Source: Spirochaetia bacterium (lineage in GTDB: Bacteria; Spirochaetota; Spirochaetia; CADAEX01). From it: DNA of 64,000 nucleotides. The notes under the pieces are model-generated. The model searched no databases, was not told the DNA's origin, and worked only from the letters and a program-made list of their open reading frames with translations. The translations under genes were made by a program, and so were the position numbers. Positions 1-64,000 of the stretch are shown here, one piece after another. The first letter of the stretch is position 1, and each line of letters opens with the position of its first letter. The stretch lies in assembly GCA_963662795.1 (NCBI GenBank), contig OY759746.1, positions 160,001 to 224,000 of the forward strand. The letters are read 5' to 3'.

Positions 1-1
1 T

Positions 2-817
2 CTGATAAACAGCGGAACAAAACTTAAAGGTAATATAATTATTGAAAGCGTTGTAAACGAAGAGCATTCAGGAAACGGCACTCTTGCCTGCATTGCCAGG
101 GGTTATAAAGCTGATGCAGTAATTGTTCCTGAAGCTACAGGTATCTATAATTATGCACGCAGATCAGGTGGAGGGGTATACTGGCAGATAAAGATTAAAG
201 GGCGGGAAGTGCATACAGGATCACGGTGGAAAAACGGATTGCATAACGGTATAAGTGCAATAGAAAAAACACCTGTTATAATCAACAGCCTTCTTGAACT
301 TGAAAAAAATATGAACAGGAAAAAACCGGTTTTTTTTCTTGGGATAGGCAAGATAAACGGCGGCACCTATGCCACATCTACAGCACGGGAATGTGTGATG
401 GAAGGAGTCCTTTATTTCAGCCCTGATGCAGGGATAAGCGAAGAAGGGATAAAGAATGTAAAAAAAATGCTGAGGGATTGTATTTCAGCAGCCGGGAAAA
501 ATGACCCATGGCTTTCAGAAAATCCTCCTGTTTTAACATTTTCTCACTATGATGATGCTTATGAAAATAACAATCCTGAAATTATTAATGTTATCAGAAA
601 ATCAGCACGAACTGTTTTAAAGAAAGATATTAATGAAATTGAATCTTCAGCTACAGATTCAAGGCATCTCGGAAACAGGGAAGAAGGGATGCCGGTTGTA
701 ATTTACGGCCCCGGCGATATGGGAAGAGGACATAGTGTTGACGAGTATATAAATATAAATGAATATGTTGAATCTATTAAAGTTCTGGCAATATCACTGT
801 ATGAGTGGTGTAAATAA
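2..817 (+). CDS. M20 family metallo-amidohydrolase (ArgE/DapE-like), 5'-truncated by window edge
   Basis: Frame is open from position 2 (LINSGTKLKGNIIIESVVNEEHSGNG...VIVPEAT); has the metal-binding EE, xPE and C-terminal YGPG...H-x-x-DE motifs. Confidence 0.85.
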   Translation: MINSGTKLKGNIIIESVVNEEHSGNGTLACIARGYKADAVIVPEATGIYNYARRSGGGVYWQIKIKGREVHTGSRWKNGLHNGISAIEKTPVIINSLLELEKNMNRKKPVFFLGIGKINGGTYATSTARECVMEGVLYFSPDAGISEEGIKNVKKMLRDCISAAGKNDPWLSENPPVLTFSHYDDAYENNNPEIINVIRKSARTVLKKDINEIESSATDSRHLGNREEGMPVVIYGPGDMGRGHSVDEYININEYVESIKVLAISLYEWCK

Positions 818-845
818 ATATTACATGTAATACGGGGGAAAATAC

Positions 846-2231
846 ATGTATATGAACAAGGAATCAGAAAAATTAATCAGTCGGGAACAGGGCGACATTA
901 ACTTAAGCACTGCCAGGGCAAAATATCAGGAGCGCAATTTCGACAGAGAAACACTCAAATGGCATAAAGAGGACAAAAAATACTTTCTCCACCAGGCGCT
1001 TTCAACTCCTGTCATGAATATACTTGGGAAAACTGATGGTATTTATATTTATGACCTTACAGGTAAAAAATATATTGATATGCACGGGAACGGTGTTCAT
1101 AACGGAGGATTCAGCAATCCTGATGTAATAAATGCTGTAAAAAAGCAGCTTGATGAAAAGCTTTGCTTTACTCCGAGGCGGTTTTCCAATATCCCTGCGG
1201 TAATGCTTGCAAAAAAGCTTTCAGAAATCACACCGTCCGGTCTTGATAAATCACTTTTCTGCCCCGGCGGATCTGAGGCAATAGAGATGGCAGTTGTGCT
1301 TGCCAAGCAGATCACAGGAAACTTCAGGACTATTTCTTTCTGGGATTCATTCCACGGGGCAGGCTATCAGGCTGCAGGCATCGGAGGGGAGGAGCATTTC
1401 AAGGGAGGCTACGGGCCCATGGTTCCCGGGGCTTTCAGGGTTGAGTTTCCAAACTACTACAGAAATCCCTGGGGCTTTAAAACAGAAGAGGAAGTTGACA
1501 GTGAATGCCTGCGGCAGATGGAAATAATATTTAAAAGAGAGCCGGGGGTAGCGGCAATAATCGGCGAGCCGATTTCCGCCACGCCGGTCGTCCCTAGCCG
1601 CAATTACTGGGAGCGGGTGAAAGAACTTGCCCACAGCTATGGTACGCTGCTTGTTTTTGATGAAATAATCGAAGGGTTCGGGAGGACCGGCAAAATGTTC
1701 GCGTGCGAACATTTTACAGCGCCGGATATTCTTGTCCTCGGCAAAACACTCGGCGGAGGTGTTGTACCGTTTGCAGGCATAGTAACAAGAGAGGAATATG
1801 ATAAGCTTCAGGGAAGATCAATCGGCCACTACACGCATGAGAAAAACCCGCTCTGCTGCGCTGCAGGTCTTGCGGAAATTGAATACCTGGAAAAACACAA
1901 TCTTGTTCAGCATGCAGCAGAGATAGGAAGTTATACCATTGAACGATTTAATCAACTGAAAGAAAAGCACCCTCTGATCGGAAATATAGCAGGCGTAGGC
2001 TGCCATATAGGCATTGATCTTGTAAAAGACAGAGATACAAAGGAGCGTGCAGTACATGAGGCAGAAACTGTTATGTACAAGTGCATGGAAAAGGGGCTTG
2101 CATTCAAGATTATTGAAAGTAACATAATAACACTGAGGCCTTCCCTGCTTATTACAATTGATGAGATGGAGTGGTGCATAAAAACAATTGAAGGGGCAAT
2201 CAGCGAAGTTGAAAGGGGAGATTATTACTGA
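846..2231 (+). CDS. Class III PLP-dependent enzyme, PbfA-like (1-hydroxy-2-aminoethylphosphonate ammonia-lyase subfamily)
   Basis: DEIIEGFGRTG and LGKTLGGG (PLP Lys); EQGDIN, FLHQALSTP, FTPRRF, WDSFHG and GHYTHEKNP match my recollection of PbfA-type proteins. Confidence 0.75.
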   Translation: MYMNKESEKLISREQGDINLSTARAKYQERNFDRETLKWHKEDKKYFLHQALSTPVMNILGKTDGIYIYDLTGKKYIDMHGNGVHNGGFSNPDVINAVKKQLDEKLCFTPRRFSNIPAVMLAKKLSEITPSGLDKSLFCPGGSEAIEMAVVLAKQITGNFRTISFWDSFHGAGYQAAGIGGEEHFKGGYGPMVPGAFRVEFPNYYRNPWGFKTEEEVDSECLRQMEIIFKREPGVAAIIGEPISATPVVPSRNYWERVKELAHSYGTLLVFDEIIEGFGRTGKMFACEHFTAPDILVLGKTLGGGVVPFAGIVTREEYDKLQGRSIGHYTHEKNPLCCAAGLAEIEYLEKHNLVQHAAEIGSYTIERFNQLKEKHPLIGNIAGVGCHIGIDLVKDRDTKERAVHEAETVMYKCMEKGLAFKIIESNIITLRPSLLITIDEMEWCIKTIEGAISEVERGDYY

Positions 2232-2435
2232 AACTTTTATCCCCCATACAGATATACCGAAAATATTGCCGGAAAGGGGCGTTTTTGTAAATGTTGCCTC
2301 ATAAGTATAACGCCAGAATCTCTGGCCTAAGGATGAGGCTCGAGCGTTATAGGAAATGTGAAGCATAATATTATATATCATACGTTTTGAAGTTAGATTG
2401 ACTGGAGAGCCAATTCATGGATTTCGAGGTCTTGA

Positions 2436-2864
2436 GTTGGGAAGGAGCTGGGGGAGATCAATCGCCGCCAGACCCGGCAGCAGGCAGAATGGAAGGCAAT
2501 TCCTGAATCCGGACAGCTTGTGTCTTTTTTAGACATGGACCTTTTGGTGCTCCCGGGAGTGTATCCTCCAAAAGAGGATACAGTGCTGGTGACAAAACAT
2601 TTGCACCTGGATAATTCTGCGAGGGTGTTAGACCTTGGGACTTGAACAGGGGTGCTGGCCATTTGGGCAGCACTACAGGGAGCAGAATCAGTTGTGGCAG
2701 TTGATATCTCCGATACTGCAGTAATAAATGCGAAGCTAAATGTGGAACGGTTCGGATTGCGCAACCGGATTGACGTTAGGGTGGGGAGTATATTTGACAA
2801 TATCTTAAAAACAGTATCATATACATGGTTAAAGCCAATTATCCAGATCTCCTGGAACTGGTGA
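2436..2864 (+). pseudogene. Degraded HemK/PrmC-like class I SAM methyltransferase
   Basis: PGVYPPKEDT...RVLDLGT*TGVLA...VVAVDIS, with an in-frame TGA at 2643-2645 replacing a Gly of motif I; a second TGA at 2433; C-terminal NPPY-type half is absent. Confidence 0.7.
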
Positions 2865-3169
2865 GTTTAACCGAAACTGGTGTATATAAGATTGCTGTAA
2901 TGGGGCAATCAACTCCCGCCGATGGGGCTCCAAGGATGTACTATGTGCTTTCACTATCACTTGCTAACGAGTGCTCTTTATAACAGGAAGCTTCAGAGTA
3001 TGCAATATTTTGAATATGATAGAACAGTCTTCCTTTACGATCCATCTTCATAGTTATATTTATAGTAATATTTTTTAAAACATTAAAACCTATCTATATT
3101 AAATGAGAATTCGCACTCATCGTTTATCTGCAGAACGTTAACCGGCATGATCCATATTCATAAGTCAAG

Positions 3170-4453
3170 TTATACAAGCTCTTTCGAAATGGAAATTGCG
3201 GCGATTGTACCGTCTGCGACCGCAGTTGTTATCTGCCTGTATGCCTTTGTCCTTATGTCTCCCGCGGCATATACATCCTTCACGCTTGTCCGCATATCGC
3301 TGTCTGTTTCAATATAGCCCCATTTATCAAGCTTGAATTTATCGGGAAACATTGCAATATTGGGCAGAAAGCCTGCAAAAATAAATACGCCGTTGGTCCT
3401 CAGGTTTTTGCGTTTACCGGTTTTAAGCTCTTCAACCTCCACTTCCATATCCATATTTCCGTGTCTTTTAAAAACTCTCGGCTCATGCTCAAACATGAAT
3501 GTAATTTTCTTCTCGGCAAATGCCTTTTTCTGTGCTTCCTTATTGGCCTGAAGCTCCGCAAACTGATGTACAATTGTTATGGATTTCGCGAATTTTGCAA
3601 TAAAAAGCGATTCTTCGATTGCTGAATTGCCGCCGCCTATAACTACAACATCTTTTCCTTCAAAATATTTGGCATCGCATGTCGCGCAGTATGAGATACC
3701 GTTTCCCCTGTACTCCTTTTCACCTTCAACTCCGAGAGGCCTGGGGGAAGAACCTGTTGCTATTATTATTTTTTCCGCTTTTAGTGTCTCAACCCCGTCG
3801 ATTACAATCTCTTTTTTTTCAAGGTCTACAGAAGTAACATCAACCGCCACTCTTAATTCAGCTCCGGCAGCCTTTGTCTGCTCCCCCATGTAGTGGGCAA
3901 GCATAAATCCCGGCTGTGCCTCAATAAATCCAGGATAATTGGAAACCTGATGTGTCGTTGCCATATAACCGCCGGGCAGCGCAGGATCAATAATTACCGT
4001 ATTGATATGGGCCTGCGCAAGATAAAGCCCTGCGGTAAGACCTGCAGGCCCTGCGCCAAGAATTGCCACCCTGCATTTTGTTTCAACAGGTTTTATTTTC
4101 TCCCTGATAGCCTTCGCCTTTTCTTCAGGAATAAGAAGCTCCAGATTCTTTACGACATCTGCCCTTCTTATACCTCCGGTAAGTTTTTCACCGGTTGCTT
4201 TTCCGTCTTTGTAAAAGAGAAGTGTCGGCGAGCCGGAAACCTCAAGTTTTTGAGCAAGATCCTTGTTCCCCTGCCTGAAAATCTTGAAAAACTTTATTTC
4301 ATCTCCATATAAAAGGCTTAAGGCTTCATATTTTGTTGCAAGAGCCTCGCAGGGGGGGCATTCTGTCGAATAAAAATCAAGTACTGCGGCTTTTGCAGAA
4401 AGCACCTCCTTTTCATAATCTACCTGGTTGATTTCAATTATTTTCCCAGCCAT
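3170..4453 (-). CDS. Thioredoxin-domain / thioredoxin reductase fusion
   Basis: N-terminal Trx fold with CPPC; GAGPAG FAD motif, SYCATCD active site, GGGNSA, YAAGD; ATG at 4453 preceded by GGAGG. Confidence 0.9.
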   Translation of the reverse strand: MAGKIIEINQVDYEKEVLSAKAAVLDFYSTECPPCEALATKYEALSLLYGDEIKFFKIFRQGNKDLAQKLEVSGSPTLLFYKDGKATGEKLTGGIRRADVVKNLELLIPEEKAKAIREKIKPVETKCRVAILGAGPAGLTAGLYLAQAHINTVIIDPALPGGYMATTHQVSNYPGFIEAQPGFMLAHYMGEQTKAAGAELRVAVDVTSVDLEKKEIVIDGVETLKAEKIIIATGSSPRPLGVEGEKEYRGNGISYCATCDAKYFEGKDVVVIGGGNSAIEESLFIAKFAKSITIVHQFAELQANKEAQKKAFAEKKITFMFEHEPRVFKRHGNMDMEVEVEELKTGKRKNLRTNGVFIFAGFLPNIAMFPDKFKLDKWGYIETDSDMRTSVKDVYAAGDIRTKAYRQITTAVADGTIAAISISKELV

Positions 4454-4457
4454 GTTT

Positions 4458-5795
4458 TTATTTATCCTCCATTTTACTGTATATTGATATTCCCATTTCA
4501 AGAAGCTCCTTTACCGGCCTGCAGTCAGGAGAGGCCAGTTTTCCTGTCCTGTTTTTTGCGACAGACGCGCATCCTCCACCGCAGGCAAGCTGAAGTGAGC
4601 AGTCCCTGCATTCCGGTATTGAAAGAACAGATCTGTTTTCCCACCCGGAGACTTTTTCCCTGTTCAATGACACTTTTGGATAAAAAGTTCCCAGTTCTTC
4701 ACCCTCTTTACCGACTGTTGCGGTACAGGAGTAGATCCTTCCTGTATAGTCAAATGCCCATTCTGTTTTACACCCCGGGCAGGAATCGAAAAGAGGATTT
4801 GGAAGTTCGCCGTTTTCAAACAGAAAGCGGGAAACAGAAAAAGCCGGTTTGTGAAACTGTGTAATTTCAGGATACTTAAGCAGCAGATCATATAATTCAC
4901 TGTATATCTCTGTTCTGGTTAATAGCTCTCCCCTTCCTCCCCGGCAGGTATGGAGTTCGTAATTTCTTCCAAGCTGGGTTTTAAAATTCTCATTTTTTGT
5001 CCAACCCCTGTCAATTGCGAACTGTGCGAGCGTCGGGAGATAAGCGATATTATCACGGTCAAGAACAACCCTGAGGTTTATCCTGTGCCCGGCGGCAAGG
5101 GCCGCGTCAATGGCTGCGACAATTTTCGTAAAGCTCTTTCCCCCGGAAACCAGAGGCCGTCTCCTGTCATGAATTTCCTCAGGCCCGTCAAGAGTAACCT
5201 GTATCTCGCGGATATTTCCCTTTTCAAATACCGGAAGATACTCTTCAAGATTATACCCGTTTGTAACAACTGCAATATCAAGACCTCTCTGAGCTGCTCC
5301 GGTAATCAGTCTCTCTACCCGCTCAAACGCAGTCCTGCCGTGCAAAAGCGGCTCACCGCCGAAAATTGTTATATATTTTTTCCTTCCGGCAAATTCCCTG
5401 TCTATATAGCTGAAAAAAGCATCAATTGTATTGAGAGTCTCTTCCCTCTCTTTTTCCCCGGCACCGTCCGAAACTGATGTAGTGTATTCGCCCTGGTAGC
5501 AGTAGGAACAGCTGAAATTGCATGAATAATCAGGAACATAAAAAATCTGTATCTCACTTTCTGATAGTGTATCAACAAAATCAAGGTATGCTTTTTTATA
5601 AAGTTTTTCTTCCGTCTCTTCTCCGATAAGATAACCCTTGTCAATATACTGCTGCCTGTCGGAGAATATCCCCTTTTCTACTCTCATCCCCTCTTCAGGG
5701 TCAAGAATATCAGCATTGCCTGTAAGTATATTTACTATAAAATAATCTTCTGAATCTTTGAGTTTTGAAAATATGTTATATCTGGAAAAATGCAT
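4458..5795 (-). CDS. Radical SAM / SPASM domain protein (peptide maturase-like)
   Basis: CNFSCSYC, FGGEPLL, VTNG, QVTLDG; C-terminal CPGC..YSC..CRDC..CGGGC..PDC (8 Cys); ATG at 5795 with AGGGAG RBS. Confidence 0.92.
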   Translation of the reverse strand: MHFSRYNIFSKLKDSEDYFIVNILTGNADILDPEEGMRVEKGIFSDRQQYIDKGYLIGEETEEKLYKKAYLDFVDTLSESEIQIFYVPDYSCNFSCSYCYQGEYTTSVSDGAGEKEREETLNTIDAFFSYIDREFAGRKKYITIFGGEPLLHGRTAFERVERLITGAAQRGLDIAVVTNGYNLEEYLPVFEKGNIREIQVTLDGPEEIHDRRRPLVSGGKSFTKIVAAIDAALAAGHRINLRVVLDRDNIAYLPTLAQFAIDRGWTKNENFKTQLGRNYELHTCRGGRGELLTRTEIYSELYDLLLKYPEITQFHKPAFSVSRFLFENGELPNPLFDSCPGCKTEWAFDYTGRIYSCTATVGKEGEELGTFYPKVSLNREKVSGWENRSVLSIPECRDCSLQLACGGGCASVAKNRTGKLASPDCRPVKELLEMGISIYSKMEDK

Positions 5796-5871
5796 CTGAG
5801 CTCCCTGAAATATATATTGCATTGAATATGACCTGAATTGCTGCCTTCAAGCCGTCCTTCTGCTGTAATCC

Positions 5872-5920
5872 AAAAAAAACCACTATTGAGAGTTACCTGT
5901 AAAGGAGCTCCCGATAGTGG
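5872..5920 (-). terminator. Intrinsic terminator-like hairpin between peptide gene and radical SAM gene
   Basis: Minus strand CCACTATCGGGAG...CTCTCAATAGTGG stem followed by T8. Confidence 0.75.
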
Positions 5921-5928
5921 AAAGCAAG

Positions 5929-6024
5929 TCAGTCGTGACACCCTGCCACAATAACCGACACTTTTGCACAGCACTGAGCTGTAGCTTTTGCAGCGTTTTT
6001 TCCGCTGCGAATTAATGATTTCAT
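5929..6024 (-). CDS. Putative RiPP precursor peptide, 31 aa (MKSLIRSGKNAAKATAQCCAKVSVIVAGCHD)
   Basis: Hand-translated; ATG at 6024 with GGGGTG RBS, TGA at 5931-5929, then a terminator; three Cys in the C-terminal half; directly upstream of the SPASM enzyme; below the ORF-track size cut-off. Confidence 0.8.
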   Translation of the reverse strand: MKSLIRSGKNAAKATAQCCAKVSVIVAGCHD

Positions 6025-6064
6025 ATTACACCCCATTAATCAGGCATTATTCTAACACACTGCT

Positions 6065-6715
6065 TTATTTATTGCAGCAGCATGAATGCTTGTATCCTCT
6101 TACAGTAAAACTTGCTACCTGTATAGCCCCTTTATCATAAGGTGCGCTCTCTTCGATAACTGTTATATCCTTAAATCCTGTCCCTGAAAGTATAGACATA
6201 TACTTCTCCCGTGTAACAGAGCCGGCCCAGCATTCTGCTACAGCTTCCGGATCATTGGCATATTCTTCAGGCACCGGTACAGTTGAATAAATATCGCTTA
6301 CCGTGAAAAACCCGCCCGGTTTAAGAACCCTGTATATTTCACTCCATACTTTCCATTTATCCCTGGCATGATTAATTGTACAATTGGAAATAACAATATT
6401 AACTGAATTATCAGCCAAAGGGATATTTTCAAGCTCTGTTTTGATGAATTCAACATTTTTAACACCAAGCAAAATCGCATTTTGCTTTGCTTTTTCAAGC
6501 ATACCATCAGAAATGTCAATTCCGTAGGCAAAACCTGAATCACCTGCAGATTCTGCCATTCTTATTACATCTGTTCCCCTGCCGCTTCCAAGATCAAGAC
6601 ATACATTTCCTTCCCTGACATCTGTCGTTTCAAGAGCTTTCCCGCATGAAAGACAGCATTTATCCTGGGCGAGTTTTGAATATCTTTTATCAATTGCCTG
6701 TATATTGTTTTCCAA
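6065..6715 (-). CDS. arsM: Arsenite methyltransferase (ArsM/AS3MT)-like SAM-dependent methyltransferase
   Basis: LDLGSGRGTD motif I; Cys at the ArsM catalytic positions (LSCG, ISNCTIN, AECWAG); RVLKPGG; C-terminal SCCC tail; TTG start with AAGGGA RBS. Confidence 0.75.
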   Translation of the reverse strand: MENNIQAIDKRYSKLAQDKCCLSCGKALETTDVREGNVCLDLGSGRGTDVIRMAESAGDSGFAYGIDISDGMLEKAKQNAILLGVKNVEFIKTELENIPLADNSVNIVISNCTINHARDKWKVWSEIYRVLKPGGFFTVSDIYSTVPVPEEYANDPEAVAECWAGSVTREKYMSILSGTGFKDITVIEESAPYDKGAIQVASFTVRGYKHSCCCNK

Positions 6716-6740
6716 TGCACTTCCCTTTAATAATATTTTG

Positions 6741-6769
6741 AATATATCATTTTTTATATATTACGTCAA
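6741..6769 (-). promoter_or_regulatory. Sigma70-type promoter of the arsM-like operon
   Basis: TTGACG (6769-6764), 17-nt spacer, TATATT (6746-6741). Confidence 0.6.
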
Positions 6770-6990
6770 TAATGTACGTCACAATATTGCACATTTTTTT
6801 CAGCAGACAAGCAGGAATTAAAACAGATGCAGTTACTTAAGGAATGTTTACGCATCAATTATGCAGGCAATACAGTAAAAAACAATATTTTTCAGCTGCA
6901 GAACAACTTTAAAATAATACATAGTCTCCATAATTTCTTCACATTGCGGGTTTAGATTAGTCCTGAAATCAATATTTCAAGGAGTAGAAA

Positions 6991-7476
6991 ATGAAAAAAA
7001 TTATTTTATTTACTGTTTTACTTGCAGTTCTTGCTGCCGGTTTCGTTTCGGCTGATGGGTGGCCGGGGAATAAAGGTTCATGGAATAATAATGACAACCG
7101 CAATTACAGCGGAAGAGGCGGTTACATGATGGATTACGGTAATTCTCCCTGCATAGGAAATGGACCCGGATTTTCATCATTTACCGAGTTAAAAGAGGTT
7201 TCAGGGGAAATTGTTCTAAATGAAGATGATTTTCCTGCCATTAAAACCGGAAAAGATGTGATGACAATTACACTGCCGGCAGATGCCATTGAAGCGCTCA
7301 AGATTAAAACCGGTTCAAAAATAACAGCTAAAGGGGTGGAGATGCCAGGAAGGAACTGGAGCATAACCGGTGAAAAATTATTCAGAATCTTTGAATTCGA
7401 ATATGAAGGAAAAACCTACATCACCCATGGTATGGGCGGCAGACCGGAACGCGGAGGCATGAGGGGAGGTTTCTGA
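6991..7476 (+). CDS. Secreted hypothetical protein with Gly/Met-rich termini
   Basis: Signal peptide (MKKIILFTVLLAVLAAGFVSA), AAGGAG RBS, terminator downstream. Confidence 0.75.
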   Translation: MKKIILFTVLLAVLAAGFVSADGWPGNKGSWNNNDNRNYSGRGGYMMDYGNSPCIGNGPGFSSFTELKEVSGEIVLNEDDFPAIKTGKDVMTITLPADAIEALKIKTGSKITAKGVEMPGRNWSITGEKLFRIFEFEYEGKTYITHGMGGRPERGGMRGGF

Positions 7477-7506
7477 AAGAAACATCCAGTTGTGTAATGC
7501 AATACG

Positions 7507-7536
7507 AAAAGCCGGATCTTAAAGTCCGGCTTTTTT
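7507..7536 (+). terminator. Intrinsic terminator
   Basis: AAAAGCCGGA-TCTTAAAG-TCCGGCTTTTTT. Confidence 0.8.
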
Positions 7537-7633
7537 CAATAGCACTTCGATAAGTATGATTTATTATATATTAATTTTCAGTATCTCATGCAATCAGCGG
7601 GCAGTATATCTTAAAGTTGTCAGACGGAAAGTT

Positions 7634-7659
7634 AAAAAAACCCCTTTTAATTCGGGGTT
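7634..7659 (-). terminator. Intrinsic terminator of the small ORF at 7849-7691
   Basis: Minus strand AACCCC-GAATTAAAA-GGGGTTTTTTT. Confidence 0.55.
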
Positions 7660-7690
7660 ATTTCTTTAAAAAAAAACAGTTGCTAATAAT

Positions 7691-7849
7691 CTATTCCAGA
7701 CCTTTTTCAGTTTCATTATTCAATACTTCAGTTATTTGCTTATTTCTCAGGTCCAGGTGTTTGATATCAGGATATTTGGGAACCAACACCGCAAATACCG
7801 TAAAGATTATCGCTAACAGTATTAAGGAAATTATTGAATATTCTTTCAT
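7691..7849 (-). CDS. Small single-pass membrane protein, 52 aa (MKEYSIISLILLAIIFTVFAVLVPKYPDIKHLDLRNKQITEVLNNETEKGLE)
   Basis: Hand-translated; AGGAGA RBS, ATG 7849, TAG 7693-7691, one hydrophobic helix, own terminator; not in ORF track. Confidence 0.65.
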   Translation of the reverse strand: MKEYSIISLILLAIIFTVFAVLVPKYPDIKHLDLRNKQITEVLNNETEKGLE

Positions 7850-7987
7850 TTTATTCTCCTGAGGAGAATATACGGCCTCTTTGTTAAACTGGTATTAATA
7901 ATGCATTTATTTTCTGTTATTGATCAACATTTATTGTAAATGCGGAATATTCTTTTAATTTTTTGCGGATAACATAAAAGGAAGTAT

Positions 7988-9214
7988 TTATTCAATATCA
8001 GGATATTTGTTCTGTATTGATTTAATTATATCAAGAACTTCAAAAAATACTTCAACAAGTTCAGGGTCGAATTTACTGCCTGAAAGCTGTGCTATTTCAT
8101 TAAGGACATCATTTTCATCCCAGGAATTCTTGTATACTCTTTTTGAAGACAGGGCGTCAAATACATCCGCTATAGATACAATTCTGCCGAAGAGGCTTAT
8201 TTCTTCACCCTTTCTTGGAAGGGGCTCTCCTTTAAGATTTTTCTCAAGAGCTTTCCCAGTTTGAAGATCAATAAAACCGGGGTACCCGGTACCGTCCCAG
8301 TTTTCATGATGCATAAGCGCAACATCACAGGAAATTTCATCAAGCACAGAATGTTTGCTTGAAAAAAGCCTTGCGCCGAGAAAAGTATGGCTTTTCATTA
8401 TTGTATATTCGTCATCTGTAAACCGTGCCGGCTTTTTCAGTATCGCGTCTGATATCGCAACCTTTCCGACATCATGAAGCATTGCCGCAATTTTCAGAGA
8501 GTCCCTTGTCTTTTCAATTTCGTCTTCCGCTATCCCCCTGTTTCTTGCCCATTTTTCATATATTTCAACTGAATATGAGGCAACCCTGTTTACATGCGGC
8601 CCGGTTTCCTTGGGATCACGAAGCTCAGCCATCTGTATCATCCTGAGTACCATAGAGCGGGTCATCTGCGCCCTCTGAAGAACGATACTTGCCGAGCTGG
8701 CAAAATGCGTTATATACAGCTGATCCTCCTCCGTAAAAACTGTAACGGCGCATTTTTTATCAAGGGGATTGATCATCTGCAAGACACCAAGAACTTCTCC
8801 GTTAAGGTTACTAAGCGGAAAAGTAAGCATCGACTTTGTTGTATATCCCGATTTTCTATCAAAGGTAGAGTCAAAACTATAGGAAGCTGATTGGTCTATG
8901 TTGTAAACATCAGGAATACAAAGTGTCTCCCCTGTTGTTGCAACATATCCTGAAATGGAATTTCTGTTTACCGGTACCTTAAAAGAATTGTAAATAAGTT
9001 TTTTACCCGGCGGCAGCAGGGCCTGCTTGGTGTCATTCTGTGCATGGGCAAAAATAAGATTTTCCCCTTCTTTAAGGTAAATAGTTCCCGCATCTGCACT
9101 TACAAATTTTCTGGCTTCTGACAGTATTCTCTCAAGAAGTATATCTACATCCTGAACAGTATTAAGTTCGGTTCCGAGTTTTAAAACCTTTTGAATTTTT
9201 TCAACTTCTGTCAT
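7988..9214 (-). CDS. GAF + HD-GYP cyclic di-nucleotide phosphodiesterase
   Basis: N-terminal GAF; ETGPHVNRV, LHDVGK, HHENWDGTGYP, IADVFDALSSKRVYK. Confidence 0.92.
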   Translation of the reverse strand: MTEVEKIQKVLKLGTELNTVQDVDILLERILSEARKFVSADAGTIYLKEGENLIFAHAQNDTKQALLPPGKKLIYNSFKVPVNRNSISGYVATTGETLCIPDVYNIDQSASYSFDSTFDRKSGYTTKSMLTFPLSNLNGEVLGVLQMINPLDKKCAVTVFTEEDQLYITHFASSASIVLQRAQMTRSMVLRMIQMAELRDPKETGPHVNRVASYSVEIYEKWARNRGIAEDEIEKTRDSLKIAAMLHDVGKVAISDAILKKPARFTDDEYTIMKSHTFLGARLFSSKHSVLDEISCDVALMHHENWDGTGYPGFIDLQTGKALEKNLKGEPLPRKGEEISLFGRIVSIADVFDALSSKRVYKNSWDENDVLNEIAQLSGSKFDPELVEVFFEVLDIIKSIQNKYPDIE

Positions 9215-9533
9215 AATAAATCAGCAACACCTTCTCTGCACATTTCCATATGAAATTTAAACTATAGCTTAAACTTCGGTATTCAAAGCAAATAATTATA
9301 TTAATATAAGCATCGGCATCAGCATTAGGCAAGCTAAAGGTAAAAATAACAAAAACCAGCTTCTCCAGTACCAGGAGCAGCTGGAAAATGCCTTGAATTA
9401 TCACACCTGGACTCCCCCGGTCAAATAAACCTGTTTCATTATCACAGTTAACTGAACCATTACAGTTGACAACAATCCCCCTCAACTGTAATAATTCTTT
9501 AATATATCTGATATTTATTAAAACAGGAAAATT

Positions 9534-10040
9534 ATGACAGATAAAAAAAATATAATCCGGCATATATCCACCCATACCCTGCTTAAATCACTCGAACCGC
9601 TCAGTGTCAAAAAACTTGTAGACGCAGGGGAAATTATAACTTTTGAAGAAGGTGATTTAATAATCAGGGAAGATGAGGTAAGCCCTCATGTCTTTTTTAT
9701 TATTTCAGGCACAGTAAATATTGATGTTAAAGGCAAAGAAAAGGACATTTATATCTGTTCAATGGGTTCGGGAGAATTTATCGGGGAAGCAGGTATTTTC
9801 ATGACATTGAAAAGAACAGCAAATGTACGGTCGGCAGACAGATCTGTTCTTCTCAGAATCGGAAGAGATAATTTTCACTCTTTCATAAAGGAAAAACCTG
9901 CAGCTGGCATAAAAGTGCTGCTTATCATTATCTACAGCATGCTTAAAAAACTCTCTGTGACAAACCAGGAGCTTGCATTTGAAAGACAGCATGATATTGT
10001 GCAGGACGATATTGATGAAATTATAAAAAATTTCATCTGA
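9534..10040 (+). CDS. Stand-alone cyclic nucleotide-binding domain protein
   Basis: GEFIGEAG...RTANVR phosphate-binding cassette; no HTH visible. Confidence 0.85.
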   Translation: MTDKKNIIRHISTHTLLKSLEPLSVKKLVDAGEIITFEEGDLIIREDEVSPHVFFIISGTVNIDVKGKEKDIYICSMGSGEFIGEAGIFMTLKRTANVRSADRSVLLRIGRDNFHSFIKEKPAAGIKVLLIIIYSMLKKLSVTNQELAFERQHDIVQDDIDEIIKNFI

Positions 10041-10045
10041 AAACC

Positions 10046-11614
10046 CTATTTTTTCAGTATATAATGACACCCTATCGGTTTTGAATTCCTGATAGCAGAA
10101 TCTACTATAATACTTGAACAGACAGATGCATTTCTCAATTCTATAATACTTGTATTAAGCTTTGCCTGATGATAGAATTTGAGAATTCTGTATGTAAAAT
10201 AATTAAGGTCCGCAAGAGCCCTGCTTAATCCCTTATGGGTTCTTATTATCCCCGCATAGTTCCACATTGTCAGCTGCAAAGCCCGCATATCCTGATCTAC
10301 AAGGACAGGATCAATTTCTTCTGTTCTTGAAGGATCCTGCCAGTCAGGAATCCTTGCCGTCCTCTTCACATCAGGATTTATCCGTTCTGAGGCAATTGCT
10401 TCAGCCGCCTTTTTCCCCCAGAGAAGCCCTTCAAGCAGTGATGTTGATGCAAGCCTGTTGGCTCCGTGAATCCCGGTACAGCTTGCTTCCCCTATCGCAT
10501 AAAGATTGGTAACAGATGACTTGCCGTCAAGATAGACTTTGATCCCTCCGCAGAAATAGTGCTCTGCCGGAACAACAGGGATAGGCTCTTTTGTTATATC
10601 GATTCCCCCTTTAAGACAGGTCTTGTATGTGTTGGAGAACCTTTCTTCAATGGGAATACTCCCTTTGTAATTATTTGACAGGTCCAGAAACATGTATTCA
10701 CTGCCGGTTTTGCTCATTTTGTCAAAAATCGCCCTTGCGACAACATCCCTCGGCGCAAGATCCTTTAGGGGAGAATAGTCTTTCATGAACTCATTTCTGC
10801 TGTGGTCTTTTATCCGGGCGCCCTCGCCCCTCAGGGACTCTGAGATCAGAAATCTTTTTATATCGCGGTGAAAGAGGGATGTTGGATGAAACTGGACAAA
10901 TTCCGCATTGATGATGTCGGCCCCTGCCCTGTATGCCATGCTGATGCCGTCGCCGGTTGCTGATACAGGATTGGTTGTATACTGATATATATTGCCTATT
11001 CCTCCGGTTGCAAGCACTACTGAGCCTGAAAAAAATGTATCTACCTCGCCGGTGCTGTTGTTAAGGGCATACAGGCCGAGAACTTCCCTGGGTTTATACA
11101 TTTCCTGTGTATCTTTGGAATGATGGTTGTTGGTAATGAGGTCTATGGCGGTGTATCCGGTAACAAGCTTGATGTTAAGTATTTCCGCATAAGAGAGAAG
11201 ATCTGTAATTATCCGGTCCCCTGTATGGTCCTCGAAATGGGCAATGCGCCTTATCTGGTGTGCTGCTTCACCTGTATAGTCAATTTCTCCTGATGTTTTG
11301 CGGCTGAATGATACTCCTGCTTCATTTATCAAAAAATCAGGGACAAGGGGAGGCCCTTCCTTTACAAACATTTTTACAGCTTCGATTCTGTTATAGTCGC
11401 ACCCTGCGAGCATAATATCGTGTTCAAGTTTTTCTTCCGTATCATCAGGGCAGGCCGATATTATCCCGCCCTGGGCGTAAAAAGTATTGCTTTCCTGAGG
11501 TATGCTGTTTTTCGTAAGGACAACTACATCAATTCCTGCTTTTTTAAGGTTTATCGCACAGGTAAGGCCTGCAATCCCTGACCCGACTATAATTGATTCA
11601 TAATGGTATCTCAT
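10046..11614 (-). CDS. nadB: L-aspartate oxidase
   Basis: GSGIAG, YAQGGI, QFHPT, LISESLRGEG, LAPRDVVARA, HGANRLASTSLLEG; operon with nadA/nadC. Confidence 0.95.
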   Translation of the reverse strand: MRYHYESIIVGSGIAGLTCAINLKKAGIDVVVLTKNSIPQESNTFYAQGGIISACPDDTEEKLEHDIMLAGCDYNRIEAVKMFVKEGPPLVPDFLINEAGVSFSRKTSGEIDYTGEAAHQIRRIAHFEDHTGDRIITDLLSYAEILNIKLVTGYTAIDLITNNHHSKDTQEMYKPREVLGLYALNNSTGEVDTFFSGSVVLATGGIGNIYQYTTNPVSATGDGISMAYRAGADIINAEFVQFHPTSLFHRDIKRFLISESLRGEGARIKDHSRNEFMKDYSPLKDLAPRDVVARAIFDKMSKTGSEYMFLDLSNNYKGSIPIEERFSNTYKTCLKGGIDITKEPIPVVPAEHYFCGGIKVYLDGKSSVTNLYAIGEASCTGIHGANRLASTSLLEGLLWGKKAAEAIASERINPDVKRTARIPDWQDPSRTEEIDPVLVDQDMRALQLTMWNYAGIIRTHKGLSRALADLNYFTYRILKFYHQAKLNTSIIELRNASVCSSIIVDSAIRNSKPIGCHYILKK

Positions 11615-12699
11615 TTCATGCCTGCTATAATTATCATTTTATCAAGCGCTTTTTTGGCGTTTGCCCTGTAGCTTTCAGGTACAGACACAGGGAATTTTAG
11701 TTTCCCCCTGCCATTCTCAAATTCTTCGATTGAATATAATGATTCTGAAAGATTTACAAGATTGTTTTTATTCATATTCATACATGTATTTTTATTAAGC
11801 GGAACAATTTTCCTGTCTTTAAAGGTTTCAGAAAGTCTTTCGACAAATGTAAGTTCTGTCCCCACCCCCCAGACTGAACCGGCCGGGGAAGCGCTTACAA
11901 CATCATAAATCTTCTGGGTTGATCCCTGCATATCAGCAAGGGAGGCGACCTCAGGTTTGACTTCCGGATGTACTATAATAGTTCCGTCAGGATATTTCTG
12001 CCTGAAACTGTTTATGTCACTGACGCTGAATTTGTGGTGGACAGGGCACATTCCGTCCCAAAGATAGAGCTTTATCTTTTCCGGCGATGAATTATGCTCA
12101 ATTTTGAAATCTCTTTTGACAAGCGCTATCTCATCTTCTTTGAGACCTGCCTTGCGGGCTGTATTTACACCCAGGTTGTAATCAGGTATGAAGAAAAGCT
12201 TTTCATCCCTGGAAAGATAATAATTCATAATTTTTTGGGCATTTGAGCTTGTACATACAGAACCGTCAAACTCTCCGCAGAAGCTTTTTGAGTCAACATG
12301 CGAATTCATGTAAACAACAGGGACAGGAGTACTGCCTGAAAAATTTTTAATGTGCTCAAGTGCTTTTAAACCTGCATTTCTGTCAATCATGTCTGCCATC
12401 GGGCATCCGGCATCAAGGTCCGGGACAACAATCCGCTGATTCTCTCCGGTCAGGATTTCGACACCTTCTGCCATAAAAGATACCCCGCAGAAAACTATCC
12501 ACTGTGCAGAAGTCTCTGCCGCCTCCACTGCCAGTTTATAGGAATCTCCCGTAAGGTCTGCGAATTCAATAATTGCGGCAGGAACATAATGATGGGCCGG
12601 AATTATAAGGCGGTTTTTATATCTTTTTTTAAAATCAGAAATATATTTTTTGTAATCATCATTTTTGTAATTTTTAAATTTCAATTCAGCTGTTTCCAT
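11611..12699 (-). CDS. nadA: Quinolinate synthase
   Basis: AHHY, GDSYKLA, FCGVSFMAE, AGCPMA, CPVH, VHPE, CMNM. Confidence 0.95.
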   Translation of the reverse strand: METAELKFKNYKNDDYKKYISDFKKRYKNRLIIPAHHYVPAAIIEFADLTGDSYKLAVEAAETSAQWIVFCGVSFMAEGVEILTGENQRIVVPDLDAGCPMADMIDRNAGLKALEHIKNFSGSTPVPVVYMNSHVDSKSFCGEFDGSVCTSSNAQKIMNYYLSRDEKLFFIPDYNLGVNTARKAGLKEDEIALVKRDFKIEHNSSPEKIKLYLWDGMCPVHHKFSVSDINSFRQKYPDGTIIVHPEVKPEVASLADMQGSTQKIYDVVSASPAGSVWGVGTELTFVERLSETFKDRKIVPLNKNTCMNMNKNNLVNLSESLYSIEEFENGRGKLKFPVSVPESYRANAKKALDKMIIIAGMK

Positions 12700-12713
12700 T
12701 ATTTAACCTTCTT

Positions 12714-13550
12714 TTACTTGAAATTGATATTTTTAAGACTGAAATCAAATGATTTTATTGTGTGGGTAAGTTCTCCGAAAGAAATATAATTAACCCCTGT
12801 TTTTGAAACTGTTTCAATCCTCTCAAGGCTCATGTTGCCTGAGGCTTCTGTCTCTGCCCCGGATGCAATCAGTCTGACTGCTTCTGCTGTAATTTCATCA
12901 GACATATTGTCAAGCATTATCCTGTCGGCGCCGGATTCAAGGGCTTTTTTAACCTCGTCAAGGTCTCTTGCCTCGACCTCAATTTTAACTTTGCCGCCGA
13001 ATCTGTTCCTTATTTTTTCTACTGCTTTTTCAATGCTTCCGGCAGCATCTATGTGGGTATCCTTGACCAGAGCCATATCATAAAGCCCTGCCCTGTGGTT
13101 AAACGCGCCTCCGCACCTTACGGCGTATTTTGAGAGCATTCTGTAGCCGGGAATTGTTTTTCTTGTATCGAGAATTTTAACTTTTCCGTCTGCATTCTTT
13201 ACAAAAAGTGATGTTTTAGTTGCAATTGCGGAAAGCATTGCAATGAAATTTATCGAAGTCCTCTCTGCCTTTAAAATTGAGACAATCTTCCCCTCAATAT
13301 CCGCTATTATATCGCCCGGTTTAATCACCTCTCCGTCTTCGAACCATGCTGTTACAAGTGTTTCACTGTCGACAGTTTTATAAACCCTGGTAAAGATATC
13401 AATTCCGCAGAGTATTCCGCTTTCTTTTGCCAAAAGCCTGTATTTTCCATACTGATCTGTAAATACAGATTCCGATGTTATATCTCCATCTTTTCCGAGG
13501 TCTTCCTCAAGTGCGAGTTTTATTAGCAAATCTTCATTTCCGGCAGACAA
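12714..13550 (-). CDS. nadC: Nicotinate-nucleotide pyrophosphorylase (carboxylating)
   Basis: ALEEDLG..GDITS, DTRKTIPG, NHRAGLYD, IMLDNM, EASGN; TTG start with AGGAG RBS. Confidence 0.95.
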   Translation of the reverse strand: MSAGNEDLLIKLALEEDLGKDGDITSESVFTDQYGKYRLLAKESGILCGIDIFTRVYKTVDSETLVTAWFEDGEVIKPGDIIADIEGKIVSILKAERTSINFIAMLSAIATKTSLFVKNADGKVKILDTRKTIPGYRMLSKYAVRCGGAFNHRAGLYDMALVKDTHIDAAGSIEKAVEKIRNRFGGKVKIEVEARDLDEVKKALESGADRIMLDNMSDEITAEAVRLIASGAETEASGNMSLERIETVSKTGVNYISFGELTHTIKSFDFSLKNINFK

Positions 13551-13650
13551 ACCAAATCTCCTGCTGAAAGTACTTTAGCCAGTTTAGTCCTTATTGTAAA
13601 TATTTACCAGATAACTCATGCATTAAACTGTTTTTTCATTGCCGGACTTT

Positions 13651-14580
13651 TCACAGTTTTCCGTAAAAAACATGGCAGTACGGCTCGCCGCCTGTTTTCC
13701 TGTAATAATCCTGATGATATTCTTCAGCTTTCCAGAATCTGCCTGCTTTGGTAATTTCAGTTGCAACTTTATATCCCTTATCCTCAAGCTGTTTAACAAT
13801 CTTTTCAGCTGTTTTTTTCTGGTTTTCAGTAAGATAGAAAACACCGGATCTGTACTGTGAACCGAAATCCGGCCCCTGCCTGTTAATCTGAGTCGGATCA
13901 TGTGTGTTGAAAAAATAAATGACGAGCTCCTCATAACTTATCACATCCGGATCAAAGAAGACCTCAACAGCTTCCGCATGCCCTGTTTCTCCGGTTGAAA
14001 CTTCCCTGTAAGTCGGCTTATCCTTGTTTCCTCCTGTATAGCCGGAAACGGCAGATGCAACACCGTCAAGTTTTTCAAACATGTATTCCGTCCCCCAGAA
14101 ACAGCCTGAAGCAAAAACTGCTTTTTCCAGCCGTTTCTCCACCTGGGCAGGAGCAAATTCAACCGAAATTGAGTTTACACAGTGCCTTGTGTTATTTTTG
14201 GTATACCCTTCTCCCCTGAAAACATGCCCCAGGTGGGCATTGCAGTTTGCGCATACTATCTCTGTTCTGACCCCGTCTGCATCCTTTATCTCTTTTACCG
14301 CACCTTCTATCTGGTCATCAAAAGAAGGCCAGCCGCAGCCTGAGTCAAATTTATCTGAGCTTGAAAACAGCGGTGTCCCGCAGTTTTTGCACAGATATGT
14401 CCCGTCCTCATGGTGATCAAAGTATTCGCCGGAAAACGCATATTCTGTTCCCTTTTCCTTTATAACGGAAAATTCAAAGGGCGTTAAAAGTCTTTCATCA
14501 GGTTTCAATTTATCATCCTCCCCTGCATACCCGTTCAGGGCAGCAAATAAAACTGTCAGCAGAAGTATTATTTTTTTCAT
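13651..14580 (-). CDS. msrBA: Bifunctional methionine sulfoxide reductase MsrB-MsrA with signal peptide
   Basis: MsrB: CKNC, SGCGWPSF, CANC, HLGHVF, RHCVNS; MsrA: SGCFWG, HAEAV, HDPT, AEEYHQDY; N-terminal hydrophobic signal. Confidence 0.92.
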   Translation of the reverse strand: MKKIILLLTVLFAALNGYAGEDDKLKPDERLLTPFEFSVIKEKGTEYAFSGEYFDHHEDGTYLCKNCGTPLFSSSDKFDSGCGWPSFDDQIEGAVKEIKDADGVRTEIVCANCNAHLGHVFRGEGYTKNNTRHCVNSISVEFAPAQVEKRLEKAVFASGCFWGTEYMFEKLDGVASAVSGYTGGNKDKPTYREVSTGETGHAEAVEVFFDPDVISYEELVIYFFNTHDPTQINRQGPDFGSQYRSGVFYLTENQKKTAEKIVKQLEDKGYKVATEITKAGRFWKAEEYHQDYYRKTGGEPYCHVFYGKL

Positions 14581-14635
14581 ATATACAATATACTTCTATT
14601 TTAATAATCGTGGAATATCACAGGGGACAAATAAG

Positions 14636-16597
14636 ATGTTTGAAGAAAGTTTAATACCGCTCACGCCTCAGCTGGAAATAATGATAAAAAAAAACCCGCT
14701 CCTTAACATAGACACATTTATAATACCGTCGCCCTACATAAATGATCTTGCTGTTGAAAAGGATTATAATTTCAGCTTTGTATGTCTTATTGAAGGGGAA
14801 ATTCTCGGGTATATGCTTGTTTATTCCGATAAAATCAAGCTCAACTTTCACATCTATAAGCTTGTTACAAGCCCGTTCGGCCGGAGTATGGGAATTGGTA
14901 CGGCATTTATTGAATATCTTGCGCAAAAAATACCGGAAAATTCAAATGTTTATCTGTATATATGGGAAAAACAAACTGACACAATTGAATTCTTCAAGAA
15001 CAAGGGTTTTACAGTCGGGGATCAGATTGTATACAGAAATCTGGTCTATTACTACCTTGCTGCAGACCGGAAAAACATTCTTGAGCTGAAAGCGGTTAAA
15101 CCGGAAATGCAGCAGCCGGGACTGGAGGAAATCGGAAAAACAAGGCATGACGCAAGAAAGACGCTTCGCCTTCTGAGTCACATGGTAGAATCCATTTCAA
15201 TCGACAACTGCAATAAAATAGTTGAAGATATAAACAGGGAAACAACATCTCTTATAAACATGATAAACTCTTTCAGGGACAGCACACAGACAAGGCATGA
15301 CGTAAACCTGAGGGAACTGCTTCTCGAGAGGATTGTCCCTTTTATAAAAGCATCCCCCGTTTACTCACGGGTACGGTTAAACCTTAATTCAGATTCACCG
15401 ATTGTATATGGTTATTACATAAACATCAGCAGGGCACTTATAAATCTTATATCAAACTCGCTTGACTCAATTGAAGAAACTGAGCGGAAAGGATTTATAG
15501 TAATTACCGTAAGTGAAAACAGGAACAATATCACACTTAAAATCAAAGATAACGGATCAGGAATTGATGAAGAAAAGCTTGTCCCCGGAACAGACGGACT
15601 TCCTCTATTTGTAGGAAAAACAACAAAAGGACACAAGACAGGGGAAGGAACCGGTACCAGACAGATCTATTCAACATTCGGGCATGAAAATATATCAGTT
15701 ATCAGTAAAAAGGGGAAAGGGACGACATGGAGCATAAGATTCGATAAAAGCCAGACCGGTACTGATAAAGTATATATTGTTATGGAAAGACGATTCAACG
15801 AGTTTATGAGTCTTTTAGAATATTACAAGATCAGGAGAGATTCGGAAAGGACAAAGGTCATAGTATATATATGGAACCTGAGAAAGATGGAAATATTCCT
15901 TTATGACCTTATTATGCTTTTCAGCACATATCACAACATAAGAATGATTTACAGAACAGTCCTGGCATATCTCATGGATGTTTTATCCAAAGAACAGTTT
16001 ACAGATGCAATATCGGCCTACAGATCAGATTATGAAAAAACAAAAAAATGGCTCTACGAAACAGTCCTTGAATTAAAGGAGAGATATAACTGCATCAGGG
16101 AAAATATTGATAAAGATAAATTCAGAGGCGCGTTATTCAAAAGCTATGGTATAGGAATGGAAAACAACATCATCTTCACACTTGATCCTGAAACAGGTGA
16201 TTTTTTCGCAACTGACAGAAAACTGGCAGAACATCTTGATTTTGTGCCCTATCTGGAGAAAGACAAGAATTTACTGCTTAGAGGCGAATTCAGGGGTGAT
16301 CTTAATAATGAAAGCAGCGCTGTTTTTCTGGGAGTCTGGAGCATTGATTCAGAAGGGGATCTGATTGAAAAACTCAAACTGATCAGGAAAGGAGCGCAAA
16401 CTCTGCTTAAAATGGGAATCCATCAGGGGAAAAAACTTTCATTATACCAGACTACCTATGTAAAAGCCAAAAGAGATATTGATACCTACAAGACTACAAC
16501 TCTGAAAGCTTTTGCAGATACTGATGACAATGGACTTGAAAAATACATCCGTCCTGCTGATGATGAATTTCAGGAATATGCTTTCGCGGTTGACTGA
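14636..16597 (+). CDS. GNAT acetyltransferase + histidine kinase-like (HATPase_c) + unknown C-terminal domain
   Basis: GNAT motif A (GRSMGIG, FFKNKGF); H-box-like RHDARK; N-box NLISNSLD, G1 DNGSGI, G2 TTK..GEGTGT; ~280 aa unrecognised tail. Confidence 0.8.
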   Translation: MFEESLIPLTPQLEIMIKKNPLLNIDTFIIPSPYINDLAVEKDYNFSFVCLIEGEILGYMLVYSDKIKLNFHIYKLVTSPFGRSMGIGTAFIEYLAQKIPENSNVYLYIWEKQTDTIEFFKNKGFTVGDQIVYRNLVYYYLAADRKNILELKAVKPEMQQPGLEEIGKTRHDARKTLRLLSHMVESISIDNCNKIVEDINRETTSLINMINSFRDSTQTRHDVNLRELLLERIVPFIKASPVYSRVRLNLNSDSPIVYGYYINISRALINLISNSLDSIEETERKGFIVITVSENRNNITLKIKDNGSGIDEEKLVPGTDGLPLFVGKTTKGHKTGEGTGTRQIYSTFGHENISVISKKGKGTTWSIRFDKSQTGTDKVYIVMERRFNEFMSLLEYYKIRRDSERTKVIVYIWNLRKMEIFLYDLIMLFSTYHNIRMIYRTVLAYLMDVLSKEQFTDAISAYRSDYEKTKKWLYETVLELKERYNCIRENIDKDKFRGALFKSYGIGMENNIIFTLDPETGDFFATDRKLAEHLDFVPYLEKDKNLLLRGEFRGDLNNESSAVFLGVWSIDSEGDLIEKLKLIRKGAQTLLKMGIHQGKKLSLYQTTYVKAKRDIDTYKTTTLKAFADTDDNGLEKYIRPADDEFQEYAFAVD

Positions 16598-16723
16598 TAT
16601 TACTGGAATATCAGTCAGTATCCCTATTTTTTAATATTTTAAAATAATGCTATTATTATCCTAAGCTGTTTGCTAAAATAAAAAGAATTGCGTCAGGAAG
16701 AGCCTGAGGAGAATTCAGTGAAC

Positions 16724-17620
16724 ATGAAAATGATCAATAGAACCAAGCTTGCCTACAGTGAGGGAATTTCATCAGTAATAATAAACACACTGCTTTTTGC
16801 AATTAAATTATGGGCAGGTACCATAACAGGCTCGATTGCAGTTATTGCTGATGCCTGGCACACACTATCTGATTCACTTACTTCCGTAATTGTAATTTTT
16901 GGAGCAAAGTCGGCTAATAAACCTGCAGATAAAGAACATCCGTTCGGCCATGGGAGATCTGAACTTATTACATCAATAGTCATAGGCGTACTCCTTAGTG
17001 TCGTAGGAATAAATTTCATAACTGAATCAGTCCACAGGCTTTACATCAGGGAAAGATCGGATTTTTCTATCTCTGTACTTGCTGTTATGACTGTATCAGT
17101 TATTTTAAAGGAAGCGCTGGCTCAGTTTTCTTTCTGGGCGTACAGAAAAACAGGGTCAACGGCCTTAAAGGCAGACGGCTGGCACCACAGAAGCGACTCC
17201 CTGGCATCTCTATTAATTGTAGCAGGGATCTTTTTCAGCCGTATGTTTTGGTGGATAGATGCGGTTCTCGGCCTGATTGTTTCTGTAATAATTATAATAT
17301 CTGCTATTTCGATTATCAGGGAAGGCGCCGCGCCTCTTCTTGGGGAATCACCCGACAAGACGTTAATCAGGAAGGTCAAAGCACTCGTCCGGGAGAATAC
17401 AGGATCAGACAACCATCTGCATCATCTGCACCTTCACAGGTATGGACATCATACAGAGCTGACTTTTCATATATGCCTGCCCGGAGATATAACCGTAGAA
17501 GAAGGGCATGAAGCTGCTACAAAAGTTGAAAATGCGTTAAGAGAAAAATTAAATATCGAAGCTACAATACATGTAGAGCCTGTTAAAAAGATTCAAAGTA
17601 CAAATAAAAAAATTGATTAA
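16724..17620 (+). CDS. Cation diffusion facilitator family transporter (FieF-like)
   Basis: ADAWHTLSD, HPFGHGR, ADGWHHRSD, C-terminal IHVEP; exact start uncertain (16688/16724). Confidence 0.92.
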   Translation: MKMINRTKLAYSEGISSVIINTLLFAIKLWAGTITGSIAVIADAWHTLSDSLTSVIVIFGAKSANKPADKEHPFGHGRSELITSIVIGVLLSVVGINFITESVHRLYIRERSDFSISVLAVMTVSVILKEALAQFSFWAYRKTGSTALKADGWHHRSDSLASLLIVAGIFFSRMFWWIDAVLGLIVSVIIIISAISIIREGAAPLLGESPDKTLIRKVKALVRENTGSDNHLHHLHLHRYGHHTELTFHICLPGDITVEEGHEAATKVENALREKLNIEATIHVEPVKKIQSTNKKID

Positions 17621-17660
17621 TCCGGCAAGCCATGCTATATTGTATATATCATATATACAA
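17613..17660 (+). promoter_or_regulatory. Sigma70 promoter with overlapping perfect palindromic operator
   Basis: TTGATT-17nt-TATATT with extended TG; TTGTATATAT-C-ATATATACAA at 17640-17660. Confidence 0.6.
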
Positions 17661-17671
17661 AGGAACTAATA

Positions 17672-17848
17672 ATGACGGAGTTTTTTATCAGGAATATACT
17701 ACCGGCCGGGATTGGAGCACTTGCCGGATACGGATACTATAAATTTATAGGATGTGCATCAGGGGCCTGTCCCATTACTTCAAATCCGGTAATTTCTACA
17801 ATCTATGGGGCAGGAATGGGTTACCTTCTGGCATATATGTGGAAGTAG
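17672..17848 (+). CDS. Small membrane protein, 58 aa, GCxxGxCPITSNP motif (DUF6132-like)
   Basis: Hand-translated MTEFFIRNILPAGIGALAGYGYYKFIGCASGACPITSNPVISTIYGAGMGYLLAYMWK; AAGGA RBS; not in ORF track. Confidence 0.85.
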   Translation: MTEFFIRNILPAGIGALAGYGYYKFIGCASGACPITSNPVISTIYGAGMGYLLAYMWK

Positions 17849-17875
17849 GATAATACTTATAAAAGGAGATTATTT

Positions 17876-18385
17876 ATGAGTAAAAAAATCATCGCGCTTG
17901 TTGAAGAAGGATATGAAGATCTTGAACTGCTCTATCCGGTAATCAGGTTAAGGGAAGAAGGATATCAGGTTGATATTGCGGGAACTGAAGAAGGTAAGAC
18001 CTATACGGGAAAGCACGGTTATCCTGTCAAATCAGATGTAAGTTTTAAAAAGATATCACCTGAAAACTATGACGCTCTTGTTGTTCCGGGGGGATGGGCT
18101 CCTGATAAACTGAGGCGGTATAAGGAAGTTACAGATATAATCTTAAGCATGAATAAACGGAATAAACCTGTTGCGACAATATGCCATGCAGGCTGGGTTC
18201 TGGTAACGGCAGACGCTCTTAAAGGAAGAACAGTTACAAGCGTTCCTGTAATAAGGCCGGAGCTTGAATTCGCCGGTGCAAAATGGGTAGACAGGAGTGT
18301 AGTTGTCGACGGGAACTATGTCTCAAGCCGCACTCCTTCAGACCTTCCCGATTATATGAAGGAATTGATTAAGGTCCTGAAATAA
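17876..18385 (+). CDS. DJ-1/PfpI family protein (type 1 glutamine amidotransferase-like)
   Basis: YEDLEL, VPGGWAPDKLR, ICHAG, VVDGNYVSSRTPSDL. Confidence 0.93.
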   Translation: MSKKIIALVEEGYEDLELLYPVIRLREEGYQVDIAGTEEGKTYTGKHGYPVKSDVSFKKISPENYDALVVPGGWAPDKLRRYKEVTDIILSMNKRNKPVATICHAGWVLVTADALKGRTVTSVPVIRPELEFAGAKWVDRSVVVDGNYVSSRTPSDLPDYMKELIKVLK

Positions 18386-18421
18386 AAACAGCAATATAAT
18401 ACTGTACCAGGTAAAAAACAC

Positions 18422-18455
18422 AAAAAAAGCCGAACTTTTAAAGTCCGGCTTTTTT
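18422..18455. terminator. Bidirectional terminator between convergent genes
   Basis: A7-GCCGAACTTTTAAAGTCCGGC-T6. Confidence 0.75.
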
Positions 18456-18478
18456 AATTAATTTCAGTTCAAAAGAAA

Positions 18479-19153
18479 TTATCTTGCATATTTTCCGCTT
18501 CTTGTCTCACCCTTTATTGACGGGATTTTTATAATCTGTCCCGGTACTATAAGAGATGGATTATCCGGTTCAGGCATAGTATCCTTGTTTGCCTCATATA
18601 GGATTTTCCATTTCCAGGGGTCTCCATACACGAAATCGTATTCAGCAATCCTCCACAGGCAGTCCCTTTTGTCCACATTCAGGATTACTTCATAAGAAGC
18701 AGGCAGAATATCTTTTTTTGCTGCAGGAGCAATATCTTTAAGAAGCTCAATTACCATTAAAGAATCTGCTGTGCTTTTTTCATAATCTTTTTCTGAGAAT
18801 TTATCATTAGCGCTTTTAAATAAAGCTGAGGCGTCAGTATAAAGCTGGCTGTCACGTCCCTTAATGTTAAGCCTGTCCGCCAGTTCCATCCTTTCCTTTG
18901 CCGCAGTAAGGGCTGTTCTTGCCCTGTATGCCGCTACCATCTCTGCAATGTATTTTTTTGAAAGGGCCGCATTTTCCTGTGCCTTGATGGCATATTCTGC
19001 TGACAAATCATATTCACCTTCGGCAAGAGCCTTCTCTGAAAGATTTGTGAATTCAATTGATTTTTTATAAAATTCATTATTCGCAAGGGATTGCGCAAAA
19101 ACTGCTGAAGCTGCAATCAGAAAAAGGGAAGCCAGAATAATTATTTTTTTCAT
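18479..19153 (-). CDS. Treponemal TmpB-like periplasmic protein with C-terminal LysM domain
   Basis: Signal peptide; NEFYKKS..GEYDLSAEYA; DCLWRIA..VYGDPWKWKILYEAN..NPSLIVPGQIIKIP, recalled from T. pallidum TmpB. Confidence 0.8.
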   Translation of the reverse strand: MKKIIILASLFLIAASAVFAQSLANNEFYKKSIEFTNLSEKALAEGEYDLSAEYAIKAQENAALSKKYIAEMVAAYRARTALTAAKERMELADRLNIKGRDSQLYTDASALFKSANDKFSEKDYEKSTADSLMVIELLKDIAPAAKKDILPASYEVILNVDKRDCLWRIAEYDFVYGDPWKWKILYEANKDTMPEPDNPSLIVPGQIIKIPSIKGETRSGKYAR

Positions 19154-19596
19154 AATCCGCCTCCTGCTGTTTTCTGTTCAGCTTCCATGGCAGCAGCATC
19201 ATCTTCTACATTTTTAATGTCTGCCTTGGCTTTTTCAAGCTGCTTCATCGCCTCTTCTTTCTTTACTTTTGCATTTTCATAGGCAGCAAGAAACAAAGTT
19301 TCAGATTCAAGATATTTGGCCGCAGCTGTTTTCACTTTCTCTCCACCGGCGGCAGCAAGAGTGTTTGCCTCATTGTATATGGACATTGCGCTGTCAAATT
19401 CTTTTTTCACAGCTACTTCCGCCTTGACAGATTTTGCCTTGTTCATTGCATCTGTAGCTCTGCCTTTTTCCATATCTGCAGTAATTACAGGTGCAGGCTG
19501 TACAACAGGTGCAGCAACAGGCTCAACTGCCTTTTCGGGAGCAGATGCACATGAATAAAAAACAAGAATTGGCAGAAGCAATAATAATTTTTTCAT
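19150..19596 (-). CDS. Helical lipoprotein (TmpA-position gene)
   Basis: Lipobox FYSC, Ala/Lys/Glu-rich helices, 4-nt overlap with the TmpB-like gene. Confidence 0.75.
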   Translation of the reverse strand: MKKLLLLLPILVFYSCASAPEKAVEPVAAPVVQPAPVITADMEKGRATDAMNKAKSVKAEVAVKKEFDSAMSIYNEANTLAAAGGEKVKTAAAKYLESETLFLAAYENAKVKKEEAMKQLEKAKADIKNVEDDAAAMEAEQKTAGGGL

Positions 19597-19693
19597 ATAT
19601 TACCTCCAGTATAATATTAATATAATACAGAATGGATAAAAAGACCAAAATTATTTTTTTATCGTATAACTTGTATTTTTCTCAACCGGGGAA

Positions 19694-20041
19694 TTACTGC
19701 GTTCTTGTCGCGATCAGGTCGGCTCCTGTCCCGCTGATATTATATATTATAACATCCCCCCTTTTAACAGGGGATTCAAGTTCAATTTTAAGCGTCTCGT
19801 CAAGTATTCCCGCAATTTTAGTTTTGGGAACCGGTGCTGATGTCCTTACAGAAACAAGAGGCATGACTGATCCTTTTATCCTGACGCTTGTTATAACAGT
19901 ACGGACGGGGGATGTCAGTTCCCTTAACGCGTAATTTTCACCGGCTTTGCAAAGTGCGCCTGTGAAAATGTATTCACCGTTTTTTTCCTCTGCCGTTATC
20001 TCACAGCCTATAGGACAGGTTATGCATGTTATCACCTTCAT
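19694..20041 (-). CDS. DUF1667 family protein (CxxCPxGC)
   Basis: TCITCPIGC...C, usual third gene of glpA-like operons. Confidence 0.88.
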   Translation of the reverse strand: MKVITCITCPIGCEITAEEKNGEYIFTGALCKAGENYALRELTSPVRTVITSVRIKGSVMPLVSVRTSAPVPKTKIAGILDETLKIELESPVKRGDVIIYNISGTGADLIATRTQ

Positions 20042-21414
20042 ATCTGTAATACCTCTACTTTTATATCAGTCAGCTCATTTTTTATTTCAGCAGATTCCGG
20101 TCTTGATTTTATCAGCTTAAGAAGGATATCCGTTACCTCAATTCTTTCCATCTCTCCGGGTCTCACAATCGTTTTAACTTTGCTCTCATGAATAATGCTT
20201 TCTCCCTGAGTAAGCATTATTTTTACATTCCGCATCGGCTTTGTAACTCTGAACGAAAGCTTAAAATGAATATTTTCAGTATTGTCATTTTTTACGGCAT
20301 AATCCGGCTCAACATAAACAGCCTGAGGAACCACATATGAAACATTTTTTCCAGGTAAAAACTGCTGTCTTGCTTCAGGAGTTCTTTTTCCGCTGACTTT
20401 TCCTGCGGTTTTTGCCCACTGCGCAGCCGCCTTTCCCGCTGCGATGCCGTCTTCAGAAACATAATCCACAAGGTCGGAAACATGCATAACGTTTCCGCAG
20501 GCAAAGATACCGTCAGCTGAAGTCTGGAAAGTACTGTCAACTTCAGGACCTTTTGTTTTAGGGTCAATTTTTATCCCTGCCTTTTCCGTAAGTTCGTTCT
20601 CAGGAATCAACCCGACAGAAAGAAGCAGGGTATCGCATTCAATAAACCTTCGGGTCCCTTCTATTATCTTTTTTTCATCATCAATTTCTGCGATTTCTAC
20701 ACCCTCTACCCTGCTGTTTCCCCTGATATAGGTGACAGTATGGTTAAGATAGACAGGGATATTAAAGTCATCAAGACACTGCACCCTGTTGCGGGAAAGC
20801 CCTCCTAAAAAGGACATTACTTCAACGATTGCCTTAACACTGGCCCCTTCAAAAGTAAGCCGCCTTGCCATTATCATTCCGATATCGCCGGACCCCAGTA
20901 TTACAATATTTTTACCCGGCAGGTATCCTTCTATATTTGTAAACCTCTGGGCAAGCCCTGCGGTAAATATTCCGGCTGGCCGGGTCCCGGGAAGCATTAT
21001 GTTGCCCCTTGTCCTTTCCCTGCACCCCATCGCAAGAATTACAGCTTTTGCCTTTATACAGATAAGCCCTTCACTTCCTGAAACACCTGTTACAGTATGA
21101 AAATCAGCCAGGCCGGACGGAGTTACCTTTCCTGCCGGTATAACTTCAAGAACCATTGTCTCAAGCTTTATTTCAATTCCGAGAGCGGCGGCCTTTTCCG
21201 CGTATATTTCCGCGTATTCAGGCCCTGTAAGGTCCCTGCTTAAGTTGTGAAGGCCGAACCCGTTGTGTATGCACTGGGGCAGGATCCCGCCTGTCATGAA
21301 ATCCCTCTCAATTATTACAACCCTTTCCGCGCCGCCTTCCCTTGCCCCGATACCCGCGGCAAGCCCTGCCGGGCCTGCCCCTATAACCGCAACATCATAG
21401 ATATATTCTTTCAT
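20038..21414 (-). CDS. NAD(P)/FAD-dependent oxidoreductase (GlpA-partner subunit)
   Basis: GAGPAG, GILPQCIHNGFG, LTGPEYA, GCRERTRG, GSGDIG, FACGNV. Confidence 0.9.
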   Translation of the reverse strand: MKEYIYDVAVIGAGPAGLAAGIGAREGGAERVVIIERDFMTGGILPQCIHNGFGLHNLSRDLTGPEYAEIYAEKAAALGIEIKLETMVLEVIPAGKVTPSGLADFHTVTGVSGSEGLICIKAKAVILAMGCRERTRGNIMLPGTRPAGIFTAGLAQRFTNIEGYLPGKNIVILGSGDIGMIMARRLTFEGASVKAIVEVMSFLGGLSRNRVQCLDDFNIPVYLNHTVTYIRGNSRVEGVEIAEIDDEKKIIEGTRRFIECDTLLLSVGLIPENELTEKAGIKIDPKTKGPEVDSTFQTSADGIFACGNVMHVSDLVDYVSEDGIAAGKAAAQWAKTAGKVSGKRTPEARQQFLPGKNVSYVVPQAVYVEPDYAVKNDNTENIHFKLSFRVTKPMRNVKIMLTQGESIIHESKVKTIVRPGEMERIEVTDILLKLIKSRPESAEIKNELTDIKVEVLQI

Positions 21415-22928
21415 TTCCCCGCCCCGCTGTCTCCTGCCGGCTGCTTAAAATGAGCCGATGAGTCTTTTGTCTCACGTTTCAGTATTTCTGTTCCCCTGCC
21501 TCTTTTCGTTATTTTAAGCGGATCAAGCCCTGTCTCTTCGCATATTATCCTGACAATTCTGGGTGTGCAGAAACCGCCGCTGCACCTGCCCATTTGTGTT
21601 TTAGTCCTCCGCTTTATTCCGTCAAGCGAAACCACACCCAGAGGGTTATGGACCGCTTCGATAATTTCGGCCTTCGAAACAGTCTGGCATCTGCAGATAA
21701 TTTCGCCATAATGTGGATTTTCTTTTAAAAGAGCCTCCCTCTCCTGCCGGGATGATGGTTCAAAACGCCTGATTTTTTTCCTTACCGGATTGAACATGGG
21801 ATTTTTTTCAAGAGTTATCCGCTGCGACAGAAGCTCTGCCATGTATTCGCCGATCCCTATGCTGCCGCTGATTCCTGTAGACCTTATGGCAGCCGCGTTG
21901 ATGAAAGGCATAACTCCGTCAGGATGCCAGCCGATTATATAATCATTAATTTCAGCACACCGTGCGCGGAGACCTGCATACTGATGTATTGTCATGGATT
22001 TATCAAGCCAGGGAAAAATACGCTTTCCGGCTTCCCAGCCCGCATCCAGGGCATCAGAAGTTGTCCCCTTCTCCTCTTTGTCTCTGAGATCCCTTGCTGT
22101 AGGCCCGACCATCAGATTGCCGTCGCGCGTTTTTACGACAGTTGTCCCGCGGAAATCAGGCTGCGGACACCCGTATACGATGGAATTGACGCGGCCGGAA
22201 AATTTTTTGTCAATGACCCAGAACTCCCCTTTCCTCGGGCGGATTTCAAAATTATCCCAGCCTGCCATCTTTGAAACCTTATCAGAATAAAGCCCTGCTG
22301 AATTAATCACAAAATCCGCCTCAAGTGTTTTCTCTCCGTTATTTATCCCGACAACCCATGGAGAATCCGCGGAGGACCGGTATGAGAGGGAAGTAACTTC
22401 ACTTTCAAAAATGAAATTAACGCCGTTAACAGCAGCGTTTTCCGCAAGGGCGAGAACAAGGTAGTATGAGAGAAGAGAACCGTCCTCCGGTGCGTATAAA
22501 GCTCCGAGCGCATCCGGATTTACATAAGGCTCTTTTGAAAGAAGCTCTTCCCGGCCAATAACCCTGGTTGTGTAAACACCGCAGGCCTCGGCCTTTTTCT
22601 GAAGGGCCGGAAGCGTTTCATTGAACTCGCGCTCTGTCACAGCAACATTAAATGAACCGCATCTTGTGTATTCCACATCAAGCTCTTCTGTAATTTTTTC
22701 CCATCTTTTATTGCTCCGTCTTATCATTTCAATTTCCAGCGGGCAGGAGGGATCAAGGTCTGCGCCGCAGACTATATGGGAATTGTTTGCCTTGCTGGTA
22801 CCTGAACAGACATCATCCTCTTTTTCAAGCACTGTAACGGAAAGGTTTTTATACTGCGAAAGTTCCCTCGCAATGGCGCATCCGACAGCGCCGCCCCCCG
22901 CAATTACAACCCTATAATTATTCTTCAA
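21411..22928 (-). CDS. FAD-dependent oxidoreductase, glycerol-3-phosphate dehydrogenase/LhgO-like with BFD-type [2Fe-2S] domain
   Basis: GGGAVG, GTSKANN, PRKGE, YAGLR; C-terminal ICRCQ...GRCSGGFC. Confidence 0.85.
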   Translation of the reverse strand: MKNNYRVVIAGGGAVGCAIARELSQYKNLSVTVLEKEDDVCSGTSKANNSHIVCGADLDPSCPLEIEMIRRSNKRWEKITEELDVEYTRCGSFNVAVTEREFNETLPALQKKAEACGVYTTRVIGREELLSKEPYVNPDALGALYAPEDGSLLSYYLVLALAENAAVNGVNFIFESEVTSLSYRSSADSPWVVGINNGEKTLEADFVINSAGLYSDKVSKMAGWDNFEIRPRKGEFWVIDKKFSGRVNSIVYGCPQPDFRGTTVVKTRDGNLMVGPTARDLRDKEEKGTTSDALDAGWEAGKRIFPWLDKSMTIHQYAGLRARCAEINDYIIGWHPDGVMPFINAAAIRSTGISGSIGIGEYMAELLSQRITLEKNPMFNPVRKKIRRFEPSSRQEREALLKENPHYGEIICRCQTVSKAEIIEAVHNPLGVVSLDGIKRRTKTQMGRCSGGFCTPRIVRIICEETGLDPLKITKRGRGTEILKRETKDSSAHFKQPAGDSGAGK

Positions 22929-23224
22929 GAAAGACCTCCATCACTCAGTAGTGCCAGATTTAGAATACAACCTGCAGGCTTAAACCTTCAGGAATTATTT
23001 CATGTTTTCATGTTTTCATTTTATATTATAAATACAATAATCTTATACATCTTTGATGATTTTATTGTCAATAAAGATCAGCACCTGCATTTTTATTTTT
23101 ACAAAATACCATTTATCGGAAAGATACAATAAGGGATGGTAATGATTATACAGACGGCTTTATACTCAAGGCGGCTGAAATACTCACGCCTATATTTTTA
23201 CAGATAAATCAGAAGAAGACTTTT

Positions 23225-23626
23225 TCAGACCGGCCTGAAAAAGCTGTTTGCCTCAAGCAGGGCGCGGTCCGCGTCCGCCCAGTCAGGATTTTCGAGTGAG
23301 CCTGTTTCGATCCAGCGAATCTCATGGTGATCGAGTGCGGAAGGTTCACCGTTTTTGATTTTAACAACAACCGGGATCAGTTCAATTGTTTTGTCAGGAT
23401 AATGGTGTATAACGCTTTTCAGCACTTCTCCCGCTATGCTTTCAATGCCGAGTTCTTCCTCAAGTTCCCGTACAACAGCTTCCTCAGCGCTTTCGCTGCC
23501 CTCAAGCTTCCCTCCCGGGAGCTCCCACTTGAGGGGCAGGTCCATATTTATGCTTCTTCTCGCGGCAAGGAGCCTGCCGTTCTCTATTATCACGGCACAG
23601 CATACCCTGATTATTCTTTCAGACAT
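23225..23626 (-). CDS. Nudix hydrolase (MutT/NudG-like)
   Basis: WELPGGKLEGSESAEEAVVRELEEELG Nudix box; WADAD. Confidence 0.92.
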   Translation of the reverse strand: MSERIIRVCCAVIIENGRLLAARRSINMDLPLKWELPGGKLEGSESAEEAVVRELEEELGIESIAGEVLKSVIHHYPDKTIELIPVVVKIKNGEPSALDHHEIRWIETGSLENPDWADADRALLEANSFFRPV

Positions 23627-23650
23627 CAGACGCTGCCCCAGACAAAAATG

Positions 23651-24778
23651 TCAAACCCTGACAAGATTATATTTTGTATTTCCAAGTCCTATGCTCCGTG
23701 CATATTCAAGCCCTTCCTTCCAGTTGGAACCTGGATAGAGAGATGCAAATTTATCGCTCCCCTCTTTGTATCCTGTATTGTCAAGCTGGCATCCACTTAC
23801 TGAAGGGGCGCTGTTTACAAGATCAACCGCTGCCTGATCAATAGCTACGGGATCGAATGAGGCAAGAATACCGATATCCGGAACAATCGGGGTATCATTG
23901 TGGTTCCAGCAGTCGCAGTTAGGGGATACATCCACGACAAAAGTTATATGAAAATGCTGTTTGCCGCGAAGAACCGCAAGAGTATATTCAGCTATCTTTT
24001 TTACGGCAACAGCTGCGGCTTCATCCCAGTTAAATGATGCTGCTCCGTATTTGCAGACAGCTATACACTGACCGCATCCTATACAAAGATCATAATTAAT
24101 TTTTGCCTTTTTATTGCCATCGTATGCTATGGCTCCTTCCGGGCAGTATTTTATGCACTGGCCGCATGAAACGCATTTTTTTTCAAGTATAAAAGGTTTT
24201 GAGGATGAATGCATTTCAAGCTTGCCGCCCCTCGAACCGCTTCCCATACCGATATTCTTAAGCGCCCCGCCGAAGCCTGTCAAATCATGCCCTTTAAAGT
24301 GGTTCATTGATATTAAAACGTCAGAGTCGGCAATAACTGTTCCGATTTTTGCGGTTTTACAGTATTCAAGAGATAATTCAATTTCGTTGAAATCTGTCCC
24401 TTTAAGCCCGTCAGCGATTATAACAGGACACCCGGTAACAACGCTTGAAAAACCATTTTTTTCAGCGGCTGTCAGATGATCGATGCTGTTGGACCTTTTT
24501 CCTGAATAGAGGGTATTGGCATCAGTAAGGAATGGTTTGCCTCCCCTTCCTTTCACAAGGTCTGAAACAACAGAGACAAAATTGGGCCTGATATAGGCAA
24601 AATTACCGGGTTCTCCGAAATGGATTTTTATTGCTGTGAATTTTTTATCAAGATCAAGTTTCTCAAAGCCTGCCTTTAAAATCAGATTCTGTATTTTGTC
24701 AAAAAGATTATTGCTGCCTGAGGTTCTCATATCCGTGAAATATACATCTGAAATTTTTTCTCCCATTGCCGTCTCCAT
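23651..24778 (-). CDS. DUF362 domain protein with 2x[4Fe-4S] ferredoxin domain
   Basis: KIHFGE, HFKGH..FGGALKN, CVSCGQCIKYCP, CIGCGQCIAVC, CDC, DPVAID. Confidence 0.9.
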   Translation of the reverse strand: METAMGEKISDVYFTDMRTSGSNNLFDKIQNLILKAGFEKLDLDKKFTAIKIHFGEPGNFAYIRPNFVSVVSDLVKGRGGKPFLTDANTLYSGKRSNSIDHLTAAEKNGFSSVVTGCPVIIADGLKGTDFNEIELSLEYCKTAKIGTVIADSDVLISMNHFKGHDLTGFGGALKNIGMGSGSRGGKLEMHSSSKPFILEKKCVSCGQCIKYCPEGAIAYDGNKKAKINYDLCIGCGQCIAVCKYGAASFNWDEAAAVAVKKIAEYTLAVLRGKQHFHITFVVDVSPNCDCWNHNDTPIVPDIGILASFDPVAIDQAAVDLVNSAPSVSGCQLDNTGYKEGSDKFASLYPGSNWKEGLEYARSIGLGNTKYNLVRV

Positions 24779-25039
24779 ATATCAGTTTTTTTATTTATAC
24801 AGATTATAACAGATTGTGCATGTAAATAATACATTAACAGCATAAAGACCTGGAGATTGTTTTGAAACACCAGGGAAGCTGTTCCACCGGGGAAGAAAAA
24901 AGGGTTTATTTTTTCATTTAATCACTTTTTTATATATAAATTATTCATTATTCTGCCAATACATCTTAAAAACATTAATTAAATCTGATAAACTGAGTAT
25001 GATTTAAATAGAAAAATCACTTCAATTTAAGGGAAGATT

Positions 25040-27214
25040 ATGGACAAGAAAAAAATTATAATTTTAGGCGGAGCTTATGCCGGTATTGCAGCAGCGAAAA
25101 AAATTTACAGGAAATTCAAAAAAGGCTCTGAAGTTGAATTGACAATAATTGACAAGAACAAATATCACACTCTAATGACAGAGCTGCATGAAGTAGCAGG
25201 GTCAAGAGTGATACCAGATTCAGTCATGATCAGTTTTGAAAGAATTTTCTCGGGGAAAAAAATAAACATTGTAAATGACTTTATAAAAGGTGTTGATTTC
25301 AAGAACCAGCTGGTGGAATCCGACAGGGCAAAATATCCCTATGACTACCTTATAATCGGAACAGGCGGCGCACCTGAATTTTTTGATATCCCCGGGGTTC
25401 AGGAGAATTCTTTCTCACTCTGGTCCCTTGAAGATGCCATCAGGATAAGAAAACAGCTTGAAGAACGCTTCAGGCTGGCAGCTAAAGAGGCGAATCCGGA
25501 AATCAGACAACGAATGCTAACCTTCGTTGTCGCGGGAGCGGGATTTACAGGAATTGAAATTGCCGGCGAATTCATGGAGAGAAGAGATGTCCTGTGCGGT
25601 AAATATCACATTGACAAATCAGATGTAAAGATTGTTGTAATTGAAGCGCTTGACAATATTCTTCCAATAATAGAGGAAAAACTTAAAAAGAAAGCGGCCA
25701 GATATCTTGAAAAACACGGGGTTGAGATAATACTCAACGCCCGGATAACCGGAGCCACAGAAAATAAAGTTATTATTGCAGACGGAAGGGAAATACAGAC
25801 TGATACATTTATCTGGACTTGCGGAATCCATGGATCTGAGTTTACTTCAATGGTAGATCTGACAAAAGGGCATACATCAAGAGGCCAGTGCAGTATAGCC
25901 TCAGCTGAAGGTATCCATGGAATGAGCGACTGCAGGTTCGAGGAAGATGAAAGATATATAGTAGGAACCAGAGGCAGAATACTTGTTAATGAATATATTC
26001 AGTCGGTTGACTACAGTAACGTCTATGTAGTAGGCGATAACATGTGGTTTCTTGAGAACGGAAAAGTTCTGCCCCAGATTGTTGAAACAGCGCTCCAGAC
26101 AGGAGAAACTGCCGCAAAGAATATTATTGCTGACATTGAAAAAACTGAAAAAGAGCCATTCAAATCAAATTATCACGGGTTTATGGTTTCAATCGGCGGA
26201 AGATACGCTGTATCAAACGCAGGGGGCTTAAAGGTATCAGGTTTTATGGCAATGGCAATGAAACACCTTGTCAACCTTCATTATCTTTTCAGTCTTGCCG
26301 GGATTAATGCGGTCTGGGGTTACATGAAGCATGAATTCTTCGACATGAAAGACGGCAGGACTTTCCTTGGGGATCATTTTTCCTGGAAAGTTCAGGGCTG
26401 GTGGGTTTTTCCGCTAAGGGCATGGCTTGGTATTATGTGGATTGCCGAAGGACTTAACAAGATTGGAGAAGGCTGGCTTAATTTTGGAGCCGGCACAAAA
26501 TCCGGCTGGATGTTCAGCAAGGGCGTAATACAAAAAGGTGTTGAAACAACTGCTTCACTGTCATCGGCCGTGGCCGGATCCGGCGCTGCTGATGCGGTAG
26601 CGGCGGCCTCCGATGCCGGTGAGTATGCTGCAGAAGCTGCAGTAGAAACAGTAGCAGATACTGTTGCAGCTGCATCAGATGCCGGAGAATATGCAGTCGA
26701 AGCCGTAGTAGAAACAGTTGCCGATGCTGTTGCAGCTGCTTCCGACACTGTTGCATCAGCAGCAGGTGCGGTGGCAGACAATACTGTTCATGCGTTCGGC
26801 AAGCTCTGGGACACCGGTAAATCCATAATCCCCTATGATTCTCCATTTGTAACATGGTTCAGGGAAACCTTTATGGACAGTATAATGGCACATATCAGTT
26901 ATCCTGTATTTCAGGGAATGATTGTATTTGCAGAACTGGCAATCGGACTTGCTCTTCTGGGCGGACTCTTTACATGGCTTGCAGCAGCCGCATCCATTGT
27001 AATGTGTATTGTTTTTACCGCTTCGGGAATGTTCAGCTGGGACCAGGCATGGTTTGTATTTGCAGCATTCCTTATGCTGGGCGGAGCCGGAAGAAGCCTC
27101 GGCCTTGACCAATGGGTAATGCCTGTAATTAAAAAATGGTGGAACAGTACTTCGTTTGCCAGGAAAACATACCTTTACCTTAATGAGCCGGTTATCAAAA
27201 AATCAAAAAAATAA
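25040..27214 (+). CDS. Type II NADH dehydrogenase fused to DoxX-like membrane domain
   Basis: GGAYAG, GAGFTGIE, WTCG, VVGD; C-terminal LRAWLGIMWIAEG..K and ELAIGLALLGGLFT...GAGRSLGLD helices. Confidence 0.88.
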   Translation: MDKKKIIILGGAYAGIAAAKKIYRKFKKGSEVELTIIDKNKYHTLMTELHEVAGSRVIPDSVMISFERIFSGKKINIVNDFIKGVDFKNQLVESDRAKYPYDYLIIGTGGAPEFFDIPGVQENSFSLWSLEDAIRIRKQLEERFRLAAKEANPEIRQRMLTFVVAGAGFTGIEIAGEFMERRDVLCGKYHIDKSDVKIVVIEALDNILPIIEEKLKKKAARYLEKHGVEIILNARITGATENKVIIADGREIQTDTFIWTCGIHGSEFTSMVDLTKGHTSRGQCSIASAEGIHGMSDCRFEEDERYIVGTRGRILVNEYIQSVDYSNVYVVGDNMWFLENGKVLPQIVETALQTGETAAKNIIADIEKTEKEPFKSNYHGFMVSIGGRYAVSNAGGLKVSGFMAMAMKHLVNLHYLFSLAGINAVWGYMKHEFFDMKDGRTFLGDHFSWKVQGWWVFPLRAWLGIMWIAEGLNKIGEGWLNFGAGTKSGWMFSKGVIQKGVETTASLSSAVAGSGAADAVAAASDAGEYAAEAAVETVADTVAAASDAGEYAVEAVVETVADAVAAASDTVASAAGAVADNTVHAFGKLWDTGKSIIPYDSPFVTWFRETFMDSIMAHISYPVFQGMIVFAELAIGLALLGGLFTWLAAAASIVMCIVFTASGMFSWDQAWFVFAAFLMLGGAGRSLGLDQWVMPVIKKWWNSTSFARKTYLYLNEPVIKKSKK
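26588..26752 (+). repeat. 2.5x 66-nt (22-aa) intragenic tandem repeat ADxVAAASDAGEYAxEAxVETV
   Basis: Units start at 26588, 26654 and 26720; synonymous divergence between units. Confidence 0.9.
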
Positions 27215-27277
27215 TGTTTGAGGCTCCCTGTTTTGCTGCTGCATCACAGGGAGCATGATTTTAAACAAGGGAACTGT

Positions 27278-28228
27278 TTGAACAATACTACATCCGGCAA
27301 TGATCTTGATATTGTCAAAGAAATAATCAATTCCTCTATAAAAGGGTCAATACCTGTAATCAGGGAAAGTGTAGAATCATTGGTAAATTCAAACGGAAAA
27401 ATGCTCAGGCCTTCATTTTTAATTATTGCATCCAGACTGGGAACGCCTGACCCTGATAAAATTTACAAACTTGCCGCAGCTGTCGAGCTCCTGCACATAG
27501 CATCGCTTATTCATGACGACATTATTGATGATTCAGATAAAAGACGGGGGAAACCTGCCCTGCACAGGATATACGGCAGAAGAAACGCGGTACTGGTCGG
27601 CGACTATCTTTTTTCTAAAAGTTTTGCCCTGCTTGCAGCAAATACTTCGATAGAAAACGGCGCATCCATGGCGCGAATAATGGGAAGAATCTGTGAAGGA
27701 GAGATAAATCAGAATATTTCCATATTATCACAGGATTTTACAGTAAGGTCATATACCAGAAGGATAATGGCAAAAACAGCCCTTATGTTTATATTAAGTT
27801 TCCATATCGGTGCGGCTGAAAGCGGATGCAGCATGGAAATGCAGTCTGTTTTAAGAAAAATCGGCTACAACATAGGAATGAGCTTTCAGATAATTGATGA
27901 CATACTTGATTATACCGGCTCTGAAACACTGCTTGGGAAACCTTCGGGAAATGACCTTAAAGCAGGTATTTATACTGCCCCTTTAATCTTTGTGATGAAT
28001 AAAAACGACTCCATGCTTAAATATCTGGTGAAGAAAAAACCATATTCCCGCAGAACAATAATAAAAATTATCAAAAAAACTATTGAACTCGGCGGGATAG
28101 AAGAGGCTGAGGCCAGGGCAGCCCTTTATTCAAAACGGGCACTGAAAGAGATAAACTATCTCCCTGAAGGCTATACAAAAGTAACGCTTGGAAAATTGAC
28201 AGAGAATCTGCTCAACAGGGATTATTGA
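27278..28228 (+). CDS. Polyprenyl diphosphate synthase
   Basis: GKMLRP, HDDIIDDSDKRRG, GDYL, KTA, FQIIDDILD, GKPSGNDL; start uncertain (27218/27278). Confidence 0.92.
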   Translation: MNNTTSGNDLDIVKEIINSSIKGSIPVIRESVESLVNSNGKMLRPSFLIIASRLGTPDPDKIYKLAAAVELLHIASLIHDDIIDDSDKRRGKPALHRIYGRRNAVLVGDYLFSKSFALLAANTSIENGASMARIMGRICEGEINQNISILSQDFTVRSYTRRIMAKTALMFILSFHIGAAESGCSMEMQSVLRKIGYNIGMSFQIIDDILDYTGSETLLGKPSGNDLKAGIYTAPLIFVMNKNDSMLKYLVKKKPYSRRTIIKIIKKTIELGGIEEAEARAALYSKRALKEINYLPEGYTKVTLGKLTENLLNRDY

Positions 28229-28265
28229 TTAAGCACTAAAATCATCATACCTTGTTGAATAAATC

Positions 28266-29297
28266 TCATGGAAAACCAATCATTTTCTGCCTGTATTCAT
28301 CCCACAGTTTAAGTTTAATAAATGACAAGCTCTCCAAAAAGAAAACAGGTTTTCTCTCCTTCAGTTCAGGAACAGCCTCATAGCATTTTTTAAGCTGATA
28401 ATTGGGTATTTTAGGGCTAAGATGGTGTATATGGTGGAAACCTATACTGCCTGAGACCCACCTCATCAGGGCAGGCAGTTTATAAAAGGAAGAGCCTTCC
28501 ATTGCGGCGCGCAGCCGGTTCCAATTTTTTTTTCGGGCCCAGTATCCTCCAGGGAACTGATGCTGTACATAGAAAAGCCATATCCCTGCGGCCCCTGCAA
28601 GCCAGATAACCGGTATTTGAATTAAAAGATATGTTTTCCACCCCATAAGAAAAGATGCAGATATGGCAAGCGAGACAATCATCAGATTTGTGAATACCGT
28701 GCTTATCTTCTCCTTTCTCTTTACTGTCCTTGAGGGTAACCTGTTCTGGTAGAGGAATGTGAAGAGCGCACCCAGGCCGATCATTACAACCGGGTTACGG
28801 TAAAGTCTGTAAATCAGCTGCCCCGGTTTTGTCATATCCCTGTACTCATCAATTGTTATAGTCCAGATGTCGCCGAAGCCCCTTGCATCCAGATTGGCAT
28901 AGGAAGCATGGTGACGAAGATGGCAGAACCTCCAGTCCTCAAAAGAAGTAAAGACAAGTACGCCAAGAAGATAGCCCAATATGCTATTTGCCTGTTTTGA
29001 AGGAAAAAATGAACCGTGAACGCAATCATGAAATAATATAAATATCCGTACCAGAAAAGCTGCAGCCGGTACAGCAAGCAGCAGTGTATAAAAATACGGA
29101 TAACCCAGCTGTATTGAACGGACCATCAGATACCACATAAAAAAATAAGGAAGGAAAGTATTCAGAAGCTGCCATACTGACTTTATCCTCTCCGGATGCT
29201 GATATTTTTTAAGACCATTATACCAGTCCGGCCAAGCCTGACTCCCGGCTGATTTTTGTTCTCCGTGTTTTTCAGGAACTGACTCATTTGAAATCAT
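28266..29297 (-). CDS. Membrane fatty acid desaturase
   Basis: His boxes HDCVH, HLRHH, HHIHH; FYVQH; KIPNY. Confidence 0.9.
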   Translation of the reverse strand: MISNESVPEKHGEQKSAGSQAWPDWYNGLKKYQHPERIKSVWQLLNTFLPYFFMWYLMVRSIQLGYPYFYTLLLAVPAAAFLVRIFILFHDCVHGSFFPSKQANSILGYLLGVLVFTSFEDWRFCHLRHHASYANLDARGFGDIWTITIDEYRDMTKPGQLIYRLYRNPVVMIGLGALFTFLYQNRLPSRTVKRKEKISTVFTNLMIVSLAISASFLMGWKTYLLIQIPVIWLAGAAGIWLFYVQHQFPGGYWARKKNWNRLRAAMEGSSFYKLPALMRWVSGSIGFHHIHHLSPKIPNYQLKKCYEAVPELKERKPVFFLESLSFIKLKLWDEYRQKMIGFP

Positions 29298-29435
29298 ACT
29301 AAAATATATTATTATTCAGATTGGGAAAAATTGCCATAATTCCCTGATATTTATAATATATTTCATAATTAATTTGCCTGAACAAAGGTCTTTATATATA
29401 TTTTAATATATACGATTCCCAAACAGGAGAGAACA

Positions 29436-29663
29436 ATGAGTGTTATTATTTACAGTACGCCGTCCTGCGGCTACTGCAAGCTGGCAAAAGATTTTTTTCA
29501 AAAGAACAATGTAAAATTTACTGATTACAATGTAGCATCAGATCCTAAACGGGCTGAAGAAATGTCAAGGAAATCCGGGCAGATGGGTGTACCAGTAATA
29601 GATATCAACGGTAAAATTATAATAGGCTTTAATAAACCTGAAATCGAGAAAGCCTTAAAATAA
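29436..29663 (+). CDS. Glutaredoxin-like protein (YruB/NrdH type)
   Basis: YSTPSCGYC, SGQMGVPVI, IIGFN. Confidence 0.92.
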   Translation: MSVIIYSTPSCGYCKLAKDFFQKNNVKFTDYNVASDPKRAEEMSRKSGQMGVPVIDINGKIIIGFNKPEIEKALK

Positions 29664-29678
29664 CAGCTGTCTTTAAAT

Positions 29679-29716
29679 AAAAAAATGGGAACATAACTTT
29701 ACTGTTGTTCCCTTTT
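29679..29716. terminator. Bidirectional terminator-like hairpin
   Basis: A-run, GGGAACA...TGTTCCC, T-run between convergent genes. Confidence 0.6.
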
Positions 29717-29717
29717 A

Positions 29718-30896
29718 TTATTCCCCTTTTTGGGCTATTTTATATATCTCAACTGCATCATCCTTAAATATATGATAAAATTTACCCTGGGGGCCTTTGG
29801 CTGTACAACGATCTGCCATGAGCTCATACCTGGAAATATCCTCAGGAACACCCAGCTCGGAAAGCCTTACAGGAAGCCCTATTGTTACAAAAAACTTTTC
29901 CAGACGTTTTACCCCTTCAAGAGCTGTTTCTACCTCATCCCCGAATCCTGAAGGAACATCCCAGACATTTCTGGCATATCTGGCAAACAGAGCGGGCTTT
30001 TTGCGGCACACATACCTCATCCAGGCCAGTGTAATAACCGCAATCCCGGCACCATGCGTTACCCCGTACAAGGCGCTGAGTTCATGTTCAACCCTGTGTG
30101 TTCCGAAATCCCCGATTTTACCCATGCTCAGCAGGTCGTTATGTGCCAATGATCCTGAAAGCATAATCTGCGCTCTTGCGTTATAATCCGCAGGATTATC
30201 TTTAAGAACAAGCGCGTTTTTAATTATTGTCTTAAGCACTGCTTCGGTAAGGAGGTCTGTAAGATCGTTATCTTCGACATCCGTAAAATATCTTTCCTGA
30301 GCATGGCTCATCATATCAGCGATGCCGCTTGCAGTCTGATACTGAGGAAGCGTATATGTAAGCTCAGGATTCATTATTGCGAATGCAGGCCTGTATAAAT
30401 TGCTGTTAAGCCCGTTTTTAATAAGCCCATCTTCCTTTGTAATAACAGCACTCTGGCTTGTTTCGCTTCCCGCGGCTGAAATTGTAAGAATAACGCCTAT
30501 CGGAAGAGCTTTCTGCGCAACCGCTTTTCCTGAGAAGAAATCCCATACATCGCCTTCATAATAATAACCTATTGAAATTGCTTTGGCGGTATCAATAACG
30601 CTTCCGCCTCCGACAGCAAGTATAAAATCAATTTTTTCATTACGGCAGATTTCTATGCCTTTCTTCACATCAACCAGAACCGGATTCGGTTTAACACCGG
30701 AAAGCTCTGTGAAGAATAACTTTTCTGCCATAAGCGACTCTGTGACTGTTTTATAAAGGCCGGTTTTTTTAATGCTCCCGCCGCCGTAAACAAGAAGGAC
30801 ACGGCTGCCGAACCTGACTGATTCCCGTCCTGCCCTTTTTTCTGTATCTTTTCCGAAAATAACTTCTGTTTTGCACTGAAAATCAAAATCAATCAT
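29718..30896 (-). CDS. Iron-containing alcohol dehydrogenase (BdhA/B-like)
   Basis: YGGGSIKK, PNP, AVGGGSVID, DMMSH, HRVEHELS, THGAG. Confidence 0.93.
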   Translation of the reverse strand: MIDFDFQCKTEVIFGKDTEKRAGRESVRFGSRVLLVYGGGSIKKTGLYKTVTESLMAEKLFFTELSGVKPNPVLVDVKKGIEICRNEKIDFILAVGGGSVIDTAKAISIGYYYEGDVWDFFSGKAVAQKALPIGVILTISAAGSETSQSAVITKEDGLIKNGLNSNLYRPAFAIMNPELTYTLPQYQTASGIADMMSHAQERYFTDVEDNDLTDLLTEAVLKTIIKNALVLKDNPADYNARAQIMLSGSLAHNDLLSMGKIGDFGTHRVEHELSALYGVTHGAGIAVITLAWMRYVCRKKPALFARYARNVWDVPSGFGDEVETALEGVKRLEKFFVTIGLPVRLSELGVPEDISRYELMADRCTAKGPQGKFYHIFKDDAVEIYKIAQKGE

Positions 30897-30958
30897 TCAA
30901 TCAACCCTCCCGCGGCAATTATTTCTGCTATCTGCATAATTAAAATTGTGAGTATTTT

Positions 30959-32458
30959 TCAACACCAGTTGAGTGATCTTGAAACCGCCTTCTTCCATCC
31001 CGAATAAAGCTTTTCTCTTGTCTCTTTATCCATACCCGGTGTATATGATTTGCTTACTTTCCGGATATTTTTAAGAACTTTCGTATTTTCCCAGAAGCCT
31101 GATGCAAGTCCGGCAAGATATGATGCCCCCAGAGCCGTAGTTTCATGTGATGCGGGACGTGTAACAACCCTGTCCAGGATATCGCTCTGGAACTGCATCA
31201 AAAAATTATTCATGGAAGCCCCGCCGTCGACTCTTACGTCCGACAGAGGAATACCTGAATCGTTTTCCATTACAGAAAGCACATCACGGGTACTGTAGGC
31301 AATTGACTCAAGGGCAGCCCTTATAATGTGCTCGCGGTTCGCAGAACGGGTAAGTCCGATTATTGTCCCGCGGGCGCCCATATCCCAGTAAGGAGTTCCG
31401 AGTCCCTGAAAAGCGGGAACAAGATAAACCCCTGCAGTATTATCTACAGAAACCGCAGCTTCTTCAGTTTCCGAAGCTGTCTTTATAAGCTTAAGGTTAT
31501 CACGAAGCCACTGGACAACAGCCCCTGCCATAAACAGGCTCCCTTCGAGAGCGTATATTACCTTACCGTCAAGCCCCCATGCTATTGTGGTAAGCAGGCC
31601 GTTTGCAGAAGAGACAGGTTTTTCACCTGTATTCATCAGCATGAAACATCCGGTCCCGTAGGTGTTTTTCGCATCTCCTTTATCAAGACACATCTGCCCG
31701 AAAAGGGCGGCCTGCTGGTCGCCGGCAATGCCGCATACCGGTATTGAAAATCCTGCAACACTGTCTTCAATTTCACCGAATAACGAACTGGAAGGCCTGA
31801 CCCCGGGAAGCATTGAAGACGGGATGCCTAAAAGATCGAGAAGGTCCTCATCCCAGGAGAGTGTGTTGATATTGTAAAGCATTGTACGTGAAGCGTTTGA
31901 ATAATCTGTCGCGTGGACCTTCCTGCCTGTATAATTCCAGAGAAGCCAGGTGTCAATAGTACCGAAAAGAAGTTCGCCCCTTTCCGCCTTTTCCCTTGTG
32001 CCGGGAACATTATCGAGAATCCACTTTATTTTTGTTCCGGAAAAATATGCATCAACAACAAGTCCGGTTTTTGCCTTGATCCGGTCAGCATGGCCGCCCT
32101 TTTTCAGATCATCACATATGGCTGCAGTTCGTCTGCACTGCCAGACTATAGCGTTATAGACAGGTTTTCCTGTATTCCTGTCCCAGACTACAGTTGTCTC
32201 CCTCTGATTGGCAATCCCCGCGGCGGCAATATCTCCCGCACTGACGCCTGCGGATTTGATTACTTCTTTTATAACATCAGTCTGACATTGGAGAATCTCA
32301 AGCGGATCATGTTCCACATATCCTTCAGCCGGATATATCTGTGTAAATTCTTTTTGGGCTACTTTTCGTATAACCCCTTCCCTGTCAACCAGCAGGGCCC
32401 GTGAGCTTGTCGTTCCCTGGTCTATCGCAAGGACATATTTACTGTTTTTTTTATCCAT
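30959..32458 (-). CDS. glpK: Glycerol kinase
   Basis: [46 protein letters not shown]. Confidence 0.96.
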
Positions 32459-32503
32459 ATTTAAATCCTTTCAGATATTATGCCGGATTTGTAAAATAAG
32501 ATG

Positions 32504-33025
32504 TTACGCCTTGTAATAGCTCTCTCCGTATACGGCGAGTATTTCACCGAAATAGATTCGATGATAATCTTTTGCTGCGTATTTATCCAATATTGCGTTA
32601 TCGAGAAAATGAGAAGAATCCATATCCTGCCAGTAATTTTTTTTGCATTCGAAGACAAGTTCGGCCTCCTTGAAAGCAGGGGCCTCAACAATTTCCGAGT
32701 TTACAACAGTAAGACCGGACTCTTTAACCTTGTCCGAATCTCTTCCTGACTTGCTGCCGATTATCTGCATAGCCTCCCGGTACTGAAGGGGAAGAACAGA
32801 AACAGTAAAAGTGCTGTATTTTTCCATAAATTCAAAAGTGTAGCGCTGGGGACGCACAACAACCTGAATAAAAGGTTTGCCCCACATCGCACCAATGCTT
32901 CCCCAGCCGATTGTCATTGTATTATGATTATTCTTATCGCCTGATGTAAGCAGACACCATCTGTTAAGCCATAGGTTTATCGCATCAATTCTCAGATTTG
33001 TAGCTCCAATTCTGCTCCTGGCCAT
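32504..33025 (-). CDS. Flavin reductase-like protein
   Basis: NTMTIGWG, VRPQRYT, GSKSGRD, YHRIYFGEI. Confidence 0.9.
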   Translation of the reverse strand: MARSRIGATNLRIDAINLWLNRWCLLTSGDKNNHNTMTIGWGSIGAMWGKPFIQVVVRPQRYTFEFMEKYSTFTVSVLPLQYREAMQIIGSKSGRDSDKVKESGLTVVNSEIVEAPAFKEAELVFECKKNYWQDMDSSHFLDNAILDKYAAKDYHRIYFGEILAVYGESYYKA

Positions 33026-33144
33026 TTAAATCCTCCATTGCTTTATGTGAAAGTAATTAAATCTTATATAAACTATTGAATAAAACTACCTTATTCCATA
33101 TAAGGATATAAAAAATCCGATAAAAGGTAAACAGGATATTTATT

Positions 33145-33717
33145 ATGGATATAAAATCAATTTGTGTTTTCTGTGCTTCAAGTAATGGACGCAGCACTGT
33201 TTTTGCAGATAAAGCAGAGGAAACCGGAAAAATTATTGCAAAAAAAGGGATAAACCTTGTTTACGGAGGCGGCGGTGTCGGTCTGATGAAAGTAACTGCC
33301 CAGGCAGCACTTGACGGAGGGGCCAGGGTGACCGGAGTAATTCCGGAGCTGATCAGCAGGAAGGTAAGGCCCCTTGAAGGGGTAAAAACAATTGTTGTCG
33401 GATCAATGCATGAGAGAAAGAGGAAAATGTATGATCTTTCAGATGCTTTTATAGCCCTTCCCGGTGGAATCGGTACTATGGAAGAGCTTCTGGAAGTCTT
33501 TACATGGAAGCAGATCGGGTATCTTGCAAAACCTGTCGGAATACTCAACACGCATGGATATTACGACAGTCTCATATCACTTCTTGATAACGCGGTTTCC
33601 TGCGGATTTTTAAAACAGGAACAGAGGGACAGTCTTATTATTTCGGACGATCCTGAAGAACTCATTAATCTGATGGAAGAACATGAGCATCAGTATATAG
33701 ATAAATGGTCAAAATAA
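33145..33717 (+). CDS. LOG family nucleotide phosphoribohydrolase (TIGR00730-like)
   Basis: LVYGGG..GLM, MHERK, ALPGGIGTMEE. Confidence 0.93.
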   Translation: MDIKSICVFCASSNGRSTVFADKAEETGKIIAKKGINLVYGGGGVGLMKVTAQAALDGGARVTGVIPELISRKVRPLEGVKTIVVGSMHERKRKMYDLSDAFIALPGGIGTMEELLEVFTWKQIGYLAKPVGILNTHGYYDSLISLLDNAVSCGFLKQEQRDSLIISDDPEELINLMEEHEHQYIDKWSK

Positions 33718-33779
33718 CTGCATAATGGTGTATTATTTTGCTATCATATAATCAGGGATCTTAAAATGGGTTTTATTCA

Positions 33780-35384
33780 GTGATAAATAGTAAGGAACGG
33801 AAAATATACTATTATTTTTTTATAATTCTCATTGTTACAGGATCAATTCTGGCCGCAATTGCAGGTATAACAGCCAATACTGAATATACCGAATATGTCG
33901 AACAGTTAAAGAAAGATGAAGAGCTTAAGCTGACACTTCAGACATCTGTTTTAGACAGGAATTTCAATACGGTTTTATCAGAGTTGAGATTTCTGACTCA
34001 CCAGAATGAACTCACCAGCTATATTAACAGTAATGATAAAGAACAGATTCCAATGATTGCCAGGGAATATCTGCAGTTCAGCAGGGAAAAGGAAGTATAT
34101 GACCAGATCAGATTTTTGGATGATACAGGATACGAAATTATACGGATCAATTTCAATAACGGGAAACCTGAAATTACAGACAATCAGTTACTTCAGAATA
34201 AAAGTGACCGCTATTATTTTAAGGACACCATAAAGCTTGATCCGGGAGAAGTGTTTGTGTCCCCGCTGGACCTTAATATTGAAAACGGCGGGGTGGAGAG
34301 GCCATTCAAGCCTATGATCAGATTTGCTTCTCCTGTTGCTGACTCTTCAGGTAAAAAGAAGGGAATTGTAGTCCTCAACTACCTTGCCGACAGGATTATA
34401 GACATACTAAAGCAGTCATCATACATTTCTTACGGAAACTTCATGTTGATCAACTCTGAAGGGTACTGGCTCTACAATTCTGACAGGGAAAAGGAATGGG
34501 GATTTGTTTTACCTGAAAGGGAAAGCAGAAAATTCCCGGCATATTATCCTGAAGAATGGAAACAGATAACAGGTAAAAAAGAACTTCAGATACTTGATAA
34601 TAACGGATTATTTACAGTTTCAACTTTTTTTCCCCTTTTGAAAAATCAGATAAAAATCCGGAAACTGGAAGAATCAATTTATAACATGGATTTTGATAAA
34701 ACCGCATCAGAGTATTTCTGGAAACTCGTATCCCATGTTCCGTCTGAAGTACTTAAAACCGAAGAAAAAAGTATATTCAGGCATTACTTTTTGCTTGCTT
34801 TTATTTTTTTTCTATCAGCAGCTTTCCCTTCATGGCTTATCGCGAAAAGAATTGTAAATAAGAAAATTGACCAGTTAAAACTCTTTTATTCGGCTAATTT
34901 TGATAAATTAACCGGAATTCCCAACAGATCTTATTTCCTTAACACCTTGAAAAATATTATTATCGAGTCAGAAAGATATGAAAGAAAATTCGCGCTTCTG
35001 TTCATAGATCTGGACGGTTTTAAAGCTGTTAACGATTCCCAGGGTCATAAAGCCGGAGACAGTCTGCTTATTGAAGCTGCCGCAAGAATAAAAAATAATA
35101 TAAGGTCTTCAGATACTACGGCAAGATTTGGAGGAGATGAGTTCGCGGTAATTCTGAATTCGCTGACTACTCCTGTTACAGCTGAAATAGTTGCAAAAAA
35201 AATCCTTGAAACCCTGGCGGAACCGATTGATATAAACGGTAGAAAAAACTATATAGGCGCAAGTATCGGGATAAGTTTATATCCTGATAACGGCAAATCA
35301 AGTGATGAGCTTATCCAGAGAGCGGATGAGGCGATGTATTACGTCAAAAAAACCGGCAAACACAGTTACCGGTTTTATGTATAA
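33780..35384 (+). CDS. Cache-sensor diguanylate cyclase
   Basis: Two TM helices flanking YDQIRF..KSDRYYF..SPLDLN Cache; DLDGFKAVND..GH..GD, RxxD I-site, GGDEF intact. Confidence 0.93.
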   Translation: MINSKERKIYYYFFIILIVTGSILAAIAGITANTEYTEYVEQLKKDEELKLTLQTSVLDRNFNTVLSELRFLTHQNELTSYINSNDKEQIPMIAREYLQFSREKEVYDQIRFLDDTGYEIIRINFNNGKPEITDNQLLQNKSDRYYFKDTIKLDPGEVFVSPLDLNIENGGVERPFKPMIRFASPVADSSGKKKGIVVLNYLADRIIDILKQSSYISYGNFMLINSEGYWLYNSDREKEWGFVLPERESRKFPAYYPEEWKQITGKKELQILDNNGLFTVSTFFPLLKNQIKIRKLEESIYNMDFDKTASEYFWKLVSHVPSEVLKTEEKSIFRHYFLLAFIFFLSAAFPSWLIAKRIVNKKIDQLKLFYSANFDKLTGIPNRSYFLNTLKNIIIESERYERKFALLFIDLDGFKAVNDSQGHKAGDSLLIEAAARIKNNIRSSDTTARFGGDEFAVILNSLTTPVTAEIVAKKILETLAEPIDINGRKNYIGASIGISLYPDNGKSSDELIQRADEAMYYVKKTGKHSYRFYV

Positions 35385-35434
35385 TAAACAGGTAACTCAT
35401 AGTAATCAGGAGCAGTAATACTTACGGAGAAATA

Positions 35435-37039
35435 ATGAATCTTTCTGAATATATTATTGATTTTCTTAAACAGGTGTCTGTAGAGCATGTCTTCGGTATA
35501 TCAGGTGCGAGAATAGAAACCTTTTTCCATGAAATACACAAATCAGAAATAAATATATCCCTTGTAACAGCAAAACATGAATTCTCTGCTGCTGCCATGG
35601 CATCTTCCTATGCCTGGTCCGGAAAATCTTTAGGTGTTGTTTCAACAACATCCGGCGGGGCCGCCTACAATATCATACCTGCTCTTGCCGAGGCTTATTG
35701 CACCGGGACACCGCTTCTTGCGATTATAGGGCAGCCTGCCAATAACAGAAATCTGTACGGCGCATTTCAGGAAACAAGCGGATTAAGCGGGACACCTGAC
35801 CTTATTGCCTCTTTTAAACCTGTTTCAAGGTTCTGTGCAAAAATTGGTTCTGCTGATGAAATACCTGAAATCATAAAGCAGGTTTACAAATTGCTTATAC
35901 TGGAAAAATCGGGACCTGCCGTGCTATTGATCCCTGAAAACCTCTTCATCTGTGAAACCGGGGGAGGAATATTTGAATGGCCCCTCGGAAAACCGGACAG
36001 CGCCATTGCATCAAATACCAGCCGGCAGAGAATTTCCGCAGGAAGGACCGTGTTCATCGCCGGAAGAGATATTTTAAGGGCAGGAGCCAGGAACCAGTTT
36101 TCCGGTCTTGTAAAAAGAATGAGGTGTCCTTTGGTATCAGCCCCGGATGCAAAAGAAGTGTTTGATAATTTCAGCCCGCTTTACAGGGGGACAATCGGGG
36201 TTATGGGTAATCCGTCGGCCCATGAAGCTGTTGAAAGGGCTGATACGGTTATTATCGCTGGAACAGACATGAATGAAACAGCCACATACGGATTAAGGGA
36301 AATCTTAAGTAAAAAAAATATTCTATATGCAGGTAAACTCCCCGTTCATCTGACAAAATTCACTCATATCAGCAGATCAATAATGGATGGCATAAGATAT
36401 ATATCGGAAAATATTGAAGCTGAAGAGGAAGATATACATGGAGATATAACTTACCTTAACAGCACCGGCAGCCCTTATGCCAGGATAATGAAAATAATCG
36501 AAAAAGATATTGTTTCGCCTTCCAATATATCAGTTGATGCCGGTTATTCCGGAATATATGCAGTACACACAATGAAAATACCCGAAGGTTCATCATTTCA
36601 CATATCCCTTTCAACCGCCGGCATGGGGTACAGTTTTGGCGATATAATCGGCGCGGCTGTCGCAACCGGAAGGAAAGGATACCTTATCGCAGGGGATGGT
36701 TCTTTTTTCATGAACGGTTTTGAAATACACACAGCTGTGGAATTAAGCCTGCCTGTAATATTTATAATACTCGACAACAGCGGCCACAGAACATGCAGCC
36801 TGAGGGAAAAAATATATTTCAATGAAATCAGCGGCAGTAATGATTTCAGGGATATATGTATCGGTAAAGGATTTAATGAAATTTTCCCCTCACTTAAATC
36901 GGCAGATGTTCAGACACCAGAGGAGCTTGAATACATTTTAAAGGAAAACAGGGAGCTTGGTTCCCCGCTATTGATTTCCATAAAAATTGATAATGAGGAA
37001 ATACCCCCATACCTGCCTCTGTTTAATAAAAGGAGTTAA
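35435..37039 (+). CDS. Thiamine diphosphate-dependent enzyme (ALS/acyloin synthase-like)
   Basis: VFGISGA, KHEFSA (catalytic Glu), TSGG, GDGSFFMNG...DN ThDP motif. Confidence 0.88.
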   Translation: MNLSEYIIDFLKQVSVEHVFGISGARIETFFHEIHKSEINISLVTAKHEFSAAAMASSYAWSGKSLGVVSTTSGGAAYNIIPALAEAYCTGTPLLAIIGQPANNRNLYGAFQETSGLSGTPDLIASFKPVSRFCAKIGSADEIPEIIKQVYKLLILEKSGPAVLLIPENLFICETGGGIFEWPLGKPDSAIASNTSRQRISAGRTVFIAGRDILRAGARNQFSGLVKRMRCPLVSAPDAKEVFDNFSPLYRGTIGVMGNPSAHEAVERADTVIIAGTDMNETATYGLREILSKKNILYAGKLPVHLTKFTHISRSIMDGIRYISENIEAEEEDIHGDITYLNSTGSPYARIMKIIEKDIVSPSNISVDAGYSGIYAVHTMKIPEGSSFHISLSTAGMGYSFGDIIGAAVATGRKGYLIAGDGSFFMNGFEIHTAVELSLPVIFIILDNSGHRTCSLREKIYFNEISGSNDFRDICIGKGFNEIFPSLKSADVQTPEELEYILKENRELGSPLLISIKIDNEEIPPYLPLFNKRS

Positions 37040-37040
37040 T

Positions 37041-37685
37041 ATGAATATTCCGGAAATAAGCGTGATTGAAGGGCTTAAAAGGTTTGAAAACTGCGGCATA
37101 GATAAATTTCAGTCGGATCTCATGGAAATGACACATACAGTCTACAGACATGATGATGTATACGGAAATTTCTGTTCAATCCAGGCATACATCGACTGCC
37201 CTCCAGAAACTGTATTCAGCTATATGTCTGACATACACTCCCTTGAAGAATGGACCTACTCCTTAAGGATTTATAAAAAAGTGAAGAACGACCTTTATGA
37301 AGGGGTTGATCTGCTGGGGGAAGACAGCAGTATTTTCTGCCGTGTTGTATCAAACAAAGAGGCATTAACTGTTGATTACCATTGCGCATGGGACCAGGGA
37401 GAGGATCTCTGGATGATCTATCTTAACAGGATAGTACCTGCCGAACCGGTCCTTAAAAAACCGGGATCTGTAGTATTCTGGCAGAACTGCAGGCACCCTT
37501 ATTATGACAATAATCCATATCCTGAAAAAGCACCGCCCGGAAGAGTATGGGTGGGCGAGCTATGGGACTATTTTTACGCAGGGCATACTGTTGAGCTTGA
37601 TAACCTTAAAAAAATACTGGAATACAGGCATAAAAATAATTTTCCTGCCGGCCCCTATCCTGTAAATAAGGTTAATGAAGAATGA
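37041..37685 (+). CDS. SRPBCC/START-fold protein (polyketide cyclase-like)
   Basis: IDCPPETVFSYM..LEEW start and GHTVELDNLKKILE C-terminal helix; ATG 37041 with AAGGAG RBS. Confidence 0.75.
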   Translation: MNIPEISVIEGLKRFENCGIDKFQSDLMEMTHTVYRHDDVYGNFCSIQAYIDCPPETVFSYMSDIHSLEEWTYSLRIYKKVKNDLYEGVDLLGEDSSIFCRVVSNKEALTVDYHCAWDQGEDLWMIYLNRIVPAEPVLKKPGSVVFWQNCRHPYYDNNPYPEKAPPGRVWVGELWDYFYAGHTVELDNLKKILEYRHKNNFPAGPYPVNKVNEE

Positions 37686-38683
37686 ATATTGTGATAAAAG
37701 GGGCTGAAACCTTTTTCCCTGAAAATATTGTTAAAAACAGCTTTTTCACCGGTTCCGGCAAAAGTGAAGACAATCCCATGTTCAGGGGAACATCTGAAAG
37801 AAGACACTGCAAAAGAGATGACATGGGATGGGATTTTCTTGTAAATGCTTCCAGGAAAATTTTCGACAGGTTCGGGATTAAGCCGTCTGAAATTGATCTT
37901 TTTCTTGCCAATTCTGCGATGCTCGACATTCCCTTCACAGGAGCCGGGGCGGCATGGGCACACAAGGCAGGGGCAAAACCCCGTCATGTTTACGATATTC
38001 ACAGCAGCGGCTGCACATCCTTTGTTTTTATGCTTGAACTGGCCGGCATTTTAATGAAATCGAGAAATATCCGCTATGCCCTGATCGGGAATGTGCAGAC
38101 TTCTGCCGGAAAAATATTTGCTCATCCGCAGAATATTGATAAACCCCAGTCTGTTGTCCCGGGTGACGGGTGCGGCGTGGCTCTTCTTGAGGCATCAGAA
38201 AATTTCGGCGAAAACTGCGGGCTCCTGCTGGAAAGCGCAACCAGGTGCCATGGGGAATTCGCTGAGGATATGAATATTGAAAAACCGGACGGAACATACT
38301 GGTGGGAACCTTCTGAAAAAATGGGAATTATTGAATTCTCAAAATCGCGCATCTTTAAAATAATATCAAGAGGGAACAGCTCTGTACCGGACAGGATCAG
38401 TGAAGTCTGTGAAATTAATGGAAAAAAGATTTCAGATATCGATTTTCTCATAACAAATCAGCCTAATCCTGTTTTCTTAAGAAACTGGAGGGAATATGCA
38501 GAGCTGCCTGAAGACAGGATGTATCATTCCTTTGATAAATACGGCAACCTGTTCGGCGCCGCAATGCCTGTTAACCTGTCTGAAGCACTGGAAAAGAAGC
38601 TGATAAAAAAAGGTGATCTTCTCTGCCTGGCAGGATTCTCCCATGCAGGGGATTATTCCTCGGCAACCCTTATTCAGTATTAG
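37682..38683 (+). CDS. 3-oxoacyl-ACP synthase III-like condensing enzyme
   Basis: GCTSF (Cys), PGDG, TNQPN (in place of HQAN), YGNL; 4-nt overlap with the upstream gene. Confidence 0.85.
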   Translation: MNIVIKGAETFFPENIVKNSFFTGSGKSEDNPMFRGTSERRHCKRDDMGWDFLVNASRKIFDRFGIKPSEIDLFLANSAMLDIPFTGAGAAWAHKAGAKPRHVYDIHSSGCTSFVFMLELAGILMKSRNIRYALIGNVQTSAGKIFAHPQNIDKPQSVVPGDGCGVALLEASENFGENCGLLLESATRCHGEFAEDMNIEKPDGTYWWEPSEKMGIIEFSKSRIFKIISRGNSSVPDRISEVCEINGKKISDIDFLITNQPNPVFLRNWREYAELPEDRMYHSFDKYGNLFGAAMPVNLSEALEKKLIKKGDLLCLAGFSHAGDYSSATLIQY

Positions 38684-38694
38684 AAGTAAATTTT

Positions 38695-39468
38695 TTATGA
38701 AAGCAGGGTAGAGATATCATCCGGGTACAGAACCGTAATACCTTCACTTTCCTCTGCTTCTTCCAATTCTTCAGGAAACACATAGCCCCAGGAAGCAAGA
38801 TAGTATGAAGCGCCTGCAAGTTCTCCGCTGCCCTGAAGGGAATATATGGTTTTCAGCCTGTCTTCAACTATATAAGTGTTTTCAGGGGAAAACTGCTCCT
38901 TTTCAAGTATCTCAAGAATTATCTCTTTTTTGGATTTTCCGGTTTCAAGGCCGTGAATCATACCTGGATCAAACGGGATTCCGAAATAAGACAGAAGCTT
39001 TACGATAAATATCTTTTCCTTGGTTGTGATTATATGCACTGACTTGAAATTATCACGGGCCGTATCAGTCAGGGCAGCAGCGCAATCATAAAGCCTGTGC
39101 CATGAGAGCCAGTTTGCCGGCCTGAGCCTTGCCCAGTCTACGCGCACTTTCCCGTAAAGCCTGACAAGTTTGTCGCGGTTCATGGAAACAGAGGTGAAAA
39201 TCTGCTCCTTCATGAAATTAAACTTCTCTTTTAAAAAACTTTCACTGTAGCCTTCGTCAATTGCCTTTACAAGAGCTATTGCCTCATATCCTGTTTCAAG
39301 TAAAGGCCTGAGTTTTATGAATTTCTGAAGATGTTTTTGAGGGATATCAGAGCCCCTCCACTCATCCCACAATTCACTCCCGGCAAGCCAGCCTGTTCTG
39401 GCTGTTTCGCGGGAGCTGTCGCAGATTATTCCGTCAAAATCGAGAAAAAGGATTTTTTCATGTCTCAT
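38695..39468 (-). CDS. HAD family hydrolase
   Basis: LDFDGIICDS, ITTK, VEDRLKT, LASWGY. Confidence 0.88.
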   Translation of the reverse strand: MRHEKILFLDFDGIICDSSRETARTGWLAGSELWDEWRGSDIPQKHLQKFIKLRPLLETGYEAIALVKAIDEGYSESFLKEKFNFMKEQIFTSVSMNRDKLVRLYGKVRVDWARLRPANWLSWHRLYDCAAALTDTARDNFKSVHIITTKEKIFIVKLLSYFGIPFDPGMIHGLETGKSKKEIILEILEKEQFSPENTYIVEDRLKTIYSLQGSGELAGASYYLASWGYVFPEELEEAEESEGITVLYPDDISTLLS

Positions 39469-39473
39469 CCGGT

Positions 39474-39926
39474 TTAAATATTCAGCACTTTTTTCAGGGT
39501 TTCAGGATCAAGGCGGAATTCGGATCCCTTCCCCTCATGAAAGTGATGCTCCCTTAAAAGATGTATTGATATTGTTGAAAAAAGTATTTTCCTGTTATTT
39601 TTTATATTTACGGCCTCACATGTAATCTTCCTGTGTATACCGTCTTCAAAAGGGCAAGGCAGATGCCCCCTTGCCTCAAGAGTCCTTACAAGCCATTTAT
39701 CATCAACAGTTGTAAACTCACCAAGTCCCCTTTCCCCCTGGTCAAGAAGATATTCAAGAGCAGTGCAGACCTTCTCATAATCAAGTGAATGGTATTCCAT
39801 CCGCTCTTCATCTTCCGTAATTATATCTTTGATATCCCTTTCATCATCACCGAGAAATCCGCCTGCCGTAATTACGCCTGGCGCCATGTTTCCTTGAGCT
39901 TTTTTATATGCCGGGGTCATTTTCAT
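39474..39926 (-). CDS. Hypothetical protein with Cys/His cluster
   Basis: ATG 39926 with AGGAGG RBS; LPCPF..H, HLLREHHFHEG. Confidence 0.75.
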   Translation of the reverse strand: MKMTPAYKKAQGNMAPGVITAGGFLGDDERDIKDIITEDEERMEYHSLDYEKVCTALEYLLDQGERGLGEFTTVDDKWLVRTLEARGHLPCPFEDGIHRKITCEAVNIKNNRKILFSTISIHLLREHHFHEGKGSEFRLDPETLKKVLNI

Positions 39927-39951
39927 GCTGTTTTCCTCCTTAAAAGACAAA

Positions 39952-41067
39952 TCAGGCAAAATTATCAAAATAAATCTTTTCAAGCGGAATTCCGTTATCT
40001 GTCAGTACACTTTTACAGGCGGTAATCATGCCCGGACTTCCGCAGAGGTATCCCTCCCTGTCAGCTTCAGTTGAGATTTTCTCTTTTAGATAACTGTTCA
40101 GTACCGCTGTAATCAGTCCTTTTTCACCGCTCCAGTTATCTGATTCCTCCGGTTCCGAGAGCGCTGGTACAAAATGGAACTTGTCCCATTTCTTCTCAAG
40201 TTCCCTAAGCTCATCAAGATAAAACATGTCTTTACCGGTTCTTGCTCCGAAGAAATACCACACTTCCCTGTTGTTGATTTTTCTTTCGTACATATCGTTG
40301 AAAATAGCTTTAAAAGGAGCCATTCCGGAACCGCCTGCGATGCAAACCATTGTCGCATCAGTTTCCATTCTGTGAAAATCGCCGAACGGACCGATTACTT
40401 TAACATTCTGCCCTTCCTTAAGCTCAGTATGAACCCAGGTAGTGGCAATCCCTCCGGGAACCAGTCTTACAAGAATCTCGACATGGTTTTTATCGGAAGG
40501 AGTTGAAGACATGGAATAAGCCCTCTGAGTCTCTCCCTTTATTTTACCGTAGGGGGGGACCACAAGCTGAACATACATCCCTGCCTCAAATTCTATCTTT
40601 TCCTCACCGATTGATATCAAAACCTCTTTTATATCATGCGTTATGTCTTTTATCTTTTCGACAACACCTTCAATCTGTTTTACATTGAACAGAACATCAG
40701 GTATCTCGATTTCAATATCTTTTTTTACCTTGATCTGGCATGATAATCTCGTGTTAATGTCAATCTCTTCTTTTGTAAGATAAGGTATCTCTGTCGGAAG
40801 GTGCGGTCCGACATCGCTTTTAACAACACACTTGCATGCTCCGCAGCTGCCTCTGCCTCCGCAGGCTGAGGGGAGAAAAATATCGTTGCCGGCAAGCAGC
40901 TGGAGAAGGTTTGCTCCGCCCTTTACATCCAGTTCTTTTTTCCCCTTGTTTATGACAATTTTTACAATTCCATAGTTGTTTACAATCATATCCAGAACAG
41001 ATATCAGCGCAGCAAGAACAGCCGCGATACTGGAAACAATCAAAGGCGCAATAATAATAACACTCAT
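39952..41067 (-). CDS. nqrF: Na+-NQR subunit F-like (2Fe-2S/FAD/NADH)
   Basis: N-terminal TM, ACGGRGSCGAC..RLSCQ, RAYSM, GPFG, AGGSGMAP, FFGART, YLCG. Confidence 0.9.
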   Translation of the reverse strand: MSVIIIAPLIVSSIAAVLAALISVLDMIVNNYGIVKIVINKGKKELDVKGGANLLQLLAGNDIFLPSACGGRGSCGACKCVVKSDVGPHLPTEIPYLTKEEIDINTRLSCQIKVKKDIEIEIPDVLFNVKQIEGVVEKIKDITHDIKEVLISIGEEKIEFEAGMYVQLVVPPYGKIKGETQRAYSMSSTPSDKNHVEILVRLVPGGIATTWVHTELKEGQNVKVIGPFGDFHRMETDATMVCIAGGSGMAPFKAIFNDMYERKINNREVWYFFGARTGKDMFYLDELRELEKKWDKFHFVPALSEPEESDNWSGEKGLITAVLNSYLKEKISTEADREGYLCGSPGMITACKSVLTDNGIPLEKIYFDNFA

Positions 41068-41079
41068 GAAAAGCTCCTC

Positions 41080-41673
41080 CTACTGTACATTTACCATTCC
41101 GGAAAAACCGATAAATGCCATAGCCATAAAACCGATTGTTATAAGAGTGATACCCGGGCCTTTAAGCCCCGCGGGAACAGGCGCGTTCTGTACTTTTTTC
41201 TGTATTGCAGATAAGGCCATAATGGCAAGCCACCAGCCAAGCCCTGAGCCGATTGAAAAGAAAAGAGTCTGCATAAGATTGTATTTTCTTATCTCGATAA
41301 AAAGGACAACACCAAGAATCGCGCAGTTTACTGTAATAAGGGGAAGAAAAATCCCCAGAGACATGTAAAGAGCGGGAGACACCCTGTCAATTACCATTTC
41401 AAGAACCTGCACCGTGGCTGCAATAACAATAATAAAAACAATATATCTAAGATAAAGAAGTCCGTAGGGAATGAGAATATAATGCAGCACAAGCCAGTTT
41501 ATTATACCTGTGAAACCCAGAACTACCGTGACAGCAAGCCCCAGACCGTTTGAGGATTTCATATCTTTTGAGATTGAAATGAATGAACACATTCCGAGAA
41601 AGTTTGAAAGAAGTATATTGCTTGTAAAAATTGATGCTATAAAAAGCGTTACAAGATTAATGTCAGGCGCCAT
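41080..41673 (-). CDS. nqrE: NqrE/RnfA family membrane subunit
   Basis: FLGMCSF, IFLPLITVNCAILG. Confidence 0.88.
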   Translation of the reverse strand: MAPDINLVTLFIASIFTSNILLSNFLGMCSFISISKDMKSSNGLGLAVTVVLGFTGIINWLVLHYILIPYGLLYLRYIVFIIVIAATVQVLEMVIDRVSPALYMSLGIFLPLITVNCAILGVVLFIEIRKYNLMQTLFFSIGSGLGWWLAIMALSAIQKKVQNAPVPAGLKGPGITLITIGFMAMAFIGFSGMVNVQ

Positions 41674-42277
41674 TGGTTTTCTCCTTTTTCAGAATCAAGG
41701 TTTTGCTTACCCAGACAACAGCTCCGAGAAGAAAAAACGCGCTCGGAGGCATAACCATTATTGTCCATTTTGTAAAGAATTCAGGCATCACTGGAAATCC
41801 GAATATAGTCCCGAATCCCGCAAGTTCACGTATTGTTGCAATTACAAGAAGTACCCACATATAACCGATTCCAGAAGTTATACCGTCCCAGAAAGATATC
41901 AATGGAGGATTGGATCTAGCAAATGCCTCTGCCCTTCCCATGATAATGCAGTTGGTGATTATAAGTCCTACATAAGGGCCGAGAGATTTGCTGATTTCAG
42001 GAAGATATGCTCTCAGGATTATATCGACAATAATAACGTAAAATGCTATTACAAGTGTCTGTATAATCATTCTTACCTTATCAGGAATAAGAGCTTTCAG
42101 GAGAGAAAGTGTAAAATTTGAAAACCCTGTAACAAAAACGAGGCCAAGCGACATGATCAGGGTATTGGTAAGATTGTTTGTTACAGCAAGTGTTGAACAA
42201 ATTCCAAGTACCTGTATAAAAACAGGATTGTTTGTCCACATATTGCCTTTAAATATTTTTACCGCGCTGCTGTTCAT
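41663..42277 (-). CDS. nqrD: NqrD/RnfE family membrane subunit
   Basis: NNPVFIQVLGICSTLAVT, GLIITNCIIMGRAE, PPSAF. Confidence 0.88.
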   Translation of the reverse strand: MNSSAVKIFKGNMWTNNPVFIQVLGICSTLAVTNNLTNTLIMSLGLVFVTGFSNFTLSLLKALIPDKVRMIIQTLVIAFYVIIVDIILRAYLPEISKSLGPYVGLIITNCIIMGRAEAFARSNPPLISFWDGITSGIGYMWVLLVIATIRELAGFGTIFGFPVMPEFFTKWTIMVMPPSAFFLLGAVVWVSKTLILKKEKTNGA

Positions 42278-42909
42278 TTTCCTCTCCCCTCCTTTGCAAG
42301 TCCTGCAATAACATTGTTGACTATTGTCTGAATTGACGCGCTTGTAAGCGATGCCCCGGTAATGCCCTCAACCTCGCTGTTTGTCGGGTCGCTGTCAGAG
42401 CCTCCTGAACCTTTTCTCACTTTTATGGCCGCATCGTCCGATGCAATTGCCTCATTCCTGAACTGGTCCTTGAACCACTTTTCATCAATCCTTCCGCCGA
42501 GACCTGGAGTTTCGTTGTGGGAGATTATCTCAAGCCCTTTTATCGTTTTAAAATCAGGTGTTACTGCTATAACGCCTGTAATTGTTCCCCAAAGCCCGCT
42601 TCCGGAAAAAAGCTTCAGGACAAGTTCTTCTCCATTGACTGTTGCCTTTATTGTTTTTGTAAATTGAGCAGCATCGCCTTCTGTTTTAGCTACAGCATCC
42701 GGAAAATATTTTTCAAAGAGTTTTTGTGTTTCATTTTTATCCTTAAACTCAACTCCTGCTGACTTAAGAAATGCCGAGTAAAACGATATTCTAGTATTGG
42801 CAGCTGTTTTTTCAGCTGTCAGACTGTCCGCAAGTGAAAGAAAAAATACAAAGAAAAATGACGCGGCAAATGTAAAAATAACTGTATAAAAAAAGTTGTT
42901 TTTATTCAT
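42274..42909 (-). CDS. nqrC: NqrC/RnfG family FMN-binding subunit
   Basis: GLWGTI, ETPGLG, ITGASLTS flavinylation motif; probable start ATG 42909. Confidence 0.88.
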   Translation of the reverse strand: MNKNNFFYTVIFTFAASFFFVFFLSLADSLTAEKTAANTRISFYSAFLKSAGVEFKDKNETQKLFEKYFPDAVAKTEGDAAQFTKTIKATVNGEELVLKLFSGSGLWGTITGVIAVTPDFKTIKGLEIISHNETPGLGGRIDEKWFKDQFRNEAIASDDAAIKVRKGSGGSDSDPTNSEVEGITGASLTSASIQTIVNNVIAGLAKEGRGK

Positions 42910-42913
42910 TTCA

Positions 42914-43843
42914 TTACCCCTTTGCCTGCTCCGGCGCAGCTTCCCTGAAAGGACCGGCCTTTTTTTTGGCGACAAGTTCATCAATCAGCGTTGCGAATGT
43001 ATTGCCGAAAAGAATCGCAAAGCTAGTCCCTTCCGGGAAAAGGGAAAATATTCTTACTATTGCCGCTGTAAATCCGATTATTGATCCGTAAATCCACAGG
43101 GAGAGCGGCTTTTTCGGAGCAGATACCGGATCGGTTGTCATGAATACCGCAACAAACAGGATACTTCCGGAAAGAAGTCCTTCAAGAGGGGGAAATGCCT
43201 TTACAACACCGGCAGCAAAGAGAGCTCCTGATAAAACAGTAAAAGATATTAAAGTGGAAGCCATTGTCCGCCAGTTTGCGGTTTTTGTATAAACAAGATA
43301 TAAGGCAGCAAGAATGATCAGAATTGCTGCCCCTTCTCCGGCAGAACCTGCCCTTAACCCTGACAAGAGATGCCACAGGTCAGGAAGTACCCCTTCCCTC
43401 ATCATCTCAAGCGGTGTTGCGCTTGTCATCCCGTCAATAGCTTTAAGGCCGAAAATTGACGGGGCAAGCCATAGCGTTGTCATCTTGCCGGGGAAAGCTA
43501 TATATATAAAAAGGCGCCCTGTAATGGCAGGATTAAAAATATTCCGTCCGAATCCGCCGTAAACACATTTTCCGAATAGAACCCCGAAAATAATTCCTAC
43601 TGCGGCAATCCAGAAAGGGACTGCGGGCGGAAGGGAGAGTGTATAAATCATACAGGTAACAAGAACTGCTTCAGATGTTTTCTTGCCGCTTTTTTTCATA
43701 AACAGATATTCGGTCAGTATGCCTGCGGCAAAGACCAGGACTGAAACAGCAAGGAATTTAATACCATAAATAAAAACAGCAAAAAGAAAGACCGGAGTAA
43801 GTGCATAAAGCACTTTTCTCATTATTTGTTGTTTTTGAAACAA
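42914..43843 (-). CDS. nqrB: NqrB/RnfD family subunit
   Basis: YGGFGRNIFNPA, DGMTSATPL flavinylation site, GSAGE, MTTDPVSAP, PEG. Confidence 0.88.
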   Translation of the reverse strand: MFQKQQIMRKVLYALTPVFLFAVFIYGIKFLAVSVLVFAAGILTEYLFMKKSGKKTSEAVLVTCMIYTLSLPPAVPFWIAAVGIIFGVLFGKCVYGGFGRNIFNPAITGRLFIYIAFPGKMTTLWLAPSIFGLKAIDGMTSATPLEMMREGVLPDLWHLLSGLRAGSAGEGAAILIILAALYLVYTKTANWRTMASTLISFTVLSGALFAAGVVKAFPPLEGLLSGSILFVAVFMTTDPVSAPKKPLSLWIYGSIIGFTAAIVRIFSLFPEGTSFAILFGNTFATLIDELVAKKKAGPFREAAPEQAKG

Positions 43844-44008
43844 GATAATCCTCCTGAACAGATGAAAGATAATAAAAACTGATATATTTCACATTGTAAT
43901 ATAACTGAAGGGTTTTGACAAACGCAATATTATAAACATCAGGACGGAAACCTGCTTATATACTGTTGTCCAATAAGCTGATTTCAAATATATTTTATCA
44001 TTAAAACC

Positions 44009-44920
44009 ATGAAAAACAACGATAACGCCTCAAAAGGCAGTACAATTGATAAAAACGGTTATTTACAGGCTCTTTCCGCATATATAATCTGGGGATTGCT
44101 CCCGATATACTGGAAAGCACTAAAACATGTAATGCCGCTCCAGATTATGATAAACAGGGCCCTCTGGAGCTTTGTACTGTTATTTCTGATTTCGCTGATA
44201 AGAAAGAAAAATACGTTCGGATATCTAAAAGATCCTAAAACATTTTTCAAAATTACTGCGGCAAGTATTATTCTCTCCGCAAACTGGCTTACATACATAT
44301 TTGCCGTAAACAGCGGAAGAATTCTGGAAGCAAGCATGGGATACTACATAACTCCACTCGTAAACATAGCGCTGGGCCTTATCGTTTTCAGGGAAAAACT
44401 CAACCGCGTCCAGTACACGTCCATTGCATTTGCCACAGCCGGTGTTCTTTACAAAACTATTGAGTACGGCAGGTTCCCCTATATTTCTCTCTTTCTTGCG
44501 CTCTCATTCGGTCTTTACGGCATGTTCAAAAAATACTTTTCGCTTGATTCAATAACAGGTCTGATGACGGAAACACTGATTCTGACACCTTTCGGCATCG
44601 CTGTAATTATCTATCTTCAGCTTAAAGGGGTTAACTCACTTTTTACGGTTTCGCTTACAACCGACCTGCTGCTGATAGGATCCGGAATAATAACAGCTGT
44701 ACCGCTGATCATGTTTGCCGAAGGCGCTAAAAAGATTCCCATGTCTGCCATAGGATTCCTTCAGTACGTCGCTCCAACGCTGATGCTTCTAACCGGTGTT
44801 TTTTTATACGAAGAGGAGTTCACTGTGAGTCACCTGATAACTTTTTCATTAATATGGACAGGGCTTGCAGTCTATACTTACTCGCTGTTTAAATCTTCGA
44901 ATAAGAGATCGGACCATTAA
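44009..44920 (+). CDS. rarD: EamA family transporter RarD
   Basis: WGLLPIYWK, NWLTYIFAVN..ASMGYYITPL, GFLQYVAPT. Confidence 0.92.
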   Translation: MKNNDNASKGSTIDKNGYLQALSAYIIWGLLPIYWKALKHVMPLQIMINRALWSFVLLFLISLIRKKNTFGYLKDPKTFFKITAASIILSANWLTYIFAVNSGRILEASMGYYITPLVNIALGLIVFREKLNRVQYTSIAFATAGVLYKTIEYGRFPYISLFLALSFGLYGMFKKYFSLDSITGLMTETLILTPFGIAVIIYLQLKGVNSLFTVSLTTDLLLIGSGIITAVPLIMFAEGAKKIPMSAIGFLQYVAPTLMLLTGVFLYEEEFTVSHLITFSLIWTGLAVYTYSLFKSSNKRSDH

Positions 44921-44947
44921 TACAAAGGTAAAAACCTCAATAAAAAT

Positions 44948-46660
44948 CTACATAGCAAAGCCGTTATCAACGCTCAGATCTGTAAAACCTTCAGGAGGAA
45001 GCCCGAAACCGCTGTAGTTAAGATGGCGCAGGGTTGATGTCCTGTAGTCATGTATCATGGTTTTAAGCCATTCAAATTCATCCCCGGTCATGTCTCCTTC
45101 AAGATATTTAAGCATTACCAGCATTGTTTCGTAGCGCCATTCAGTAAGATTGTTTTTCAGAAATTCCTCTTTTGATATCAGGTATTTTTCAAGGACATCA
45201 AAATCTATCGGAGTAGTTTTTTCATCAAAACCCACCCTTTTCCAGAGCCTTGATATATATGGAGGATTATCATCGGCAACAGGGTGCCTTACAATAATCT
45301 GGGATGAATACTGAACCGGTTTATCTGGATCAGAAGGGAGATAGCGCATCTTGTTCTTCATGTCTATCCCCGCCTCCGCAAACAGGCGGCAGAAAACATA
45401 CCAGTTATCAAGCCCTTCTTTCCCCTTTACAGCAGGTTTTTCAAGAAAGACAAGATCTCTGGGACATTTGGGATAACCGAAGACCCATTCCGTATAATAC
45501 GATTTACCTTCAGAGCCTAAAGGCCTTGGAATATGGGGATAGCTGTAATGCCCTGCCGAAATAAAAGCATCCTCAAGTTTTTTAGCAAGAAAATGGCGGG
45601 CAAAATTGTCAAACCCTGAATAAAATGTGTTGCCGTGCCTTATTGAATGCCTCGCTACAGGGAATTCCTGCAGAGTATAGATAATCCCGTCAATTGACCT
45701 GAATCCCGACCTTATCTCAAGATCAAGGGTGTAATCAGGATTCGCCTTAATTCTTTTTGAATAGGCAAGGTCCTGAATCTCGCGGCCTATTTTATATGTT
45801 ATGGTCCTTGTTTTGCATGCTTCAAGCTCCTTTATATGACACTTGTGATGCCTGCTCATGTGGCTTGTTGTTGATTTACGATAGTCAAAGACAAGTTCGC
45901 TCATCCTCTCCATCTGGGGGAAATCGCATGGGGCGCATGACTTCATAAGGAACTCGAGTATAAGCGACATCATCTCGACCCTTTCCGGCTTAAGGTATTT
46001 ATCAAGCTTTTCCCTGTTCTCATCTATAAATTTCTCAAATTTTTTAAAATCTATGTGAAGGCTTTCCGAACCGAAATCAATCCTTTTCCAGAGCTTGGTA
46101 AGCATTTCGTCGGAATCTGAAATACTCGGCTCAAGCATGACAATGTTTTTTATGTAATATCCGTCGTTTTCAACTGTATCATCAAAAATACCTACACCAG
46201 CTTCATTAAAACAACCGGATGCAATATCCCACTCGTCGACTTTTATGGGATACCACTTTCCCGCTTCGTCATCGTAAAACTCTGGATAATAACCCTCATC
46301 GCCGAAGACCCATTCATAATAGTATATTCCGTCAATATCAGACCCGAGAGGCCTTGGAACATGGGAAAACTTATAGCGTCCTGACCTGAAAAAATAGTCG
46401 TCAAGCTTTTTTATAAGCACATGACGGAAGTAAACATTAAGGGCTGAAAGCGTTGCCTTGCTTTCAAGGCTTTTAAGCGTTATGTCTGAATCTGGGTTTG
46501 CGATTTTTGCAAGGTCTGTCCCCCGCGGTATCCTGCAGGCCGCGACAAAATCCTGTTCCGTCCTGATTATCCCGCCAAGCCCGGGAAAAATGTTTCTTAT
46601 CTGAATGTGAACTTCCGCGGAACCGCCGTACCCGCCGCAGCATATTGTTTCTATACCCAT
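44948..46660 (-). CDS. Hypothetical protein with tandem duplicated protein-kinase-like domains
   Basis: Two ~250-aa homologous halves (RHxLxKKLxD..PRPLGS..YYxEWVFG..FxEAG..LWKR..DYRxST..H); first half has GGYGGSA, AK, KNIV and IDFG. Confidence 0.7.
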   Translation of the reverse strand: MGIETICCGGYGGSAEVHIQIRNIFPGLGGIIRTEQDFVAACRIPRGTDLAKIANPDSDITLKSLESKATLSALNVYFRHVLIKKLDDYFFRSGRYKFSHVPRPLGSDIDGIYYYEWVFGDEGYYPEFYDDEAGKWYPIKVDEWDIASGCFNEAGVGIFDDTVENDGYYIKNIVMLEPSISDSDEMLTKLWKRIDFGSESLHIDFKKFEKFIDENREKLDKYLKPERVEMMSLILEFLMKSCAPCDFPQMERMSELVFDYRKSTTSHMSRHHKCHIKELEACKTRTITYKIGREIQDLAYSKRIKANPDYTLDLEIRSGFRSIDGIIYTLQEFPVARHSIRHGNTFYSGFDNFARHFLAKKLEDAFISAGHYSYPHIPRPLGSEGKSYYTEWVFGYPKCPRDLVFLEKPAVKGKEGLDNWYVFCRLFAEAGIDMKNKMRYLPSDPDKPVQYSSQIIVRHPVADDNPPYISRLWKRVGFDEKTTPIDFDVLEKYLISKEEFLKNNLTEWRYETMLVMLKYLEGDMTGDEFEWLKTMIHDYRTSTLRHLNYSGFGLPPEGFTDLSVDNGFAM

Positions 46661-46976
46661 GCATCTAAAATATTACATGGCAGGCCTTCCGGTCAAGGAA
46701 GATTATATTATTGCTGTTATACGTAAAAAAATTACCTGCGTTTATGCCTGTTAGAGACATTACAGCCGCATTATCATCAGGAGTGATTGTAATTTTGAGA
46801 TGTCCTGATGTCAATATAAAGATGCTATGATGCTTTTTACATTAATTTGGCTTTCCTAACAGGGAATGCAGAAAAAAAAATATCATTATAGTTAATTTTT
46901 ATATTGACATTTTTATTTGAAATATATTATAAACCTTATTTTTTTGTGCTATTTTAAATTTTCAAGGAGTGAAAAT

Positions 46977-48263
46977 ATGAAAAAACTACTTTTTATTGCG
47001 CTGCTGTGTTTTCTCGCGGCCGCCCTTTTCGCGGGCGGAATTGAGAACAAGAACAACATGAGCGCCGGCTACCTGAGAAATCCAAGCAAAAATACAGAAA
47101 CAAACAAACCTGACGCGGTTTTCTACAATCCGGCAGGAACTGCCTTCATGGAAGAGGGCCTTTATATTGAACTTGGAAACCAGTTTTTATTCAAGGAATA
47201 TATGCACGATGCGACAGACATTGCGGCAGTTGATGACAAGTTTAAATCTACAGATCCTGTTCTGTTATACCCCAATGGAGAGATTGTATGGAATGCAGGG
47301 AAATTCGCACTTTTCGGGGCTTTAGGGGTTGCTGCAGGCGGCGGCGCTGCTGAATATTCAGACGGGTCAATTACAACAGTAGGGGCACTTTTGGGGTTAT
47401 ACGCAAAAATTGCTGCAGTCAGTGTACCTCTGGCAAATCTCATTGAAACTGATTCATCACTCAACCTTACAGCAGTAATTTTCGGTGAAACAATAGGAGC
47501 ATCCTATGCTGTAAACGACATGGTTTCCCTTTCTGCCGCGATAAGGCTTATCCAGGGAAAAATAACTATGAAGGCTGAGCTTGATGAAGAACCTAATGCA
47601 GCCTTAGTTACATATATTGATGACACTGTCCTTTTTGACGCAGAATCAACAGCAAAAGGCTATGGCTTTGTGTTCGGAATCCACGTAAAACCTACTGAAA
47701 AACTTGATGTAGCTATGCAGTACCAGACAAAGGTAGATCTTGAATATAAATATGACAAACTTGACGGAGTTCCTTTCTTCCTTACAGCTGTTGAAATGGA
47801 AAAAGGCGATAAATATAAAAAAGACATCCCTGCAATGCTCGGCGCAGGTGTGGGCTATCAGCTTCTTGACAAACTCTATGCAACTTTAAGTTTTAACTAC
47901 TACTTCAACAGTTCGGCGGATTTTGAGACAGGAACAATGGGCAATGAAAACGATTATGACAATTCATGGGAAGTTGCCCTCGGCGGGGAATATCAACTGA
48001 ACAAGATGGTTGCATTAAGCGCAGGTGCTTTCTATTCAAAACAGGGAATCAAGGATGATGAAAACTCGGCGGAAGTTCCGGTCCTCGACAGTGTTACTTT
48101 CGGGGCAGGGGCAGGCCTTAACTTTATTGAAGATCTTACAATTGATGTAGGATTAATGAAACCAATCTACTTTGACGCAGATTATGAATCATCAGCCGGA
48201 GATTTGACATTAAGCAAAAAACTTTTACTTGTGGCTATCGGCGCTACCTATAAACTTTTCTAG
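46977..48263 (+). CDS. Outer-membrane beta-barrel, FadL/OmpP1-like
   Basis: Signal peptide, DAVFYNPAG hatch motif, amphipathic strands, terminal Phe; ATG 46977 with AAGGAG RBS. Confidence 0.88.
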   Translation: MKKLLFIALLCFLAAALFAGGIENKNNMSAGYLRNPSKNTETNKPDAVFYNPAGTAFMEEGLYIELGNQFLFKEYMHDATDIAAVDDKFKSTDPVLLYPNGEIVWNAGKFALFGALGVAAGGGAAEYSDGSITTVGALLGLYAKIAAVSVPLANLIETDSSLNLTAVIFGETIGASYAVNDMVSLSAAIRLIQGKITMKAELDEEPNAALVTYIDDTVLFDAESTAKGYGFVFGIHVKPTEKLDVAMQYQTKVDLEYKYDKLDGVPFFLTAVEMEKGDKYKKDIPAMLGAGVGYQLLDKLYATLSFNYYFNSSADFETGTMGNENDYDNSWEVALGGEYQLNKMVALSAGAFYSKQGIKDDENSAEVPVLDSVTFGAGAGLNFIEDLTIDVGLMKPIYFDADYESSAGDLTLSKKLLLVAIGATYKLF

Positions 48264-48292
48264 CCTCAAGTCATTTATCTAAATGAGTAAGG

Positions 48293-48329
48293 ACCCGGAT
48301 CAGGGATTATCCCCCTTCCGGGTTTTTTT
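48293..48329 (+). terminator. Intrinsic terminator
   Basis: ACCCGGA...TCCGGGT followed by T-run. Confidence 0.75.
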
Positions 48330-48355
48330 GTGCCCGCCTGTCCTGCGGGATAAAA

Positions 48356-48763
48356 TCAGCTGATCAATGTAAACGGGTTAAAAAGCGGTATACCGAAATG
48401 CTCAAAATCCCTTATATTGCGTGTGGCAAGGACTAAACCCCGCCTCCAGGCTGCAGCCGCGATAAAGGCATCAGCCTGAGTAACTGTTATCCCGCCGGCA
48501 AAAAGACGGCCCCTTGCCTCCCCTGTCCAGACAGCAGTTTCAGTATCAATAGGTATAACCTCAGCATGATCTCCCATAAAACGGCGGAACCAGGCCGCTT
48601 TCTCAAGATAATTTTTCCTCATCAGGTCGGAAAGAATTTCTTCAGCTGTTATTACACTTATATTGATTTTTTTAATCTCCTTGAACCACTCAAGAACGCG
48701 CAAATCAGGATGCGGTTTCATTATTTCGCTTATTACATTGGTATCAGCAAGATAATTATTCAT
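48356..48763 (-). CDS. vapC: VapC family PIN-domain toxin
   Basis: DTNVISE, AEEI, DAFIAA, LATRNIRDF. Confidence 0.92.
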   Translation of the reverse strand: MNNYLADTNVISEIMKPHPDLRVLEWFKEIKKINISVITAEEILSDLMRKNYLEKAAWFRRFMGDHAEVIPIDTETAVWTGEARGRLFAGGITVTQADAFIAAAAWRRGLVLATRNIRDFEHFGIPLFNPFTLIS

Positions 48764-49023
48764 TTTACACTGCCTTCATAACCAGGTCTGTCGCTTCTGA
48801 CAGGAGTCTCAAAATCACCTTCCCGCAAATTTATATCAGCAAGTTCATCAAGCACGTGAGTCAGATCAGGCATAAAAACAGATTTATTTGAATTGTAAAG
48901 TTCCCAGTCAATAAGGACAGCCTCAGGTTTTCCGTGCCGCATAATAAGCTGGGGAGATTCATGGGTTAAATCAAGTATTTTTGATATTTTAAGTTTTGCT
49001 TCCGCTGCGTTCCATGAAGTCAT
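48760..49023 (-). CDS. Phd/YefM family antitoxin
   Basis: WNAAEAKLKIS..PQLIMRHGKPEAVLI; 4-nt overlap with the toxin gene. Confidence 0.9.
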   Translation of the reverse strand: MTSWNAAEAKLKISKILDLTHESPQLIMRHGKPEAVLIDWELYNSNKSVFMPDLTHVLDELADINLREGDFETPVRSDRPGYEGSVK

Positions 49024-49162
49024 AAAATCCTCCTGTTTTAATCAATTATAATATTCATTTGACCATTTATATAGATCATTTATAAAAATATTCTGATAAT
49101 TTGATTCAGTATACAAATGTGAATATAGACAAATTTTAATGAATCGGAATAATTAAACTACC

Positions 49163-50137
49163 ATGAAAATACTTATACAGATGAATATCAATTCCTATAT
49201 GGAATCAAAAATTGAAGAGCTTAAAAAGGCGCATAAAGACCTTGAAATTTTCACAGATACAAATTCCGCCCCCCTGGCTGAAATTGACATAATAACAGGC
49301 GGCCTTTTAACTGAAAAACTGATACAGCAGGCTTCCTCCCTTAAAATGGTATTTGTCCCCTTTGTCGGGGTAAACCATCTGCCGCTGGGTCTGCTTAGGG
49401 AAAGGGGAATAAGGATATGCAACTCACACGGCAACGACAGGTTTGTCGCCGAAAGGGTACTCGCACTGCTCCTTGCTTTTCACGGCAGGATAGTAGAGTT
49501 TCACAAGGCTCTTGAGAACGAAATATGGCACGGCTTCTGGGCCGGCGGCGGAGAAGAAGACACGTGGGATTCCCTATACAGGAAAAAGGTTACAATACTG
49601 GGAACAGGTGCGATCGGCAGGCAGACCGCAAAAATGCTCTCAGTCTTTGAAGCGGATGTAACAGGCTATAAAAAGCACTCTAAAGGGGAAGTTCCGGAAG
49701 GGTTTACAAGGATTGCTTCTTCCCTTGAGGATGCGGTAAAAGGGGCCGATATTCTGATAGTCGCAGTTCCGCTTACAGACGAGACAAGGGGAATGGTAAA
49801 CCGGGACATCATCAATCTCATGAAGGGAGGTGTAATCCTCAATATAGCAAGAGGCCCTGTGGTGGATGAGAAAGCCCTTTATGAGGCGCTGACAGATGGA
49901 AAGCTTAAAGGGGCGTGCATCGATGTCTGGTATACATATCCTGAGCCGGGAAACAAAGTTAAAGCGCCGGGCAATTACCCTTTTCACAAACTGCCGAATG
50001 TCGTTCTCTCCCCCCATGTGGGAGGCGGAACAAAAACTGCTTTCACTCTGGATATCAACCTCACCTTTGCCAACATCTCATCATACATAAGAAGCGGCAA
50101 AGTAAAAAATGAAATTGATATTACAGCGGGATACTGA
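49163..50137 (+). CDS. D-2-hydroxyacid dehydrogenase family protein
   Basis: GTGAIG, PLTDETRG, NIARGPVVDE, IDVW, SPHVGG. Confidence 0.92.
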   Translation: MKILIQMNINSYMESKIEELKKAHKDLEIFTDTNSAPLAEIDIITGGLLTEKLIQQASSLKMVFVPFVGVNHLPLGLLRERGIRICNSHGNDRFVAERVLALLLAFHGRIVEFHKALENEIWHGFWAGGGEEDTWDSLYRKKVTILGTGAIGRQTAKMLSVFEADVTGYKKHSKGEVPEGFTRIASSLEDAVKGADILIVAVPLTDETRGMVNRDIINLMKGGVILNIARGPVVDEKALYEALTDGKLKGACIDVWYTYPEPGNKVKAPGNYPFHKLPNVVLSPHVGGGTKTAFTLDINLTFANISSYIRSGKVKNEIDITAGY

Positions 50138-50169
50138 CCCGTGCACTTCTGGATGGAACAGGAGATTTT

Positions 50170-50667
50170 ATGAATAGCAATGTAATTACTGACATGATCC
50201 TGTATTTCAGGGATGACGCGAAAAGGATAAATCATGCGCTTAAAGTGCATGGTTTCGCACAGGCAATATGTGAATCCGAAGATGTTTCAGGTAATGAAAG
50301 GGAAATTGTTGAACTAACCGCCCTTCTGCATGATATCGGGATCAGGGAAGCCGAACGCAAATATAACTCTTCAGCCTGGAATTACCAGGAGACGGAAGGG
50401 CCGCCGGTTGCGAGGGAAATTCTTGAAAAAAACGGGATTACGGATAAAATTACAGAAAGGGTTTGCTTTATCATAGCTCATCATCACAGGTTTGATAAAA
50501 TTGACGGAATTGATTTTCAGATACTTGTTGAAGCGGATCTTCTTGTAAATATTTTTGAGGACGAAAGCGGAAGGGAGCGTGCTGAAAGTGTTAAAAACAG
50601 GGTTTTCAGGACTCCGGCGGGCAGAAAACTGCTTGATTCCATGTACCTCTCTCATAATTCTGCCTGA
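50170..50667 (+). CDS. HD domain protein
   Basis: HALKV, LHDIG, HHH, EAD. Confidence 0.9.
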   Translation: MNSNVITDMILYFRDDAKRINHALKVHGFAQAICESEDVSGNEREIVELTALLHDIGIREAERKYNSSAWNYQETEGPPVAREILEKNGITDKITERVCFIIAHHHRFDKIDGIDFQILVEADLLVNIFEDESGRERAESVKNRVFRTPAGRKLLDSMYLSHNSA

Positions 50668-50752
50668 TCTTCCTTCGGAATCTCCTTTTTCCTGTAAACA
50701 GGCACAATTACATAATACCGCCGCTTTGGATATAAAAAAATCCCTGCATTTT

Positions 50753-50812
50753 TGCAAATGACTTGCATTTTCTCCGATTCAGGCTTATATTTATTTTGCA
50801 AATGATTCGCAA
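50753..50812 (+). promoter_or_regulatory. Promoter flanked by two 7-1-7 Fur/Zur-type boxes
   Basis: TGCAAAT-G-ACTTGCA (50753-50767) and TGCAAAT-G-ATTCGCA (50797-50811); TTGCAT-17-TATATT (50763-50791). Confidence 0.75.
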
Positions 50813-50821
50813 GGAGGATTT

Positions 50822-51802
50822 ATGAAAAAATACAAAACAGCCTTTATAATACTGGCCTTACTAACAGCTGATTATGCCGCAGCTTCAGGCGGCGGGGAAA
50901 AGAATCAGCAGGAGGGCTATGAAAAACCGGTCATCGCGGTCAGTATCCTTCCCCAGGCATGGTTTGCCGAAAGGATTGCCGAAGAGAGGGCTTATACTGT
51001 TGTTCTTGTCGGGCCGGGCCAGAACCCCCATTCCTATGAGCCCACTCCCCGGCAGATGACTGATCTTTCCAGGGCAAAAGCATGGATACTCTCAAATACT
51101 GATTTTGAAAGAGCACTCATACCTAAAATCTCATCCCTTTATCCGTCACTCGAAATTGTAGACGGGACTAAAGGGGTTAAATTCAGAAAAATGGAGAATC
51201 ATGCGCATGAAGAGGAGACAGATCATGATTCAGGGGAAGACACGGATATCGGTGAAAAACCTACCCATCAAGAGGAGCCGGATCATGAATCCGGGGATGA
51301 CTTAAATATCGACAGGCACACCTGGCTTGGAAAGGAGCCCGCATTGATAATGGCCCGGCATATCAGGGACACACTTGTAAAACACGATCCTGCCGGTTCT
51401 GAGCTTTATAAGGGAAATTATAAAAAACTTGAAAAAGATATTAATGCGGTTTTCGATTCACTCAAGCCGGTTCTTGCGCCGCTTAAGGGAAAGACTGTTT
51501 TTGTATATCATCCCGCTTTCGGATACTTTCTTGACGACTTCGGGATAATGCAGGAAGCGGTTGAGACAGGGGGGAAAGAGCCGACATCAAAATCACTTTC
51601 AGAACTTGTCAGGAAAATAGATGAAGAGAATGTTTCAGTTTTATTTGTTCAGTCGCAGTTTCCGGTAAACGCGGCAAAAACCATAGCTTCGACTGTGGAG
51701 GCACAGGTAGTGTCTCTTGACCCGCTCGCGTATGACTGGCTTTCAAATATCACCCTGATGGGCAATGCTCTCGCAAAATCATCTGCAAAATTGCAGAAAT
51801 AA
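50822..51802 (+). CDS. znuA: Zinc ABC transporter substrate-binding protein
   Basis: PHSYEPTP, His/acidic loop, DRHTWL, YHPAFGYF, GKEP, LDPL. Confidence 0.92.
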   Translation: MKKYKTAFIILALLTADYAAASGGGEKNQQEGYEKPVIAVSILPQAWFAERIAEERAYTVVLVGPGQNPHSYEPTPRQMTDLSRAKAWILSNTDFERALIPKISSLYPSLEIVDGTKGVKFRKMENHAHEEETDHDSGEDTDIGEKPTHQEEPDHESGDDLNIDRHTWLGKEPALIMARHIRDTLVKHDPAGSELYKGNYKKLEKDINAVFDSLKPVLAPLKGKTVFVYHPAFGYFLDDFGIMQEAVETGGKEPTSKSLSELVRKIDEENVSVLFVQSQFPVNAAKTIASTVEAQVVSLDPLAYDWLSNITLMGNALAKSSAKLQK

Positions 51803-51815
51803 AAAGGGAATATTT

Positions 51816-52667
51816 ATGACCGGAACAGAAAAAAAAGCAGAAACTAAACAAAAAGCCACGGCAGAAATCTCAGCCGTCTCTCCTGTTGTGCTTCGCTTTA
51901 ATAATGTGGCTTTCTCATACAGGACGGGGCCGGTGCTTGAAAACGCCAGTTTTCATATACACAGGGGTGAATTTATAGCCCTGGTCGGACAGAACGGTGC
52001 AGGCAAAACAACTGTTTTAAAGCTTATACTGGGACTTGAAACACCGTCCGGCGGCAGCATTGAAATTTTCGGTAAAAACCCGTCAGCAGCAAGACAGAAA
52101 ATAGGTTATGTGCCGCAGCATGCCGATTATGACCAGACATTCCCCATATCAGTTATGGAAGTTGTAAGAATGGGACGCCTTCAGGTTTCATCACGGCGCT
52201 ATAATCAGGAGGACATCAATGCAGTACAGAAAGCGATGGAACAGACAGAAATAGCAGACCTCGCGCAAAGGCCTTACTCCGCACTGTCGGGCGGACAGCG
52301 GCGCCGGGTGCTTGTTGCCAGGGCGCTGGCGGGGAATCCTGAGCTGCTCATCCTTGATGAACCTTCGGCCAATATGGATATTGAAAGCGAGGGGCGCCTC
52401 TTTAATACGCTTGGGGAGCTTAAAGGGAAGACAACAATCCTTGTCGTGACCCATGATTCCGTGTTTGTTTCCGCCCTTACAGACAGGGTTTTATGCGTAG
52501 GAGGAAGAAGCAGGCTTAACGGAAAAGGACATTCCATTGCCCAGCACAGGGCCGCCCCGGCTGAAAACGCACCGCCGGACCTGTACGGAGGTGAAGTTTA
52601 CAAGGTTCTGCATGATGAAAACCTCCCCGGGGACAGTTGCTGTATTGAAAGCAGGGAGGCAAAATGA
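51816..52667 (+). CDS. znuC: Zinc ABC transporter ATP-binding protein
   Basis: GQNGAGKTT, GYVPQ, LSGGQRRR, ILDEP, VTHD. Confidence 0.92.
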   Translation: MTGTEKKAETKQKATAEISAVSPVVLRFNNVAFSYRTGPVLENASFHIHRGEFIALVGQNGAGKTTVLKLILGLETPSGGSIEIFGKNPSAARQKIGYVPQHADYDQTFPISVMEVVRMGRLQVSSRRYNQEDINAVQKAMEQTEIADLAQRPYSALSGGQRRRVLVARALAGNPELLILDEPSANMDIESEGRLFNTLGELKGKTTILVVTHDSVFVSALTDRVLCVGGRSRLNGKGHSIAQHRAAPAENAPPDLYGGEVYKVLHDENLPGDSCCIESREAK

Positions 52668-53560
52668 TCAGTTTTTTTACCGCATTATTCGACCCTTCAC
52701 TCTCATTCTTAAGAAACGCACTTGCGGCAGCTCTTCTTTCGTCTGTACTTTTCGGCGTCCTTGGCGCGGTTATTACAGTTAAACGGATCGCGGGACTCGC
52801 AGGGGCCATTTCCCATGCTGTTCTCGGCGGAATAGGCATGGCGCTCTATCTTTCCGCAAAGGGGATACTTCCGGGCCTTCCGCCGATTGCCGGAGCTGTT
52901 GTATTCGCGCTCCTTGCTGCAGTTATTATCGGGTTTGTATCTCTTAAGGCAAAACAGCGTGAGGATACGGTGATAAATGCCATATGGGCCATAGGCATGA
53001 GCATAGGTATCCTTTTCATGGCAAAAACCCCGGGGTATACAGATCCTTCGAGCTACCTGTTCGGTAATATACTGCTGATATCAGAATTCGATCTTATTTT
53101 ACTCGCAGTTCTGGATGTAACAGTTGTTGCCCTGGCCTGGAGGTTTTATCCCCAGATTGAAGCTATTTCCTTCGATAATGAATATGCCAAGGTAAGGGGT
53201 ATCCCGGTTGATACTGTTTTTCTCATATTACTCTGCATTACAGCTGTGGCCATAGTGCTGCTTCAAACCTTTGTCGGCATAGTCATGGTTATTGCTATGC
53301 TCACCCTGCCGGCCGGAACAGCTGGATATTTCGCCAGGAACCTTGCCGGAATGATGATCTTCGGGTGGCTTTTTTCAACAGTATTTGCCATCAGCGGCCT
53401 CGCGATGGGCTGGATATTCGATGTTCCGTCCGGAGCCCTTGTTGTGGTTACAGCCGGGGGAGTATTTCTCGGATTCGCAGCGGTTAGAGTGACAGCTGCA
53501 AGGCATAGAAGACAAAACGGGAAAATCCCTGAATATGCCGGGAGGCAGAATCATGACTAA
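52664..53560 (+). CDS. znuB: Zinc ABC transporter permease
   Basis: ISHAVLGG, YLFGNIL, SFDNEYA, VGIVMVIAMLTLPA. Confidence 0.92.
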   Translation: MISFFTALFDPSLSFLRNALAAALLSSVLFGVLGAVITVKRIAGLAGAISHAVLGGIGMALYLSAKGILPGLPPIAGAVVFALLAAVIIGFVSLKAKQREDTVINAIWAIGMSIGILFMAKTPGYTDPSSYLFGNILLISEFDLILLAVLDVTVVALAWRFYPQIEAISFDNEYAKVRGIPVDTVFLILLCITAVAIVLLQTFVGIVMVIAMLTLPAGTAGYFARNLAGMMIFGWLFSTVFAISGLAMGWIFDVPSGALVVVTAGGVFLGFAAVRVTAARHRRQNGKIPEYAGRQNHD

Positions 53561-53945
53561 AGCACGTGAAGCTGCCCTTGAGATTCTGAGAAACTCTGAT
53601 GAACCGCAGACAGCCGCGGCAGTATTTCAGCAGTCAGGAAACACCTGTGATCTCGCAACTGTCTACAGGACACTGCATTATCTGGAAAAACACGGCTATG
53701 CAGAATCCTTTGTCCTTTACTGCAATGAGCACGGCACAGAAAGGTATTATACCGCGCTTTCTGCCGGGGACTCAGGAGATAGAGCTCACAGACACTGGTT
53801 TCACTGCGAGGGGTGTCACAGGTTTATTGAAATAGGAAACTGCACAGTCAATTCCCTTGCAAGAGAGTTTGAAATTGAGCACAACCTGTCAGTCAGCCGT
53901 CATATCCTTTATTTTATCGGACGCTGCAGCAACTGCAGGCAATAA
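53553..53945 (+). CDS. zur: Fur family regulator (Zur-like)
   Basis: LATVYRTL, HRHWFHCEGC, GRCSNC; last gene of the znu operon. Confidence 0.85.
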   Translation: MTKAREAALEILRNSDEPQTAAAVFQQSGNTCDLATVYRTLHYLEKHGYAESFVLYCNEHGTERYYTALSAGDSGDRAHRHWFHCEGCHRFIEIGNCTVNSLAREFEIEHNLSVSRHILYFIGRCSNCRQ

Positions 53946-53959
53946 TCCATGACATTTAT

Positions 53960-54604
53960 TTACAGATTAAGGGTCATTCGGATAAAATCCGCCATATAAT
54001 GGCCGAATTTTATTTGTTCTTTATCGGAGAGATGAACACCGTCAAGTGGACTGCTTGAGACTACCTTGCCGGCATCAGCGAACTGGCAGCCGTTAAGTGC
54101 GGCCATATGCTTGTATTCATGATAAATCTGTTTTGATTTCAATATCTCGATCTGATACAGATATGCTTCCTCAAATTCCTCATGGATCTGGGGAGGCGCT
54201 GTTATGATTATTTCCTTCCCGGGGCATTTGAATTTTATGCGGTGGATCATCTTTTCCATTCCGCCGGCTATCTTTTTTACAGTTATTTCCCTGTCGGCAA
54301 AGAGATCGTTTATTCCCAGAAAAATAATGATTATATCAAAAAAAACCCGGTCAAGAAGACCTTCAAGATACTGAAGCCCGTTTGCAGGATTTTCACCCGG
54401 TATATGGTCTATCACAGTCCTGCCGTTAAAACCCTCTTCAATTACTTCAAACAGCGCGCCAAGGTCAGAGAGCATTACACACGGCCATCTTGTATTTTCA
54501 TCAAAACGGGAGCCTGACTGGGGGGAATATCCCCATGTGGTGGAAGAGCCGTAGCAGAGAATTATTTTTTTGGTGTTTCCGTCATCCGACATAGAAACAT
54601 TCAC
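53960..54604 (-). CDS. SGNH/GDSL hydrolase
   Basis: CYGSSTTWG, EEGFNGRT, LGIND, DGVH. Confidence 0.88.
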   Translation of the reverse strand: MNVSMSDDGNTKKIILCYGSSTTWGYSPQSGSRFDENTRWPCVMLSDLGALFEVIEEGFNGRTVIDHIPGENPANGLQYLEGLLDRVFFDIIIIFLGINDLFADREITVKKIAGGMEKMIHRIKFKCPGKEIIITAPPQIHEEFEEAYLYQIEILKSKQIYHEYKHMAALNGCQFADAGKVVSSSPLDGVHLSDKEQIKFGHYMADFIRMTLNL

Positions 54605-54806
54605 CTCTTCTCTCCGTACTTAGTTTATTACAGCTATATTATAGTATCGGAACATGCAATAAGAAAAGAAATGTTTATATATTCAGGATTATGGCTTTCC
54701 CCCGTGATAAAAAAGAATTAAATGATTTAAAGTTTTAAAAATTACTATTTCTTTATTTCCCCCCGTTCCCATGGAACAATTGCCAGGTAATAAAAAGGGG
54801 GTTTCG

Positions 54807-55826
54807 ATGAAGAACATTTTAAAATCAATTTTTTCAGTATTATTCATGGCAGCAATTCTGTTTTCTGCAGTTGCAGGAGGACAGAAGGATACAGGCGCTG
54901 CAGCCGGTGACACGGAAGTTAAGGCAACAGTCATAAAACTTGGGCACATTGCAGAGCCTTCACACCCATACGCACAGGGTGCGGAATATTTCGCCAAAAT
55001 GGTTAAGGAAAAGTCAGGCGGACTTATAGAAGTAAAGGTTTTCCCGTCTTCCCAGCTTGGCGGGCAGAAAGAACTTATTGAAGGTCTTACATACGGAACA
55101 GTAGATATGGCGCTTGTCGGCACTGCAGTGCTCGGTCAATTCCAGCCTCAGATATCAATTTTCGACCTTCCTTTTCTTTTCAGGGATCTGGACCATGCCT
55201 ATAAATCACTTGATACAGTTGGAATGGATATAGGAAAAGGTCTTGAATCACACGGTATAAAACTTCTAGGTTTCATGGAAAACGGAGTCAGGCATCTTAC
55301 AAACAGCACCAGAGAGGTTATAACACCTGGCGATATGAAAGGCCTTAAGATCAGGGTAATGACCAATCAGGTTTATATCAGCATGATGAAATCACTTGGT
55401 GCATCACCTACTCCAATGGCTTTCAGTGAACTTTATTCTGCATTACAGCAGGGAACTGTTGATGGACAGGAAAATCCGAGCGCTCACATTTATACACAAA
55501 GATTTTTCGAAGTCCAGAAATACGCCTCTAAAACAGCCCATGCATATGCTCCCGAACCTGTTCTTATCTCAATGAAAAAATGGAATGAAATGCCTGCAAA
55601 AAATCAGCAGATTATCCTTGATGCAGCAAAAGAAGCTGTCGCATGGCAGAGAAAGCTCTCTGCAGACGAGGATTCAGGATACTGGGACAAGATTATTGCA
55701 ACCGGCAAGATGAAAGTTACAGAAGTTGACAGAAAACCATTTATGGAAGCAACTCTTCCTGTATACAAGGAATTTGCAAACGTCGTAGGTCAGGCTAATA
55801 TTGACAGGATTCTGGCAATAAAATAA
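54807..55826 (+). CDS. dctP: TRAP transporter substrate-binding protein
   Basis: FPSSQLG, DLPFLF, NGVRH, GLKIRV, ELYSALQQGTVDGQENP. Confidence 0.93.
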   Translation: MKNILKSIFSVLFMAAILFSAVAGGQKDTGAAAGDTEVKATVIKLGHIAEPSHPYAQGAEYFAKMVKEKSGGLIEVKVFPSSQLGGQKELIEGLTYGTVDMALVGTAVLGQFQPQISIFDLPFLFRDLDHAYKSLDTVGMDIGKGLESHGIKLLGFMENGVRHLTNSTREVITPGDMKGLKIRVMTNQVYISMMKSLGASPTPMAFSELYSALQQGTVDGQENPSAHIYTQRFFEVQKYASKTAHAYAPEPVLISMKKWNEMPAKNQQIILDAAKEAVAWQRKLSADEDSGYWDKIIATGKMKVTEVDRKPFMEATLPVYKEFANVVGQANIDRILAIK

Positions 55827-55838
55827 ATACTTTCTCAC

Positions 55839-55870
55839 TCTCCTGATTCTGATTTTACAGTGTCAGGAGA
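55839..55870 (+). other. Intercistronic hairpin after dctP
   Basis: TCTCCTGA...TCAGGAGA; such hairpins are common after binding-protein genes. Confidence 0.45.
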
Positions 55871-55889
55871 ATATTAAGGCGGATTTTTA

Positions 55890-56393
55890 ATGGATAAATT
55901 ATTAAATATCATTTTCAACAGACTGCGCGGGATTTTATATTTTATATGTGTTACTTCACTTTCACTGATGCTGATAATAATTTTTACTCAGGTTGTGACA
56001 CGGTATATATTCAATTACACCTTTGACTGGTCTGAAGAATCAGCAAGATTTCTTTTTGTATGGACAGTATTTCTCGGTTCAGCGCTTATTATCGGAGAAA
56101 AAGGACATATGGCAGTTAAACTTTTATCCGATAAACTTAAAAATACATTGGCAGGTGCTGTTCTGAATATATTTATTCAATTATGCAGTCTTGTATTTAT
56201 ATCTATTCTGATTGTTCAGGGATCTAAAATGTCCAGGGTCATGATGTTTCAGACTTCACCCGCGTTAGGCATACCGATGGGATATGTTTATTCAATAATT
56301 CCTGTAACAGGTATACTTATGCTTCTCTATTTCATAAAAGATATAATCAATATTATCAGCAGAGCCAAAGCATTATCACGGGGAAAGGAGTAA
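55890..56393 (+). CDS. dctQ: TRAP transporter small permease
   Basis: QVVTRY, WSEESARFLFVW, GHMAV, SPALG. Confidence 0.93.
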   Translation: MDKLLNIIFNRLRGILYFICVTSLSLMLIIIFTQVVTRYIFNYTFDWSEESARFLFVWTVFLGSALIIGEKGHMAVKLLSDKLKNTLAGAVLNIFIQLCSLVFISILIVQGSKMSRVMMFQTSPALGIPMGYVYSIIPVTGILMLLYFIKDIINIISRAKALSRGKE

Positions 56394-56398
56394 TCAGG

Positions 56399-57673
56399 AT
56401 GGAATTTGTTTTATTGGGTAGTTTTCTTTTTCTGACATTAATAGGAGTTCCGGTAGCTTACTCCCTGTGCCTTTCAGTATCGATTATTCTGTTCAGCTAT
56501 CTCCAGATGCCTCAGGTTCTGATTACACAGATAATGTATTCAGGAATAGATTCTTTTTCATTTATGGCAGTTCCATTCTTTATGCTTGCAGGAGCATTTA
56601 TGACTGCAGGGGGAGTAACAAAAAGGCTTGTTAATTTTGCATCATCCATTGTCGGTTCCCTTACCGGAGGACTTGCACAGGTTGTTGCAGTCTCAGGCAT
56701 GTTTTTTGCAGCTATTTCAGGTTCATCTGCTGCTACAACCGCCGCAATCGGCTCAACCATGATTAATGAAATGGAAAAAAAAGGTTATGACAGGGATTTC
56801 GCAACCGGAGTAGTTGCTGCAGGAGGTACAGTAGGGATAGTAATACCTCCGTCAATTACTCTTGTTGTTTACGGTGTTATCGCAGGAGTATCCATAGGCG
56901 AACTGTTTATCGGAGGATTCGCACCCGGCATAATCATGGGTATTTCCATGTGTATAGTCAGTTTTCTGATTTCACGAAAGAAAGGATGGAAGGGCGTAGG
57001 AACATTTTCAGTAAAAAAAATGATAATATCATTTAAAGATTCTTTTTTTGCGCTGATAACTCCTGTGATAATTATCGGCGGTATTTACGGCGGGATATTT
57101 ACACCAACAGAAGCCGCTGCAGTTGCAGCAGTTTACGGTATCTTTGTCGGATTATTTATTTACAGGGAACTTAAAATAAAGGATTTTCCCAAAATAATAT
57201 TTCAGGCAGTTACAGGAACAACTCTTATAATGTTTATAGTCGGGGCTTCGAATGTATTTGGATGGATGCTGACAAATCTTGAAATACCGCACAGACTTGG
57301 ATTATATATAATATCAGTTACAAGTTCACCGGTAGTTTTTTTAATGATTATGAATGTCCTTCTGCTGATCATCGGAACACTTGTAAACGCATCAGCCGCT
57401 GTTGTAATATTAACACCGATTTTCCTTCCTGTGGCATTACAGCTGGGAATAGATCCGTTATTTTTTGGTGTTCTCATGGTTGTCAATCTTGCAATAGGCT
57501 GTATTACACCGCCTGTCGGTCTTGATCTTTTTGTGGCAAGCGCTATAGCAGAAGTCCCGCTTGAAAGAGTGATTAAAGCGTCATTGCCTTTTCTGGCAGT
57601 ACTATTGCTTGATTTATTGATACTAACCTTTTTTCCATCTATTATCACATTTCTTCCTGATATGATAAGATGA
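56399..57673 (+). CDS. dctM: TRAP transporter large permease
   Basis: AVPFFMLAG, SGSSAA, IPPS, FTPTEAA, ITPPVG. Confidence 0.94.
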   Translation: MEFVLLGSFLFLTLIGVPVAYSLCLSVSIILFSYLQMPQVLITQIMYSGIDSFSFMAVPFFMLAGAFMTAGGVTKRLVNFASSIVGSLTGGLAQVVAVSGMFFAAISGSSAATTAAIGSTMINEMEKKGYDRDFATGVVAAGGTVGIVIPPSITLVVYGVIAGVSIGELFIGGFAPGIIMGISMCIVSFLISRKKGWKGVGTFSVKKMIISFKDSFFALITPVIIIGGIYGGIFTPTEAAAVAAVYGIFVGLFIYRELKIKDFPKIIFQAVTGTTLIMFIVGASNVFGWMLTNLEIPHRLGLYIISVTSSPVVFLMIMNVLLLIIGTLVNASAAVVILTPIFLPVALQLGIDPLFFGVLMVVNLAIGCITPPVGLDLFVASAIAEVPLERVIKASLPFLAVLLLDLLILTFFPSIITFLPDMIR

Positions 57674-57709
57674 TGATAATTTTTCCGGAATTTTTAGGAG
57701 AATGTAATA

Positions 57710-59173
57710 ATGAGTAAAAAAATTAATCTTAACCTGGATAATCTGAGCGAACTTTTTACAGCGCATTACGACGGAGATCAGGCTAAAACAGCTGCAGCTA
57801 AAACTGTTTTTTTAAAACAGCTTTCGTTCAAGGCGCATAAGTATTACGGAGGGAAAATGCAAACCCTTCCGAAGGCCGGTGTTTTCGGCTTCAACTGGTT
57901 CAACGTCTGGTATACTCCCGGTGTTTCGGCTATTTCAACAGCAATACGGGATGATAATTTAATGTCTTATGATTTATCAAACCGCGCGAACCATGTTGCC
58001 GTAGTCAGCGATTCAACACGAGTGCTGGGAGACGGGGACTGTACTCCACCGGGCGGGCTTGGGGTAATGGAAGGTAAATCCTTTTTGATGAAATACCTCG
58101 GCGGCATTGATGCAACTGCAATCTGTATGGACAGCAGAAATAAAAAAGGGGAGCATGACCCTGATAAAATTATTGATTTTGTCAAAATGCTGCAGCCTTC
58201 ATTCGGAGCAATCAATCTTGAGGACATATCTCAGCCCAACTGTTACAAAGTACTCGACACCCTGAGGGAGGAATGCGATATACCGGTTTGGCACGATGAC
58301 GCACAGGGGACTGCATCAGTAACCCTTGCAGGGCTAATCAATGCCCTTAAAATTGCAGATAAAGAATTAAATGCAGTAAAGATTGTAATGCTCGGAGCGG
58401 GAGCGGCCAATGCAACAATTGCCAGAATAATAATTGAGGCAGGCGGCGATCCTGAGAAGATGGTAATTTTTGACACAAAAGGATCTCTCAATAAAAAAAG
58501 GGACGACATAAAATTCGACAGGAGATTCTACAGAAAATGGGAGTTATGCCTGTCTACAGACCAGGGTGATTATTCCGGCATTGAAGAAGCGGTCAAAGGC
58601 GCTGATGTGCTTATTGCGCTTTCCAAACCAGGACCAGACACAGTGAAACCGGAATGGATAGCGTCAATGGCTCAAAAGGCTATTGTCTTTGCCTGCGCAA
58701 ATCCTGTACCTGAAATTTATCCCTATGCCGCAAAAAAAGCCGGAGCATATATTGTTGCTACAGGACGGGGAGATTTTCCCAACCAGGTAAACAACTCCGT
58801 AGGATTTCCCGGCATCCTGAAAGGCGCGCTTCTTGTAAGAGCAAGAAAAATATCCGACGGCATGGCAATTGCCGCGGCAAGAGCTCTTGCCGGATTTGCG
58901 GAAAAGCGGGGAATAAACCCCGACAATATTATCGCAACAATGGAAGAACCAGGCGTATTTCCCTATGAAGCCGCCGAGGTTGCAATGCAGGCTGTAAAGG
59001 AAGGACTTTCGCGGATAGACATGACGCATGATGAGGTTTACAGGCAGGCAGAAGAAGATATAAAGTATTCCAGAAACATAACAGATATGATGTTAACGAA
59101 TAATTATATTAAAAGCCCTCCACAGGAGATGCTTCAGGAAATATATAACTGGACAATAAGCCGGATTAACTGA
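57710..59173 (+). CDS. NAD(P)-dependent malic enzyme
   Basis: YTPGV, VMEGK, INLEDI, HDDAQGT, GAGAA, ANPVPEI, TGRGDFPNQVNN. Confidence 0.93.
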   Translation: MSKKINLNLDNLSELFTAHYDGDQAKTAAAKTVFLKQLSFKAHKYYGGKMQTLPKAGVFGFNWFNVWYTPGVSAISTAIRDDNLMSYDLSNRANHVAVVSDSTRVLGDGDCTPPGGLGVMEGKSFLMKYLGGIDATAICMDSRNKKGEHDPDKIIDFVKMLQPSFGAINLEDISQPNCYKVLDTLREECDIPVWHDDAQGTASVTLAGLINALKIADKELNAVKIVMLGAGAANATIARIIIEAGGDPEKMVIFDTKGSLNKKRDDIKFDRRFYRKWELCLSTDQGDYSGIEEAVKGADVLIALSKPGPDTVKPEWIASMAQKAIVFACANPVPEIYPYAAKKAGAYIVATGRGDFPNQVNNSVGFPGILKGALLVRARKISDGMAIAAARALAGFAEKRGINPDNIIATMEEPGVFPYEAAEVAMQAVKEGLSRIDMTHDEVYRQAEEDIKYSRNITDMMLTNNYIKSPPQEMLQEIYNWTISRIN

Positions 59174-59209
59174 TAAGCTGCGGCGTCCCTGACTATAATG
59201 AAAAAAGCT

Positions 59210-59890
59210 CTAAAGCTTTTTTGTGTAAATGATTACGGGACGTCCTGCTTTTTTATGCTCATACGTTTTTTTTAATAAACCTGATTCACTCATATATTCA
59301 AGATACCGCCTTACTGTAATTTTCGACAGATTCATTTTCTGGATCACCTCTTCTATAGTAAAAGATGTAAAGCACGATGAAACAGCTTCCTCAACCTTTT
59401 CAAGAGTAAACATCGTAATGCCCTTTGGCGTCTTTGCGGCCCCTGACGCTGCAGAGTTATGCGATATTATTCTATTTATCTTATCCTGATCATATTCGCC
59501 TGAATTGGAAATAGTTAACCGGTATTTTTTGTAATTCTCAAGAGCGTCCTTGAAACGGCTGAAGGCAAAAGGTTTAATAATATAATCGAACACTCCATAT
59601 CTCATTGAATTTTCAATAGTAGATGCATCATGAGCAGCTGTGATAAGTATGAAATCAACAGGATATTCATAGTTTCTGATTTTTTTAATAAGTTCCATTC
59701 CATTAAGATCAGGAAGATAAATATCAACAATTATCAGATCCGGCAGTTCATTTTCTAAAAAGGATAAAGCTTCAGAGGCAGTTTTGGCAATTTTAACAAC
59801 TTTATACCCATCGACATCTTCTGTCACGCTTTTATTGATGTCTGCAACCCTGAAATCATCCTCGACTATCATGACTTTAAAACTTTCCAT
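59210..59890 (-). CDS. CitB/DcuR/MalR family response regulator
   Basis: VEDD, DIYLPD, ITAA, YIIKPF, PKGI..TL, TVRRYLEY, GRP. Confidence 0.93.
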   Translation of the reverse strand: MESFKVMIVEDDFRVADINKSVTEDVDGYKVVKIAKTASEALSFLENELPDLIIVDIYLPDLNGMELIKKIRNYEYPVDFILITAAHDASTIENSMRYGVFDYIIKPFAFSRFKDALENYKKYRLTISNSGEYDQDKINRIISHNSAASGAAKTPKGITMFTLEKVEEAVSSCFTSFTIEEVIQKMNLSKITVRRYLEYMSESGLLKKTYEHKKAGRPVIIYTKKL

Positions 59891-59901
59891 AAGCTATGGC
59901 C

Positions 59902-61488
59902 TCATAATATATTTTTTTTGGGAATTCTGATAATAAATTCAATTTTGGCGCCTGTTACTATTTCAACAGTTCCATTAAGTAATTCTACCTGCTCCTTTAC
60001 AACAAACAAGCCGATCCCTCTTTCCAATGATGATTTTTTGGATGAAAAACCTAATTCAAATATTTTTTCTTTCAATTCACGTGGAATTCCGGGGCCGTTA
60101 TCGGCAATACTGATTTCAATACTATCATCTTTATCAATGAACAGTATTTTTATTTGTTTATTGGCCTCTTTTGACTTATTAAGTGACTCTATGGAATTTT
60201 CAAGGATGTTGCCGATTATCGAAACAAGTGAAACCGAAGCTTTTTTATTGACTTTAGGCATAAAGCTTTTCGGATTTATCAAAATCTCAATATGCTGTTC
60301 ATTCGCCTTGTTTATCTTTGCTATTAACAATCCGGATATTGACGGAGTCAAGACCCTTTTTCTCAGCAAGTCAGATATATTCTGCTGATCAGAAACAGTG
60401 TTTACAATAAATTCATTCACTTCACTGTATCTCTTAAGCTGTATCAAACCTGATATAACATTCAATCTGTTCAGATACTCATGGTGCTGCGCGCGCAGGG
60501 CATCACTGTAGGTTTTAACCTCATTGAGTTTATCTGTAAGATCGCGTATTTCGCTTATATCAATAAGAGTTCCCATGGCCCCAATAAGAAGACCGTTATG
60601 AACAAGAGGTACGTTATTTACCAGTATCTGCCTTCCGTTAATTAAATGTTCCTGATTAAGTATTTCACTTTTTGTTTCAATAACAAGAGGAAGTTTGGTG
60701 TCCGGGAAATATTCTGATATAAATGCTTCTGGCTGGATATCTTTTCTCCCGATAATTTTTTTTGCATTATTATTTATAAGGATAATCCTTGCTTCCCTGT
60801 CTACCGCTATTATCCCCTCTTTTATTGATGAAATAATTGCATCTCTCTCTTCAAGAAGAGCAGCTATCTGATAGGGTTCGAGGCCAAAAATGGTTTTTTT
60901 AATATTTCCCGCAAGGAGCACTCCTCCTCCAAGGCCTATTGAGATACTGATAAGTGCTGTAATAAAAAGTATTTTCCGAATCAGCACATTTTTTTCTTCC
61001 AGTTCCGTTAAAAGAAGACCAACTGAAACAACACCTATCTGGATATTATTATTATTGTAAATTGGTACAAATGCCCTTTGAGACAGGCCGAGAGTTCCTT
61101 TTGCTTCAGAAACATATGTCCTGCCGCTTAAAGCCTCTTTCTCATCCCCGCCAACAAATTTTTTGCCGATATTATTTATATTGGGATGGGAATACCTAAG
61201 AGAATCCATATTAATAACAACTACAAAACTTGTTTCTGTTATTTCCCTTATTTTCTCTGCAACCGGCTGAATTACCGATGAAGGATCAGACAGCGTAAAA
61301 GCATCTTTGATCCGGCTGTCGTTTGCTGTCAGTCTTGCAATATATAAAACTTTTTCAGCGCCGGATTTTATAATATAATTTCTAAAATACCTGTCTTCAA
61401 GAAATGTCTTGACACTGACAGATATAAACAATATTACAATAATGAGAATGAATATTCTTAATTGCAGGGATATTCTGTTTATTTTCAC
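59902..61488 (-). CDS. CitA/DcuS/MalK family sensor histidine kinase
   Basis: RYSHP..GKKFVGGDE..GTLG sensor, PAS, LRAQHHEYLNRL, GNILENS, DNGPGI, GFSSK, GIGL. Confidence 0.93.
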   Translation of the reverse strand: MKINRISLQLRIFILIIVILFISVSVKTFLEDRYFRNYIIKSGAEKVLYIARLTANDSRIKDAFTLSDPSSVIQPVAEKIREITETSFVVVINMDSLRYSHPNINNIGKKFVGGDEKEALSGRTYVSEAKGTLGLSQRAFVPIYNNNNIQIGVVSVGLLLTELEEKNVLIRKILFITALISISIGLGGGVLLAGNIKKTIFGLEPYQIAALLEERDAIISSIKEGIIAVDREARIILINNNAKKIIGRKDIQPEAFISEYFPDTKLPLVIETKSEILNQEHLINGRQILVNNVPLVHNGLLIGAMGTLIDISEIRDLTDKLNEVKTYSDALRAQHHEYLNRLNVISGLIQLKRYSEVNEFIVNTVSDQQNISDLLRKRVLTPSISGLLIAKINKANEQHIEILINPKSFMPKVNKKASVSLVSIIGNILENSIESLNKSKEANKQIKILFIDKDDSIEISIADNGPGIPRELKEKIFELGFSSKKSSLERGIGLFVVKEQVELLNGTVEIVTGAKIEFIIRIPKKNIL

Positions 61489-61692
61489 ACCGAAAAAATG
61501 ATAGGAGCTTTAACACTTACAGTCAAGATTATTTACAGGTATTACTCTTTTGATAAAAAAAGGAGAGCATTTAAGGTTTGTGCTTAAATCAATCAGTAAG
61601 CGTGAAGCTGAATACCTGTTACCGGTGCAAAAGAGACATACTAAAATGCATGCTTGACCTGCGGTATATCCACGCATACAATTAATTTAATC

Positions 61693-63278
61693 ATGAAAAA
61701 TCAAGTCCTTACCTTTTCCCGGATCATAACTGTCAGGCAAAGAGTGCTTATATATTCAATTTCTCTCATCAGCACGCTTTTCCTTACTTTTTATGCTCAG
61801 CTTGTATGTCCCTTTCTTGAATCGCGTCCCTTTCTTGAGCAGTTCAGAAATCTCCTCCTGGTATTTATTTTCCAGATAATATTGAGGGAAATATTATTTC
61901 ACAATGTTAGCGCAAATCTGGAAGTATCAGCAATTTCCGGCCGGTTTTTCCGGCTGCTGATAATATCCTGGATTGCGTCGGGACTTGCCGCGATGGGGCT
62001 CCATGAAGTCCTTTACCATAACTACAATCCGGATTCCTTATTCCAGACTTTTCCATGGCCAAGCGATGTCCCGTGGCATAGTCAGCTGAAACTTATAAGC
62101 GGTTACTGGTTCCCCGGAGCAGGGCTTCTTTCACAGCTTGAACTGACAATTGCCGAGAAATTTATCAGCAGTTATGTCAAAAAAAACCACACTGTTTTTT
62201 CTGATTTCTCGGAACATATTCCGCTTAGAATCACATGGGGAAACTTCTTTTATACCTTTGTGCCGTCCATATCACTGCTTATAATAATTATAAGGTATGC
62301 ATTTCAGGAGCATATTATTCCGTGGGGCGTTACCCTTGAGGTTGCCTATATCGGTATAATATTTATCGGGACGGCAATTGCTGCCGCGGTCCTTTATGGG
62401 AAAATGCTCAGAGAAGATACTCTGCAGCTGATAGACGCAATTGAGAAAATCGGGAAAGGCGGTTTTTCCGTTCACATCTGGCCTTCCAGACAGGACGAAC
62501 TCGGCCGGGGTACAGGCGGAATTAATGAAATGGCAAAAGGACTTATGCTGAGGGAAAGGATAAAGGAATCTTTCGGCCATTTTGTCTCACCGGAAATTGC
62601 AAAAAAAAATTATGGAGCAGTATACAAACAAAGGGCAAGGACATGAGGGGCCACGGCGAGAGAAAAATGGTTGTTGTTCTGATATGCGACATCAGGAATT
62701 TCTCAGGTATTACAAATAAAATGAACCCTTCCGATGTCGCTGTTATGCTTAATAACTATTTTGACCACATGGTGAAGCCAATACAGAAAAACGGTGGAAT
62801 TGTTGATAAATTTACAGGAGATGCCGTGATGGCGGTTTTCGGCCTGATGGATAATAAAAGCAATCCGTGTCTACAGGCAGTCAACGCCGCGATTGATATG
62901 CGGAAAGCCCTGTATATATCAAATGATAACAGCCTCCTTATGCAGTGCCCGTCTCTTGATAACGGCATAGGTATTCATTACGGAGAGATTATAGCATCAT
63001 ACATGGGGAGCTCTGAAAGGCTTGAGCTTACGATAATCGGCACGACCGTAGACACGGCGGCAAGGCTTGAGTCAAAAGCAGGAAAACTGGATCCTCCGAT
63101 TATTATCAGCAGACCTGTAGCGCTGGCCGTTAAAAACGAATTCGGAGTTGAAAGTCTCGGCGAGGAAGAGCTTAAAGGGGTTGGAAAGCAGATGCTTTAT
63201 ACTGTAAAAACAAGAAAAATAAAAAAGCCTGACAATCAGGGGGTTGCATCGGTAAATGATAAATACACTGTTTTATAA
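61693..63278 (+). pseudogene. Membrane HAMP + class III adenylate/guanylate cyclase split by a frameshift (ORFs 61693-62646 and 62643-63278)
   Basis: ORF1 ends HAMP-RERIKESFGHFVSPEIA just before an A9 run (62601-62609); ORF2 holds CDIRNF, DKFTGDAVM, GIGIHYG, AARLE; adding one A fuses them. Confidence 0.75.
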
Positions 63279-63837
63279 TATTTTCATGATACCTTTCGAG
63301 AAATTCGCAGGACTTGACAGGTGCAGAAAAGCACTCATACCCCTTGCATCAGGGAGCGTGCTTGAGGCGGGGCCGGGAACAGGCGCAAACGCCAAATACT
63401 ACAACTGGGATGCAGTCGACAATCTGATACTCGCGGCTCCTGAAGCGGATACTCAGGGGCTGCCGGAAAAAATATACAGAAAGGGATGCGTTAAATATGT
63501 GGAAGCTGATGTGCAGGAACTCCCTTTTGAAAACGACACGTTTGACACAGTAGTCGCCACCCTCCTCTTCTGCTCGGTACCTGACCCTGATAAAGGGCTT
63601 TCTGAACTCAGAAGGGTATTAAAAACAGGGGGGAAATATATATTCCTCGAACACGTAAAACCGGCAAAATCCGCTGCTGCCAATTTTGCTGCAATGGCCA
63701 CCCCCTGCTGGAAAAGGATTGCAGGAGGTTGCCATCTTGACAGGGATACCGGGGCAGCAATAATAAAGGCAGGTTTCAAAGTAATTACTCCCTGCCTCTA
63801 CTCTAAAGGTGTCTTTATAGGGGGAGCTGCCCAATAG
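63256..63837 (+). CDS. Class I SAM-dependent methyltransferase (Methyltransf_11-like)
   Basis: VLEAGPGTG, LPFENDTFD, LFCSVPD, RRVLKTGG, FLEHV, GGCHLDR. Confidence 0.9.
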   Translation: MINTLFYNIFMIPFEKFAGLDRCRKALIPLASGSVLEAGPGTGANAKYYNWDAVDNLILAAPEADTQGLPEKIYRKGCVKYVEADVQELPFENDTFDTVVATLLFCSVPDPDKGLSELRRVLKTGGKYIFLEHVKPAKSAAANFAAMATPCWKRIAGGCHLDRDTGAAIIKAGFKVITPCLYSKGVFIGGAAQ

Positions 63838-63859
63838 CATAGCACCCCGTGGGAATCAT

Positions 63860-64000
63860 TTATTTGAAAAGATGGGCAAATTCCCCGTATCCTTCCTTCT
63901 CAAGAGATTCTGCAGGAATAAAACGCAAGGCTGCTGAGTTAATACAGTACCTGAGTCCTGTCGGCTGAGGCCCGTCGTTAAACACATGCCCCAGATGGGA
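63860..64000 (-). CDS. msrB: C-terminus of a second MsrB domain (gene starts beyond the window)
   Basis: Hand-translated [46 protein letters not shown]; not in ORF track. Confidence 0.9.

Follow-up and report, generated by a model that had tools for sequence, protein, structure and literature searches.

The window (the whole 64,000-nucleotide stretch of DNA analysed here) contains a genuine, strongly conserved protein-coding gene for a peptide of 31 residues, as judged from sequence comparison, and there are good grounds for considering that this gene encodes the precursor of the adjacent radical SAM/SPASM enzyme and is part of a four-gene cassette. The cassette is made up, in order, of an ArsM-like methyltransferase, the peptide, an RRE-type radical SAM/SPASM enzyme and a thioredoxin-thioredoxin-reductase fusion (Table 1). 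From the conservation of these genes and from the proteins that they resemble, we infer both the chemistry of the cassette and its link to arsenic.

The peptide gene and its conservation

The peptide gene begins with an ATG at window positions 6024-6022 and ends with a TGA stop at 5931-5929, and the 3.93-Mb genome has no second copy of it. It encodes the peptide MKSLIRSGKNAAKATAQCCAKVSVIVAGCHD, with cysteines at positions 18, 19 and 29. The sequence-only reading had described a 31-residue open reading frame with these three cysteines, which is confirmed exactly, but the strand is minus; the GGGGTG that it took for the ribosome-binding site is likewise found, at 6034-6029 and four bases before the ATG. 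An alternative in-frame ATG at 6036, which would give MGCNMKSLI..., is common only to the locus from the same genus. Several other loci have a stop codon immediately 5' of the methionine of MKSLI, and therefore the conserved start of the peptide is the ATG at 6024. The list of open reading frames had a minimum of 60 amino acids, and the peptide is below that size. An open reading frame of 31 codons means nothing by itself; the weight of the assignment rests on its conservation.

Table 1. Features of the cassette and its surroundings in the window.
Feature	Position	Strand	Basis or remark
Thioredoxin (CPPC)-thioredoxin reductase (CATC) fusion, 427 aa	3170..4453	minus	Conserved ATG at 4453; open frame reaches 4501
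Radical SAM/SPASM enzyme, 445 aa	4458..5795	minus	Conserved ATG at 5795; open frame reaches 5822
Terminator- or attenuator-like stem-loop (5920-5880) with U8 (5879-5872)	5872..5920	minus	9 nt past the peptide stop
Peptide gene, 31 aa, stop included	5929..6024	minus	Sequence read and conservation
Peptide parts: MKSLI leader motif, residues 1-5; basic linker, 6-15; near-invariant C-terminal core AQCCAKVSVIVAGCHD, 16-31			
GGGGTG, Shine-Dalgarno-like	6029..6034	minus	4 nt before the peptide ATG; read directly from the sequence
ArsM-like SAM methyltransferase, 216 aa, TTG start	6065..6715	minus	Match to NF008823 (192.5 bits); CmArsM alignment
Sigma-70-type promoter-like site TTGACG-17-TATATT with TG	6741..6769	minus	Upstream of the methyltransferase; 10/12 consensus match only

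A conserved small open reading frame upstream of homologous maturases, for which the sequence-only reading had suggested a search, was found in 79 of 80 homologous loci from public genomes, and the sole locus in which it was missed (L107) has only 8 bases of upstream DNA. It was also found in all eight of the other related genomes having the full upstream region. The metagenome-assembled genomes that carry it are labelled Spirochaetota, Bacteroidales, Ignavibacteria, Bacillota and delta-proteobacteria. Across 80 sequences, each distinct at the DNA level, 11 of the last 16 residues are invariant (AQCCAK.S....GCHD). The summed column entropy of these last 16 codons is 4.66, 5.80 and 22.52 at codon positions 1, 2 and 3 respectively; the low entropy at the first two positions, with the third position free to vary, indicates purifying selection on the protein. 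That the frame arose by chance, or from a miscalled start in a spacer in which the conservation belongs to a regulatory RNA or to a DNA site, is hardly credible. Such a view could appeal to the shortness of the frame, which kept it below the 60-residue list, but it is contradicted by the codon-position entropy, as the conservation is not at the nucleotide level. Furthermore, the stop codon is fixed right behind GCHD in 79 of 79 loci, and Rfam gave no matches at E 0.1 or better within positions 2000-8000 of the window.

In an alignment of 59 sequences, which took in 58 of the 85 database matches, M1, S3, L4, A16-K21, S23 and G28-D31 are invariant, and the linker between leader and cysteines varies in length. 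All of the 58 share the invariant motif residues. The sequences thus aligned give the family a common layout: an MKSLI(K/R) leader, a variable basic linker and the near-invariant C-terminus AQCCAKxSxxxxGCHD.

The family has no name in the resources that were searched. The 85 database peptide clusters, of 23-74 aa, carry 'hypothetical protein' as their best name, and neither Pfam nor NCBIfam has a family that matches the window peptide, in agreement with the earlier impression that it belongs to no known precursor family. Models of the known precursor families, SCIFF and mycofactocin among them, were tried and none matched. When 59 members of the family were compared with NCBIfam, the sole match was to NF047871 (VcpD, an ArsD-related vicinal-cysteine protein), by 2 of the 59 at a non-significant E of 0.16, and the ArsD-type or VcpD class of vicinal-cysteine metallochaperones was rejected for the peptide on this result. 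The ESM Atlas held no cluster at 0.9 or above; its best cluster, at 0.85, is named 'hypothetical protein' and a further one, at 0.80, is a bacteriocin-precursor cluster, both to be read as leads only. In the main texts of the articles searched, we found no paper covering the peptide or containing 'QCCAK'. By model, source name and literature alike, the peptide family is an unnamed one.

Probable pairing of the peptide with the radical SAM/SPASM enzyme

The radical SAM gene begins about 130 nt downstream of the peptide gene. The peptide gene is its tightest neighbour and lies within about 450 nt upstream of it in 77 of 79 loci, and this closeness holds even in loci with a different arrangement of the other cassette genes or with an inserted thioredoxin gene. 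The enzyme contains the CX3CX2C motif (C92/C96/C99) and seven SPASM cysteines (C339, C357, C396, C399, C405, C409 and C425), all of which are invariant over 81 sequences. The Pfam model Radical_SAM matched the enzyme; the Pfam SPASM model gave no match at E 0.01 or better and PqqD gave none. The best NCBIfam matches were CefB (NF038107, 147.1 bits against a cut-off of 600) and then TIGR04463 (128 bits, cut-off 525). No NCBIfam equivalog cut-off was reached, which makes any assignment of the crosslink type a guess. Four classes of maturase were set aside for the enzyme on these scores: the CefB Cys-every-fifth maturases themselves, the PapB-family ranthipeptide maturases (NF047865, 94.1 bits, cut-off 340), the SCIFF maturases ScfB/CteB (TIGR03974, 71.7 bits, cut-off 425; the peptide matches no family) and the mycofactocin maturases (TIGR03962, 55.7 bits, cut-off 265; the peptide ends in His-Asp).

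The AlphaFold model of the enzyme, built on an alignment of 81 sequences, has a pLDDT of 92.2 and replaced an earlier one built from 9 sequences, with a pLDDT of 58.8. Its N-terminal domain (about residues 1-80, pLDDT 96-98) is predicted to be beta-beta-beta-alpha-alpha-alpha, with strands at 7-11, 18-22 and 27-31 and helices at 33-40, 47-53 and 59-79. We take this topology to be that of an RRE (PqqD-like) domain. The nearest solved fold in Foldseek is CteB (5why/5wgg; E 3.4e-17, TM 0.66-0.69), in a full-length match that includes the N-terminal domain, and a profile search of solved structures also puts CteB first (E 1.3e-19).

When the peptide was modelled together with the enzyme, an ipSAE of 0.87 was obtained in three of three runs against 0.02 for the best control; 58 of 80 solved complexes attain this mark, as do 2 of 110 mismatched pairs. 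The model resembles solved leader-RRE complexes (CteB, SuiB, ChlB), and the good score may reflect this likeness. Contact agreement between the runs was at least 38%, and the pLDDT of the peptide was 45-52. On the side of the peptide, the modelled interface consists of residues 1-8, which dock on the enzyme strand 26-31, and residue 31; on the side of the enzyme, it consists of residues 20, 26-31, 35, 49, 53, 275, 277, 318, 325-331 and 436. Among the contacts, the peptide contributes the invariant residues M1, S3 and L4, and the enzyme the invariant A28 and D29. The confident interface takes in only residue 31 of the peptide core, the position of which is not resolved in the model. The predicted complex thus supports the proposed binding of the leader to the N-terminal domain of the enzyme. 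Taken together, the linkage, the RRE-like domain, the CteB fold and the predicted complex favour the proposal of the sequence-only reading that the peptide serves the downstream SPASM enzyme, and the peptide is probably the substrate of this enzyme.

The methyltransferase, the thioredoxin system and a possible link to arsenic

The methyltransferase, peptide, radical SAM and thioredoxin reductase genes are all present in eight of eight complete related loci, and, among the 80 public loci, the methyltransferase is found in 77 and the thioredoxin reductase in 78. Of 41 related genomes, 11 carry orthologues of both the methyltransferase and the radical SAM enzyme, and none of the 41 has only one of the two. 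The thioredoxin-thioredoxin-reductase fusion starts 4 nt past the stop of the radical SAM gene and matches TIGR01292 (300 bits) as well as Pfam Thioredoxin and Pyr_redox_2; its CPPC motif is kept in 74 of 74 full-length matches and its CATC motif in 73 of 74.

The methyltransferase has the N-terminal motif RYSxLAxxxCCLSCG and the C-terminal tail SCCCNK. Its match to the ArsM model NF008823 lies below the cut-off of 263 bits and covers profile positions 60-233 of 272, and it is the only strong match to this model in the genome. Matches to the specialised models are weaker (arsinothricin ArsM, 111, cut-off 500; arsenosugar ArsM, 80, cut-off 400). In the alignment with CmArsM (E 1e-22), residues C24, C112 and C162 correspond to C72, C174 and C224, and these equivalents of the As(III)-binding cysteines are invariant in 72 of 72 orthologues. 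This alignment used 72 of the 76 extracted sequences and left out one read-through (L106), one with a run of X (L061) and two that were shortened (L067 and L068). The segment that holds the fourth ArsM cysteine, C44, is absent from the N-terminus; a CC pair at 20-21, found in 70 of the 72 sequences and 3-4 residues before the first aligned cysteine, might take its place. According to PMC6138428, ArsM receives As(III) in three thiol transfers from a conjugate with three thiolates, and thioredoxin reduces its catalytic disulfides; the thioredoxin system encoded in the same operon fits such a thioredoxin-dependent disulfide cascade. The methyltransferase of the cassette resembles ArsM/AS3MT in the retention of three cysteines and in its partner, but differs in being only 216 aa long, in scoring below the family cut-off and in having no C44 segment. 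In the main texts of the literature searched, we found no report joining ArsM with a SPASM or RiPP system, nor one of a canonical ArsM needing a ribosomal peptide or a SPASM enzyme.

That the cassette serves metalloid methylation is, in our estimate, a proposition with just under an even chance of being correct. The idea behind the sequence-only reading, in which the three thiolates of the peptide may bind As(III), would be in keeping with the adjacent methyltransferase and its three invariant ArsM-type cysteines. A link of the cassette to canonical ars genes was sought and rejected: among 150 neighbouring ORFs, no ArsR, Acr3 or ArsC recurs beside the cassette, and the Acr3 of the genome lies about 195 kb away, unlinked. 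The usual regulator beside the cassette is MarR, not ArsR. Accessory genes that recur in the neighbourhood are those for MarR, further thioredoxins and DUF1847; no paper with 'DUF1847' was found.

A different role for the peptide would be that of an unmodified small thiol carrier, resembling an ArsD-like metallochaperone or standing in for glutathione: Cys18, Cys19 and Cys29 would carry As(III), or a different soft metalloid, and present it to the methyltransferase. The radical SAM enzyme would then have the metalloid or a small molecule as its substrate, like ArsL and ArsS, and not the peptide. We regard this as unlikely. In its favour are three invariant cysteines that include a vicinal pair, and the two glutathione-synthesis models that were tried, GshA and GshB, have no match in this 98%-complete genome; the two peptides with a weak, non-significant likeness to the ArsD-related model point the same way. 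The preference of ArsM for a tri-thiolate As(III) donor and its need for thioredoxin (PMC6138428) are also in its favour, as is arsinothricin biosynthesis, in which ArsM and a radical SAM enzyme are a known pair (PMC8552651). However, the enzyme of the cassette has the recognition domain and the fold of a RiPP maturase, and the model docks the invariant leader at this domain. An invariant leader (M1, S3 and L4) followed by a linker of variable length before the cysteines resembles a recognition sequence. Moreover, ArsL and ArsS are not known to be SPASM enzymes.

Alternatively, the cassette could produce a secreted or antimicrobial RiPP, in which the methyltransferase performs an ordinary tailoring step (for example, methyl esterification of the C-terminal Asp or S-methylation of a Cys) and the thioredoxin system merely keeps the cysteines reduced for the maturase. 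A precursor, a radical SAM maturase and a methyltransferase are a common layout in RiPP clusters, an invariant Asp ends the peptide, the ESM Atlas lead towards bacteriocin precursors was mentioned above, and the PDB matches of the methyltransferase include LahSB (6uak), a peptide methyltransferase of a lanthipeptide cluster, at E 6.5e-11. The methyltransferase is, however, far closer to the ArsM structures (1e-22), and the three metalloid-binding cysteines that it keeps in every orthologue would not be needed by a carboxyl or thiol methyltransferase. Among the 150 neighbouring ORFs, the 25 commonest families contain neither a RiPP or leader protease nor an ABC or other exporter, and the core is nearly invariant over phyla, unlike most antibiotic cores. 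We therefore hold a secreted product to be improbable.

Proposed mechanism and relation to known systems

We propose a series of steps for the reading that we prefer, in which the peptide is matured by the SPASM enzyme. The MKSLI leader would form a strand that pairs with beta3 (residues 26-31) in the RRE-like domain at the N-terminus of the enzyme, and the core at the C-terminal end of the peptide would extend to the active site. There, a 5'-deoxyadenosyl radical would abstract a hydrogen, by analogy with CteB, PapB and the maturases of other Cys-rich peptides. At least one of Cys18, Cys19 and Cys29 may then form a thioether with a conserved acceptor; the foremost candidate for this acceptor is Asp31, the invariant last residue. 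Thioethers from Cys to carboxylate residues, including to a C-terminal residue, are documented for PapB in the available text of PMC12373016. That the peptide carries a thioether crosslink is a tentative view to which we would give somewhat less than an even chance. Each thioether would use up a thiol, and with it the metalloid-binding idea would lose a ligand that it needs.

The absence of a conserved protease or exporter and a core that barely varies across phyla suggest that the product stays in the cell and would act in the manner of a cofactor and not of an antibiotic. The remaining thiols, the His and the carboxylates could pass a soft metalloid such as As(III), or electrons, to the ArsM-like methyltransferase, and the CPPC thioredoxin-reductase fusion would re-reduce the system with NAD(P)H. 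A bolder version, an 'arseno-RiPP', can also be imagined, in which the three thiolates hold As(III) in the SPASM active site and the carbon radical attacks the arsenic rather than a sulfur. A ribosomal peptide would thereby acquire a C-As bond of the kind that ArsL and ArsS create on small molecules; the peptide-bound arsenic would next be methylated by the ArsM-like enzyme, and the thiols reset by the thioredoxin system. We consider this version speculative and improbable. In a milder form, a ribosomal peptide thiol would simply replace glutathione as the As(III) donor in anaerobes that have no glutathione.

Several characterised systems share features with the cassette. As in SCIFF and its maturases CteB/ScfB, a small Cys-rich precursor is encoded beside an RRE-containing radical SAM/SPASM enzyme and its sequence is highly conserved over many anaerobes. 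No dedicated protease or exporter recurs beside the cassette, and none is known for SCIFF systems. Unlike SCIFF, the peptide has three cysteines and not six, its motif is another one and it matches no SCIFF model, and the cassette comes with the ArsM-like methyltransferase and the thioredoxin-thioredoxin-reductase fusion. The CefB (Cys-every-fifth) and TIGR04463 (CXXX-repeat) maturases, whose names indicate Cys-rich substrates, are the best NCBIfam matches of the enzyme over nearly its full length, including the N-terminal domain, but the scores are far under the cut-offs and the peptide has no Cys repeat pattern. With mycofactocin (MftA/MftC) and PQQ (PqqA/PqqE), the cassette has in common a very short precursor, a near-invariant C-terminal core, an RRE-dependent SPASM enzyme and, as proposed here, an intracellular, redox-related product. 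The mycofactocin precursor ends in Val-Tyr, whereas the present peptide ends in CHD, and no partners of the MftE or PqqB type accompany it.

PapA/PapB (freyrasin) is similar in its radical SAM/SPASM maturase, its Cys donors and the acidic residue C-terminal to Cys. The PapA motif is a repeated CX3D; by contrast, the spacing in the present peptide is C-H-D or C(C)-x11/12-D. PapB can couple Cys to a C-terminal residue too (PMC12373016), and the counterpart crosslink here is hypothetical. The arsinothricin (ArsL/ArsM) and arsenosugar (ArsS/ArsM) pairs likewise encode a radical SAM enzyme together with an ArsM-type methyltransferase (PMC8552651; NCBIfam model names).

The family is an unnamed one of precursors and maturases, found in many uncultured anaerobes under at least five phylum-level labels. 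It is set apart from most RiPP clusters by its near-invariant core, by having no conserved exporter or protease and by its firm tie to an ArsM-type methyltransferase and to a thioredoxin system of its own, and these features together point to a peptide-derived cofactor or metalloid carrier. ArsL and ArsS differ from the enzyme of the cassette in not being RRE/SPASM peptide maturases, and no precursor peptide is known to accompany them. If the proposal is true, the cassette would add a new component to the anaerobic methylation of arsenic or other metalloids, a process that bears on the speciation of arsenic in paddy soils and sediments. For the radical SAM/SPASM field, the peptide would be a new class of substrate, small and easy to synthesise. 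The case also illustrates that ORFs of about 30 codons beside SPASM enzymes still escape annotation.

The 140-nt spacer 3' of the peptide gene folds at -37.9 kcal/mol (z -2.79), and its hairpin was found by folding, the consensus terminator scan having left it unlisted. A hairpin of -15 kcal/mol or better within 70 nt past the peptide stop is found in 55 of 79 loci, and a strong hairpin is missing in the other 24; the corresponding count for control windows inside the radical SAM gene is 15 of 79. Such a hairpin would leave the peptide transcript more abundant than that of the enzyme.

The peptide gene and its conservation

There is good support for a real gene encoding the 31-residue Cys-rich peptide, for its product serving the neighbouring SPASM enzyme as precursor and substrate, and for its membership of a mobile four-gene cassette. 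The open reading frame proposed in the sequence-only reading, with GGGGTG ahead of an ATG, is present as read, on the minus strand, and translates as MKSLIRSGKNAAKATAQCCAKVSVIVAGCHD. An in-frame ATG at 6036 would prepend MGCN; this extension recurs only in the locus from the same genus, and several of the remaining loci have a stop codon immediately before the M of MKSLI, so the conserved start is at 6024. The gene occurs once in the 3.93-Mb genome. Within it, a plus-strand hairpin resembles a terminator (5978-5994), the regional count of such sites being at chance level (4 vs 3.4 expected).

Orthologues of the radical SAM/SPASM enzyme (rSAM; 54-93% identity) are present in 10 of 40 related genomes, and a small ORF occupies the same place in all eight related genomes with a complete region upstream of the rSAM gene. 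Scanning a single genome for each species yielded 581 relatives, and we analysed the 80 best loci, whose MAGs carry the labels Spirochaetota, Leptospirales, Bacteroidales, Cyclobacteriaceae, Ignavibacteria, Syntrophomonadaceae/Bacillota and delta-proteobacteria. The ending QCCAK...GCHD plus stop is found upstream of the enzyme gene, on the same strand, in 79 of these best 80, and the sole locus without it (L107) has just 8 bases of upstream DNA; the expectation of a conserved ORF upstream of homologous maturases thus holds in public and complete related loci alike. No two of the 80 share the same DNA across the final 16 codons, but A, Q, C, C, A, K, S, G, C, H and D never change, and the summed column entropy at codon positions 1, 2 and 3 is 4.66, 5.80 and 22.52, a pattern indicative of purifying selection on the protein, not on RNA or DNA. 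A chance ORF is excluded by the 11 invariant core residues and the free third codon positions.

In the protein database the peptide family forms 85 clusters (23-74 aa), for which the sole name given is 'hypothetical protein' and none of which carries a Pfam domain. When the window peptide is aligned with 58 of these clusters, M1, S3, L4, A16-K21, S23 and G28-D31 do not vary; linker length ranges between about 10 and about 25 residues, and a second CC pair is frequent in the longer forms.

A stem-loop past the precursor gene is a common means of raising precursor over enzyme transcript. Of 79 loci, 55 have a hairpin of -15 kcal/mol or below in the 70 nt that follow the stop of the peptide gene, compared with 15 of 79 control windows taken from the rSAM gene. 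The hairpin sequences vary among loci, and in some Bacteroidales loci a spacer of just 10-20 nt takes their place. No Rfam family matches within window 2000-8000.

The four-gene cassette and its surroundings

The genes for an ArsM-like methyltransferase (MT), the peptide, the rSAM and a thioredoxin-thioredoxin-reductase (Trx-TrxR) fusion all occur in the eight complete related loci, where the flanking genes vary. Of the 80 public loci, 77 contain the MT, the other three lying at contig ends, and 78 contain the Trx-TrxR fusion. MT and rSAM orthologues occupy an identical set of 11 of 41 genomes, own genome counted, and ordinary ArsM-like genes (37-39% identity) are found in other genomes. The peptide gene still adjoins that of the rSAM where Trx-TrxR sits upstream instead (L038, L051, L052) and where a thioredoxin gene splits MT from peptide (L062, L097, L102, L105).

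Features of the cassette in window coordinates
Feature	Position	Strand	Remarks
Promoter-like site TTGACG-17-TATATT	6769-6741	minus	consensus match only
ArsM-like methyltransferase	6715-6065	minus	first gene of cassette
GGGGTG	6034-6029	minus	4 bases 5' of peptide ATG; direct reading
Peptide gene	5929-6024	minus	ATG 6024-6022, TGA stop 5931-5929; direct reading
Stem-loop + U8	5920-5872	minus	3' of peptide gene, before rSAM; folding
Radical SAM/SPASM enzyme	5795-4458	minus	conserved start fixed by comparison of relatives
Trx-TrxR fusion	4453-3170	minus	begins four bases past rSAM end

Further genes that recur near the cassette encode MarR (22 loci), DUF1847 (17), DUF6132 (15), a separate thioredoxin (13), a histidine kinase (12) with a sigma-54 regulator (9), YceI (6) and DUF302 (6). 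None of the 25 commonest Pfam families among the 150 nearest or inserted ORFs is that of an ars gene, a RiPP protease or an ABC exporter. The missing ars genes count against a link with arsenic, as does a usual regulator that is MarR, not ArsR. A conventional secreted RiPP, for which the MT would be a tailoring enzyme, is a reading that the lack of a protease or exporter among those families leaves quite improbable.

A direct repeat, TGACGTA, lies upstream of the MT gene on the minus strand (6781-6775 and 6768-6762) and is a possible operator, its second copy overlapping the -35 hexamer of the promoter-like site. The divergent gene at 6991-7476 (plus strand) encodes 161 aa, with an N-terminus that resembles a signal peptide and a stretch rich in Gly and Asn; the protein has no family match, and its conservation beside the cassette is limited to the same genus (83%) and one same-family genome (36%). 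At L106:2161-4302, in a high-GC MAG labelled delta proteobacterium, a stopless MT frame continues in frame into the rSAM, with the peptide gene inside in the +1 frame; gene fusion, loss of the stop codon or misassembly could each account for this.

Probable peptide recognition by the radical SAM/SPASM enzyme

The CX3CX2C motif (C92, C96, C99) and SPASM cysteines of the rSAM are invariant across 81 sequences, but the enzyme scores below every NCBIfam equivalog cut-off (CefB, 147 bits against 600; TIGR04463, 128 against 525; PapB, 94 against 340; SCIFF maturase, 72 against 425). In a structure model built from the 81 sequences (pLDDT 92.2), the N-terminal domain consists of three strands and three helices (pLDDT 96-98), which we take to be the topology of RRE/PqqD, the peptide-recognition fold of RiPP maturases. 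Among solved structures, the SCIFF thioether synthase CteB matches the fold best (E 3.4e-17, TM 0.66-0.69), ahead of anSME, SuiB, TigE and ChlB; CteB also tops the sequence-profile search.

Complexes were predicted from the peptide and rSAM alignments with three 4Fe-4S clusters and SAM, in three runs and three controls. The complex score, ipSAE, is 0.87 in all three runs and 0.02 in the best control, although it may partly reflect likeness to solved leader-RRE complexes; of 80 solved complexes, 58 attain the mark used, as do 2 of 110 mismatched pairs. Contact agreement between runs is at least 38% and partner pLDDT 45-52. The confident interface joins peptide residues 1-8 and 31 to rSAM residues 20, 26-31, 35, 49, 53, 275, 277, 318, 325-331 and 436, residue 31 being the only core position among them. 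The model supports peptide-rSAM binding, in which the invariant MKSLI would pair with strand three of the N-terminal domain, site of the invariant A28 and D29.

Adjacency, co-inheritance and this modelled leader docking support the earlier proposal that the peptide is the substrate of the downstream SPASM enzyme. By homology, the rSAM would form one or more thioethers from the invariant peptide cysteines. The likeliest acceptor would be the invariant C-terminal Asp, because PapB-type enzymes join Cys to Asp, Glu and even C-terminal residues (PMC12373016, in part). Thioethers would consume thiols, a further point against an arsenic link. Given the maturase-like fold and the modelled leader docking, we consider an unmodified thiol chaperone, with the rSAM acting on another substrate, unlikely.

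Pairs of a RiPP-type precursor and an RRE/SPASM maturase are a known kind of element. That the peptide belongs to no known precursor family is borne out: the family, its motif and the fixed ArsM-like MT/Trx-TrxR partnership are unnamed in Pfam, NCBIfam and source annotations, and were not found in the main texts of the literature searched. Small genomes of a sister genus (G006, G012, G014, G016-G018; loci L012-L017) encode up to five paralogous rSAM/SPASM genes each, at 25-30% identity to the cassette rSAM, presumably other peptide-maturase systems.

The methyltransferase and a possible arsenic link

The MT (216 aa) is closest to arsenite methyltransferase and matches the solved CmArsM structures at E 1e-22, but its 192.5 bits against NF008823 fall under the ArsM cut-off of 263, which again speaks against arsenic. 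Its C24, C112 and C162 align with CmArsM C72, C174 and C224 and are invariant in all 72 orthologues; the fourth-cysteine segment of ArsM is absent, and the MT instead has CC at 20-21 (70 of 72). Most orthologues, not all, have a Cys-rich C-terminal tail. The only MTs without the CC of CCLSCG are at L053 and L095, where the peptides have an extra linker CC or CCC; other peptides with linker CC pairs share their loci with normal MTs, and a link between the two traits is anecdotal.

ArsM receives As(III) from a tri-thiolate conjugate via three thiol transfers, and reduction of its catalytic disulfides requires thioredoxin (PMC6138428, in part). Models for glutamate-cysteine ligase and glutathione synthetase found no match in the genome (98% complete). 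All 74 full-length hits to the Trx-TrxR fusion retain CPPC, and 73 of them CATC. This context suggests that the mature product would remain intracellular and serve the MT as metalloid carrier or redox relay, recycled by its private thioredoxin system. The boldest reading, in which a radical reaction would join carbon to arsenic and leave an organoarsenical bound to the peptide, is a long shot.

An intact Acr3 gene lies at C1:360661-361650, about 195 kb from the cassette. A second Acr3-like stretch (G000:C1:3921802-3922623) is in pieces, with one in-frame TGA, and may be a broken arsenite-efflux gene.
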